64,000 bases of DNA from Mytilus californianus (Eukaryota), in contig NW_026262695.1 of NCBI RefSeq assembly GCF_021869535.1, positions 1,054,001 to 1,118,000 on the forward strand, given 5' to 3'. The first letter of the stretch is position 1; each line of letters opens with the position of its first letter. The notes beneath the pieces were generated by a model. The model did not search any database, had not been told where the DNA came from, and worked only from the letters and a program-made list of their open reading frames with translations. This document shows positions 1 to 64,000 of the stretch, one piece after another. The translations under genes and the position numbers were made by a program.

Positions 1-2100
1 CAGTGATATAATTATTTTTTTTCTAGCTTCGATAAACGATCTATAAAATGAAAAGGCGGGTTACTCATCAGTATATTTATACACATTTAACACACACAAA
101 TGTACACAAAAATGACAAGTTGGTTGAATTTACTTGCATGCAATATTTTGAACATCTAAAAAAGACAGGCATTATGTTTGTTAACCATATTAATATCATT
201 ATGTGAAAAATCTACACGAACAACTGTATTTTGGTGACATAAATCAATTTTTATTAAAAATCTGGTCTGTTAATTGGTCGGATGTATAAAACCCGGTCTG
301 TTAATTGGTCTGTTAAGAGTTATGAATGACAATAAAAGTATAATTTGATTGCTATATGGGGTGTTATCGGAACAAATGGGTAGGTTCAAGACGAGTGGCT
401 AAAATATACGGAAACAACACATGAACAATGAAACATAAATTTAGACAATGGAAATTGAAAATTGATAAAAATGGTTTCAAAAAGTGTAATATTAAAGTAA
501 TATTAATTTCATCAAAGAATGGTCGCATATATCATGTGGATTCTGTTTCATTGTTATGAATGACACCAATTTGTCATCTACATAGGTAACCGGTATATGA
601 ATCAGAGATAAACTTCGTAATGTAGGCTAAATAACTTACGATGGAAATACATCATTACTCGAAAAATGAAATTATTATTATGCTTTTGTTGTGATTTCCA
701 GGAATATAAAAAACTTTCTTTGTTACACATTTTAAAAATCAGCACCCAACACAAATATTGAAAAAAACAAACTTACTAATGTCAATTTCTTGTTTAGAAC
801 CACGTCTTTCCAACGATTAGAAAACAACGGTCATATTCCGTACTTGGTACAGACATTTCTTTAGGCAGAAAGTGACAATGATGACTTGGAAGAAAAGACA
901 ATGCATACCGGAAAAGGCATGGAATTTAACCAGCTGCATGGCAACACATGACAGATTCATAGATGTTGCAGACTTTGAACAGACAAAAAAAATAAGGCTG
1001 ATTGATAACTTGGCGTAAATAATAAATTCATGCTTATTCCATCGGCCAATCATTCCATATCACGCTATATTGAAGTGACACACCCTTCAATAAAATGCAA
1101 AGTAATAAAAATAAAATAAAAATGCTCTTACTATAAGGATACTGTTGCAGCGTTTTGCCATTTTTTTTTTACAAGTACATCTCATTTCTAACTTTTTCAA
1201 TGGGAAAATATAAAGGTAGCAAAACTATTGCCGTGGCTAAATAACTCTTAACTGACACGATTTAAATTGTCCAACCCATTAAAAGACTTTATTCCCCTAA
1301 TATTCATTTAAATGTGGTATTACTCAAGTTATATTACAATTAAAAAATATTTCTCAATGTCAATATATTTTTTAGAACCAAAGTACTATTTTGTGTCCTT
1401 TAAATGATATCTAAAAATGTTTTTTTTTCGCCTTTTATCAAAAAAATTGCTATGCGTATAAACATAAAAACCACATACTTGCGCGACGCCTTTTAGTTCT
1501 ACTGAAAACTGCGCAGGCTATGAAATTATTTTACAGGTGGAAAATGTTCTATGATAGAAATCATTTTGTCAGACACTTTTCTTTTTTTTGATTTGGTTCT
1601 CATAATATGCCAAAAATCTGTATATTTAACAGAGTTTAACATTAAATTGTGCGTTTTACTCTTAACAGACGTATAACCGACCCGATTAACAGACCAACCG
1701 CCCATATAGCCGCATACTCAATATAGATTAACCGACCAATCTCTCGGTGAGCCGAGTGTCGGCCGTGTTATAGAATGATATAATGTTTCGTGTAAAAAAA
1801 AGGTGTATCATGTTGCTACTACAAACAAAAGTCTAACGTTCTATTAATAGTTTTCATTTCCTACTGACTATATATTTTTGTCAAAATATAATTAAATTGT
1901 TCACAAGTATACATATAGACAAAGCACATAAGCATGTAGGATTCCAGACATGCGCATTGCTTTCGTTTTTATATTTATTAAATGATATTTGCGAGTTTAA
2001 ATATATTTGTTGGTCGGACAATTGGAAGCTAATGTACCTTTAAAAGTATTAGTATTGTAACAGTTCAATCATCTATGAATATATTTTTTATTTATTGCGG

Positions 2101-2392
2101 GGGGAAAAGAAGTAATTTGCGAAAACTAAAAAAAAAAACATTGTCATGTTCATCAAACAAAGTAATCAAGATACAGCAGGCAACGTATGGTAGATCTAAT
2201 AGAAGAACGTGCAAACATTTATATTTAAAAACAACTCGTTGTTCTACGAAGAAACCCCTTGGCATCACAAGGAGGAATTGTAATGGGCGAAAATCGTGCT
2301 GTTGCTGCAAATAACGGGTTGTATGGTGATCCTTGTCCTCGGACATACAAATACGTCTTTGCAAATCACTCATGAACAATGATTAAGATATA
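2101..2392 (+). pseudogene. Dead SUEL (galactose/rhamnose-binding) lectin exon of gene 1
   Basis: Pieced across two frameshifts it reads KEVICE..TLSCSSNKVIKIQQATYGRSNRRTC..TTRCS..RRNCNGRKSC/VAANNGLYGDPCPRTYKYV, homologous to the intact exon at 19733. The acceptor reads ttgcGG rather than ttgcAG at 2099-2100, and the last Cys position is TGA. Confidence 0.85.
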
Positions 2393-4385
2393 GTAAGACT
2401 TACAACCCAATTATAATATTCCGTGTATGCAATTACATAAAAACCCCATTAGTCTACTGTAGATTTCATTTTTTTTTTTAATGCTAGCAATTTACCCTTC
2501 CGGATCACCTGAGATCACCCCCAGTTTTTGGTGGGGTTCGTGTTGCTTAGTCTTTAGTTTTCTATGCTGTGTCATCTGTACTAATATTTGTCTGTTTGTC
2601 TTTTTATTTTTGGCCATGGCGTTGTCAGTTTGTTTTCGATCTATGAGTTTGACTGTCCCTCTGGTATCTTTCGCCCCTCTTTTAAGTGGATTGTAAGAAA
2701 AAAATTTGTTTGTAGAGCTGAACTTATTGCTTTTTAAATTTTCGTTTTGTGGAATTATTCATTTTGTGCTTATTTTTACCCACCAATTCATAACAAAATA
2801 TAATCCCACGTTAACAAATGAGTGCATAGTATACATTTCAATGCACTTAGTATATCCAACATTCATCCGCGCCATATGTCCAATTGTATACATTACGCAT
2901 AATAAAATTATTCGTAATATTTCTTCTGAAGCGTTTTTTAGTGTTTTTTTTTCTATTTAAAATAGTCCAAAATAACTTACTTTCTGTCATCTTATTCTAA
3001 CTGCTTCTGAAAATCTGAAAATACATCAATCTTTAAGTTAATAATTTGTCTGGTTACTGATATGCTTAACATGACATGAAGAGGATTAAAACCACTTATT
3101 CACAACCCTATTGCTTTTCATGTTAAATTCTGCATTATCAAGCATTCATAGCTATTTTGTCGTAAATTCAAATAAAGTGATAGTCATTTCATGTTAAAAC
3201 AATACCTTATCCTGACTTGTGCTAAAAAAATCAACATACCTGTCATTGTATATTTGAGCGTACTGGTTCTCGAAAGTTTGGTAGTACAAAAAACAAGTAC
3301 TTCTGATCTGAACAACTGGCAAATATGTCCTCCTATTCAATGATATAATATAAATATTTTATTATTATTCATAAGTGAAAATTTCACCATGAGTTTTAAA
3401 GTAATTCAAAGACCTTTAGCTATTATTATATATATCAAAATTACCCAAATATTGTACTTATTGAGAAAGTACACGAGTAGGAACTATTGTTTTTTAAATA
3501 TGTACTACTTTTTGGTATGTTCTCTCAGACAGAGCCCGAATTGGTGGTTCGATAACCAGATTACAGCTCCTTTCAGTATTGTTTGCACTTATCTAAGAGC
3601 CGTATGAATTCAAAACTGAAAAAAACTCCTACTGACAAGGGCGTCTTTTTAGCCTTGCAAATTGTTTAAATAAGAAGCCACGTCTACCGGAAGTTAATAA
3701 CCGTTATTGACTGGGTTTGAAGCCAACAACCGTTTTGCTTGGCCCAAACAAAGAAATAAGCCAAAAATACGAATAATGAAGGTGGCAGTTCAAACTGAAG
3801 GTCAATTGCAAACAAAAGACAGTTTGCTAAACACTTATAAATAGACGGGATTATCGTTCATCAGCTGTTTTATTTGACCCGAAAACTAAATAGATGCTTG
3901 AAACCGAAGGCTGACGACACCATTTTCAGTTGGAATATCAAACGCCAACTATTAACCGAGTATCACGTCTATCACTGTTTAAATTTGCCACCAAACTATA
4001 AATTGTCTATGAGACTTTTTGGAAACTAAACACAGTCAAAATATGAAGTTTTCTACATATTGTGAATAAATGCTTACTGAATAACTAATCTTAAATTAAA
4101 TTATTTTTTTCTATATTTCTATTCGTGGATAAGTTATTTCTTTTCTTTACATTGACCACTGACTTTTAAATAGGAATAACACAGAACATGCAAGGAACTT
4201 TATCTTTTCCAACGCTTTTTACAAAGTCATCGACAATGTGTTAACTAAACCAATTGTGTGTTATATTAGAGGAGAGAAATTGTTTTTTAGTGGGAAAACA
4301 TGGTATTAGGTATTACCATTAAATATGTCCTTGTCTAGGGAGATAGCCATACTCGCTTAACACGAAAGAACCCTTGCAACACCTT

Positions 4386-4421
<36 letters not shown>

Positions 4422-4751
4422 AGTCCATAAGTGGTTAGTTGTAATGCAAATTTCTGTTCCTATACAACGTATATGTACCCTTGTATAACATTGTCAGTCA
4501 TTTGCGATCTTTATTCCGGTCGAACACTTTGCAGAGCTACCCTGTAGACCTTGACGTCCAATAGCATAAAATAATATGTCACTGGCAAATAACAAAACAA
4601 CAAAAATCTAGTATTTCTTTGAGTTCATCTCTGCATTGTTGAACCGAGAAGTATGCTGCATAATCTTTAGTTGCAATTTGGATGTCTTTCTATATGAATT
4701 GGATTTTGAATAAAACAACTTATATACATATATGGAGTTATTTTCTTTCAG

Positions 4752-4808
4752 AACGAAAAGTCATTCTTTTGAAGAAACAACCTGGGCGATACCAAGTTTC
4801 AATGAAAG
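4752..4808 (+). CDS. Candidate phase 1-1 linker exon of gene 1 (ERKVILLKKQPGRYQVSMK)
   Basis: Good acceptor ttttctttcag, 57 nt open in phase 1, weak donor aag|gttact. No recognisable domain. Confidence 0.3.
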
Positions 4809-5491
4809 GTTACTAAAACATTTAATCCGCGTGTTGTTGCCAATTGTGTTTTATTGTACAATTTTCTATCTTTAACACTTTTTTACATTTAGACAGAAAT
4901 AATTATTTAATTTGTGTATTAGGCTGAATCAAATACCCTTTACTCTATTAAATGACAAAATATTCCTAGTTTCTATAGGGGAACAGCCACGTTCTTTAAA
5001 AAAGGAGGGGGGGGGGGGGCTATAATATGTCATTCTGATTCTCAACTTTTGAAGATAAAATGTATTGCCAGACAAAAGGAGAGAAAACAATTCTTCTGAA
5101 AAGTTCGTTAAAAATTGTTGAAAAATAATCTGCTTTTCCGCGATAAAAATGTATTTAAACAAGAGAAATAACAAGGCACCCCTTTTATATAGAGTATACG
5201 ATAATAACTTACAAAGTGACTTGCATTTGTATACCTCTTAAGAATTCAGTTGCTTCTAGCTTCATGCAATTACTATATCATTTATATTGTAACTGGACAG
5301 TGATTTCTAATATTTATACATATATCTAGATTAATAAGGTGAATGTTATTTTACATTAAAAATGAACCGTAGGGCGCTGTTATACCTTAACGTTTAAGAA
5401 AAGAATATCTCACTTCAATGTGATCGGTAAAATAGGATACAACTCCTGGAAATCTTTGCAGAAAAAAATAGTTTTTGACAGAATATAAGTC

Positions 5492-5650
5492 AGATCAAGC
5501 ATACTTTAAGGTGTTTCTTGTTGTATAACACACATCGTGGTGTTAGGATTGCACAAAGAAAGATCTCCCTCCGGCTGGTCTTTCCTTTGATCAATCCTGA
5601 CAACCCGAGGTCTGTTATACAACAAGAAACACATTACAATATGCTTTATC
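5492..5650. mobile_element. Short fold-back MITE-like inverted repeat
   Basis: gtgtttcttgttgtataac (5511) is the reverse complement of gttatacaacaagaaacac (ending 5632); imperfect complementarity extends both inward and outward. Confidence 0.6.
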
Positions 5651-6127
5651 TATAACATATTCATCTTTCTTTACGTCACTTGCTTTTACAGGTATTATAA
5701 TGGTAAAATGTTTGATATACAATTACTTTTGATAAATAATCATTTAATACATTTTTATCTCTTTCGGAATATCATGAATATGGAAAAAAACAATAAGTCT
5801 TTTGGTTCGGTGAATTTTTGGCCTAATTGACTTTTGAAAAACTGGTTGTTGGCCTCAGTGCATATCAGCTTTTAAAAAGTCAACAAAAACCACATATCTA
5901 CCCTATCAAAAGATATTACTGTATAATATTAAACTAGTGACCGAATAGTACTGATAACAATCGTGTGCGCTACGCGCATTTATGACTAAATGTAATGTTG
6001 GATCAATCGTTGAATATTTTTCATTAATTCAATTTTTTATTAATTATTTTGTAAATATTTATCAATGTCAGCCATGAAACGACAACAATTACAATACCCA
6101 TTGTTCGTACAATTGTCCATTTTGCCG

Positions 6128-6243
6128 GCATTACACGCAAGTGCTCGAGAAATGTCATTAACAAACTAAGTGTATAAATGGAAAATGCGTATGTAAATCA
6201 AGATACCAAGGTGACGGAGTTAGATCTTGTAAAAACAAGAAAG
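6128..6243 (+). pseudogene. Dead EGF-like exon of gene 1
   Basis: GITRKCSR/KCH*QTKCINGKCVCKSRYQGDGVRSCKNKK. Acceptor ttttgcCG, a -1 frameshift and an in-frame TAA; the donor g|gtatg is intact. Confidence 0.8.
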
Positions 6244-6544
6244 GTATGCATTTTAATAGTATATATTTTTATGACAAACATGTTTTTACTAATTAATAAC
6301 TTATTTACCGATTTTTTTTAGTTTTCTATGTTGTGTTATGTCTACTGTTGTGTTCTTTTTGATCGTTTTTGCGTATTTTTGCCATGGCATTGCCAGTTTG
6401 ATTTCGACTTATGAATTTGAATAGCTTTGGTATCTTTTGTCTCTCTTTTATTCATTATGACTGACTAAAATCAGCAGTTAAAACCTGTTGTCGAGGCGAT
6501 TTTAAAACATCAAAATCGGAATAAAACGATAACGTTTCTCAGTG

Positions 6545-6640
6545 TCAACAAAGAAATTACAACGAATACAGTACATCGTTGTTTGTAAAGAGCTAAGTGT
6601 ATAAAACGTTAATGTGACGAAGTAAGATGTTGTACACAAG
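6545..6640 (+). pseudogene. Highly decayed EGF-like exon remnant
   Basis: RAKCIKR*C..DEVRCC resembles the flanking EGF exons (TKCINGKC..GDGVRSC). Confidence 0.4.
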
Positions 6641-6806
6641 TCAAATTTATGTACTATTTTATTATATCATTTAATGGTTTTTTTTACCAAAGAAGTTGTC
6701 GAGCTTCTTTAACTTCAGAGTCAGAATAAAACAAAAACGTTTCTTGCTGACAACACAGAAAGAACAAGTGTATAACCTCGTTAATTGTAAAAATTATAAA
6801 ATTTAG

Positions 6807-6917
6807 GCAAGACATCTAAGTGCATGGGTAAATAGCATGGTAGAGCTCAGTACATAAATCGAAAATGCGTGTGTGCAGCAGGATACCAAGGAGACGTAGT
6901 AAGATCTTGTATAAAAG
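6807..6917 (+). pseudogene. EGF-like exon with a nonsense codon
   Basis: tttag|GKTSKCMGK*HGRAQYINRKCVCAAGYQGDVVRSCIK|gtaac. TAG at 6833 replaces a Cys, a second Cys is Tyr, and the splice sites are intact (phase 1-1, 111 nt). Confidence 0.8.
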
Positions 6918-7314
6918 GTAACGGTATATATCATTCAAGTTCATGCTTAACATGTTTTGTATTCCCTTTTCCATTAGGACTAACTAATTTATCGAAAAAA
7001 CTAGATGTCGAGTGGATCGTTGAAATATATGGTAAAAATTAATGGATTCCGCTTAAGCCGATGCTTGGGGCCGTCTTAAACTTTCAGTGAGGTGAGACTT
7101 TGTTTGCTTCATTTTGAAGGTCTCACTGTGACTTTGAGATGAAGAACAGAAACAAAAGCGCTTTTCCTTTGCTTTTTGTGTGCTTTTTGCTGTACTGATT
7201 TTGTGTCATGGATGTATACTCCAAATCATTTGTTTTTCTATTAGATATTAATCCTTCTCAGAAATAAAGTTACAAGAATTATAACTTATAATTCAATTAT
7301 TTTCCATTTTGCAG

Positions 7315-7323
7315 ACAAGATAC
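7315..7323 (+). CDS. 9-nt microexon (ACAAGATAC) of gene 1
   Basis: Strong acceptor ttttccattttgcag directly followed by 9 nt and the consensus donor gtaagt; phase 1-1, compatible with neighbouring exons (D-K-I-P). Confidence 0.55.
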
Positions 7324-8194
7324 GTAAGTACAAATGAAGCCAAACCACAATTTATAGCAAATTGAGTATATATAATATAATATAATATAATATAATATAG
7401 ACGACATCGTGAAATTCGTAAATAGCCAAGCCCTTCCCGAGGAGAATTAATAGAAAATTACTCCATCGTGACCTTTGCTAGTCATCATTGATCCCATGGA
7501 TATCCAATTTAAATGTCACAATATCAAATCACATTACTTTTGAGGTATCACTTAATCGTATAAACTCCCATTCAGTGTGATACGAGATATATCTCTTCAT
7601 TTGTGAGATAAATAACAGGCCAAAAACCATTAGGACAATGTAGTTAATTTAATATCAAGTAGTTTTCGTTATAGATACCAAATGTTTTATTTTCTTACAA
7701 TTATCCATATGCACTGGAATTTTGCATGTTATTGTTCATTGTTTATATGCAAGATGTCTGTATATATATATATATTTACAAATTTAGATCGTTCAGTGCT
7801 GTTTATTTGGAATTCTTATTGACGCAATCGTTCTTGTAACATCATAACTGTCGTCACCGTTAAAGCTTTAGAATTGTGCTAGTTCATATCGCACATTATT
7901 ATTTTTATTTAAAGCATATATTTGAACTCTCTGTTGTAATTAGTCATATAACCTATGTCGTGTTTAACACATATTTAGAATTGTGCAAGCGTCTTACCTG
8001 ATGTTCGGTTTGACATTTTTATTGTATAAATTTCAAGATTTGTATAGTTTAATCTAAGTAGACTGATATATGATTCATTCAACATCACAATCATATTTAC
8101 TGATGAAGGATATCTGTTATCCGAAATATTTATAAATAATTACATTTATAGTTCCTTTTTTTGTTATTGGTGTTGTTGTGTACACTTTTTAGGC

Positions 8195-8225
<31 letters not shown>

Positions 8226-8504
8226 AGAAGATGTGATATGATTGCCAATGAGACAACTCTTTAAAATAGAAAAAATGCACAGGAATTGACAATTATAGTT
8301 CACCGTACGGCCTTCAACAATGAGTAAAACCCATATCGCATAGTCAGCTATAAAAGGCCCTTGAAATAACAAATGTAAAACAATCCAAACGAGAAAAGTA
8401 ATGGGCTGATGTTGATTTCACCAGTAATAAAAACTAACTTAACCAGTATTTTGCTTAAGTAATATAAAGAAAAAAATACTTCAAGAAACGGATATATTTT
8501 TCAG

Positions 8505-8669
8505 CTTCAAGTAAATGGAAATGCTATCATTATACATTCGCAAACAAATTTGCAATGATAAAATTTGGAGAAAAATCGATATGTGAAAAACATGGTCGGA
8601 GGTTCACAGAAGGCATAAATAAAAACTATCCAGGTTGTGGAACTTGCTGGTGCTGTCAGAAGCCAAAAG
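8505..8669 (+). CDS. Gene 1 exon: unassigned Cys-rich module (KWKCYHY..SICEKHGRRFTEG..YPGCGTCWCCQK)
   Basis: tttttcag acceptor, g|gtaaaa donor, 165 nt open, phase 1-1, 6 Cys. Confidence 0.8.
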
Positions 8670-10163
8670 GTAAAACATTGTTAAAACAATAAAGACAAAT
8701 TTTAAATCATTTGGGATATTTTACCTATATAATTTCGTCAAAGGTAACTTGTGGTATTTTATTAACATCCGTTGGCCTCAGGACAATTATTAGACATAAG
8801 AAGATGTGGTAATAGTGCCAATGAGACAACTCTCCATCTAAGTCAAAATTTATAAAAGTAAACCATTATAGGTCACAGTACGGTCTTCAACACGGAGCCT
8901 TGGCTCACACCGAACAGTAAGATATAAAGGGCCCCAAAAAATTACTAGTGTAAAACCATTCAAACGGGAAAACCAACGGTCTAATCTATATTAAAAACGA
9001 CAAACGAGAAACACTTATGAACCACATCAGCAAACGACAACTACTGAACATCAGATTCCTTATGTTCATTTATGGTAGGTGATCTGTTATATTACCTTTC
9101 AGTTTTGTAAGAATCCTACTGAGCACCGCCGTCTTTGCTTATTTTATTATTCAAACGGTATCGTATGTTTTTTTCTTTTGAAATTGCATATATAAGCCAA
9201 CATTAAGAGCTGTCATAAGTCTTGGTCTAATTCCGGCTACAATGATTTTATATCATTCTAAGCTATAATTAAAATATATACTATAAAAATCCACTAATTC
9301 CAGACAAAAAACTGACAGCACAATGGCAGAAATCAGAATAACGACAAAAAAAAACAAAAAAACATAGGACAGTTTTGAAAAAAAAAGATTTTGTTTCCAT
9401 TCAGGTGGATTTAATATCGAATCAAATCTGGTTATGGATGTGAAATCTTCAATATGTACAAGTACCGATGTTTTATTCAGGACTAGTTTTACTACAGGTT
9501 AAAATAGGCCATAACCTCGATCTAGACGAGATAATTTGACAATATCATCGCTTCAAACGAAAGTTCACAAAACACTATACAGAAAACTAAAATAAAAGTT
9601 GAGAAACGCGAAACTCACCAAAACACACAGTGGTCTCTGGTGCTCCGGAAATGTTAGCAGATCATGTTCTACCATTGACACACGTCGTGTTACGCCTACA
9701 AATTACATTGATATGTTATAGTGATAAGGGATCACGCAATAACGGACTGGTAATTGACTCTTAACTAAGGTTTTCTCAAGCTTTTAGGCTCGATAGATGC
9801 ACATGTTTTGACAGTATTTCCAAAAATATTTTAGAGTTTACAGTATACACTGATGAAAGTATACCAGTTCTACTTATGGCTGTTGGAAAAGTTCGATATA
9901 AAACAAAATTGTGACCTTTTTCAGTTTTTTGATAAGTTGAAATTCAACGTCATAATTTTGTAAAAGTGGTTCTTTTAGCAACTAGACTTAGATTAGCCAA
10001 GAAACACCTACAAATCGACTAATATCAACAGTTACCGCTAGTATCTCAAAATTTAAACACTTAATACTAAATGGGAGTTGAATTCGTGTTGTCTAGCTTA
10101 AAGATTTTTTTGTAGCTTTTTTAATGAAATTTGTCATGCCATTTTGTATGTAAATTTTCTAAG

Positions 10164-10359
10164 CTGTCAAAAGAAAATCCAAACGCCAAATAGGTATAAA
10201 TATAAACTACTCTCAGATTATGGCATCAATGTAGATAATCCTAAAAGATTTAGTATCAAGTTTAAAATAATGGCTAGCAATGATGCCCATTTGGCTTTGA
10301 TATCTTTCAATAATGAGAACAAGCCTTTGTATGAGTTAGTATTATGTGGTTGGACTAAC
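10164..10359 (+). pseudogene. Disrupted farnesoic-acid O-methyltransferase-like (Methyltransf_FA) domain exon
   Basis: IQTPNRYKY..FSIKFKIMASNDAHLAL..PLYELVLCGWTN matches the TPxxYxY / FxVxAxNDAHIAL / YEIVIGGWxN pattern. Similarity stops after GWTN, where a repeat insertion (about 10389-10620) follows. Confidence 0.65.
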
Positions 10360-11444
10360 TATCTCCTTCAAAACCAATATGACACTTTCAGGGGGGGTCC
10401 GGATTGGGTTAACAGAGTGGAGAATAGTGTGAAAAATGTGCGGAATAAATGGCAAAATACATAAACAATACAGACAAATAGGGCAAACAAAAAAAGAATA
10501 GGAAATAATGGTGTGCTAAAATATAAAGAATAGAGAATAATGGGCAGAAAATTAAAAAAAATACAGACAAACCTAAAAAATTAAAGAAAACAGAAATGAC
10601 GGACCCCCATCTAAACCCTCATTTAGTTGTTACGATATACAGAAGCTTGGTTTTCCTATTATGCTTTCTTCGATAAAGGTTTGATGTGTAATCTTTAATT
10701 TTCTTTGTAGAGGTTTGAAGACTTGAATGTCTTTTGTATTGGAGGGGAGCATGCTGTTTTCTGTTTTGTTTCTATTAGTGCGATTTGGCCGTCTTCTATG
10801 CCTCTTTTTTTCTACTGACGTAAATTACATTTATATCTTAATAAAAGAGGGACGAAATATACAAGAGGGACAGTCAAATTGATTGGATGTAAAATTAGTG
10901 AGGAATTGTTTAAGGATATGTGGTTTTGCTGTAAAACATCTCTGCGTCCTTTTTTAAACATTTAACTATGAAAATTTCTTTTTTCTTCCACATTATTATT
11001 TCTTTTTGGCGTCTATTATGAATAATTAAAAACTATTTTTTACTCCCTACTATATTTATAATTAAGTAAGCAGTGCATGACATCGCTTAATAAAACTCTT
11101 GACTCTATTTATTTATTTATTTACACTTATCCTTTATGATATAGCCTCCAATATTATCAGAGCCATAAACTTTAGATTACACATAGTCAGGGATCATTTT
11201 TAACATCTATTAAATCTATACCATCCCATTAGTTGAAATGACGTGGATGATAAGAACTAGAAGTCTTCGTACGACCTTCATCAATAAACAAAAACTTTAC
11301 TGTATAGTAAGCTATTCAAGCAAGTTCGGTAGCCCCCTTCTTCATCTGTGAGTGGTGTTTCAATTCAATTTCTAAAAGTCAACAACAATTGAATGGACTA
11401 ACTTATTTGATAATAAATAAATAAAAGTGTGTTTGTCTATGCAG

Positions 11445-11552
11445 GCAAACCAAGTAATTGCAAGGGGAAATGTCACAAAAATGGTAAATGCAAAAGAGGA
11501 AGATGTAGATGTAAAATAGGATACACAGGAGATGGCATTAACGTTTGTTCCA
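11445..11552 (+). CDS. Gene 1 exon: EGF-like domain
   Basis: tatgcag|GKPSNCKGKCHKNGKCKRGRCRCKIGYTGDGINVCS|gtaagt, 108 nt, phase 1-1. Confidence 0.9.
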
Positions 11553-12709
11553 GTAAGTACCACTTACAAAAATAAAAAAGGGCATCATGTAATGTATATT
11601 TCAGCTAAAGGTATTTTTAATTTGAAAAACAAACTTGTCCACATCTGAGGATCAATTTCATTATATTGGACCATAGGCGATAGTGTGGTGTATTAAATGC
11701 AGCATCTTTCAATTTGTATTTGACTTAAACCAAAGGTTGCAAGATTTTAAAAATATAGCTGATTTGGTTTGATGGCTTATAAAAGACAGAACAGTTGTGA
11801 TTCAACACACCTTCGGGTTATGGTTCTATTCTTCGCATTTATTACATAACGTGGCTTTAATCTCTAATTATATGAACATTTCAATTGCTCTTACTTTTTT
11901 TTGTGTATTCAAAGGTTGATGTATTAACCAATTGTTGTTACTTTTGTCACTTCCTCTGAAGTGTTTTTGTCATAAGAGTTACCACACATGGTTGGAAAAC
12001 ATCTAAGCGTTTACGCCATCGTTTAAACTTGATACACCATCAGTCTACCTCCTAAGGTTTAGATTTCATTTGTTTTGTGTCATGGCAACAATAGTCAGCT
12101 TATTTCCACGTTTCGTTTGATTAACATCTATTTCGAACAAAAAGTTTTAGTGTTCGTTTTTTACTTAATACTTTATAATTCTTGGTTTAAAACAGATCAT
12201 TTGACGGCGGTGAAAATTAAGCATGATGAAGTGCTGAGTACGAGAAAGAAAGATAATTGATAATTGATAATAACTTTTAGTAGAGAATTTGCATACACAT
12301 ATAGTACAGGTTACAAAGACTCTTTTGGGAGGTTTGTCCAGCCACAAAACCAGGTTCAACCCACCATTTTTTTCTTAAAATGTCCTGTACTAAGTCAGGA
12401 AAATGGCAATTGAAATATTATAGTTCGTTTGTGTGTGTGTTACATTTTAATGTTGTGTTTCTGTTGTGTCGTAGTTCTCCTCTTATATTTGATGTGTTTC
12501 CCTCAGTTTTAGTTTGTAACCCGGATTTGTTTTTTTCTCAATAGATTTGTGAATTTCGAAAAGCGGTATACTACTGTTGCCTTTATTTAAATTTAGTTTC
12601 GTTATTAATGTTAATTTTTTCAACGTCATTCTAACAGCTGTATGATAATATGCAGATATGTTGTTTCTTTCAATGAACTTGATATGTTTTGTATATTCTC
12701 TATCGCCAG

Positions 12710-12957
12710 AAAGTTGTACATGTTCAGCGAGCGGCGATCCGCATTACAGATCTTTCGACGGACAAGGATTACATTTCATGGGAACATGTAAATATACTTT
12801 GTCTCAATATGTTAACCCAAGCAGTACATGCAGATTTCATGTTCAAGTCAAGAATGAAAACAGAGGAAATAAACGAGTCTCATACATGTATACAAGATCT
12901 GTTCATGTAGTCGTCAGAAAGACGAAGATTGACTTGTTAAAGAATAGAGCTGTCAAG
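12710..12957 (+). CDS. Gene 1 exon: VWD domain 1, N-terminal half (GDPH motif)
   Basis: cgccag|SCTCSASGDPHYRSFDGQGLHFMGTCKYTL..KNENRGNKRVSY..LLKNRAVK|gtaaaa, phase 1-0. FCGBP/zonadhesin-type VWD. Confidence 0.93.
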
Positions 12958-13443
12958 GTAAAATCTCAAAATTTAGTATTGATATGATAAGCTTTGAAGA
13001 AAAGAGCCAAAAGATACCAAAGGGATATTCAAATTCATGAATCGAAAATAAACTGACAATGCCATGGCAAAAAAAACCCAAAAAACGATCAAAAGACAGG
13101 AGGATCTTTAATTAAAATATCAGAGAAAAGATAAGAAATGAGTAAATAGACACTCTCATGAAAAGAGGCGGAAGATACGAAAGAAACATTGAAGATAAAC
13201 TAACAACATCATAAAAAAATACGAAAGTCGACAGAAAAGACAAGCAAGTTCACACATGACTATAATCAGTACATGATGAAAATAACTATGATTCATGCAT
13301 GTTAAAAAAAAACCAACATATTAGCCGAATTTAAACAGTAACATTCTCATTATATCTGAGACTCTGTGAACTTTAAACACGGCGAAAGATAGAAAAAAGG
13401 GACAATCAACATTAATATCGAAGGGAAACCGACAGAAGCCATG

Positions 13444-13478
<35 letters not shown>

Positions 13479-15226
13479 GACGAATACTCAAACAAGTCTG
13501 CATAAAACTACAAAACTGACAAACTGACCACCACGATCTCTCAAAACCCGGGTTACTCCCACGTGCTCAGTAAGGGCCAGTTGGTCCTGTTAAAGGTGTG
13601 GTACCCATCGTTTTAAATGCTTAAATAAATGAATAAATCCTTTCACAACAATCCTTGACAATCAAGAATAATGCAGCCTTCTAGAGTTATAAACCTTGAC
13701 TGAACCGAGCTATAAATATATTGAATCGATATTGGTTGAGTTATAAATGTACTATCAATCTGAATGTGACTGCTTATTTATACATCTCAAGGAGCCAATC
13801 CTCTTTGTAAGAGTAGTTGTAAGTTCCAACTAGATCACAATCATATAAGATTTGACTGTTTATTCTTACCTAAAAAAAAACAAAGATCCCCCTTGAAAGA
13901 GTAGTCGTAGGGTAATTTACAATATTCATTTCTGATTACATTATAAATGTCTGAAGCAAAACTTTGATTTTTTTCCTCACGTTTTCGTAGAATTTAACAT
14001 ACAATCGGTCAAAAAACTTTATACATCAATCATTTTATCAGCTTTTTGTGGAATGTTCAAAACTTAAACAGGGGCTTCTTTAATATTACGAAATGACATG
14101 TAAAGACAACAGATCGACTTAAAAAAAAAGATTTTGCATTTTGTTGATGAATGAACTAAGTGTTAGGCAGTCAACATTACATGTTTACGCTTACATCACC
14201 AATAGCAGCCTGTTCTGTTGAACCATTTTGGAATGTTTTATTTTAATAAACACAGCTGTGAGCTTATATTATTTGCCTTATTTCTCATTTAGGTCTTTTT
14301 CTCAATGTCATCTAGTATTTCTTATGAAAACTCACATCTACGTTTTATGTGAATCTTGGTATAAAATGATAAACGATATATATGCTATTATGAATGAAAA
14401 ACCGCTGTTGATATTCAAAAAGCAAACTCATATTCCTAAATTCCATCAACATTTTATAACAATGAAGACAGAGCTTGTTTTTGATGAAAAAGCATTTAAA
14501 AAGAAAGGATATTTATTTGACTGAATTGGTTTGGAAATTTGGAAATTAATGATTAATTACAGAATAGCCATTTAAGTATTATTGCCTTACAAATCTTTTG
14601 TTGTAAATTGTATACATATTTCATTTCTTAAACCAAACTCAAACAACTCAAAAACAGTCCATTGGTACTACATGCATATACTTTGTAAAAATAGAACCCC
14701 TAACAAGAACGAAAATAACTTTTTGTAATCTCAATTTTTAGTATCATGATGCTTTATGGTATACAATGAGTTAAAACAGGACTGACCTAGAACAAACTAA
14801 ATGAAAAGACGTTGTCACTCCTTCAATCAGTAATACAGTACTATGATCATATACACATATGAATAATTACATTACATGTATGTTTCACGAGAATTCGCTG
14901 GTTTGATTGGCTAACATCAATCGTGCGACATTCAAAAATTTACCTTCATATCAAAATGAATGTTACATTTGTGATGAAACGTGCTTCCACAAAAAAGTGC
15001 ACAGGTAAATAAAAGAAAAACTTGATAAACATTTTTTTTTCATGAGCATAAAAGTGTAATTTTATTGGGGTGTAAAAGTGATGATCGTTCACACATTTTC
15101 AGAATGAAGCATTTCCACGCTTCATACAAAATGTGCTTCAGTAAACACTTTTACACACCAATGAAATTACAAAAAGAAACATTCATTTCTTAATTGTTTT
15201 TTTCAAGTTGTTCTGTTCATTTGTAG

Positions 15227-15522
15227 GTGGATGGAATTAAAAGATATCTACCATATAAAACTGGATATTTCAGTATCATAAATTCAGGACGCTATGTGAG
15301 ACTAAAAACTACATGTAACGTCTTAATTACATGGGACGGGAAAAGCGCAGTAACTATATCGGTACCGAGTCATTTCAGGCAAAATTTAATTGGCTTGTGT
15401 GGAAATTGTAATGGCATTAAAGATGATTTTATAACAAAAGATGGTTTGGACGTGCGCACAAAACCGGACAAGTTTAAGCTTATTGGTGAAAGTTACCTGA
15501 TTCGAGAAGGCAATAGCGAAAA
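15227..15522 (+). CDS. Gene 1 exon: VWD domain 1, C-terminal half
   Basis: ttgtag|VDGIKRYLP..LITWDGKSAVTISVP..GLCGNCNGIKDDF..|gtaagc, phase 0-2. Confidence 0.93.
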
Positions 15523-16389
15523 GTAAGCGTTCAACACGTACAGTTATACATAATAGGTATTTGGGCTATAGTCAATATCAATACAAAAAAAAAAACATAA
15601 AAAAATTAATTCAGAACTTAATACAATAGCACGAAACAATACTGAATATCTTTACAGAATGATACCGCCCAATCGCTCTCAACCAAGATAAAGAATTTTG
15701 GAAAAAAGTTTTATATTTGGTCATGATAAGTGCTTTGTAATTGAATAGTTTTTCACAATGATGAAAGAATGAACAAAATGAAAAAAAAAATACATGATCT
15801 CAAAACATTTTGCGTGATCAAAAGGATTGGAAACTGGATTTTTTTTTTCTTATTTTGTTTCTGCGTCCTTTTCTTCTTCTGTTCTTTTTGGCCATATTGT
15901 TTGGTCATTGACGTTTATACCATTGCGTATTACATGAATAGTTAATCATCAGAATAGATCATGGGGAATTTTAATATATTGATAGGATTAAGTGTATCAA
16001 TATTAAATTGTTGATTACTGAACGCTATTTGGCATAAAAGTGACAGGTTAATCTAGCTATAAAACCAGGTTTAATTAATCGTTTTCTACATAGGAAAATG
16101 CCAAGTCAGGAATATGACAGTTGTTTTCCATTCGTTTAATGTAATTGAGCTTTTAATTTTTCCATTTGAGAATGCACTTTTCGTTTTGAATTTTCCTTGG
16201 AGTTATTGGGGTATTTTTGTTATTACTTTTTTTGTATTGATATTTTGTCATTAATTTATATTTAACTTAAAAAACTATTAGCAAACAAATAACAGACATT
16301 TTCCCAAATAAACAAGTGCCGGATTGTACTAAAGCATGATCAAAATTTATAAATAGTTTGTCGACATGATTTTTCGAAACTCAATTCAG

Positions 16390-16685
16390 GTGTGGCGTGA
16401 CAACCCCACCGGATCCTTGTACGTCAGCACTGAGAAACAAAGCAAATGGAAACTCCGCCTGTGGCCAGTTAAATCCAGCTAACCCAAGCAGCCCGTTCAA
16501 AGACTGCTCACAAGAAGACGCGGCATTAGTTCAAGACATATATGACACTTGTGTTTATGACTACTGTGCATACAGTGATCAACCAGATATATTAAATACA
16601 ATTGTTTGCGAAGCTGCTGAAGGCCTAGAAGAAAGATGTGAAAACATGGGTGTTGATATATCATGGAGAACAAAACAATTTTGTC
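16390..16685 (+). CDS. Gene 1 exon: C8 domain 1
   Basis: attcag|CGVTTPPDPC..CGQLNPANPSSPFKDC..YDTCVYDYC..VCEAAEGLEERC..WRTKQFC|gtaagt, phase 2-1. Confidence 0.93.
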
Positions 16686-17571
16686 GTAAGTGTTCTGTTC
16701 CAAATTTATTTCTAGTATAAACGATCAATCATCCTTTTAGAATTTACTTTTTAAGAAGTTTAATGTTGAGTTCGTCACTATGGCTATGCCAAAATATGAA
16801 TTATGTACAAAAAATGAATTTTGATAACGATGTTTTAATCGATTATCGGAAGTGAAAATATAACGCGAAAAACACATCGTTGCGAATATATGAAACTTTT
16901 GTCTTCTCTTAAATGAAAATAACTACAATTAACAAACAAAAAATGGAAAAAATAAATAGCCTATAACTCTGTTAGTACTGTGTTTTTATGTGAAAATAGA
17001 TTGGTTGACATAATTTACTGTTAAAAAAGAAATCCTCTTCGATTTAGAAAACTTCTCAATGTGACTTAAACAATATTTCCAATAATCCATGTTTTTATTT
17101 ATCTTGTTATTATTCAAACGATAACGATATAAAATTGCATTTTGATCCACGGAAACTAACTTTTTACTACATGTTTGTTGGTTTTAACCTTATTAACATA
17201 TCAGAATGCTTATGTATATTCTTTAAAAAATCTATTAAACTTCAGGACGAAATTTGCAGGATTTTGAGGGAAACGCGTAGCTCCAACTGAAAAAGATGTA
17301 GTGTATATTGCGCAGATTGTTCTTGCATTTTCATATACACTTTCAGACACAACCACTTTCGTGTAGTTCAATTACAAATGAAAATTCAAAAATTCACAAA
17401 TATTCATACTATGTATGTAAATACCAAGATGTATCTAATTTTGAATGAAAAGTTGTGCAGTCTACACATGTCACAACTCCCCCAGCTCCGTTTGATTCAA
17501 TGGAATCTATAAATATTGACATGGCATGCATTATATCTGAAATTACAACTACATTTATTTATTTTGAATAG

Positions 17572-17774
17572 CTTTTATATGTGAAGACAATATGGAATAC
17601 AGTAGTGCTATAAGTGGATGCCCAGCCACGTGCGTTGATCTACATGCCCCCAAAACATGCAAACTACCCCCATCAGAAGGATGTCAGTGTAAAGAAGGAT
17701 TTGTACTCAGTGACAACAAATGTATACTGATAGCTCAGTGTGGTTGCAGGCTACCTACCGGTGAATACTATCCA
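17572..17774 (+). CDS. Gene 1 exon: TIL domain 1
   Basis: gaatag|FICEDNMEYSSAISGCPATCVD..CKLPPSEGCQCKEGFVLSDNKCILIAQCGC..GEYYP|gttagt, phase 1-0. Confidence 0.93.
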
Positions 17775-17914
17775 GTTAGTTATTAAACTTTAAAACACAT
17801 AAAGATATTAAGCTTATAATTTGGAAAGCAAGACGCGCGAGTCATGCTCATCAGACTCATTACTGGCGCTGAAACAAAAACCTAAATAGTGTGCTAAAAC
17901 AATTCAAGTCTTAA

Positions 17915-18338
17915 GGATGTACTAAGGTCAGGTTTAGGAATTTGTGTCAGATTTTCGGACTCCTTGGTTTTTTTCCTACGATGCTGGGTAAAATATTTTG
18001 CCCCATAACACCCATTTTTCTTTTCATATAAGACTTCAATAGCTTATAAAAGGTCATTTACCAAAATTTAAGCCGATTCTAGAATTCTTTTCTTTCGATT
18101 TGAGACCCAAATAACACCAATGCAAATATAAGGTAAAAGTCCGAGACAGCCTTTTCCCGCCATATAAAAAAAATTAAATATCTCGAAAAGGAGTTCCATA
18201 ACCTATCAATATTGTTAACTTATTTTGTTCCTTAACTAATGCTCTTTCGACTAATAATATCAATTTTAAATTCTAGATTTTTTTAATTTCAATATTTTTT
18301 TATTTTTTTTAATTTTTCAAATTTTAAAAAGTACATCC
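17915..18338. mobile_element. Non-autonomous TTAA-flanked MITE, Kolobok-like (family A, copy 1)
   Basis: TTAA|GGATGTACT...AGTACATCC|TTAA; internal sequence is collinear with 31354-31745. Confidence 0.75.
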
Positions 18339-18629
18339 TTAAGTGTATTGAATAATTCAACATTTCAAAATAAGATATGTATTCATATTATTTCAATGGA
18401 AAGATTTGTTACTCTCATTTCGGTTTTTGAAGGCGACCATATATGCATCTTATTTTTGTTTTATGGTTGTACACCGTTTAGTTTAATACTCTAAACAACG
18501 ATTAAATCGATTCAAGAACGATATATAAAAGAAGCTGGACATTGACTATCTTTAATTGAAATTCGAAACTCATTTGCTTGATACTTCCATATTCAGCTGT
18601 AAAATACAATTTTGTCTTTTTGCAATTAG

Positions 18630-18822
18630 ATTGATACAGAAATTACATCTAGAGATTGTAGGACGGTGTCCAGATGCGTTGCCACAAAATCGGGTTACGC
18701 AAAAATACAAGTCATTAGACGGCAAAAATGTCACAGTAATGCACAATGTAAATTACTCAATGGCGTTTATGATTGTGCTTGCGAAGAGGGTTTCAAAGGA
18801 GATGGAGTCAAACAATGCAAAG
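18630..18822 (+). CDS. Gene 1 exon: post-TIL segment plus EGF-like domain
   Basis: aattag|IDTEITSRDCRTVSRC..QKCHSNAQCKLLNGVYDCACEEGFKGDGVKQCK|gtattg, phase 0-1. Confidence 0.9.
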
Positions 18823-19732
18823 GTATTGACACCTTTTATGTCTACATAGACGTATTAATCCTTATATACAAATGTGTTTTGCATTACTTATAATTGCATT
18901 AGTTCAGGCAAATTATTGCATCACAATTTAAAACATTTGAGATCATCATTTAAAATTGACTGTTGAATGAAGTCAAAAGGTTATTAGGTGACAAAATACT
19001 AAAAGTGTAAATACGTTCATAGTTGTGTGGTTTTACCTTCGTAGTGTTCAGGAATAAAGATAATGTGAAGTTAAGGATAAAATATGGATATGCTATGAAA
19101 AGTAAATATATTAATCATCGCAATATACATTTTTTTCCTAAACGCAATCTGTTGATGCAAAGCAAAATTTGGTTCATTTTTGTTTTTTCTGGTTTTAAAA
19201 AGCTGCAAACTGTATTTATTTTCCTTTGTGATCATGTTTTTTTCCGGTTTGTCATGTTTTTCTTTATTCTGAAACGATTATGATATTCCACTCCCAGCAT
19301 ATATTGAACAAACGTTTTGACTAACGACAGACGACATCTGCTAAACTTGTATCACTTAAATATCGTAACGTGATTGTGGCTGGACATTTTGTCTTTGAAC
19401 CATTTCTGACTAGAAAAAAGTATAACAAAAAAACTGAACTCCATGGTAAATCTAAAAACAGGAAGCCCATAAGAACTGAAGAAATCAAACGTCATCAACT
19501 AACGAAATGAGTGAAAAAGACCTCTCATTTTCCTGACTTGTCCGAGGAAAATAGTGGGTTTAACCTGTTTTTTTTAGCTCGTTTAAACCAAACAGACACA
19601 ACGACAATAAATAATATATAAAGTTTTTTTTCTTCTAATTATTTAATGAAAAAAAAAAACAAATAAAAAAGTATCCATGTTCTCGTGATTTATACTTTGT
19701 TTATCAAAATAATACAAAAATGGTATTCAAAG

Positions 19733-20026
19733 GTAAGCCACAACCTGGTACAGAAAAAGTGATATGTGAGGGCTTTAAAAGTAAAATTACATGTCCATGG
19801 AAGAAAACAATAAGAATTTTGGAAGCAACATATGGAAGAACTGAAATGGGCAAATGTAGAAGTTCAAATGTGAAAACGACATCATGTTCATCTGACAAAC
19901 CACTTCCTATAATAAGAAAACATTGTGATGGAATGAAATCATGCATGGTATCAGCAAATAACGGCCTGTACGGTGATCCTTGTGTAGGCACATACAAATA
20001 CGTTACTGTTCGATACGTCTGCGAAG
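19733..20026 (+). CDS. Gene 1 exon: intact SUEL (galactose/rhamnose-binding) lectin domain
   Basis: VICEG..ITC..ATYGR..C..C..HCDGMKSC..NGLYGDPCVGTYKYVTVRYVC with 8 Cys and the YGR, DPC and KY motifs; 294 nt, phase 1-1. Confidence 0.92.
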
Positions 20027-20479
20027 GTATTTCTTAAACTGTTTAGAATGCACCTAGTCACAATTATGTGGTAATGGTACTTCACATCGTTTAATATGTA
20101 TATTTATTTTAGTCTTTTTACTTACAAAAAGGGCTAAAGATAGCAGGGGATTTTAACAACTCGAGGATGGACAGTAATTGATTCTCAAAGCACACATTTT
20201 ATTAATACATTTGTGAGTCCAAATTTTACATGTTTAGCTTTGGATAAGTGTTGAAGGTGATTACAGCGTAAACGTTCTGTATGCAATGAATTAAAACAGA
20301 CTCGTCAAAAAATTGATTTTTTCAAACGAGATTAAATCAACATATACTATAGAATTAATTTACAACCATAAAAATGCCGAGTTCTAAGGAAATTTTATAC
20401 AAAACATTTATTGGTATTTTTTTCATATGCTGACAAATACATCATAAGTTTACTATTAGTATCAGTTAAATGACCTTTG

Positions 20480-20712
20480 TTAGTCTTGTATGTTTTTTTA
20501 ATTTTAGTTTATTTAATATATGTTTTGGAGTTTAGTATGACGTCCATTTTCACTGAACTAGTACACATTTGTATCTACATGTAGGGGCCAGCTGAAGCCC
20601 GCCTCCGGTTGCGGGATTTTCTCGCTGTGTTGAAGATCCATCGCCTGTTTTCTGCTCTTTGGTCGGGTTGTAGTCTCTTTGACATTACCTATTTCCATTC
20701 TCAATTTTATAT
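20480..20712 (+). repeat. Dispersed repeat, related to 62040-62330
   Basis: Shared gtttagtatgacgtcc..gaactagtacac..ggggccagctgaag..ctcc block. Confidence 0.55.
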
Positions 20713-20765
20713 TATATACGTAATGAATCGGTATAGCTATTGATAAGAACTTATGTTTTCTTTAG

Positions 20766-20876
20766 AAACAGGACCCGAGTGTGGATCAAGCGTTTGTCAT
20801 CCAGAAGCAAAATGTCACAATGGTCGATGTGTATGCAAAATAGAGTTTGTCGGAGACGGTGTAAATAGCTGCATAG
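20766..20876 (+). CDS. Gene 1 exon: EGF-like domain
   Basis: ctttag|TGPECGSSVCHPEAKCHNGRCVCKIEFVGDGVNSCI|gtatta, 111 nt, phase 1-1. Confidence 0.9.
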
Positions 20877-21682
20877 GTATTATGTTATATGTTTAGTAGA
20901 ATAGATCGTCAAGGAAATATACAATCTACGTACAGAGCTTGTTTCCTTTCCGTATACTCAGTACACTACAATACAATGACATATTAAGTGTAGTGATACG
21001 AAGTAAGTACGGAACGGATGTGAGCTCTGCGCCGGAGATTGGGAAATATACTAGCTAATTTTGCATGGGAACGAACCAAATGGTCAAGATGTTTGAGTAC
21101 TTAACCTTTTATTCTTCTTTTCGGCCTTAACTGTTAAAAAGTCTGTAAGTTCATATAAATACAACATTTTCATTGTAACAAAGATGGAAATAAAAGATGA
21201 AGGGTATAGATCAAACTTTCAAGATATTCAAGAAACAGTTATGCTGACCACCTTTCCTTAAAGTTGTGTTAAATATATTTTTCTTGACCCACTTCTTATT
21301 TCATTATTAAAATGTAAAAAGAAATCATTTTTATTTTAAAACTTGTTTAAATGCACACATTTATAATACCGTAAATACAATTTGGCAATATGTTGATGAT
21401 ATGATTGTAATTATAATATTCTATGATGAATGTTTTGATTATGAAAAATGTGATTGGACCTATATTAAGGTATAGATTCCACAGATAACACGACCTTTTA
21501 ATTATAAGCATGACATTTTACTTTGCATTCCAAATTTTGATCACAAGCATGCGTTTAAACCATCAACATCTATCGTGCGTACTTAACTAATTATCAATGA
21601 ATTCATTTGTGTTGTGTTTATGGTAGCAAAGGTAATGGAATAACTGAAGATGTTTTTTTTAATTTATTGTATTTCACTACAG

Positions 21683-21927
21683 AGACATGCACCTGTGTTG
21701 CTAGTGGAGATCAACATGTTAAAAGTTTTGATGGACAAGCCATTCACTTTATGAGAATATGTACCTATACCATGATCAAATCAACATCCATTGATAAATG
21801 TGGTGGTTTTGAAGTTCAAGTGCAAACTAAAGACCGTGGTTCAAACACAAGAGTCTCATATACACAATATGTTTTGGTCAAGTTAGCAGATGCTACAATT
21901 CGGCTAGATAAAAATAACATCGTTTTT
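21683..21927 (+). CDS. Gene 1 exon: VWD domain 2, N-terminal half (GDQH variant)
   Basis: ctacag|TCTCVASGDQHVKSFDGQAIHF..RVSYTQYV..LDKNNIVF|gtaagt, phase 1-0. Confidence 0.92.
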
Positions 21928-22840
21928 GTAAGTAACTGATTGTAGGTCGATAATCTGTTTTTCGCTATTTTACCTATGAAGACATTGTTAATTTCCTTGA
22001 CAACGGCACGTGTTCCCTTAGTTTCTAGCGATAATATTCATATCACTCAACTCCGTTTTCATATCACTCGACGCCGCTGAGAACGGAAATTATCAGTCAG
22101 CAAGATCAAAGGAAAAATTCTTTTTTCGATCATGAAAATGTTAAGTTTTGTTATTCAGGTACATATCTTATAACTCAACAGAATAGGTCTATTAATGGTA
22201 AATTGTACAATAACTAGAATAAAATTATCCGTTACATATTGTGTTTATTTTTCAAAACAATACGGTCGAGCGAAACTTGTGTGACGCATAGAAAAACACG
22301 TACACTACTGTATATCCCGTCAAATTCGAAAATACAAAGTGATATACTCTATATACTGATATAAAATTAAGAAGATGAGAAATGATTGCCAATGAGACAC
22401 ACATCCAGCAGGAATCAGTTGGCGTAGACGTTATTATACGGTAATGAATTTTAAAAGATTAAATAATGATTAAATGTATTTACTTTAAAACAACTGCTAG
22501 AAGCATCATCGTTCTGATATACATATTCATTTTTGAAATTGCCATTTAATAAAAGACTTTCTGTTTTTGGATAATCCATGGAGTTCCGTATATTTGTTAT
22601 TTTATTTCTTCGTAAGAAAAACGTTTATAAACGCTTTCAATATATGAAAAATACTAAAAATCAGCTAATGATCAATATTTCAGTCGCAGTATCAGTAGTA
22701 ATTACATGTTTTTTTTTCACCTGTTGCTAAATGATTCTTTCATTTTCATTTGTACATGTTGTACGCCTGTAAATATATTTTGTGCTAGTCTTTCGCAATC
22801 AATATGTTTATAATGGTATAATGTGTCTGTTTATCATAAG

Positions 22841-23145
22841 GTTAATGACGTTCAAGTTTATACTCCCTATTCTTGTACAAACTTTGAAATTACGACTTCT
22901 GGTAGATATGTACGGCTACAAACAAAATGCAACATATTGATAACATGGAATGGTGTCGGTACCGTGGCAGTATCCGTTCCAAAGACATATGCGGGAATTG
23001 TAACTGGTATTTGTGGTGATTGCAACGGAAAGAAAGACGATTTCAGAACAGCAACAGGTGAGGATGTTAGTCTAAAGAAAGACAAATTCGAGCTAATTGG
23101 AAAGAGCTACACAGTTCCAGGAATCTATGAAACACAGGATAACAA
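22841..23145 (+). CDS. Gene 1 exon: VWD domain 2, C-terminal half
   Basis: cataag|VNDVQVYTP..LITWNG..GICGDCNGKKDDF..|gtaagc, phase 0-2. Confidence 0.92.
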
Positions 23146-23252
23146 GTAAGCCAATCCCAAACTTACAATTTAAATTTTGCAAAGTTCCCCGTACTGGTGT
23201 AAAGGTGAAAAGTTAATGCAACTTATCCATTTTTGTAAAAGCTCTCTTTTAA

Positions 23253-24017
23253 GGATGTAGTCTTCTGAGGTTTCAGTCTCGTTGAAATCTCGTTCGGGAA
23301 TTATTTCCAAAACATGTGATACAAGTGGAATATATCAATGAATATAAAAAATATTATAATCAAACTAAACTGTGTGAACAAATTGTGTACTTACAATAAG
23401 TAGTTTTTGATTTTCAAAATTTCAAATTTTTTAACCAATCTGGTAAGTGTCATCAGCCAAAATGTTGCGAAAATATGTGAGGGTAAAAACAAATGAGTTT
23501 TACCAAAGATATGTACATCCCATATAAATGTTTCTTTAACAAACTCTTAGATATGTATTTTTGTTAATCATTTAAAACAAAGAAGTTGAAATAATATGCC
23601 TTTTGTTGTAAAAAAAAAGAGCAAAATCCGAAATTTACAAAATTGACAGCATGGTCAATTTGACACGAAAAAGCAACAAAATAGTATAAAACTTTCTAAT
23701 ATAAACACCAACCTATAATTTGTTTTAAGTTAAATTTATTCAGATTGGGCCACTTCATCTTTAGTGAAAGTATGAAAAAAAGTTTAATTGTGAAATTGTA
23801 ATTTTTTTCATGACAATAGCACAAAAATGGGTACAAATTGATGAAAAATGGAAAAATCATAAAAAATGGGTACTTTCAAGTGGCCTTAGCAAAAAAAGGA
23901 AGTGCACCACCATATACTTTTTTCTTCATCGGTTACTTTCTTACAGTCATATAAACATCAGACTAAGAAAAAAAAGTTTAATTCTAGAAATGTTTGGCTC
24001 CTCAGAAGTTTACATCC
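23253..24017. mobile_element. TTAA-flanked MITE sharing GGATGTA termini with family A but with a different interior
   Basis: TTAA|GGATGTAG...TTACATCC|TTAA. Confidence 0.65.
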
Positions 24018-24613
24018 TTAATAAGTTATAATGTTATTTATCTGCTATTGAGGTAAACATTAAAATATACACTTTATTAATAAGATTGATATAAAGAAAA
24101 GAGAGCAAAAAAACATAGGAGTCATTTAAAAGTCATTAGTTAAATTAAAACCGACAATGCCATGGTAAAATTATAAATGACAAAAGGACAAACAACATTA
24201 AAAAAACATTACATGAAAGACAAAAGACATACCGTCCAGGCTAAAGGTAACTTATATATATATTATATTGACAAGTAGCTAAGTGGTTCTAGTAAATGTG
24301 ATTTAAATGTGCTTGGATTCATTACAAACTATTGCTAACAAACAATTCAAACCTGTTATGTGTCCTTTTGTTACTTATCATTTGATTTAATTGGATATTA
24401 TATGTAATAGATACTCTCATTGAATAGGAAGTAAACAAAAGAATATGGGTTGTCTTTTCCTTGCTCTTCATTAACAGAGATTCACCAAACAAACAACATA
24501 ACTTACCTAAAATGCTTAAAACTTTCAAATAGATAAACTGTCTTTGCTTGATTGTAATGTGTCATATTATCATTAGCTGGACATATATGTTTAATTCTCA
24601 TGTTACTTGTTAA

Positions 24614-25074
24614 GGTATAAAACCACTAATTCATAGCCCCATTGCTTTCTATGTTAAATTCTGCAATATCAAGCATTAATGGCTACTTTGTCTTAATTTA
24701 AAATAAAATTGCAGTCATTTCATTTCAAAACTATACCTTATCCTGACGTTTCAACATACCTTTAATTGCATATTACAGTGTACTGGTTGCCAGAAGTTTG
24801 ATAATACAAAAACCGGTACTTCTGATCTGAACAACAGAGAAAATGTGCCCTTCTAGTATAATACTATATACTTCTTTGTAATTAAAAAAAAAAAACTTTC
24901 AACAAAGGTTCTACAGTAATCCCAAGTCCCCTAGCTTTCATTTGATACCAAAACTACCAAAATATTTCACCTATTGACACAGATACAGCTTTGCATAGGA
25001 ACTATTTTGTTTAAAATATGTACTACTTTCTTGTATGTTCTTTCCGACCGGGCCTGAATTAGTGGTTCTATACC
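24614..25074. mobile_element. MITE family B (about 460 bp); other copies at about 3086-3560 and 26306-26772
   Basis: Terminal inverted repeat ggtataaaaccactaattca / tgaattagtggttctatacc, with TTAA on the left flank; three collinear copies in the window. Confidence 0.7.
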
Positions 25075-25086
25075 TATAACAGCACC

Positions 25087-25565
25087 AAACTTGTTATATT
25101 GACTACTGCCTTACTTAATTTCCTTCTATGATCTATTGCTAGCATAGAAAAACACATAAAGCTTTTGTCTTAAGTTCAGAAAATATCACTATATCAATGA
25201 ATTCAAACGTGATATATTGACTACTGCTTTACTTAATTTCCTTCTATGATCTATTGCTAGCATAGAAAAACACATAAAGCTTTTGTCTTAAGTTCAATGA
25301 ATATTACTATATCAATGAATTCAAACATGTTATAGTGACTACTGCTTTACTTAATTTCCTTCTATGATCTATTGCTAGCATAGAAAAACACATAAAGCTT
25401 TTGTCTTAAGTTCAATGAATATCACTATATCAATGAATTCAAACTTGCTATATTGACTACTGCTTTACTTAATTTCCTTCTATGATCTATTGCTAGCATA
25501 GAAAAACACATAAAGCTTTTGTCTTAAGTTCAATGAATATCACTTTATCAATGAATCCAAGCTCA
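25087..25565. repeat. Tandem repeat, 118-bp unit x4
   Basis: gactactg recurs at 25101, 25219, 25337 and 25455 with near-identical units. Confidence 0.9.
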
Positions 25566-26966
25566 AACTGGACTGGTAGTAACATATGCGTTATACATAG
25601 AAAACTCCATATGGATACTAATAATGACAGATATGAGACTTTTTCAATGTTTACCAGTTCTTATTTGTTTATATCTACTCAAATAACAATGTTCTTACCT
25701 ATATGTCTTTTTTTATCAGAGATTATTCCTTGAATATATATATAGTGGTCCAAACATGAGATATAATTGATAATGTTGTCCCCTTTTTTCTACATGTTGA
25801 AAAAGTAGAGTGATTTGGTAAAAACCATACTTTTATGTAAAAACATGGATCAACAAGAACAAATTATGTATCTCACAGCTAGACAACTTGCTAAACTGAT
25901 TATAAACTGCATTTCAAGTGGGATTTTGGAATTACTATATACATGATATAGGTATACACCAATTTCCTTTGGAATAAATGATACACTGAGAAGCCTAATA
26001 AAACATGAACACCCACTAGATCAATTGACTAAAAGCTATAGTTATACTATCAACCAGTCATAATATCCATGTTTCATTGGTTTCAGTGTTAGATAATGCA
26101 AAAATATAAACTTCAGGTAAAATCTTAACTGTGTGCCGGCTAAATGACCAAAAAAGGCTGAATTTGAGGGCTTTAATTTGACACCATGATCATTGTTACA
26201 TAAAAAAAAAATAATGTAATATGATAACTAACAACAAATGAGACAAATTTTCATTGTAATGGATATGATTTCTAAAATTTAAATTTCACATGTCTTTCAG
26301 TAATAGGTATAAAACCACTAATTCAGAGCCCCATTGCATTCTATGCTAAATTCTGCAATTTCAAGCATTAATGGCTATTTTGTTTTAAGTTCAAATAAAG
26401 TAGCAGTCAATTCATGTCAAAACTATACCTTATCCTAACGTTTGTTGAAAAATTCAACATACCTTTAATTGCATATTAGAGCATTCTGGGTGCCGGAAGG
26501 TTGATAGTACAAAAACTGGTACTTCAGATCTGAACAACAGGGCAAATGTGCCCTCCTACTATAATTATATATACTTCTTTATAATTCAAAAGATACTTTC
26601 AACAAAGGTTCTACAGCAATCCTACGTCCCCAAGCTTTCATTTAATACCAAAACTACCCAAATATTTCACCTATTGACACAGATACAGCTAAGCGTAGGA
26701 ACTATTTTGCTTACAATATGTACTACTTTCTTGTATGTACTTTCCGACCGGCCTGAATTAGTGGTTCTATTCCTTTAAAAAAATACTTTTGGGAAAAAAG
26801 AGAGCATTTAGAGATCTTTCTCTTCTTTGTGACGATTTGTTATTTTTGAAGATATCCTTTTGTCGATTTTAAATGTTCTTTATGTGTTTTTTTTTATTAT
26901 ATTAAAACAAAATGAGATTTAATAGTTCCTAGGGTTAAACTGATAAATCATCGAATGATATTGCAG

Positions 26967-27262
26967 GTGCGTAGTTGTTCCTATAATAGAAGAACCATGT
27001 TCTGCAGACCAGTCCAGTAAAGCCGCTGACGATAAATACTGTGGTTTATTGAATCCGAAAAATGTAAAAAGCCCATTCATGTCTTGTGCGAACAAAGATA
27101 TGGATATGGCCAAGGATTTATATGAGTCCTGTCTATATAATTACTGTAGTATAGAAGGATCACCTGAACTCGAGCAATCTATTTGTGAGTCTTTGGAGGG
27201 ATATGAAGAACAATGCGAAGACATGGGTTTATCAATAACTTGGCGGAAAAGGGATATTTGTC
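26967..27262 (+). CDS. Gene 1 exon: C8 domain 2
   Basis: ttgcag|CVVVPIIEEPC..YCGLLNP..SPFMSC..YESCLYNYC..ICESLEGYEEQC..WRKRDIC|gtatgt, 296 nt, phase 2-1. Confidence 0.92.
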
Positions 27263-27498
27263 GTATGTATACAAATTCACAAATATCTTAATACTTTTTT
27301 CGTTCCTTCATCTCATTCGACATATTACTACATATTTTCATGAGACGACATGAGGAAATTAGTCTTAATGACGTTACAAACGTACAGAAAAGTGTATTTT
27401 TTTCATCAAAATACTGAAACCCAAAAGCATTTCATTCACCTTCCAAGAAGACCTGTCGATTTATGCTTAGTGTATATGAGTACAAATTGACCAAATAG

Positions 27499-27721
27499 TG
27501 TAAACCAACTACTACTTACGAGCGATTAATGTTCGCGACTTTTGCAAGTAGAAAAATAACGCGAATATAAATCGTCGCAAATATGTTAAACTTCGATCTT
27601 CTCTTATGATAATACATGACATTTAATGAAATTAAAACATCGCTAAAAATAAATCGCCGCGAAGTCGAATTGAAATGGCAAAACGCGAAATTAAGTATCC
27701 GCGAAAATAAGTTGGTTTACA
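27499..27721. mobile_element. Small MITE with Tc1/mariner-like ends
   Basis: tgtaaaccaact ... agttggtttaca inverted termini with internal cgcg-rich motifs; TA target duplication not cleanly preserved. Confidence 0.5.
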
Positions 27722-28023
27722 AAATATATTATATGTTGTATTGATGAACGGTATTCAAGTTGTTTAATGCAATGATTATTTATCAATTAAGGAGAAAGTG
27801 ATGATGTTTCTTCAAGTAATTGTTTTATTTTCTTTTTTTTTTCTACACAATTTGTTTTCAGAAGGGAAGTGAAAAAATATTGAAAATTAGTTACTTATTT
27901 AAACGTCGATATAAATTGTAAAAAATTGTGCCAGGTAGTGTGCAACATTCCAATGATAATATAGTTTTTCGATTCTGAAGACCTGAATCGAGATAAAAAT
28001 ATAACATTTCAGTCAAAAAAGAT

Positions 28024-28330
28024 AAATAAAGGCAACAGTAGTATACCGCTGTTCGAAACTCATAAATCGATAGAGATAAAAACAAATCCGGGTTACAAAC
28101 TAAAACTGAGAGAAACGCATCAAATATAAGAGGAGAACAACGACACAACAAAAACACATCATTAAATTGTAACACACACAGAAACGAACTATAATATAAC
28201 AATGGCCATTTTTCTGACTTGGTACAGGACATTTTAAGAAAAAAATGGTGGGTTGAACCTGGTTTTGTGGCATGCCAAACCTCCCGATTTTATGGCAATG
28301 TTACATATAACATTAAAATGACAACATTAA
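28024..28330. repeat. Dispersed repeat (ataaaggcaacagtagtataccgctgttc family); copies at about 12320-12590 (inverse) and 54289-54960
   Basis: Direct sequence similarity among the three copies. Confidence 0.8.
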
Positions 28331-28352
28331 AATAGTCATTTTCCTATTTTAG

Positions 28353-28555
28353 CACTCACATGTCCAGATAACATGGAATATACTACTTCTGGGAGTGGAT
28401 GTCCAGCAACTTGTGTGGACCCAGATGCTCCATTAACATGCAGATTACCAAATACAGAAGGTTGTCAATGTAAAGAAGGATTTCTCCTGAGTGGAAATGA
28501 ATGTGTGCCCAAAGAACAATGTGGATGTCGTGGACCAGAAGGAGAATACTATCCC
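28353..28555 (+). CDS. Gene 1 exon: TIL domain 2
   Basis: ttttag|LTCPDNMEYTTSGSGCPATCVD..EGCQCKEGFLLSGNECVPKEQCGC..GEYYP|gtatgt, 203 nt, phase 1-0. Confidence 0.93.
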
Positions 28556-29294
28556 GTATGTATACACATATATTTATGTATTGCGATTAATTTTTGATAA
28601 AGCAAACATTCATCAAAGATAAATGGCTTATCATTCAATATGCTAGACGGTTTTTTTCTCAACACCAGATTCATAAATAGCCCTGATATCAAAATGTGTG
28701 TAATTTAAAAAAAATCAATTACGATGAAGAAGAGCATTAAAAAGCAAAATTTGCTTCGCCGATTTATAATTTGGGGTGTAAATATCCTAGTGCTTTCAAA
28801 TGATTTGAGAATTTTATGACTGGTTAACTATTAGAAGTGATAACATTAGTGAGATGCCTTTTCAGGCTCCCAATTAAGAGGAGTATGTCTGCCTTTCTCT
28901 TTGTGAATTTATGAACGGGAAAACATGGTCAATAAAACGGAAACAGTGCAAAGTAACATTTAAGTATACCAAAAATTTTTTAACATGCTGGAACTAATAC
29001 TGTTTACTTTCGTTGAATCAATTCATGTTAAAGTTTAAGGCACGTTTAATTCTCGTTTGGAAGGAATTAAGACCTGAAATAATCAAAATACCGAATAAAA
29101 CCTCGTCTGTTCAAATGTATTAATATTACAAAGCATATAATTTATGATACTTCTTACAAGTTGCTTTAAATTTAGTATCACAGAAGATTAACAGAAGTTT
29201 TCGAATCTTCATGTGATTTGATACGCCAAAGCTTCTCAAAATAGATATTTCACTATAAGGTTATACACTATATAAAACTGCCACCCCAGCCCAG

Positions 29295-29339
<45 letters not shown>

Positions 29340-30501
29340 CAAAGTAGCAATGTATGTATGAGGGGAAATATCGCATCACTAATTGCTTGATTATTAAAAT
29401 ATATCTGTCTTGCAATTTTACAATCTGCTTACACTTTACACTGTGGACTATTAGACATTTTAACGAGTGTACGCAATTGGGTTTTCAATGCATGTTCTTA
29501 ACCTCATTCTTGATTTTGACTTTCACCTATTTTGATTCGAGCTTCGGTTCAAAATATTGTGTAGAAATATCCGCTTGTGGTGTACTTAATCAAAAGCTCG
29601 AATTTTTTTTTATAGTTTTCACATGTGCCTGACGTATAATAAAATCATGTGACAGAGTATGCATACATAAAAAAATACTGCATTCCCTGGTCTTCAAAGT
29701 GCATAAAACTTCGAATGTTTCCAAAACAATATCTTCTGTTTATACCTTGTCAGGCAATTATAACATAAATCCGATGATCTTTTACGTTTTTCACCTGATA
29801 ACATTAAACATACATGACATGAAGTTTGTTACTGCCTCTCTTTGTTAACAAAATCAAAATTGTTTAGGACAGGGCCATATCTTTCAAACTCTTAAACGGC
29901 CATTACTTAAAACAATTAGAACTTTATAGTTTTAAAGTCTGCTTCTTGAAAGTTAATTGTATAGGAAAGGGACTTATATTTACGATAACATCTAACTAAT
30001 AAGCTTGAATCTTAATTAATATTTTAAGAACTAAACAGAACCTGACATCAAGCAAAGAAGATGTGCAGTACGGGTTAATAAACCAGCAAAGTCAACATTC
30101 AAAAACTACCTACAAATAAGCATACTGTATTCAGCAATATACAATATATTTGGGTCTATCTAGTAACAAACACACTTAGAGTTTTAAAGATCTGCCATCA
30201 AAACCAAATTCCATTAAGTACAACATACTAGTTATCAAGCTATGCCCGAACAAAACCACCAGCATTTTGTATGACTCGACCCACATTGTATGGTGACCTT
30301 TGTCAAAACTGTTTCATAGGAGTATTATCAACATTTTGTTCTATTCATATATTAAGTAAATGTAGAGGGAACGTTAATTTTGTAAAACATTATTTTGTTT
30401 CCATCAAACTGACAAATAATTTTTGGTACTAAAAAGCTGATAATATTTCCATTCATAAAGATTTTCTGGTTGTCAACTTACTTAAATTAATTTTTTCTTA
30501 G

Positions 30502-30691
30502 CTTGGAAAGCAATTAACTTCATCAGACTGCACAATTGTAACCAAGTGTTCCAGAGAAAACGGGAAACCAACTTTGACAGTTGTTAAACAACAAATTTGT
30601 CATCAAAATGCTAAATGTCGTCTCCGAAGAGGTCAATATAGATGTATATGTAAAAAGAAGTTCAAGGGAAATGGTGTAGATGTTTGCACTC
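30502..30691 (+). CDS. Gene 1 exon: post-TIL segment plus EGF-like domain (absent from the ORF track)
   Basis: ttcttag|LGKQLTSSDCTIVTKC..QICHQNAKCRLRRGQYRCICKKKFKGNGVDVCT|gtaagt, phase 0-1. Confidence 0.9.
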
Positions 30692-31353
30692 GTAAGTACA
30701 TTAGCTGTTTTATATAGTGATTTTGTCTTGCACTTCTGTCATAACAAAGGGTATGGTGATGGCAGAACCTTCAATTGAAATATGTTTTTTGTAATTGCCC
30801 TATAATTTATATTTAAACTTACTCAGATAAGGCTGACTTTTGACCTTAGACGGTTTTGACTGGTGTGTATTGAACTTAATATTTTACTCCATCATGCAAA
30901 GTTGACCTTGGAGGAATTTGTCTATTCTTATAGATCTCACTTGGTCATATAGTTCCTAAAGGTTCTACCTATCTATACAATGTTGGTTTATAAAAAAAGA
31001 GTTTGAGCGTTCAAGATGAGGATCAATTCTGAAACGCGCTTTGGACACACGAAATGTATCAAAAGTTAATTTCTTTTGCCAGTATGTCCCATTACTTTAC
31101 ATTGAAAACATTTTTAAGGTAGCTTTTTTAAAGTTTTTCGTAACAAACATTCGATATACCCAAGCCCTATTGAACTTTGTCAATATTTGATAGAGTAAAG
31201 TAAACAAAACAAAAATAAAACAATCTAGTTATTATTTTTACGGAGTTAATTGATGTGTAAAATAAGCCCACATAAGTACACATACAAAACAAAATCGTTA
31301 AATATACCATAGTACATACCATTTCAATAAAATGATCTTGAAATTATAATTAA

Positions 31354-31745
31354 GGATGTACTTAGGTCAGGTTTAGGAATTTTTGTCAGATGTTCGGACT
31401 CCTTGGTTTTTTTCCTTCGGTACAGGGTAAAATAGTTTGACCAATGACACATATTTGTCTTTTCATATAAGACTTCAATAGCTCATAAAAGGTCTTTTAC
31501 CAAAATTTAAGCAGATCTTAAATTTCTTTTCCTTCGATTTAACACCAAAATAACACCGATGAAAATAGAAGTTAAAAGCCCGAGACAGCCTTTTCCCGCC
31601 ATTTAAACAAATTTAAATATCTTGAAAAGGAGCTCCATGACCTATCAATATGTTTAGCTTATTTTGTTCTTTAACTAAAGCTCTTCTAAGTTAAAGTATC
31701 AATTTTAAATCCTAGATTTTTTTTTAATTTCACCTAACTACATCC
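31354..31745. mobile_element. TTAA-flanked MITE (family A, copy 2)
   Basis: TTAA|GGATGTACT...ACTACATCC|TTAA; paralogous to 17915-18338. Confidence 0.75.
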
Positions 31746-33598
31746 TTAAAATCAAATGAACTTTTTCGCATAAGTCATAAGTAAAACTCGGGAAGTCATG
31801 AATTCAGGCAACAGTAGTTGTTTTCCGATAATCAAATCTCGTAAATCGAATACAATCAAGAAAATCAAGGTAAGAAACAAAACTGGGATCGCATGAACTC
31901 CAAAAGGATTGAGACCGGTTAGTCGTCGGGGAATAACCAAATTGGAGCTGTAGTATCATTATAATAGAATAATTGTAAAATTAATTATTAATCAGAAAGG
32001 AGAAGGTCCGGTAATAGCTAGTTTTGGCCTGAAATTTGAAGTATTTCTGATAACAGATTTTTGACTTTTTTAAATCAAAAAGTGTTTTCTTCAGTCAATT
32101 CAATTAGTTTATGTATTAGATTTTGTCATTAAACACGCTTCCAGCTTGAATATAAAAATAATTTATCAAATATGCCATAAAACGTCATTTTTCAGATGGT
32201 TTTTGTCTAGAATATAAACGGCCACATACATGTTATGTGTTATCATCAAATACAACATATATTTAAATATTAAGACTGAATACAAGTGCGGTCACTTCCA
32301 TTTTAGACAAAAACTGTCTACATATTAGCACAAATGCTAAAATTGTGAAGATTAAAGTAATTTTTCATCAATTAATGATGCTAGTACCTGATGCATGTGC
32401 ATTGTATTGTCAAAAAAGTCAATATTTATGTAACAAAAATATTCTACTTTCCAAATATTAGCTAAAGGTTTAAATTCTTAACAAATTCGTAAAAATGCTA
32501 TATTTTTGGGCCAAAAAAAAAAGAGTCTTACCGGGCCAACTTCTTGATGTGTAATAAGTAAACAAAGTGGGGTTGTTTCTACAGAATAAGTACAAGAGAT
32601 GGTTAAAACATGGATTTTCCAAAACAATCAACAAAGTTGTGATAGCTTCTATAACACTTTTACTTCAAATTTATAAAAATGTGTCTTAACTTAGTTGCAT
32701 AATTTTTTTAAGTTAATCTATTTATTGCATTAGTAATAGCTGGTATATCTGATCAACGCTGAAATTTGTAATCCAATTTTGAATAAAAATGCAATCTGAA
32801 ATATCTTATCAACTTTGAGATGTTAAATCTGTAACATGTGATGCGGGGTGTTAATTTTAAAGAGTATTTGTTGGAAAGCAATTTGTTACTTTCGTTACCC
32901 TATTACATAATAAAATCCAACGGTATTTTAACGATGTTTAAATCTCATGAATGGAATCAATTTTAATGAAAAATAAAGGTAACAAAATGTGTAGACCAAA
33001 AGGTATATGTATATCTAAATTTTAAGTTAAATCGTGTTTTGAAGATCAGTTGGACAGGATCCATTTCAGCATGTGTATATTTCTTTGAACTATTTGTGAG
33101 ACTTTCTTTGAACACATCATAATGAACTACGATCGAATTCAATAAATAGTCAACACCCGTTGTCTTTGTAGAATTTTCCTATTTTTTTTCTTTTTATTAT
33201 TATTTCTATTTGGACGGGGACAGGAGTTGGTCCTTAAATGTTTTTGGTCTAAATACATCACAAGAGTAGTATTCAATATGATATGCAGATTTATTTTTGG
33301 GTGTGATTGTTACCCAGTAAACGATACGGATCCTTGCAGATATGAATGTCATATAGTGACATGAATCTGCACACATTTCCTTAGAGTTAGCGATACATAA
33401 CATTTTTTTTACTGGTTCATTGATATGTTTACAAAATAATCATATTTAATATTTTAGGCAATGTGAACGAACTTTAATACATTTCTTTTTAAATTATCTT
33501 TATCAAACTTTTAGGAAAAATATGTATCAAATATATAAATGGGATTATTCTTCGAAATTGAAATTAGAATAAAGTGTATTTATTTTTTTTATACAAAG

Positions 33599-33625
33599 CA
33601 CCTGAAGATCAAGAGAATGTTGATG
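33599..33625 (+). CDS. Gene 1: 27-nt acidic linker exon (PPEDQENVD)
   Basis: T-rich tract then acaaag acceptor; g|gtgagt consensus donor; phase 1-1 keeps the frame into the kringle exon. Confidence 0.7.
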
Positions 33626-34346
33626 GTGAGTATTTTCTCCAAATTAAGTCAAAATAAATTCATTATAAATTAATATAGTAGTTTTATATAATGGTATCTT
33701 TTTTACTCAAGAGCTGCGTATTTCGACATAATTTTGTGGCATATACACACAACTTTATTTTATAATTATAAATCTATTCATTTAAACTTTGAAATATGCA
33801 AGAGTTACTTTCATTCGTATACACTTTAAAACAACTTCAAGAAAATGAATGCAGCTTTTGAACATGTAATGTTGAAACTAATTCATACTATATTCAAAAT
33901 ATTATTTTTAACGTCCAGTAATAGAACTTCATGCATCGTCCTTTACGAGTACAAGATTTCTCGTTTGAATTCGATTTACCTTTGTCATTTCGGGGCCTTT
34001 AATAGCTTTCTATGTGGTATATGTGTTGATCATTGTGGAAAACCTAAAGTAGCTAACGTCTACTTCATTTTAAGAGTTGTCTTATTGGTAATCATACCAC
34101 TTCCTTTTAGATTAGCTTGTTATAAAAATCGATACGCATATGTTGTCTGAAGAATGACAAAGCGATTATCAGGATTGTGATGCTTGGGAAAATTCCATTT
34201 TCAGTTAACAAAAATATAAATGAAATCGATCAATTGTTGAAGACAACCTTAAAGTGTGTTGTTCTATTAACGTCATTTGCTTTGTCGTTGAATTGCAGGC
34301 TCAATGACGTATAAACCACATCTCAATTTATTCATAAATATTTCAG

Positions 34347-34571
34347 AATGTCGAAAATCCACAAAGGGTACGGAATACAAAGGTCGAATTAGTTTGACAC
34401 AAACTGGGCGTACCTGTCAGCATTGGAAACGGCAATATCCACACAAACACGTGTTTAGCAAGCTTAAAACGAAACATAATTACTGTAGAAATCCTAACAA
34501 CAGCGGACAACCATGGTGTTATACAATAGATCCAACCAAACGTTGGGAATATTGTAAGATACCTATGTGTG
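34347..34571 (+). CDS. Gene 1 exon: kringle domain
   Basis: tttcag|CRKSTKGTEYKG..TGRTCQHW..YPHKH..NYCRNP..PWCYT.DP.KRWEYCKIPMC|gtgagt, 225 nt, phase 1-1. Confidence 0.95.
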
Positions 34572-35731
34572 GTGAGTTTACTTGCTTTAACTTGTGTTAA
34601 TTTTAAATCATCGCATTACATGTATAGAAGTCGAAATATAGGAATCATGATATTGTTCTTTGTTTTTTTGTTTTTTTTAAATAAATTAAAAAACACTTAA
34701 CTGCTTTATCTTTATTTAGTAGCAAACACTACTTTATTTGCTTTGTTCACTTATTGTTAAGGAATAGCAGTGCACAGCATTTACTTTTTATTCTGTAATT
34801 TTATTAAAATAATAAGAGTAAATTATTCAGATACTTTTGTTATACACTAGTGTCTAAAATGAAAAGTTCAATACAAAATATTTGATTTGTCTAATACACA
34901 AACATTACCGTTGTTTTTTTCCGCATTAAATTTTAAGGTATCTGCAACTTTTCGTTCCAAATATATTCATAGACAGGAATAATTCGGGATTCCGTATTTG
35001 ATTTGCTAAACAGTATTCGTTTTTCGATAATTTATTTGTCATCCGTGCTGCTCCATTCAATGCGCTCAATGTTCACACGTGCGTATACTGGATATAAAAA
35101 GAACATTATTAATAGATGTCAATATGCCTTCCTGTGGACTATTACGTAACATTTTAAGATTGCAAACTGAAATACGATTTAGCAGGTTGGACTAAGCAAA
35201 ACCGTTTTTTTTTATCGCATTTCGAATGTTTTGCATGTACATGTATCATTTACAAGTGGATGTAAAACAAACGTCATTCAATTGATTAAGAACCATACAA
35301 CATAGTTTGTTTTTATAGTGATTAAGATTATATATTCTGTATCCATATTTTTTACTTTTTTACCTATTATGTCTGTTTGTTTTGCTCACACATTGCTGTC
35401 AATATAATGGAATTCAAAGCGACTGTCATACAATGGAGAGGTTTAGCTAGCTATAAAACCATTTTCTACCTAAGGAAATGCCTGTACCAAGTCATGAATA
35501 TGTTTTCCATTCGTTAGATGTGATTGAGCTTTTGATTTTTATTAAGGACTTTCCGTTTTGAATTTCCCTTGTACTCCGGTATTTTTGTTATTTTACTTTT
35601 GACCTAGCAATACATAGTTACATGAAACTAATTGCATTGTAAAACATTACTATATCAATCAAATACAGAAAAAAATAACCGCTTTATATATTTTCTTTTT
35701 ATAATTAGAGTTTTTTTTTTCTTCTTTGCAG

Positions 35732-35748
35732 ATTTCATATCGTTATGA
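35732..35748 (+). CDS. Gene 1 terminal coding exon (DFISL*)
   Basis: Strong acceptor ttttttttttcttctttgcag, in-frame TGA at 35746-35748, AATAAA at 35825. Confidence 0.65.
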
Positions 35749-36542
35749 GGACTGAAAAGAATTCGAGGCATAGTGCATTCTCAATAAGTGTGTGCTAAGC
35801 TTTAACTATATCATCATATCATAAAATAAAATTGCAGATATTATTTTTCTATATTCATTCATCTAGAATTATAACAAAATAGTTCGAAAGATTTAAGCAT
35901 ACGAATTGTAATGATAGATTATGCATCTAGCTTTTAGACATGGATACAACAATAGATTGAATTTTTAGTATTTAGAAATAAAGTAATGTGGTATGATTGC
36001 CGATGAGAAAACTATCCACCATATGCCAAATTACATGAATACAAGGAACTATAGGACACCGTAAAGTCGTCAACAATGAACAAGATAAATACCGTATAGT
36101 TAGCTATAAAAAGCTCCGACATGACAACAAGTAAAACATTTCAAACGAGATATCCAACGTTCTGAATTACGACAAAACAATACACGAATAACAAATATGA
36201 CTAACAGCAACATATGGCAATGACTGTTTTAACTAAAGAATGTGACGGGATTAAACATGTTTGGAAGCGCTCAACCTTCCCCTAACCTTGGACAGTGGTG
36301 TTGGAACAACACATTATTAGAACAAACTGTAAAAGTCAGTTTTGAAATTACTTGACTCATCCGATTTGCACGAAATTCGAAGGAATTACTTGTTACATTA
36401 ACACAAAAGACACAAAGTACCGAGGTGCGTGTATGTATCGTGTGTTTGTGACATATACAAGAACAAGTCAAAGTTTTCAGACTTAACGCAGTAACATTCG
36501 AAAGGGACACAATAGTTCCTAGTTATTCCGTGTTAATTCGTT

Positions 36543-37163
36543 TTTTTATACGCCCGTTTACGAGATGTATTATGGTATACCGTTGTCCGTCTGTTCGACC
36601 GTCGTACCGTCTGTCCCTCCGTCTGTCCGTCCGTCTGTCCGTCCGTCGTCAACATGTTGGACAATAACTCAAAAACACTTTAACCAATTTGCATGAAATT
36701 TTGGTGAATTGTTTATATCTATTTAAGTAAGCTTTCTTTAAATTTTTATAAATTTTGGATTTTACTTTTCCGAGTTGTTGGGTTTTATTCATCAAAAAGG
36801 GGGATTTTTTAGTTTTCGGACAATAACTCATAAGCTTTAAGCAGTTTTCATGAAACTTTGGTGAATTGTTTATATCTATTGACGTAAGCTCCCTTTTGAT
36901 TTTTATTAATTTTAGATTTTACGTTTCCGAGATATGCAATTTTATTCATAAAAAGGGGGGATTTTCCAGTTTTCGGACAATAACTCAAAAGTGCTTTGAG
37001 CAGTTTTCATGAAACTTTGATGACTGGTTTATATCTATTAAAATTACCGCCCTTTAGTTTTTTTGTTTTTTTTTTTATAAATTTCTGATATGCCATTGAG
37101 GAGTTATAGAACTTTATTCTTTGAAAAAGTGACGAGCGTATCATGCTGTCATGGCGCAGCTCT
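36543..37163 (+). mobile_element. Helentron-associated (HINE/pearl/CvA-like) non-autonomous element with internal tandem repeats
   Basis: Sub-terminal inverted repeat ttttatacgcccgt / gacgagcgtatc, a (ccgtctgt/ccgt)n microsatellite, three roughly 155-160-bp monomers starting ggacaataactc, and a short 3' stem-loop-like motif. Confidence 0.7.
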
Positions 37164-38784
37164 TGATTTTCTTCTGTTTTACAAATATGCTTTACCCCTG
37201 TGAGTTTGACATGGGTAATGAATGGACTTTTTGATGTTATAATTAATACAGTAAAGTTTTGTTAAACATTGCATATGCTTATAATAGCTTCTGCTAAAGA
37301 CATAGTTTAACCCCGCCACATTCTGTATGTGCCTGTGACAAGTCAGGAGTCTGTTATTCAGTGGTTGTAGATTGTTGCTGTATATCATATTTGATTTTCC
37401 TTCATTGTTTTTCACATAAATTTATCAGGCCGTTATTTTTTTTGTTTGAAATGTTAAAAAAATACATTTTGTCATTTCAGGGCCGTGTATAGCTGACTAT
37501 GCGTTATGTGTTTTCCTCATTGTTGAAAGCCGTACGGTGACGTATAGTTGTTAACTGCTATGTCACTTGATCTCTTGTGGAGAGTTTTCTCATTGGCAAT
37601 CATACCACATCCTCTTATTCTTATATGGTGTACTCACGATTATGTTGTGTTTCGCATTGATCATGTTGATTATGCAAAATAGTAACCTTGGTTTAAGACA
37701 AACTGTTTTCCCCCGAATATTATGAAGAAAATAAAAAAGGGGGCATGATTGTTATTGACATGACTAATCTCAATGACGTAGATGTAAGCAGCTATTCTTC
37801 CCTGTACGGCCTTCAATCATATTGAAATCCCATATAAATCAATTTTTAATTTATGGGAGGTGCTATGTCTTCAGATGAGTCTATTACTTCGAATATATAT
37901 TCTTTGAATTATAACATGAAAATAAAGTAAAAAATTAAATTCTGACAAAAAATCAGATTACGCATTCTATATTTGTAGATATGAAAATAATACTATCTGT
38001 CTCCATGTAATGTAAAGGAATAAATCATTGTCTAGAAATTTCAGACACAAACAAAAATCACTATAAAATAATAGTTGTAATAAAGAAAATAGCTCTCTTA
38101 CTACGTGTTCAACATTGGCAGAAGCAGTCTAATTCTTTCAAAATGGTGTGCATAAACCTACAACTATTAGCCTACAAGGAATGCAAATGTCGTAAGAGTA
38201 ATATACAGGGAAACAAACCTCGACAGTTCAGTTACCAACAGAGTGCCTACTAGCTAGCATACTTGAGGACTGCTGTTTACGGTACACATAATACAGATGT
38301 TTACAAATTTACAATCAATATGGACTCGATGGATATGTGATCAACCTGTTTTCGTCTATAAAAAGTTTACACTTTGCCAGACTTATTGTATCTTACTTTT
38401 TCTGTTTTTCTAGAAGTTTCACTGATTTATTTTAACAAATTTTGGTTTTATCTCATTAAGCCTTTTCTTCATCATGTTCATCTTATCTTGGTGTTTAGTT
38501 TATATACTGTTATAAGTTTGGATTTCTTAAAAGATTCATGAATTAAAAGAAAATGGGAGAAATTGTCAATTAATCATGTATTCATACATAATGATGATAA
38601 ACAAATATTCCTAAACAGTTAGGTTTTTATCATTATAGAGCTCACTTTTTATTAGAAATACAGCTTCCACCATCTCTATGATAAATACACAACAAAGGTT
38701 TATGCTTTGTTCACATATCTTGATTCTTTGATAAGTTAGAACATAATATATTACAATTTGGTGCTTGAAATATACATATAAAAA

Positions 38785-39125
38785 AGAAGATGTGGTATGA
38801 TTGCCAATGAGACAACTCTCCACAAGAGACCAAATGACACAGAAATTAACAATTATAGGTCACCGTACGGCCTTCAACAATGAGCAAAGCCCATACCGCA
38901 CAGTCAGCTATAAAAGACCACGAAATGACAATGTAAAACAATTCAAACGAGAAAACTAACGGCCTAATTTATGTACAAAAAATGAACGAAAAACAAATAT
39001 GTAACACATAAACAAACGACAACCACTGAATTACAGGCTCTTGACTTGGAACAGACACATACATACAGAATGTGGCGGGGTTAAACACGTTAGCGGGATC
39101 CCAACCCTCTCCCTAACCTGGGACA
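38785..39125. repeat. High-copy dispersed repeat (gatgtggtatgattgccaatgagacaactc family)
   Basis: Partial copies at about 8225, 8800, 22375, 35985, 37330-37620 (inverse), 39830, 55615 and 61340. Confidence 0.8.
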
Positions 39126-39994
39126 GTTTTCTGTACAGTATAGAAAATCATCTTGCAAAGAATAAGACTGAAGTTTGTTTTTAAGAAAATCTATTATTTA
39201 CTGTTTCTCCGACAGCACGAAGCATTTATGAGTAAGGAGAAAGACTGGGTGGTTCTGAGTCGGAATAATGTGTCTTGGTAAAGTAGCATGATTTCAATTT
39301 GAATGCTACCTTGTGAACTTGGATGTTTAACAAATCCGGTTCAGCGTGTCAACCAAGTACAATGCGAGGTCATATAATTATTCATATATCACATTAACAT
39401 GTTCTCATCTGATATGTATTACTGGTTTTTAACTGGACGTTAGACATCAATTTAATCATCAGAATCATATTTTATGTTGTGGAGTTTGTGCTACAATTCC
39501 CGATATTTTACAAAGGGTAAATTAGTTATAGTGGTGGAATCTGTTTCTCTTATGATTTTTATTCTTCCTTTTCAAAGATTTGCAGAAAGCTGTGTTTTTT
39601 TTTTATATATGTGACGTATTCAGGCATGGTCGTCTTTTTTCATGACGTTACAATAGGAAATTCAGAAGAAACCAAGAAAACTTGACATCATAATTAAATC
39701 TCGACCATATTTGCCGAGAACAGATATTTCACAATCGGTTGGGAAATGTGAAAATAGAAAAAAAGAATAGAGAAAGGATCTTTCCTACTTGCATGAATAA
39801 AGGGTATATTCTAATTTTAAAAATAGGAAAGTATGGTATGATTGCTAATGACACAAATCTTCACAAGAGACAAAATGGCATAGAACTTAACAAAGATTAT
39901 AGTTCACTGTACGGCCTTCAACAATGAGCAAGATCCATACCGCATAGTCAGTTAACTCATTAATCAATTTGTTTATTTATATTCAATCCATTTA

Positions 39995-40190
39995 AACCGC
40001 CTAGGTTGACTCGTGGTATCGTAATAGCATCAAGTGCGAAAAGTCTTGGGTTGAAACCCCGGCCTGGTCAAAGCAAAGACTTTCAAATTAGTATGTTGCT
40101 TCGCCGCTAAGAATAGCATTACGGAGTAAGAGAAAAGACGATCGACTCAAAGTCAGAATTATGTGTCTTCCTGCTGGCTGTTACCTCTAG
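39995..40190 (+). mobile_element. Degenerate tRNA-derived SINE; related body fragment at about 39230-39420
   Basis: A-box-like tggtatcgtaatagc and B-box-like gggttgaaacccc, followed by gttgcttcgccgctaag..agcattacggagtaagagaaaagac. Family not assigned. Confidence 0.5.
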
Positions 40191-40423
40191 AAAAAATCCC
40201 GCCCCCCTTTTTTTCCCGAATGTGACCTACCGAATTAGACTTATCAACGGGTTTGTACCAACATACTAACATGAGCAACACGACGGTTGCCACATGTAGA
40301 GCAGGATCTGCCTACCCTTCCGGAGCACCTAAGATCAACACTCAGTCTTTTTTTTCTATGTTGAGTTTTGTGTACTGTTGTTTGTTTGTAACATGTTCTC
40401 GTCCTGATTGATGATGACGACGA

Positions 40424-40659
40424 NNNNNNNNNNNNNNNNNNNNNNNNNNNNNNNNNNNNNNNNNNNNNNNNNNNNNNNNNNNNNNNNNNNNNNNNNNNNN
40501 NNNNNNNNNNNNNNNNNNNNNNNNNNNNNNNNNNNNNNNNNNNNNNNNNNNNNNNNNNNNNNNNNNNNNNNNNNNNNNNNNNNNNNNNNNNNNNNNNNNN
40601 NNNNNNNNNNNNNNNNNNNNNNNNNNNNNNNNNNNNNNNNNNNNNNNNNNNNNNNNNNN
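40424..40659. other. Assembly gap (236 N) flanked by (GAT/GAC)n microsatellite
   Basis: Run of N with gatgacgac on both sides. Confidence 0.98.
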
Positions 40660-41424
40660 ATGATGACGACGACGATGTTGAAGACTTTCGGCAAATAAAT
40701 ATGCATATTATCATATTAATACAACCCTGCATTCCGGCAATAAGTCTCCAATGTAACAATAACTTTTTTATTATTGTGACGTTCATTGTAACCGTAGCCA
40801 GTGCTTATATATATGTATATATTAATAAAACTTTACATGTAAATATATTTATCTATATAGCTGTAAACTTGTTAAAAGTCATCTATTCCAGCGGCTTATC
40901 AATTCCACTCATTAAATAGGAAGTCCCCTTCTTCCAACACCACCAGAAATTGTCACTGCCCCCTCAAGACCTAAACTTAAAAAAAAACTTTAAAGCTATT
41001 TTGAGCGCTATAAAACTAGGTTTAATCCACCATTTTCTACATAAGAAAATGCCTGCACCAAGTCAGGAATATGACAGTTGTTATCCATTCATTCGATGTG
41101 TTTTTTAAGCTTTTGATTTAACCATTTTATTGGGGACTTTCCGTTTTGAATTTTCCTCGGAGTTCAGTATTTTGTGATTTTGTGAATGTTAAAGAATTCA
41201 AACGAGAAAACAGCCTGATTTATGTACAAACAATTATAAACCCAAAACAAATATGATATACAGCAACAAATGACAACCACTGAATTTCAAGCTTCTGACT
41301 TGGGAAAGTTTCATACAAAATATGGCGGGGTTAAACATGTTTGCTGGCACCAAAACCAGGAACAGTTGTGTAGCAGTACATTATTATAAGAACCAACTAT
41401 AAATTATTTCTAGAGGGCTTAATG

Positions 41425-42095
41425 TCTTAAACGGGAAGCTTAATACCAAACTTTATGATAAAAGAGATGATTTTTCATTTCATATTGTTTATTATTCATT
41501 TTTAGATGGTGACGTTCCCTTGTCACCAGCTTATGGTGTTTACATATCTCAATTTGTTCGATTCGCTCGTGTATGTACCAACATATTTGATTTCAACGAA
41601 AGAAATCTCTGTACTACTGAAAAACTATTACACCAGGGTTTTCGATATCACAAACTAGTCAAAACATTCACTAAATTTTATCATCGGTACAAGGACATCA
41701 CTCGTAAATATACATCAACATGCAGACATCTTATACGTTCAGGTATTTCACATCCAATATTTTATGATAATATTCTTAACATAGCTCAAAAATGTCGGCA
41801 TTCACCTCAAAGGCTAACCCAACCTTAAAACAGACTTATTCAGAAAGGATATAGTTACGATACTGTTGTCAGGTCATTAAGGATTGCATATTTTGGTATT
41901 AATATTGATTCACTCATAGGGTCTTTGCATCGAAAATAAACACATTTATTCTAAAACCAGTTGTTGGCATGATACGGGTTATGTTCTTCTCATATATTTT
42001 ATGATGGTAAGATACTTAACCCCTAACGGGAGGAATTGTACTTGATTTTCATATGATGAAGGCATAATCTTTCAATCAGTTTAATTGAGGTCAAG
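41425..42095 (+). mobile_element. 3' fragment of a second Penelope-like (Naiad-type) retroelement family
   Basis: KLNTKLYDKRDDFSF..GDVPLSPAYGVYISQFVRFARVC..LLHQGFRYHKLVKTFTKFY, homologous to the C-terminal region of the element at 47092. Confidence 0.8.
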
Positions 42096-42996
42096 CAGTA
42101 TTGATATTGACAATTCACCTTTGCTCGTAAACTATACGGCGACGTCAAGATACGTTAATTATCGTATTGACATAATGTCTTTAGAGATTGTTTATGTCAT
42201 GTAATCAATTTTATTTATTTATTTCAAAATAATGTCGATCGTAAAACATATACAATCAATTTTAATTGTTAAAAAATGATTTGTCTTTTTAAAATACGTG
42301 GATGTCCATTTTACATCTATGGATCTGATACAAATCTTACAGACATTGTTTTAATGACGTGTTCCTATACACAGGGCTAAAACCGACTTTGATTTAAAGA
42401 AGTAAGTACGTGATTGGAGACAGGAATTCAACGTTTGAATACTATTAGTAGGAAATCACCCACAGAAAAAAATAAAAGTTACTTTTGAAATAAATACGCA
42501 AAATACATGTTTATTCACAAAGCATCTGTTAACTATGTACATACATCTAGATTTTTATTGTTATTTCGTTATTTTGTCATTTTGATATGTATTTCCCCTT
42601 CTTCAAAGATTATTCTGTGCACGGTGTATTTTTTCTCCTTTTTTGACTTGTTATACTGTATGCTTTCCAAAAGTGCTTTTAAGTTTGAAAATATAAATTT
42701 AAATTAAAAAAAGTTTAATTTGTTAATATTAGAAGTAAGCATACAGATTATACAATATTAGCTTGATTTCGTGGTACAGTCTGAGGAATAATTTTGCATG
42801 TGACATAAAGTACTTTACCAACTCTTACTTACTTATACCCAATGACAGCTAATGCGATTTTAAAGATACGTAGGTTTTTTTTTCGAAATGTAATAGTTTG
42901 CTAACTATCAACTTCCCTGTTTGGTCATAAATGTATACAATGATGATTCAGATTCATTGTTTCCGATTGCTGATATCCTCAATGATTGCTGTAGAC

Positions 42997-43042
42997 ATGC
43001 TCATTTTACATGCTTTAATAGTGATAATTTTCATACATTTTG
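42997..43042 (+). CDS. Gene 2 exon 1: signal peptide (MLILHALIVIIFIHF)
   Basis: ATG, hydrophobic stretch, g|gtaagt donor in phase 1 matching exon 2. Confidence 0.7.
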
Positions 43043-44548
43043 GTAAGTTGTTTTCACATAGTACCTCATTTCAATATTTATTTATATTTATATAAAGGTT
43101 TCTTATGTGTAATTATACAATATAAGAAAATGTAGTCATACACGTATCTTTTTGAATGTGTATGCATACAGATTTACAACAGCAAACCACTCATAATCTA
43201 ATCCGTATATGTCTGTGTTACAATGTTCGAAGAAATTATTTGTAGTAATTAGGGAAAAACGACCTCTAAGGACTACTTAAAAAAAAGTCACTTTACAAAT
43301 AATCAAAACCTCAAACCCATCAAACGAATCAAACGAATCAAAAGAATGAAAAACAGTTCAACTGTCATATTCTTGAATTGGTTCATGCATTTTTTATGCA
43401 AAAAATTATATATCAAACCTGGTTTCATAACTTTAAAAGCTAAACTTGTTATCACCAATCAAACGGTATTTCTACAAAATGATCAACTACTCAGCCTTGT
43501 AATTGAAGCTAATCATGCTAATGGTTTTGAATGCAATATTGAAATGTTCAAGCAATTGAAAGAGAATACAAACACGATCATGACGATGTAGGTCAACTGA
43601 AATCATTATTTGATATTTGGACTTTTTTTACAAACTTTGGAATCAATAAATGTTTCATTTTGTCGATGATATTTATTCTAAATTTTAACATTTAACAAAT
43701 AGGTTGAGAATAAGTGTGATTTCCTTATTTGGCAAATATTGGTTTGAACGTTTTGTCGTTTTTTTAAAATGTAGTATTATGTGAACTTTAGACTTCCTTG
43801 TTTAATATAACCAATTCAGATTTCCGATTTATGTTATAATTATAGTGAATAGTTTCTGACGACTATCCAATTTTACATGTGATCATTCGAATACCTACAT
43901 ATTTCCCACATTTGTTTTTCTAATATTTTAAATATTGATGAGGTCATACAAACAGTTGTTGCGTTATATTTTTAATAATTGATAGTTATTTTAGTCATAC
44001 GTATTTGTTAATTTCCTTAATTTATTGTATAGTGTGTATGAATTCACAATTTAAGACAGAAAGGTTACGATATTGCCTTCTATGTATGAGTCAGTGTTCT
44101 GATTTTAACACATTTATTTTCCTAATTACAGGTTAATCATTATCAATGAAATTGTATTCAAACCAAATATTCTTTAGACCTCAGTCTCAAATTTACACTG
44201 CCCTTTTTGAAAGGTCTGTTTCAATAATATTGATCTGATGGTTATTCATAAGGCATTGAAAGGAAAATCACAAAATTACTGAACTCCGAGGAAAAGTCAA
44301 AACGGAAAGTCCCTAATGAAATGAAAAAAATCAAAGCTCAAACACATCAAACGAATGGATAACAATTGTCATACACCTGATTTGGTACAGGCATTTTGTA
44401 CAGATTTTTGGTGTGACATGAAGTTTGTTCGACATGATATTCATGGTACTGCAGACAGTGCCATGCCAATATATCTTTAAATACAAAATTTGTTATGTTT
44501 ATAGGTAAATAGGCAACATTTAATAGAATTTATTTTCGATTTCTCTAG

Positions 44549-44740
44549 CAAAATCCTCTCAAAAAACAGTCCACAGGGATTTAAATGGCATAACATGGGA
44601 TAATGCCAGAGATGCATGCAAACCGTATGGTTTAGAAAACAGAGAAGACCTCCTACGGAGTAGTGGCATTAATGATGAGAACGAATTTTGGATAGGAAAG
44701 GCTATTTATAGAATACCAACACGATGGTTTGAGATTATTG
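44549..44740 (+). CDS. Gene 2 exon 2: C-type-lectin-like N-terminal segment
   Basis: ctctag|KSSQ..ITWDNARDACK..EFWIGKAIYRIPTRWFEII|gtaact, 192 nt open, phase 1-1; W..A...C and FWIG motifs. Confidence 0.8.
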
Positions 44741-45243
44741 GTAACTACAACTTGTAAAATGAACGAAACAAAAATAGATGTGTCAATAATAGAAAAAAAC
44801 GTAACAAGAAAAATCGTTAAAACATTGCATACAAATGTCCATAGCATGCTAAGAGTTCTAACTCGTATCCAGTTTGAATAAGTTAAAACAAAATCAGAGA
44901 GTACCAAAGACCTGTCACCATTTCACAGAAAAATAAAACAAAATAGAAACATTGGCATGCAAATTGATTAAGTGCATTAAACTAGTTTCCCTTTTCATTT
45001 GCATCAAGTTTTGTCATCGAGCTGTTCATGACGCATAGGTAATATATATATATATTTAATATGATGCAAGGGGCTATTTTTTTTTTACGGCATTAACGGC
45101 CAATTATTTTTTCACAAGTAAACAGTTTGGGATATTTAACTAAAAATAATATTTACAGATGTGGTGTGTCCGAAGCGCTTCTCTGTGTCTTTTGTCATCA
45201 AGGAACACTCAAATGCAAATATTTAACATGTTTAAGAGTAAAA

Positions 45244-45470
45244 CATGTATAAATGTATGAATACTTGATATCTAAGGAGCTATCTCACCATGTATAAATG
45301 TATGAATACTTGATATCTAAGGAGCTATCTCACCATGTATAAATGTATAAATACTTGATATCTAAGGAGCTATCTCACCATGTATAAATGTATAAATACT
45401 TGATATCTAAGTAGCTATCTCACCATGTATAAATGTAAAAATACTTGATATCTAAGGAGCTATCTCACCA
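45244..45470. repeat. Minisatellite, 45-bp unit x5
   Basis: catgtataaatgtatgaatacttgatatctaaggagctatctcac recurs at 45244, 45289, 45334, 45379 and 45424. Confidence 0.9.
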
Positions 45471-47091
45471 CAAATAATCGGAAAAAAGTAAAATAATGAA
45501 AACACCGAACTCCATGGATAATTCAAAACGGAAAGTCCCTTTTTAAAAGGCAAACTCAAAAGCTCTAACACATCAAACGAATGGAAGACAACTGTCATAT
45601 TCCTGACTTGGTACAGGCATTTCCTTATGTAGAAAATGGTGTATAAACACGATAAACCTGGTTTGAAAGCTAGTTAAACCTTGCACTTGTATGACAGTCG
45701 CATAACATTCCATTATATTGACAACAATGACTTGTGTGAACAAAACAAACAGACATAATAACTTGGATAGAGAGTTGTCTTATTGGCACTCATACCACAA
45801 CTTTTTATATCTATATAATAGGTAAAATGTCATAAATAGGGGTACAGCAGTCAACATTGTGTTATAATTTCAATCAGTATAAAAGCAAACAAATTTGTCA
45901 ACAAAGAAAAACAAAATGGCATATAAACAAAGCACATAAGCTATACACACGATTAAGAATGGTTTTATTTTTATTTGTAATAATGAATACTGTAGTTTGA
46001 TCTCCACCTGTCGTTTGTTTTTTTCTGTTTTAAGTGTTGTTTTTTTTATATTAGGATTTTGTGTTGTTTTTTTGCTATCCTCGTGCCTTTTTTATTTATG
46101 TTCTATAGAACAATACAAATACGAATACAAATCACGATAAGTCAACTTTGCTGTAACTGTTCAAAACTGAATTTCTAAGTTATTTCTAGATTTATCAATA
46201 GAATATTATTCTAAAATGGTATTTAATAATCCATGTCGATGCATTATATTTACTCCTGAGCTGATGAGATGATACTAGCAAGGACTAGCAGTCTGCCAAC
46301 AACAGTATCAAATTAGTTCTGAAAAAAAAAACACTTTACAAACTTAATAAGAGCAGACTACACGACAACAAAACAAAAAGAGAACAAAAGACAAACTATT
46401 ATATACGGAACACTTAAAAGAACTCTACGACTTAGTAACATGAACTCCTCAAAAACAGGGACTGAATTCATGTGCACAGCAAAGGTAGGCATTTCAGACT
46501 ATCCTAGCTAAGTTGAATCACGCTTCCCATTTATATCGAACAGTATGAGCACTGGCATAGAAACTTTTTTTTTTTTTAAATTTTACAGCCACTTCTGTTT
46601 GTATATGTGATTATGTGACATCTGAAAATCAACAAAAATAAAAACAGATAAAAGGTAACAACCAGTCTACAAAAATCATCAAGACACGTTACTTTATAAT
46701 TGGTTATGTTCTTACTTTAAGTCTAAACCTATTTTGCAAAATAATGAAATGGAAGGGAGAATGTTATGGAATTTGTACGGCAGCTTCATCCAGAAAATAT
46801 TCTATTATATTCAACTGACAAGTGAGACAATAAATAAAACGTTAAGGAATCGGAGCCGTTACTACTTTGTAAAAAAAATCTGTTGTGACTCACAAATATT
46901 TCTTACAACGATAAAAGTATTGCATTCACAATGCAATTGTTTACTTATAGCCAAACAAGTTTCAAGATCTAACGAGGCGTCCATCTTGCAGAAAAAATCA
47001 GTTTAAAATATAGCAATAAAACACATCATATTTTCCAAGTTGAACATAAATATAACTAATTATAGTCATTTCGTACCCTAACCATTTCGTA

Positions 47092-49691
47092 TAGTATAGG
47101 TATTCTATCTAGTCCTTCCTGTAGCTCGGTGAATGTGATGAATATTTTCAACTCTACTCCTCGACGTAGACGCAGTCATGGTCATCGTCATTATATATCA
47201 CCTACTTTGCATGATGTCTCTATTAATGACTTGCTGCCATCTATACAAAAGCCGTTAGGTATTCATCACATTCGCACGAAACTGTATTCATTACCCCTTT
47301 CAAAACTTCATTCTCTGTTCAATTTATGTTTGGAAACCACGGTTACAAACCCTCATCCAAACCAATACAAACTTACCGCTATTATTTCGGATATTGCAAG
47401 TCACAGACTTTTCAAACCAGTTCGCATTGGAAAAGATGAAAAAGAGAAAAGATCTTTTCTTAAACTTTCCTTTGCCAACAAAGGTCTGGATGGCGTCAAC
47501 TTAGGCAATATCCGTCATCATAATTTAGTTCAGTCGAAAATACCTCCTATTTTAAAGATCAGTCTGTACCAATAATTTCTTATACCTATACCAAACCAAT
47601 TGCAACTAAAATTTTCAATTACAAACACGTTTTGCAGGATCTCAACATTGACGACTTCAAGTCTAAACCTCCTGATTGCACCTGTGCTAGGTCCCAATTC
47701 ACATATAATCCGGCTGGCCACGTTATTACCGGAGACCTCAACATTGTCGATAACACTTCCCTGCGAAATTTGTTATCCAAAGGTCCGAAATATCGTGAGC
47801 CTAAATCCATCAATTGGAAATACAACTTAAAAATACTGATGGATTCAGTCGAGGATTATGCCAGGCAATGGGCTATACGCGAGAAAGAAGACATAGATAC
47901 TCTTTCCGAATGGATTAAGGCTGTGAGGTCGTTAATACAAATCCGAATTAAGAAACTAAATGGGCATATCAATACCCACGCTACATCAATTTTTAAAGAC
48001 CCAAATGTTGCAAAACACTTGTCCTACCTCCATGACAAATATGTTGTTGTCCCCGCAGATAAAGCCCCAAACAACATCGTTTTTGTGTGTAAATATCATT
48101 ACATAAACTGCTTGATAAATGAATTAGGTATTGACAATTCACTTCGAAACTCAACATATACCCTCACGACACTTACCAAAGAGGAAATCCTAGATAATCA
48201 TAGGTCTGTTCTATGTTCCTTTGAAATTTCAACCAAAGACGAAGAACTGGATCTTCCATCACTGTATTGGATACCTAAACTACATAAGTGTCCTTACAAA
48301 CAACGGTATATTGCTGGGTCTTCCAAGTGCTTCACGAAACCTCTTTCTAAATTATTAACATCTATTTTATCAGCAATCAAAGCAGGGCTCCAAAGTTATT
48401 GTGAAACTGCCTATTCTTGAGGTGGCGTGAATCAGATGTGGATACTAAAAAATTCCAAAGATCTTTTAGAGTACATACAATCTAAGACTCTCTCATCTTG
48501 CAATAGTATTAAAACATTTGACTTTTCTACACTTTACACAAGTATTCCCCATTCCAAACTAAAAGACAAATTGAAAGAGTTGGTATTACTTTGTTTCATT
48601 AAAAAGAATGGCGAACGTAAATACAAGTATCTTGTCTTGGGGAGGGATAAATCCTACTTTGTAAAGAATCACTCTGATTCAAACAAAAAATTCTCTGAAA
48701 CTGACATTATCAAGATGCTTGATTTCTTGATTGACAACATATTTGTTACGTTTGGAGGACATGTTTTTCAACAGACTGTCGGAATTCCAATGGGAACCAA
48801 CTGTGCCCCTCTTCTTGCCGACTTGTTTCTTTATTATTATGAGGCTGACTTCATACAGGAGCTTCTTAGGAAGAGAGATAAGAAGTTAGCAATATCCTTT
48901 AACTCTACGTTCCGCTATATAGATGATGTTCTCTCACTAAATAATACAAAATTTGGTGACTATGTTGAACGAATCTATCCCATCGAACTAGAGATAAAGG
49001 ATACTACAGATACAGTTAAGTCTGCCTCATATCTTGACTTCAGCAAGAAATTGACAATGAAGGTCGGTTGAAAACAAAACTTTACGACAAAAGAGATTAT
49101 TTCAGCTTCCCAATTGTGAACTTTCCATTTCTATGTAGCAACATTCCAGCAGCGCCTGCATACGGAGTATATATCTCCAAATTGATACGATATTCCCGGG
49201 CTTGTGTTTCCTATCATGATTTCCTTGATAGAGGATTGCTGCTCACAAGGAAGCTATTAAACCAAGAGTTCCAAATGGTGAAGTTGAAGTCATCCCTTCG
49301 TAAATTTTACGGACGCCATCACGAGTTGGTTGACCGTTATGGAATAACCGTTTCACAGATGATATCGGATATGTTCCTTATGTCGTAACTACAATACCCT
49401 TCCCTTTTCACGAATGTGACTTACCGAATTAGACTATTACCGGATTTGTAATAACATAAGCAACTCGACGGGTGCCACATGTGGAGCAGGATCTTCTTAC
49501 CCTTCCAGAGCACCTGAGATCACCCCCAGATTTTGGTGGGGTTCGTGTTGCTTGGTCTTTAGTTTTCTATGTTGTGTCATCTGTACTATTATTTGTCTGT
49601 TTGTCTTTTTTTTTTTGGCCATGACGTTGTCAGTTTGTTTTCGATCTATGAGTTTGACTGTCCCTCTGGTATCTTTCGTCTCTCTTTTTTT
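47092..49691 (+). mobile_element. 5'-truncated Penelope-like retrotransposon (Naiad-type RT), inactivated, in intron 2 of gene 2
   Basis: CxC..PAGHVITGDL..KGPKYREP linker; RT motifs DFSTLYTSIPH, GIPMGTNCAPLLADLFL and RYIDD; C-terminal KLYDKRD..AYGVYIS..RYSRAC. It has one TGA, frameshifts and a T-rich 3' end, with TTTCGTA at 47085 and 49692 as a putative target duplication. Confidence 0.88.
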
Positions 49692-50219
49692 TTTCGTACC
49701 CTGGCAGAAACAATTTCGTACCTTGACCATTTCGTACCAATAAGAAAAGGCGTGAGAATAGCAATAAAACAACACGAAACCCTAATATAAAAAAACTTAC
49801 ACACTAAAAACAGAAGCAAAGCTGGAGTTCAAACTACAGTATTCAATATTACAAATAAAAAAGTAGTCTAAATCATATGTAAAGCTAAAATACAACATAT
49901 TCTACAGAATTGCATATAGTCGAAGATAAACAGAGAACTTAAATTCAAAAACAGACAACGAAAAGCAAACAGCAATCGACAGAGAAAACTAAATGCTGTG
50001 CAACACAATCCCAAGAAAAAGCGGATACAATATCAACCGTTCCGTGGAGATCAATGAATAAAAAAGACTGTTACCGGTAAAGACAACATGAGATTGTTTA
50101 ACAAATAATATCTAAGCATTCAGATCTCTTTTAATAAATTAATGTGGATACATGGAATACTAGAAATGAATGAATTTTTAATTAAACTGCCATCAAATAA
50201 TTTATCAATTTTCATTAAG

Positions 50220-50347
50220 GGTGTTTTTCAATTGCTGAAATGCATATCCACTCTTATCACTCAGCGGCATCGATTGGATATTGTAAACATAAATGTGACT
50301 CTAAACGCATGGGAAGCTATTTTGGTTACAGACAGAGAGTTCCGAAC
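50220..50347 (+). CDS. Gene 2 exon 3: WSC-like domain, first half
   Basis: attaag|GCFSIAE..SIGYCKHKCDSKRMGSYFGY..|gtaagt, phase 1-0; joins exon 2 to give W...IGCF. Confidence 0.75.
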
Positions 50348-50548
50348 GTAAGTATACAAACGTAAATATTTTCATTCTTTGCATTTAGTTTAAGGTCATC
50401 TCCTACTTTGTTAATAATAGCTATGTCACTTTCAAGATATATCTAACTAGATAATTGTATAAACCCTTTCCAGCAATTTACATTTTATATATGTAAAATA
50501 TAGGCTGTACAATCAAACTAAATACATGTTCATGATTTTATTTTACAG

Positions 50549-50651
50549 ACCCAAACACTAAACTGTGCTTGCAATCATGATGAAATTGATCACACACCAC
50601 AACTTGATATACAATTTTGTCTGAATTCAACAAATTTTTTCGTATATAAAG
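50549..50651 (+). CDS. Gene 2 exon 4: WSC-like domain, second half
   Basis: ttacag|TQTLNCACNHD..QFCLNSTNFFVYK|gtaaga, phase 0-1; CxC and terminal VY pattern. Confidence 0.75.
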
Positions 50652-53108
50652 GTAAGATTCTTTGATTAAACTAGTATAATGAATTGATATTTACCATACA
50701 TATACAATCAGTATGACGCACTTATTTTATTTATATATAAATTATATCCTTTTCATTATGCGACACATGGCGCTAACGGGAATAGTAAGTTGTAAGTTGC
50801 ATTTATTCTCTGGTGGATAGTTGTTTCATACTATATTTCCTTATTGTTTTATAATGCGATACCATTTAAACATTTTTCTCTGCTATAAAGTAAGAATTTA
50901 ACACCGTTTCTGGTGGTGTCTTCTTACTTTTGTGTTTGTGGAGTGCAACAATCGAGACATCAGAAGCTTTGCTTTATCATGTTTATAAAAGCTGCAGACC
51001 AATTTATTGACCTCTATGGATTTATTTTATTTAATTACCCTAGGTCTCTCTTTTGTTGAATGAACCTGGACGATACCACGTTTCAATGAAATTTGTTTCA
51101 AGGTATACAAGAATGACCTATGTTAGTTTTAAGTTATTTTCACTGATTAAAATACAAAGTGCAATCCATTTCCACATTTAATTTATTTGATAGTTATCGT
51201 GTGTTGTTGCCAATTCGGGTTTTACTTTTCAATTTTTCATCTTTGATAGGTCAAAGGCAGAGACAGTACTTCCCTCCATTTATTGGACAAAAAACACAAG
51301 AAAATTTCGTCGATGTGCATTTTAACTTTCGGACAAAAAAGTGAAGCTTTTTAATTTATCCTCCTTTTCCCCGAATATGAACTACTGAATAAGACTTATC
51401 ACATGAGCAACATGACAGGCTCCACATATGGTGCAATATCTGCATACCCTTGTGGAGCACCTGAAGTCGTCAACGGTTTTTGTGGGGATCGTGTTGTTGA
51501 GTCTTTAGTTTTCTATGTGGTGAAATGTGTGTTCTTGTTTGTCTTTTGTTTTTTTCTTCTTTTGTGCCATGGCGTTGTCAGTTTATTTTCGACATATGAG
51601 TTTGAATGTCCCTTTGGTATCTTGCGACTCTCTTTCATCGCTACAATAAAGGGTCATTACGTGAGACGATATACAAAACACTTTTCAAACAAGTCTTTTT
51701 GATTCACACTGTATTTGAAATTATATTTTGAACAATGGATGTTCGTTTTTCGTGTTAAATGTATATCACGATTTCGTACTCTCTATGTGGTAGTTCTTAA
51801 CTTTACCTCGATCAAATGACCTTTACAATAGGGGAAGGGGGTGGGGGGGGGGGGGGGTTCTGAATGCTTAGAAGTGTACAATTACTCAAGGCCAATTTCA
51901 TAGGAAAAGAGCCTAATGATTAAAAATGAAAGAGACAAGATTTATAAAAACATTTTGAATATTACAAACGTTAATAATGGAACATAAACATGATAAAGGC
52001 AACAAAACTAAATAAATAAAAAAATGGGTGGAGGGAGGGGGGTGTAGGTAAAACAATATTTAATTCAGTTTTTTATACCAGACCCGAAATAAATCAATTA
52101 TTGTTGATATTTAGAGCAAATGAACTTTACGAAAAAAAAAGGCAAAAAACTTGTACATTCATTAATAAAAAGTAATCATCTGGTGTTGAATGATAGTAAC
52201 TTTAATATTAATTGAGTGAGTTTTATTATTATCAAAGAATATACAAATTTCAAAAAGTTGATTTATATAACATTTTGTGCTTTTGAAGATAAATAAATTT
52301 AAGATATAAAAGTATTACCATTGACCTGAAACAGAAAAAAAAATAAAAAAAATAAATTTTTGAATAATTTATCCTTTTTGCCTTACAAAACTCTGTCAGT
52401 GCTGTTTAATCCATTCAATTGAAATGACCATTAAATAAGATATATATTCCTTTTATTAACCTTGTTAACACTTTATTGTAAAAAGTTAATTTATAATTAA
52501 TTTAAGGTTTGATTATTTAAATTAGAAGAGATAATTTTTTAAGTCGCTCGAAGGTGTGGATATGTTCTTAATGGTCTCACAGTACTTGCCTTGGGCTTTA
52601 AATATTCATAAAACAGACCAAATATTGTCTAACTTATACTTGCAAGGTGACTTTTATTTTTCGAACACTGTAACAATTCATGTGTGTCTTTCTTCTTGCA
52701 GTAGTTGCAGTAATATTTTTATTGTTACTGGATAATTATTTTTAAAGTTTATATATAGAATCATTAGTGAGTTTTATTTCAGATTATGAATTAGCCGTTG
52801 GACGTATTAAAAAGAAAATGCATAAAAAAAAAATTTTCTCACTTTAGTGTAATCAGTTAAATAAAACGCAAATCCTTTAAATCTTTGCAGAAAATATTAT
52901 TTTTGGACGGTATTTAATTCAGATAAGGGTTTCATTGTCGAATATCACAACTGAGGATACCAGGGTCTCCCACAGAAAGACCTCAATATAAGGATTGTGA
53001 TTTGCTTAATTCTTTTTCTATTTCAATGTTGTATATTTGAAGAATGTATTTCAAAAAGAAGGTTTTGGAATGTGAAAAATTGGAATATTGTTTTTTGTTT
53101 GTTTGAAG

Positions 53109-53255
53109 AATATAATGGTACAGTGAGAAAATCATCAGACCCAGGAAACTGCACAACGATATGTTGCGGTAATTGTAATAGAAAAACGGCAAATGGCAAC
53201 AACTTGGAAGAAAGGCGTTGTAGTTCAGATGACAACACTATAGTTGGTAGATGTG
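53109..53255 (+). CDS. Gene 2 exon: Cys-rich segment
   Basis: tttgaag|YNGTVRKSSDPGNCTTICCGNC..LEERRCSS..VGRC|gtaata, 147 nt, phase 1-1. Confidence 0.7.
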
Positions 53256-54695
53256 GTAATACATTAAGAATTATCCAAATACGCAATATCACAAAAAAAA
53301 ATTGTTTTCCCATATTGAAACCTTGATGCCATACTTATGCTTACTTATCATTCTTTTATACAGTTGAAAACGAACAATTTGTGTTCTTATAACGCATTAA
53401 CATTTACATATCAAATTCGCCAACATGGAGATTTTAGTGAAAACTATCAAAATATTCTGGTATTAAACCCCACCAAGGTATTAAAAATATAATGTGATTG
53501 ACAAACTGCATATTCAAGTAAAAACGGTCATTTGTTGTAACAAACTTGTTGACATACCTTCATTGTCAAAGCATTCGCTAACATGTATGTTGCAGTCCTT
53601 CAAACACACGAATCTTGTCCTGTTTTCAACAAATTTGGTCGGAATTTGAAATGTATGCAAAGTTTTACTACACAAGCTTAACAGGAGTAGATTTGATAGA
53701 GATCCAATCAGGCATATATTGAATCTCAATCGAACATATTATACAGGTATGGAAAGTTTATTATGGAAAATCCTCATATTTCTACGATAGTACAAAATAT
53801 GTAGTCATCAATTTGCAACGGATATTTTAGATGTTTGTAATAAATTATTAAAACTACAAGGATTCATTTTTGTGTGACTAACGTATGACATGTATGATGT
53901 TATTAATTTGTATCCATACTATTATATTTGGAGACCAAAATCTTTTTGCCGGTTTGTCTCCAAGCCGACGATCATCTGAAGTATCATATAATTATAAATA
54001 GTTAGTGTATGTAATGTACTTTATAACTTCATATAGTAATTAATTTAATTCGTGTTGCTTAATTAATTAAACCCCAATACAATTCTGTAGCTGGTTCCTA
54101 ACCGTCTACGTTTTGTAAGCAGGCGGAAATGGTTTAAATGGAAGTAATTTGTCTTGAATTTATGACAATTTGGCCCAGGAAAAACTTGCACCATTCAAAC
54201 ACTCTCACTAATTATTACAAAAGAGGGACGAAAGATTCCAGAGGGACAGTCAAACTCATAGTATTTACAACTTGCATCACTCTATCAAATAAAGGCAACA
54301 GTAGTATACCGCTATTCGAAATTCAAAAATCGATTGAGAAAAAAAAAACAAATCTGGGGTTACAAACTAAAACTGAGGGAAACACATCAAATATAAGAGG
54401 AGAACAACGACACAACAGAACTACAACACTAAAATGCAACACACACAAAAACGAACTATAATATAACAAATGGCCATTTCCTGACTTGGTACAGGACATT
54501 TTAAGAAAAAATGGAGGGTTATACCTGGTTTTGTGGCTAACCAAACCGCCCGCTTGTACGGCAATGTTAAATACAACATTAAAATGACAATACTACATAA
54601 CAGGACTACAATACAAATAAATGGGAGAACGAACATACAGGACAAAGACACACACAAATAATAGCTATCAAAAGGTACCAGGCTTATAATTTAAT

Positions 54696-54739
54696 ACGCC
54701 AGATGCGCGTTTCGTCTACATAAGACCCATCAGTGACGC
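54696..54739 (-). ncRNA. Type I hammerhead ribozyme motif, mutated, inside a dispersed repeat
   Basis: The minus strand reads cgtca-CTGATGG-gtct-tatgt-agac-GAAAC-gcgc-ATC-tggcg. Stems I and II pair; the core differs from consensus at A9 (G) and at 16.2 (GTC to ATC). Confidence 0.75.
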
Positions 54740-55693
54740 TCAGATCAAAAATGTTCGAAAGCCAAAACAAATACAAAGTTGAAGAACATTAAGGACCAAA
54801 AGTTCCAAAGGGTTGTGCCAAATACGACTAAGGTTATATGCCTTGGATAAGAAAATCCTTAGAATTTAGAATAATTCATACTTTTGCAAACAGTAAATTT
54901 ATAAAAATGACCATATAATAGATAAACATGTTAACACCGAAGTGGTGACTTACTCTAGAATAAAAACGAATACGTAAAACAACCTAAATCAGCACATAAA
55001 AAAGGCACAGCCGAACAACGTATTATATGTTATCCGAAGAGATCGACGCACAATATCAAACTCGCACCACTCAAAAAAGAAAAGAAATTTAACAAACTCG
55101 AAGAAATGTGTTTAATCATTAAATTGGTTTCTTCTTCTCGGAGCACCTGTGTCACACCGAGACAGAACTTGCACCACTCGAGAAACAAATACTACAAACT
55201 CACACCACTGAAGAAATGTTTTAAATCATCATAGAGTTGTAGATTGTCTTCTCTTAGTTATTCCCTCCGTTCTTTGGGCGCCCGTATCACACAGAGACAG
55301 AACTTGACTCGCAACATTCGAAAAAAAATACTACGAACTAGCACCATGAGAAATGTTTTAATTATCAGTTTTCTAGGTTGTTTCTTCTTCTTTAAGTTAT
55401 TTCCTCCATTCTAGGAGCACCCGTGTAACATCGAGACATAAGCTACTAATTTGACATTAAAACTCTTATGGAAGAAGAGCTGACAAACTAATAACATAAT
55501 GCATCAGTGCATAAAAACAGTTTGAGAAACACGAACCCAAGCATTGTATCGCCATAAACATTTCAAGTAGTCTTCAAGCCGGTTTTTTTCTAGTTTGTTC
55601 ATAATAGTTAATAGGATGATGTAGTATGAGTGCCAATGAGACAACTCTCCATCCAAGTCAAAATTTGTAAAAGTAAACCATAAATTTATATTT

Positions 55694-58600
55694 CGAGGGT
55701 TCAGAGCAAAAAGGTGCTATCTGCATTTTTCCACTTTTCTTACATTTTCATATAAAACTATGCAAAAAGATCAACTCTATATTGTATAAAAATATCTAAT
55801 ATGTATTTATAATAATTAAACTAATAATGTTAATTAACATAAGGGGCTATCTGCAAATAAAAGAAACCATAAGAGCAAAAGGGTGCTATCTGCAATCCAT
55901 GTAGAGCAAAAAGGTGCTATCTGACAAATAGCACCTTTTTGCCCTCAGTAACTGATCAAATATAAGATAAGAAAAAGCCATGTGTTATTAATTTTATTAC
56001 TTAACATCCTATTTTCTACATGATGCTGATGTATAACATATGTGTATGAATGTGTATTCATTGAGGAAAACAGAATAACATTAAAGACAAAGAAAATTAA
56101 ATTATAAAGGTAAGTAATTAACTATAATTACAATTTAAAAAAAAAAATGATAATTTTTCAATTTTATTTGCGTAAATACAATTAAATTCATTAGATTATG
56201 ACACCAAAAATACCTTTAAACAAAAGCAAAGCAAATCATTGCAGAATATGTTGAGGGTCTACATGGGTGTGTTGATAAAATAACAGTTAAGTACTTGAAT
56301 TATATTCTGTTTATCATGAAATAAAAAATTTCAAACTCATTTTAGTATTATTTTAGAAGGAAATATGATATCCTTCTTTTGAATTGAATATACAGTAACC
56401 TCTTGAATCAAAATATAGCGATAGACTGGGTGTCTACAGAAGTATTCAATTCATGTTGTGATACTTTTGGACTGATAGCATAAAATAGGTCTGAATAAAA
56501 AATTAAAAAAAAAAGTGAAAATATTTCAATTTTTCAGATGGATGGCGAGGAGGAATGGTCAGACTGGTCAGACACTGACCTGCTGAAAATTCACAACTAT
56601 TATGAATTAAATGGTGGACAATCTACAAGTGAACCACATCATACAACAAGTGCCAGTCAAAATCAACATACTAAGAGCCCTGGAAATGGTGACAATGAAT
56701 CAAACCATTGCGTTTCTGAAGAGTCTGAAAGTGGACCATCAAATATTTCAAGTGAGCAATCATCAAGTACAATCATAGACAGGCCAAGTCAGCATGATGA
56801 CATCCCTGGGAATGGTAGATATGAAACCAATGCATGTCGTTCTAATACATCAGAAATAGAACTATCCAGTACTTTAACAGACCAATCATCAGCTAATACT
56901 ATAAGGAATATAAGTGGTGAAAATCAAGATGAAAATATGCAGATTGGATCAGAAAGTACACAAGTACAGCATGAATATGTTCAGTCAAAACACCAAAGCG
57001 TACTTCCAAATAATAAAACGACACCAGAGACTTCTGAACATCGAACTTTAGCTGGTTATACCTCTAATGATTCATCAAATGATGATGCACCACTCATAAC
57101 GCTGACTAAAAACAAACATAGGCTATAGAAACAAGATGCTTTGAGAAAAAGTGCTTTGAAAAGGCTGTTGAATGCTAAACGTTATATAAACAATGTTCGT
57201 GATAAACGTACAAAAGCAAGCAACATGACACCAGTACCAAGAAAAAAGCTTTACTATTTCCGTAAAAGACAAATCCCAATGAAACAGACACCTATGCCGA
57301 CAAGTGATTTGTCTGATGATTCAGGAGATGAACTGTATCAACCAAGTAAAAAGGATCTTCAATCTCCAGACTCAGATATGACATCTGAAAGGGACTCTGT
57401 AAGTGAACCAGAATCTTTATCCAGTATACAGTTGGTAAAACCGAAGCAAAGCCATCGGGACAAAAATTGGAAAAGAAAAGGTAAAAGTTTAAAAAAGAAG
57501 TTTGAAAAGCAGAGGAAAATTATACATGCAACTAGCTCGCAGAGGCACAGATCAGGACCCTGGAAAATTAAAGAAAAAGAAAGTAATGCAGAAGCAAATA
57601 GAACAAACTTAACAGAAACAGAAGCCATCAGATTAAGCCAAAAGGCAGCAATGAATAGAACGATCGAATGTCCAAATCCTCAGGGAAACGCTGGTTGATC
57701 ACATGTCACGTGAGGATTACCACTATAAGAGGTTCATATCGTTTGACCATGAAACAACTGTTGAGGGACAAAATCAAAAATTTGATAGTCTACTGCAAGA
57801 TTGTAGTATTGATGGGCATTGGAACAATGAACTTGCTGACTTCATGCCTTTGGCCTTAGCTAATATGTACAACAGACCATTAAGGATATATTCAAGTATG
57901 GTGTCAAATTCAGTTTATGACATTATTCCTGACTTACAAGACACTGAGCATTCTCAGGAGGATATCAAAGTTGCTTTAATTGCCATAACAGGTCAGGAGC
58001 ATTATGATGCAGTATGTCATTTGGATGAAGTTCTTGAAAGAACCTCTCAAGCAGATCAATCTACAATAGGTGATTGTAGTCCACCGGTTATGAATAATGT
58101 GCGAACACCTATGACGAATAAAAGGAAAAGAAGTACTCCAATAACACCGAGGAAACGTGCAAACTATAAAAGTCCGGTCAAGAAACCACTTTCGAAAAAA
58201 AAAAAAGAATCAAGAAGTTTGGAAAAGAAATGTAAGGCAATTTAATAGAGTACATGGTTTACCTTATACTGGTCTAACAGGAAAAGAACAAGCAAAGAAA
58301 AAGATGCAATATCGTGACTGTTCAAAATGTAAATTCCAATGTTCTTTAAAGATAAAGGAACAAGCAGGGGATATTGTCACCACTTATTATCAGTTGGGAT
58401 CATATGAGAAGCAAAGAAACTTTATTTGCCAACATGTAGAGCAAACTAAGGCCAAAAGATGTACCACAAATAGAAAAGAAAATTCCAACACATATTTTTT
58501 AACTACAGACGGGAAATTGAGCGAGTTTGTAAAGCTTTCTTTCTGGGAATACTTCATGTCAGCAAAAAAAACAGTAGAATATTCCTTGAAAAAGAAAGAG

Positions 58601-60695
58601 CATGGAGTATTTGTTGGCCGTGATAATCGCGGAAAAAAACCCATCCATAAACCGAACTCCAGAAGGTGATAGGCATTTTATTAGGGAACACATACAATCA
58701 TTTCCAACGGTATCATCACACTATACACGAAAGGACTCAAACCGTCAATATCTTACCTCAAACCTGTCAGTACAAAAGATGCACCAACTTTATGAAAAAG
58801 AATGTCAAAGGAAAGAAAAAAAACCATGTAAAATAAATGTATATAGTGATACTTTCTGTAACGAGTTTAACCTGGCATTTCATAAACCAAAAAAGGACCA
58901 GTGTTCAACATGTACTATCTATTATGAGAAGAAACAAAGAGGTGAAATAACAAAGGAAGACGAAGAACAATTTCAAGAACACCAAACGAAGAAATAGAAA
59001 TCAAGAGAAGAAAAAAGACTCGACAATTGCAAGGAAAGAGCAAAGACAGATAGATCTTTCGCTGCAGTTACCTTCGACTTGGAAGCAGTGCTGCCATCAC
59101 CCTGTAGCATGGTTGGGGATCTTTTTTATAAAAGATGACTGTCAACATACAACCTGTCATTCTATTCACTTGGGGATAGTAAAGGCACATGTTATTTGTG
59201 GGACGAGACGAATGGCGGACATTGACAAGTGACATTGGATCTTGCATACTGATGCACATCAACTCAATAGCGGAAAAAAATACCGCTGTTGAAGAAATTA
59301 CATACTTTTCAGATACTTGTGGTGGTCAAAACAGGAACCAGTTTGTGGCCTCTGCATTGCTGTATGCCTTACATTTTCATTCAAACTTAAAAGCAATTAA
59401 TCACAAGTTTTTTGAAAGGGGTCATTCGGAAATGGAAGCCGACTCCATACACTCGTCAGTGGAGAGAGCAAAAAAAGTACAAAGGTATACCATCCGTCAT
59501 AGTGGGACACTGTCGTGTCAATGGCGAGGAAGAGAAATCCTTATATAGTTATTCCAGTAAACTATAGAGATTTTTATGACATAAAAGACTTAAAAACCGA
59601 CTTTAACATCAATTTGAAAAGAACGGAGTCGGGAGAAACAATAAATTGGCTGAAAGTCAAGTGGATTCGGGTAACGAAAGAAAATCCAGGAAATGTATTT
59701 TTTAACAACGGCTTTGATCCTGAGAATTTTATGGAAGCTAAGTTCCAGTCAAGTAGTTAAAGAGGAAGAAAAAAGAAGACTGGAAATATTAAACTGTCAC
59801 CTTTGTATGAGTTTAAACTACAAATTTCTGCTGCAAAGAAAGCAGATCTCCTATCATTGTTCAAGAGCGGGGTTATCCCAACTACATATCACTCGTACTA
59901 TGAAAGTCTTCCGGTTGGAAAATTAGTGAAGGACACCTTGCCAGAGCCAGACATTACAGAAGAAGATTTAATAGACAACATTTAATTCAAATCAAAAGTT
60001 TAATGTTGTATCCTTGTAACAAATGATAAATCATGTTCTATTCAGTTTTGTTTTTAATTACAAAAAGCCGACCGACAAAAGGTACCAGAAAAAAATCTCT
60101 GAATGCTCATACTATTGTCAGGTCAATGTCATACAAAATCTAAATAAAAAATCAACATTATTCATCAAATTTAACTGACGAAACTATACTGTTAAAATCT
60201 TAAATGAAATACAGAATAAACCAAACACAATTTTATTCACTTTTTTTTTGCTTGTACTGACTGTAGAACAGGGCATATTTTATTACAAATTAGTGAAACA
60301 CTTCCGTCTGTATAAATATAATCCAAAAAATTGTCAAAAACCTAACTTAAGCAATAATAGATTGATAATATTTAAAACACTAACATGATTAAACAGAAAA
60401 AATGTTGAGCAAAAAGGTGCTATATGGCAGATAGCACCTTTTTGCTCTAAATTTTTGTCACCTTTGTCAATAGGCAAAAAGGGGCTATCTGCATTGACCT
60501 ACTTTTATCCTATTTATACTTACTTAATCATTCCAAACTTTTGACAAATTACACACACCAACATTATCTCATATTTGACCAATTTATAGATCATATAAAT
60601 GACAAACTGATTTTTGATAATTTGATAAACCTTTAAACTCGATTTTCTCAAAACTATGAAATATGCAGATAACCCCTTTTTGCTCTGAACCCTCG
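55694..60695 (+). mobile_element. Full-length Sola1-type DNA transposon (5,002 bp), coding region decayed
   Basis: 33-bp TIR CGAGGGTTCAGAGCAAAAAGGtGcTATCTGCAT with 2 mismatches, and ATTT duplicated at 55690 and 60696. Transposase motifs: HIQSFP..SHY.R, KPKKDQC..C, FDLEAVLP, FSDTCGGQNRN, FFERGHSEMEADSIHSSVE. Confidence 0.88.
56538..59985 (+). pseudogene. Disrupted transposon ORF: acidic low-complexity N-terminus, OTU-like domain, Sola1 DDD transposase
   Basis: Consecutive overlapping ORF pieces (56538, 57141, 57703, 58157, 58602, 59189, 59515, 59803) are joined by stops and frameshifts. The acceptor ttttcag lies directly before the ATG at 56538. Confidence 0.8.
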
Positions 60696-62624
60696 ATTTG
60701 TTCTTTGAAAGTATAAAGTTAATTTTTTTACATGATTAAGAATGACTATTCAATTACAATAAAGTGTCCATAATATTCGAAGTCCAGATTTGACCTAAAG
60801 TACTGCAACTACTTTAAAAGTTTAATTAATAAGCTTGACCCTACATTATCCTTGATTGATTTATGTTTGTTACAACGATATTAACGTATATTAGTTGTAA
60901 AATCACTGCCACAATCTTTAGTAGAGACATTGAATATTTTAAACTGTTCGAACATTTCATCAGTGTGTTTGTTTACGTTATTGTAGCGTAGTCTTATGTA
61001 ATCTGTCAAAATCGATTAAAAGACCGAAGAAACAATTTGTTATGACCAGTTTATATTTCTGTTTTTATACAAAATGGCTTGTTCCCTTTTTAAAATGATT
61101 TTATTGTAAGAGAACCAAGTGTGAAGTTGTCTAACACTCTTGTTTTGCCACGTACGGTAAAGTTTAAATGTATATATAATATTCAAGTATTCAATAAAAT
61201 GTGAGTATTGAGTGACAGGACATTCTTATAAATTCTGCATTGATAAATCTAGAAATCATTAAGGAATTAATTCAAAATGGATCTAAGGAGCATTTGGCTT
61301 TACAATAAAGGTCCCTTTGTTAATGTAAATAGATAAAGGAAGATGTGGTGTCAATGAGTGTCAATGAGACAACTCTCCATCCAAGTCACAATTATAAAAG
61401 TAAAGAGCCTAGGCTCACACCGAACTCTGCATGTATTCGAATATTTATACATCCTTGGACTCTCATTGTTTGGGTTAAAGCGTTCCTAGTGAAATTAAAT
61501 ACAGAAAAGCGCATCGGACGGACAAAATTTTTAAATGTTTAGTGCAAAATCTTTATTATCATGCTGTGGTTTCTTTTGTGTGCGACATATGCGTATGTAA
61601 TAAAGGGCACACTGTTGTCGTCTTTCTATCAAATAAAGTTCTCAACTGCATCCATCAGTAACCTTAAGTTTTTGTTTATTACATGTTCATTATCCACTAT
61701 GCTGAGGTTTCCTCTAATAACATAATACGTAGGACTGTATTTGTCTGTGGATGAGATTAAAAAAAGTTTTGAAGTTTAAAATTTATATTCTTAAGAACAT
61801 TTGTTCTTTTAACGCTTCTGAGAGAGAAAACTTGGATGCAATGGGTGTTTTGTAGGAACGTGATATATCTAAAGTGAGCAAGTATTGATTCTGGTCAACT
61901 TTTGTGGAAAATATTAACAGTATGTATAGCATCAGTACCGTTATGTTAAATATATAAGTAAATGCTACTAAACTATAAGTTTTTTGAAGTCGTTTATGTC
62001 GAAGGATGAAATAGCCGTGAATATCACTGTATGTGTGTGTGTTTATTCCACATTGGCTAGATGTATCGGGGAATGGTTGATATATCACAAAACATGTTTA
62101 ACCCCGCTGAATTTTTGTATCTTTCCCAAGGTCAGGAACCTCTAGAATTTGTTAGTCTTGTGTGTATTTTTAAATTTTGGTTCATTTTTATGTTTCGTAG
62201 TTTAGTGTGGCGTCCTTTTCGTTGAACTAATATACATTATTGATTAGGGGTCAGCTTTAACCCGACTCCGGCAGTAGGATTGTCGCACTATTTAAAGACC
62301 ATTGTTTTTTTGTTCTTTGAAAGGTTTGTTATCACTTTAAAAGATTCCTTGTTTCTATTCTCTCTTCTATTGTATTAACAGTATCCTTAACCATATTTTG
62401 CACAACTTTTCGGAGTTTTTGTTTTTCAGTGCTTGTTAACGTAGCATTTGATTTGATCACTTAAATGTCTAGATTAGAACGTCACAGATGCGCCTTATAT
62501 AGACGGCGTGTTTCGTTGAAGTATTGTTGTTCAATAAAACCATATACATATTTTGTAAATTGTTTTAAAATAAACTTTGTACATTGTTATGTCTCAAATA
62601 AACTTTATATATTGTGATGTTAAA

Positions 62625-62945
62625 CGGCTCCCTTTCCCCCAAATATGACCTACCGAATTAGACTTATCAACGGGTTTCTTTTTACATGAGCAACACGATA
62701 GGCGCAACATGTGGAGCAGAATCCGCTTACCCTTCCGGAGCACATGAAATCTCATCCATTTTTTGGTTGGGTTCTTGTTGCTCAGTCATTGGTTTTTCTA
62801 TGTTGTGTTTTGTGTACTGTTGTTTGTCTGTTAGTCTATTTGCCTGTTTGTCTGTTTGTCTTTTTCTTTTTCAACCATGACGTTGTTAGTTTATTTTCCA
62901 TTCACGAGTTTAAATGTCTATATAGTATCTTTCGCCTCTCTTTTA
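62625..62945 (+). repeat. 3' tail of the Naiad-type element; other copies at about 2487-2683, 13391-13620 (-), 40195-40405 and 51375-51640
   Basis: Matches 49400-49690 (tgaccttaccgaattagact..ggagcacctgagatcacc..gtttgactgtccctctggtatctttcg). Confidence 0.8.
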
Positions 62946-63169
62946 TATGAGTGATACAGTGTCTGAAATTCAATAGTCTTGTTAAACACCGCATCTGATT
63001 ATTTCCTATATAAATCCAAATTGCTTCAAACTTACAATGGCAGTCCCCAGAACACTACATGTATGCCGAACTCATGCTTTCACATTTTACTGTTCAGTTT
63101 ATTGCAAAATCTAAATCAAATCCTTACATAAAGAAAATATCTTTTAAAGCTAACATCATAATTGGCATG

Positions 63170-63570
63170 TTTTCATAGTTGCAAGTGGATGTATTTGAAA
63201 CCTCATCATCAACAAAGTTATTGACGAAATCTATTACACTGGTTTGAAGATTATTTACGTGATTGAAAACAGAGAGTAGTATAACATAATACGTCTCCTT
63301 CCTTTTGTAATGTTTAAGCTGGTGTTTCACAGAGATACATTCTGAGGCCTCTTCTCTTTGTCTTATATATTAATGATATTGCTGATAAGCTTACATCACG
63401 GAGTCGGCAATTTGCTGATGACACGTCATTCAGTTATTCTGGTAACGATGAATAATGGATGAGATCTGTTATCGACCGCTATCTGAAAGAGCAAATGGCT
63501 TGTGTCATTTAACCCTGATAAAACCTAAATTATGATTTTCTCAAATATTGAGATTCCAGACTTTTCAAAT
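63170..63570 (+). mobile_element. Decayed CR1/L2-group LINE reverse transcriptase fragment
   Basis: NLLHWFEDYL..KQRVV..AGVSQ..PLLFVLYINDI..RQFADDTS..WLVSFNPDKT, with stops and frameshifts. Confidence 0.75.
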
Positions 63571-63571
63571 C

Positions 63572-64000
63572 AAAAGAGATGATTTCGGCTTCCCAATTGT
63601 GACCTTTTCATTTTTAATCCGAGAATTCTGAATGGTGAAGTTGAAATCATCAATTCGTAAATTTTACGGACTCCATCACGAGTTAATTGACCGTTATGGA
63701 ATATCCGTTTCACAGATGATATCGGATATGTTCCTTATGTCATAACTAAAATCTCGATCCCTTTTCACGAATGTGACCTACCGAATAAGACTAATTATCG
63801 GATTTGTAATAACATGAGCAACACGACGGGTGCCACATGTGAAGCAGGATCTGCTTACCCTTCCGGAGCACCTGAGATCACACCCCCTCTGTTTTTGATA
63901 GGGTTCGTGTTGCTTAGTCTTTAGTTTCTATGTTGTGTCTTCTGTACTATTATTTGTCTGTTTGTCTTTTTATTTTTGGCCATGGAGTTGTCAGTTTGTT
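63572..64000 (+). mobile_element. Internally deleted 3' fragment of the Naiad-type element, running off the window end
   Basis: aaaagagatgatttcggcttcccaattgtg matches about 49089, and atggtgaagttgaaatcatc..gaccgttatgg onward matches about 49276-49640. Confidence 0.8.

What the first reader, a model, noticed from the sequence alone, without database searches (positions are those of the whole stretch)
55694..60695. Sola1 transposon whose transposase ORF carries an OTU deubiquitinase-like domain
Seen: between a disordered acidic N-terminus and the Sola1 transposase, 57662-58020 reads LRETLVDHM..Y..FI...DGHWNNELADFMPLALANMYNRPLRIYSS...IKVALIAITGQEHYDAV. Known: this matches the C-terminal two-thirds of OTU cysteine proteases (LR..V..M helix, G.W...E/D..ALA..., His-box HY). 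Inference: the ancestral element encoded a single protein of roughly 1,150 aa fusing OTU and transposase, which might strip ubiquitin to protect the transposase or act on chromatin. Protease cargo is known in other transposon groups (e.g. Helitrons, Zisuptons), but I do not know of a described OTU-Sola1 fusion. In this copy the catalytic Cys box appears lost at the frameshift near 57660.
Basis: partly seen in the sequence, partly recalled or inferred. Interest (0 to 1): 0.78.

Follow-up and report, generated by a model that had tools for sequence, protein, structure and literature searches.

The report
Dead Sola1 transposon with OTU protease
This is a broken copy of a mussel cut-and-paste (Sola1) transposon whose transposase gene once began with a ubiquitin-removing OTU protease domain, and many intact relatives show the fusion is a conserved, apparently undescribed feature of a Sola1 branch.

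Summary
Window 55694-60695 is a 5,002-bp transposon with 38-nt terminal inverted repeats and a perfect 4-bp target duplication ATTT/ATTT, the AWWT type that marks Sola1. Its decayed transposase matches the Sola1-1_AP reference core.

The segment at 57655-58056 is a real OTU remnant. On its own it scores weakly (Pfam E 0.04). A profile of its relatives hits OTUD3 and OTUD5 (E 2.5e-9, 4e-8), and its AlphaFold model (pLDDT 88) matches only OTU deubiquitinases.

The fusion is not peculiar to this copy. 70 database proteins carry both OTU and Sola1 transposase, and OTU is N-terminal in all of them. 35 are full-length single ORFs, median about 1,030 aa. Complete elements with related termini and AWWT duplications were recovered (L001, L003, L004, L005). 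The catalytic Cys (59/60) and His (68/69) are conserved.

This copy is dead. A roughly 130-nt deletion removed the Cys box, and there are also four frameshifts and four premature stops.

OTU-transposase fusions are known in Ginger1 and Helitrons. I found none described for Sola1, so I rate it a new variant of a known kind. What the protease does for the transposon is inferred, not tested.

The parts
55690..55693 (.). Left target-site duplication ATTT
   Evidence: Identical to 60696-60699. Fits AWWT, described as the Sola1 hallmark in PMC3845634.
55694..55731 (+). Left terminal inverted repeat, starting CGAGGGTTCAGAGC
   Evidence: 39-nt inverted repeat, 92% complementary to the right end. Terminus CGAGGGTT is shared with L001 and L003, and the inner GGTGCTATCTGCA motif with L005.
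55872..55945 (.). Left subterminal copies of the 23-nt TIR-internal motif AGAGCAAAAAGGTGCTATCTGCA, one pair forming a palindrome
   Evidence: 5 copies in the window at <=3 mismatches against 0 expected; inverted pairs I11 and I12. Likely transposase-binding sites (inference).
56538..57125 (+). Acidic, Ser-rich N-terminal region of the decayed ORF (frame 0), ended by an in-frame stop at 57126
   Evidence: ORF list. No Pfam hit. DDAPLITL at 57081 parallels DDVPLINM near the N-terminus of P0185.
57129..57581 (+). Basic/Ser-rich pre-OTU region (frame 0)
   Evidence: 57327-57581 aligns with P0004 residues 4-83 (37% identity) and 57297-57377 with P0011 residues 18-44.
57582..57666 (+). Deletion junction and frame change (0 to 1) where the OTU N-terminal third with the DGNC Cys box is missing
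   Evidence: About 72 residues of P0004 fall in 85 nt here. No Cys-box remnant in any forward frame. The alignment shows relatives with LL.SNGL.R..V..DGNCFF.A and the window with nothing.
57667..58014 (+). OTU domain remnant (C-terminal two thirds, frame 1); His box EHYD with His at 58000-58002 and Asp at 58006-58008
   Evidence: Pfam OTU E 0.04 for the piece alone; 164 homologues; family profile vs PDB gives OTUD3 at 2.5e-9; AF2 pLDDT 88 and the Foldseek top 50 are all OTU or OTU-like cysteine deubiquitinases.
58060..58242 (+). Basic linker resembling a nuclear localisation signal (KRKRSTPITPRKR, KKPLSKKKKE)
   Evidence: Translation. Linkers in relatives are poorly conserved, 23% pairwise identity. 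The NLS role is an inference.
58190..58639 (+). Transposase N-terminal part (frame 2) with the conserved C-x2-C-x3-C cluster (RDCSKCKFQC at 58313-58342)
   Evidence: 50% identity to P0185 residues 438-588. The three Cys are conserved in >=93% of 124 Sola1 transposases.
58650..59216 (+). Transposase middle part (frame 0) with the first catalytic Asp (FDLE, D at 59076-59078); in-frame stops at 58995 and 59136
   Evidence: tblastn at 45-56% identity to relatives. This D is present in 124 of 124 proteins. Matches the FDLEKVL..P and CYMWDE blocks of Sola1-1_AP.
59231..59473 (+). Transposase catalytic core (frame 2): YFSDTCGGQNRN (D at 59312-59314) and ERGHSEMEADS (E at 59435, D at 59441)
   Evidence: Pfam DUF7869 E 0.0027. 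56-63% identity to P0009 and P0185. Residues invariant in 123-124 of 124 proteins. Matches YSDNCGGQNRN and ERGHT of Sola1-1_AP.
59476..59985 (+). Transposase C-terminal part (frame 1), premature stop at 59758, natural stop at 59983
   Evidence: tblastn to P0031, P0045, P0185 and P0011 at 36-48% identity; stops listed.
60398..60494 (.). Right subterminal copies of the TIR-internal motif (palindromic pair plus one more)
   Evidence: (I5, I9, I15).
60658..60695 (-). Right terminal inverted repeat
60696..60699 (.). Right target-site duplication ATTT

Best explanation
Window 55694-60695 is a non-autonomous, decayed copy of a Sola1 cut-and-paste DNA transposon. It belongs to a Sola1 branch, seen mostly in molluscs among the named sequences, whose single intron-less ORF of about 1,000-1,150 aa has five parts in order: a variable disordered N-terminus, an OTU cysteine-protease (deubiquitinase) domain, a basic linker, a Cys-cluster DNA-binding region, and the DDD/E RNase-H-like Sola1 catalytic core.

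Shown here: the element structure (TIRs, subterminal repeats, 4-bp AWWT duplication); Sola1 identity; the OTU fold and family; the in-frame fusion in 70 relatives; clade-wide conservation of the OTU catalytic Cys, His and Asp; and OTU conservation (35% pairwise identity) well above its flanks (20-23%).

Inferred: in active family members the OTU domain works as a deubiquitinase tethered to the transposase. It would either remove ubiquitin from the transposase itself to spare it from degradation, or remove it from chromatin or DNA-repair proteins at the excision or integration site.

This particular copy does nothing of the sort. A deletion of about 130 nt removed the catalytic Cys box, and four further frameshifts and four premature stops break the ORF. 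At most it could be moved in trans by an intact relative, because its ends are still about 92% matched.
For: Element: TIRs and TSD and repeated 23-nt motif.

Sola1: TSDs ATTT (window), ATAT (L001) and ATTT (L004) all fit AWWT (hallmark per PMC3845634). The core blocks FDLE.VL..P, YKR, CY.WDE, YSD.CGGQNRN and ERGH match Sola1-1_AP as printed in the supplement of PMC3985635, and do not match Sola2-1_HM. My hand count is about 50 of 115 identical. Pfam DUF7869 is hit by the window and, above cut-off, by relatives. D, D and E/D are invariant in 124 transposases and kept in the window.

OTU: Pfam OTU is above the gathering score in relatives (29-41 bits). Profile A1 vs PDB gives OTUD3 2.5e-9, OTUD5 4e-8 and Otu2 3.7e-7. 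AF2 models have pLDDT 88 (window piece) and 94 (P0185), with Foldseek hits only to OTU or OTU-like cysteine deubiquitinases; TM up to 0.77, E 1.9e-8.

Fusion: the window is collinear with P0009, P0031, P0045, P0053, P0054 and P0185. 70 proteins have both domains, with OTU N-terminal in 70 of 70. L005 is a complete 4.3-kb element with a TIR homologous to the window's and an intact 1,032-aa ORF. L003 is a complete 6.08-kb element with an intact 1,100-aa ORF.

Selection: Cys 59/60, His 68/69, Asp 62/69; domain-wise identities.

Decay.
Against: The window's OTU piece alone is below Pfam's gathering score (14.9 vs 23.3 bits). The Sola1 assignment rests on TSD pattern and on a by-eye comparison with a printed reference core, because no Sola1 profile or Repbase sequence was available as a reference. 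No biochemical evidence exists for deubiquitinase activity or for any role in transposition. The closest named protein, P0001 from Mytilus coruscus, also starts after the Cys box. The gain/loss history of OTU within Sola1 is unresolved: FastTree support for the OTU clade is only 89-92, and there is one OTU-bearing outlier, P0271.
Confidence: 0.9

Rival explanations
1. In this family the OTU domain is not an enzyme but a ubiquitin-binding or scaffolding module, or it cleaves a different modifier such as ISG15 or NEDD8.
For: No activity data. Some cellular OTU proteins act non-catalytically (own knowledge, e.g. OTUB1). Foldseek also hits viral OTUs that cleave ISG15.
Against: Catalytic Cys is kept in 59/60, His in 68/69 and Asp in 62/69 of fused proteins that are often below 50% identical to each other. 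This pattern is expected for an active protease.
Confidence: 0.1
2. The OTU segment is a captured host-gene fragment or a nested insertion peculiar to this copy, not part of the ancestral transposase.
For: Transposons do capture host fragments. The window's ORF changes frame on both sides of the OTU piece.
Against: 70 relatives encode OTU and transposase in one ORF in the same order. The closest relative (L005, homologous TIR) has both in an intact 1,032-aa ORF. There are no extra TIRs or duplications around 57655-58056.
Confidence: 0.02
3. The element belongs to another DDE superfamily (for example Sola2, PIF/Harbinger or piggyBac-like) and not to Sola1.
For: No curated Sola1 profile was available. 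Pfam calls the core only DUF7869.
Against: The 4-bp AWWT duplications in three independent complete elements and the block-by-block match to Sola1-1_AP, but not to Sola2-1_HM, in the PMC3985635 supplement. Bivalve Sola1 elements are reported to average 5.4 kb (PMC10294476).
Confidence: 0.04
4. The OTU resemblance is a chance similarity in a low-complexity spacer.
For: The single-sequence Pfam hit is sub-threshold (E 0.04), and the PDB sequence hit to OTUD5 is only E 0.6.
Against:: deep homologue set, significant profile hits, and a confident model matching only OTU folds.
Confidence: 0.01

Closest known systems
Sola1 DNA transposons (Sola superfamily; Bao et al. 2009, as cited in PMC3845634, PMC4455052 and PMC3985635)
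   Same: TIR-bounded cut-and-paste element; 4-bp AWWT target duplication; DDD/E RNase-H-like transposase with the FDLE, SD.CGGQNRN and ERGH blocks; about 5 kb, as reported for bivalve Sola1 (PMC10294476).
   Different: The transposase carries an N-terminal OTU protease domain. The reference insect-type Sola1 transposases are shorter (630 aa in PMC3845634; 580-800 aa for most insect hits). In the transposase tree they form a separate clade of 58 rows with no OTU.
Ginger1 transposases with OTU or Ulp1 domains (PMC2836005)
   Same: A DDE transposase fused in one ORF to an OTU cysteine protease; found in invertebrates including a mollusc (Aplysia).
   Different: A different transposase superfamily (Gypsy-integrase-like), and OTU sits at the C-terminus. 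Here it is N-terminal to a Sola1 core.
Helitron/Helentron RepHel proteins with OTU-like protease (PMC6431247, PMC11417382)
   Same: Recurrent OTU cargo in a DNA transposon, usually upstream of the transposition enzyme; role unknown.
   Different: Rolling-circle Rep/helicase elements, not cut-and-paste. In Helitrons the domain is often fragmentary and is thought dispensable (PMC11417382). In the Sola1 branch the catalytic triad is almost always kept.
OTU-fused Mutator (MULE) transposases noted elsewhere in this genome (AI notes s1-330639, s1-282002, s1-282028; unchecked)
   Same: Same genome, with OTU at the N-terminus of a cut-and-paste transposase.
   Different: A MULE transposase with a multi-exon gene. 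I did not compare the two OTU domains.
Cellular OTUD-type deubiquitinases (OTUD1, OTUD3, OTUD5/DUBA, yeast Otu2)
   Same: Same fold and catalytic Cys, His and Asp. These are the best sequence-profile and structure matches.
   Different: Only 13-21% identity over the structural alignment. The transposon domain is fused to a transposase and has its own conserved LL.SNGL.R lead-in helix.

Membership tests
Sola1 (Sola superfamily) | 4-bp target-site duplication | tested here: met
   ATTT at 55690-55693 and at 60696-60699. Relatives L001 (ATAT/ATAT) and L004 (ATTT/ATTT) also have 4-bp duplications.
Sola1 (Sola superfamily) | Target preference AWWT | tested here: met
   ATTT, ATAT, ATTT, and the one-sided AAAT of L003 and L005, all fit AWWT. 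The hallmark is stated in PMC3845634. Only a handful of insertions were seen.
Sola1 (Sola superfamily) | Sola1-type DDD transposase core | tested here: met
   By-eye comparison with Sola1-1_AP in supplement file 5 of PMC3985635: about 50 of 115 identical, with all signature blocks shared, while the Sola2-1_HM blocks (GDFAENY, TDGCAGQYKN, FATSHG) differ. Invariant D, D and E/D in 124 relatives are kept in the window.
Sola1 (Sola superfamily) | Terminal inverted repeats | tested here: met
   38 nt, 3 mismatches.
Sola1 (Sola superfamily) | Intact, potentially active transposase | tested here: not met
   Four frameshifts within the OTU-transposase part, one deletion with frame change, and premature stops at 57126, 58995, 59136 and 59758.
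OTU cysteine proteases (Pfam PF02338) | Profile match above the curated cut-off | tested here: inconclusive
   The window piece scores 14.9 bits against a cut-off of 23.3. Its full-length relatives score 29-41 bits, and the family profile hits OTUD3 at 2.5e-9.
OTU cysteine proteases (Pfam PF02338) | OTU fold | tested here: met
   Window piece: pLDDT 88, and the Foldseek top 50 are all OTU or OTU-like cysteine deubiquitinases at probability up to 1.00. Relative P0185: pLDDT 94, TM up to 0.77.
OTU cysteine proteases (Pfam PF02338) | Catalytic Cys box (DGNC) | tested here: not met
   Absent from the window in every forward frame. Present in 59 of 60 fused relatives that cover the position.
OTU cysteine proteases (Pfam PF02338) | Catalytic His and Asp (H-x-D) | tested here: met
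   EHYD at 57997-58008. His in 68/69 and Asp in 62/69 relatives.
OTU cysteine proteases (Pfam PF02338) | Deubiquitinase activity | not testable with these tools
   Needs enzyme assays.
Protease-transposase fusion proteins (as in Ginger1-OTU) | Protease and transposase in one uninterrupted ORF inside the element | tested here: met
   Met in relatives: L003 (1,100 aa) and L005 (1,032 aa) lie within TIR-bounded elements, and 35 full-length fusions were found. In the window the ORF is broken but collinear with them.

The most novel reading that the evidence does not exclude
The OTU domain is an active, transposase-tethered deubiquitinase that the Sola1 branch needs for efficient transposition, either by stabilising the transposase or by editing ubiquitin marks on chromatin or repair factors at the break. 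There is OTU in Helitrons and Ginger1. Unchecked notes on this genome also report OTU in MULEs and an F-box gene in another Sola1 element. Taken together, this would mean that invertebrate DNA transposons have repeatedly and independently taken over the host ubiquitin system.
Probability: 0.35. Interest if true: 0.7.

Novelty: new variant of a known kind. Interest (0 to 1): 0.5.

Why it matters
Protease domains have turned up in several transposon superfamilies, but nobody has shown what they do. This Sola1 branch is a good test case. The fusion is in one intron-less ORF and the catalytic residues are almost always kept. Naturally intact elements with defined ends exist (L003, L005), so both enzyme assays and transposition assays are feasible. 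The finding adds a further superfamily to those already carrying OTU. It gives Pfam's DUF7869 a meaning, as the Sola1 catalytic core. It also shows that some 'bacterial' MAG proteins in public databases are really host transposon genes.

Tried and rejected
1. I looked for a Cys-box remnant in other frames. The frame-0 string PQGNAG at about 57681 looked tempting, but it overlaps the genuine frame-1 ILRETL reading, and the N-terminal HMM found nothing. Rejected.
2. I suspected an extra frame switch at 58474-58620, where frame 1 reads RVCKAFF. P0185 aligns continuously in frame 2 at 50% identity. Rejected as coincidence.
3. I considered TCGA as the duplication. Comparison with L001, L003 and L004 shows the element starts at CGAGGG and the duplication is ATTT.
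4. There is no second copy of the element in the window.
5. NCBIfam gave no hits for the fused proteins.
6. The primary Sola papers (Bao 2009; Yuan & Wessler 2011) are not held.
8. A computed alignment to Sola1-1_AP was left out, because that sequence exists only as printed text without a reference. I counted identities by eye.
9. The broken transposase was read through with X at each break, inside a script only, to place it in the tree.
10. OTU-less Sola1 proteins with long N-termini showed no other recognisable N-terminal domain.
Full report
**What is there**

Window 55694-60695 (+ strand) is a 5,002-bp element. It is bounded by 38-nt inverted repeats that start CGAGGGTTCAGAGC, with 3 mismatches between the arms. 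The four bases on each side are ATTT (55690-55693 and 60696-60699), a perfect 4-bp target-site duplication. A 23-nt motif from inside the repeat, AGAGCAAAAAGGTGCTATCTGCA, recurs five times near the two ends, against none expected by chance. Some copies form palindromic pairs. The window holds no second copy of the element. The surroundings are repeat-rich: reverse-transcriptase ORFs at 47632-49388 and a 139-bp tandem repeat at 55135-55438.

**The coding region**

On the + strand a decayed reading frame runs from the ATG at 56538 to the stop at 59983. It has five parts:
- an acidic, Ser-rich N-terminus (56538-57125, frame 0);
- a basic, Ser-rich stretch (57129-57581, frame 0);
- the OTU-like piece (57655-58056, frame 1);
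- a basic linker that looks like a nuclear localisation signal (58060-58242);
- a transposase split over frames 2, 0, 2 and 1 (58190-59982).

ILRETLVDHM is at 57676, DGHWNNELADFMPLALANMY at 57811 and GQEHYDAV at 57991.

**Is it Sola1?**

Pfam gives only a weak hit to DUF7869 for the piece at 59189-59545 (E 0.0027). Three lines of evidence support Sola1.

First, the 4-bp duplication fits AWWT, which PMC3845634 calls the hallmark of Sola1. Related complete elements that I fetched show ATAT/ATAT (L001) and ATTT/ATTT (L004). L003 and L005 run into the contig end on one side and show AAAT on the other.

Second, supplement file 5 of PMC3985635 prints the RNase-H-like core of the Repbase reference Sola1-1_AP. 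Its blocks FDLEKVL..P, YYKRK, CYMWDE, EIGTCLL, FYSDNCGGQNRN and FLERGHT line up with the window's FDLEAVL..P, FYKR, CYLWDE, DIGSCIL, YFSDTCGGQNRN and FFERGHS at 59061-59464. My hand count gives about 50 identities in 115 positions. The Sola2-1_HM core printed in the same file has different blocks. I did not compute this alignment, because the reference exists only as printed text.

Third, in an alignment of 124 related transposases the Asp of FDL, the Asp of SD.C.GQNRN, and the Glu and Asp of GH..ME.DS are present in 123-124 of 124. All are still present in the window.

Size also fits. Bivalve Sola1 elements average 5.4 kb (PMC10294476).

**Is the OTU piece real?**

Alone, the 134-aa piece scores below threshold: Pfam OTU E 0.04 at 14.9 bits against a cut-off of 23.3, and OTUD5 in the PDB at E 0.6. 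A full HMMER scan of 1.84 billion proteins found 164 relatives at E<=1e-3, the best being a Mytilus coruscus protein at 52% identity.

Long relatives carry Pfam OTU above the cut-off (29-41 bits) together with DUF7869. A profile of 20 family members hits OTUD3 (2.5e-9), OTUD5 (4e-8), Otu2 (3.7e-7) and OTUD1.

The AlphaFold model of the window piece has pLDDT 88. Its 50 best Foldseek matches are all OTU or OTU-like cysteine deubiquitinases. The full domain of the closest intact relative, P0185, models at pLDDT 94 and matches OTUD1, OTUD3, Otu2 and OTUD5 with TM up to 0.77 and E down to 1.9e-8.

**Is it one protein?**

Yes, in the family. tblastn shows the window is collinear, from OTU through linker to transposase, with P0009, P0031, P0045, P0053, P0054, P0011, P0184 and P0185. 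Among the 275 proteins gathered by the OTU search and by a transposase search, 70 have both domains, and OTU is N-terminal in all 70. Thirty-five have a complete OTU and at least 70% of the transposase.

These ORFs were called without introns on short contigs. Four of the five contigs I fetched hold whole elements:
- L003 is 6,079 bp with terminus CGAGGGTT and an intact 1,100-aa ORF.
- L005 is about 4.3 kb with an intact 1,032-aa ORF. Its TIR, CGATGGCGTAAAGCAGAAAGGTGCTATCTGCA, is clearly homologous to the window's.
- L001 is 6,429 bp with terminus CGAGGGTT, a 1,074-aa ORF and then a frameshift.
- L004 is 5,016 bp.

A nested insertion or a copy-specific capture is therefore excluded.

**Conservation**

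In the fused proteins the catalytic Cys is present in 59 of the 60 that cover the position. His is present in 68 of 69, and the Asp two residues later in 62 of 69. Mean pairwise identity is 35% in OTU and 47% in the transposase, against 23% in the linker and 20% in the N-terminus. So the OTU domain has been kept under constraint.

**Distribution**

In a FastTree of the transposase part (125 rows), 38 of the 39 OTU-bearing rows fall in one clade of 53 rows (support 89-92, not decisive). That clade includes oyster, pearl-oyster and mussel proteins, plus short gene models from abalone and clam. A well-supported sister clade of 58 rows (98) has no OTU; its named members are insect proteins.

One divergent OTU-bearing protein, P0271, lies outside the main clade. 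One gain with losses, or two gains, therefore cannot be told apart. The window's X-bridged translation groups with P0185 (98 support; 57% identity over 565 columns).

**State of this copy**

Relative P0004 aligns with residues 4-83 on 57327-57581 and residues 156-256 on 57667-57969. About 72 residues of the relative, including LL.SNGL.R..V..DGNC, therefore fall in only 85 nt here. An HMM of that part finds no trace in any forward frame.

That is a deletion of about 130 nt with a frame change. Further frame changes lie near 58180, 58645, 59220 and 59470-59524, and premature stops at 57126, 58995, 59136 and 59758. The copy cannot make either activity. It keeps the OTU His box and all the transposase catalytic residues, which suggests the decay is fairly recent.

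**Mechanism**

The following are shown: the architecture, the fold, the catalytic residues, and their conservation. It is inferred that in intact elements the OTU acts as a deubiquitinase carried by the transposase. The two most likely roles are protecting the transposase from ubiquitin-dependent degradation, and acting on ubiquitinated chromatin or repair proteins at the double-strand break. The second idea was already raised for Ginger1 (PMC2836005). Neither role is tested.

**Comparison with what is known**

OTU fused to a transposition enzyme is documented for Ginger1, where it is C-terminal (PMC2836005), and for Helitrons and Helentrons (PMC6431247, PMC11417382). Unchecked notes of this scan report OTU-MULE fusions and a Sola1 element with an F-box gene in the same genome, which those notes call the California mussel.

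Three full-text searches combining Sola or Sola1 with OTU found no description of an OTU-bearing Sola1. A search for the Pfam name DUF7869 found no paper at all. Public databases already hold such proteins under automatic names like 'OTU domain-containing protein'. I therefore rate it a new variant of a known kind, of moderate interest.

**Limits**

The Sola1 papers themselves were not available. The tree is a quick one.

Noticed in passing
window 59189-59545; relatives P0031, P0053, P0271 and others: Pfam's 'domain of unknown function' DUF7869 (PF25273) coincides with the Sola1 RNase-H-like catalytic core (the SD.CGGQNRN to ERGH region), so the DUF could be annotated as the Sola1 transposase core. 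No paper in the library mentions DUF7869.
   Followed up: partly
L001:1-6530 (GCA_040505915.1, JBEVXV010000567.1); P0006 and P0161: Proteins deposited as bacterial MAG genes (Sedimenticola sp. MES9881873.1; Candidatus Thiodiazotropha sp. MEW8546092.1 and P0161) are eukaryotic OTU-Sola1 transposon ORFs. L001 is a whole TIR-bounded element at 39.6% GC, so it is probably host (clam) DNA mis-binned into symbiont genomes.
   Followed up: partly
window 47632-49388 (+): Three consecutive ORFs (262, 214 and 106 aa) with reverse-transcriptase-like motifs (RYIDDVL), so a retrotransposon remnant lies upstream of the Sola1 element.
   Followed up: no
window 55135-55438: A 139-bp tandem repeat, 2.2 copies at 75% match, lies just upstream of the element's left end.
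   Followed up: no
window 40424-40659: A run of 236 N (assembly gap or masked), left untouched.
   Followed up: no
P0093 (1,471 aa): A protein with a long ankyrin-repeat array and a C-terminal OTU domain of the same subfamily as the transposon OTU (E 1.6e-6 to the window piece). It could be a cellular relative or donor of the captured domain, or another fusion.
   Followed up: no
L001, L003, L005 and the window ends: Each family has the same end design: a short shared terminus (CGAGGGTT or CGATGG) followed by a family-specific motif of about 20 nt that is repeated subterminally in both orientations. These are probably multiple transposase-binding sites.
   Followed up: partly
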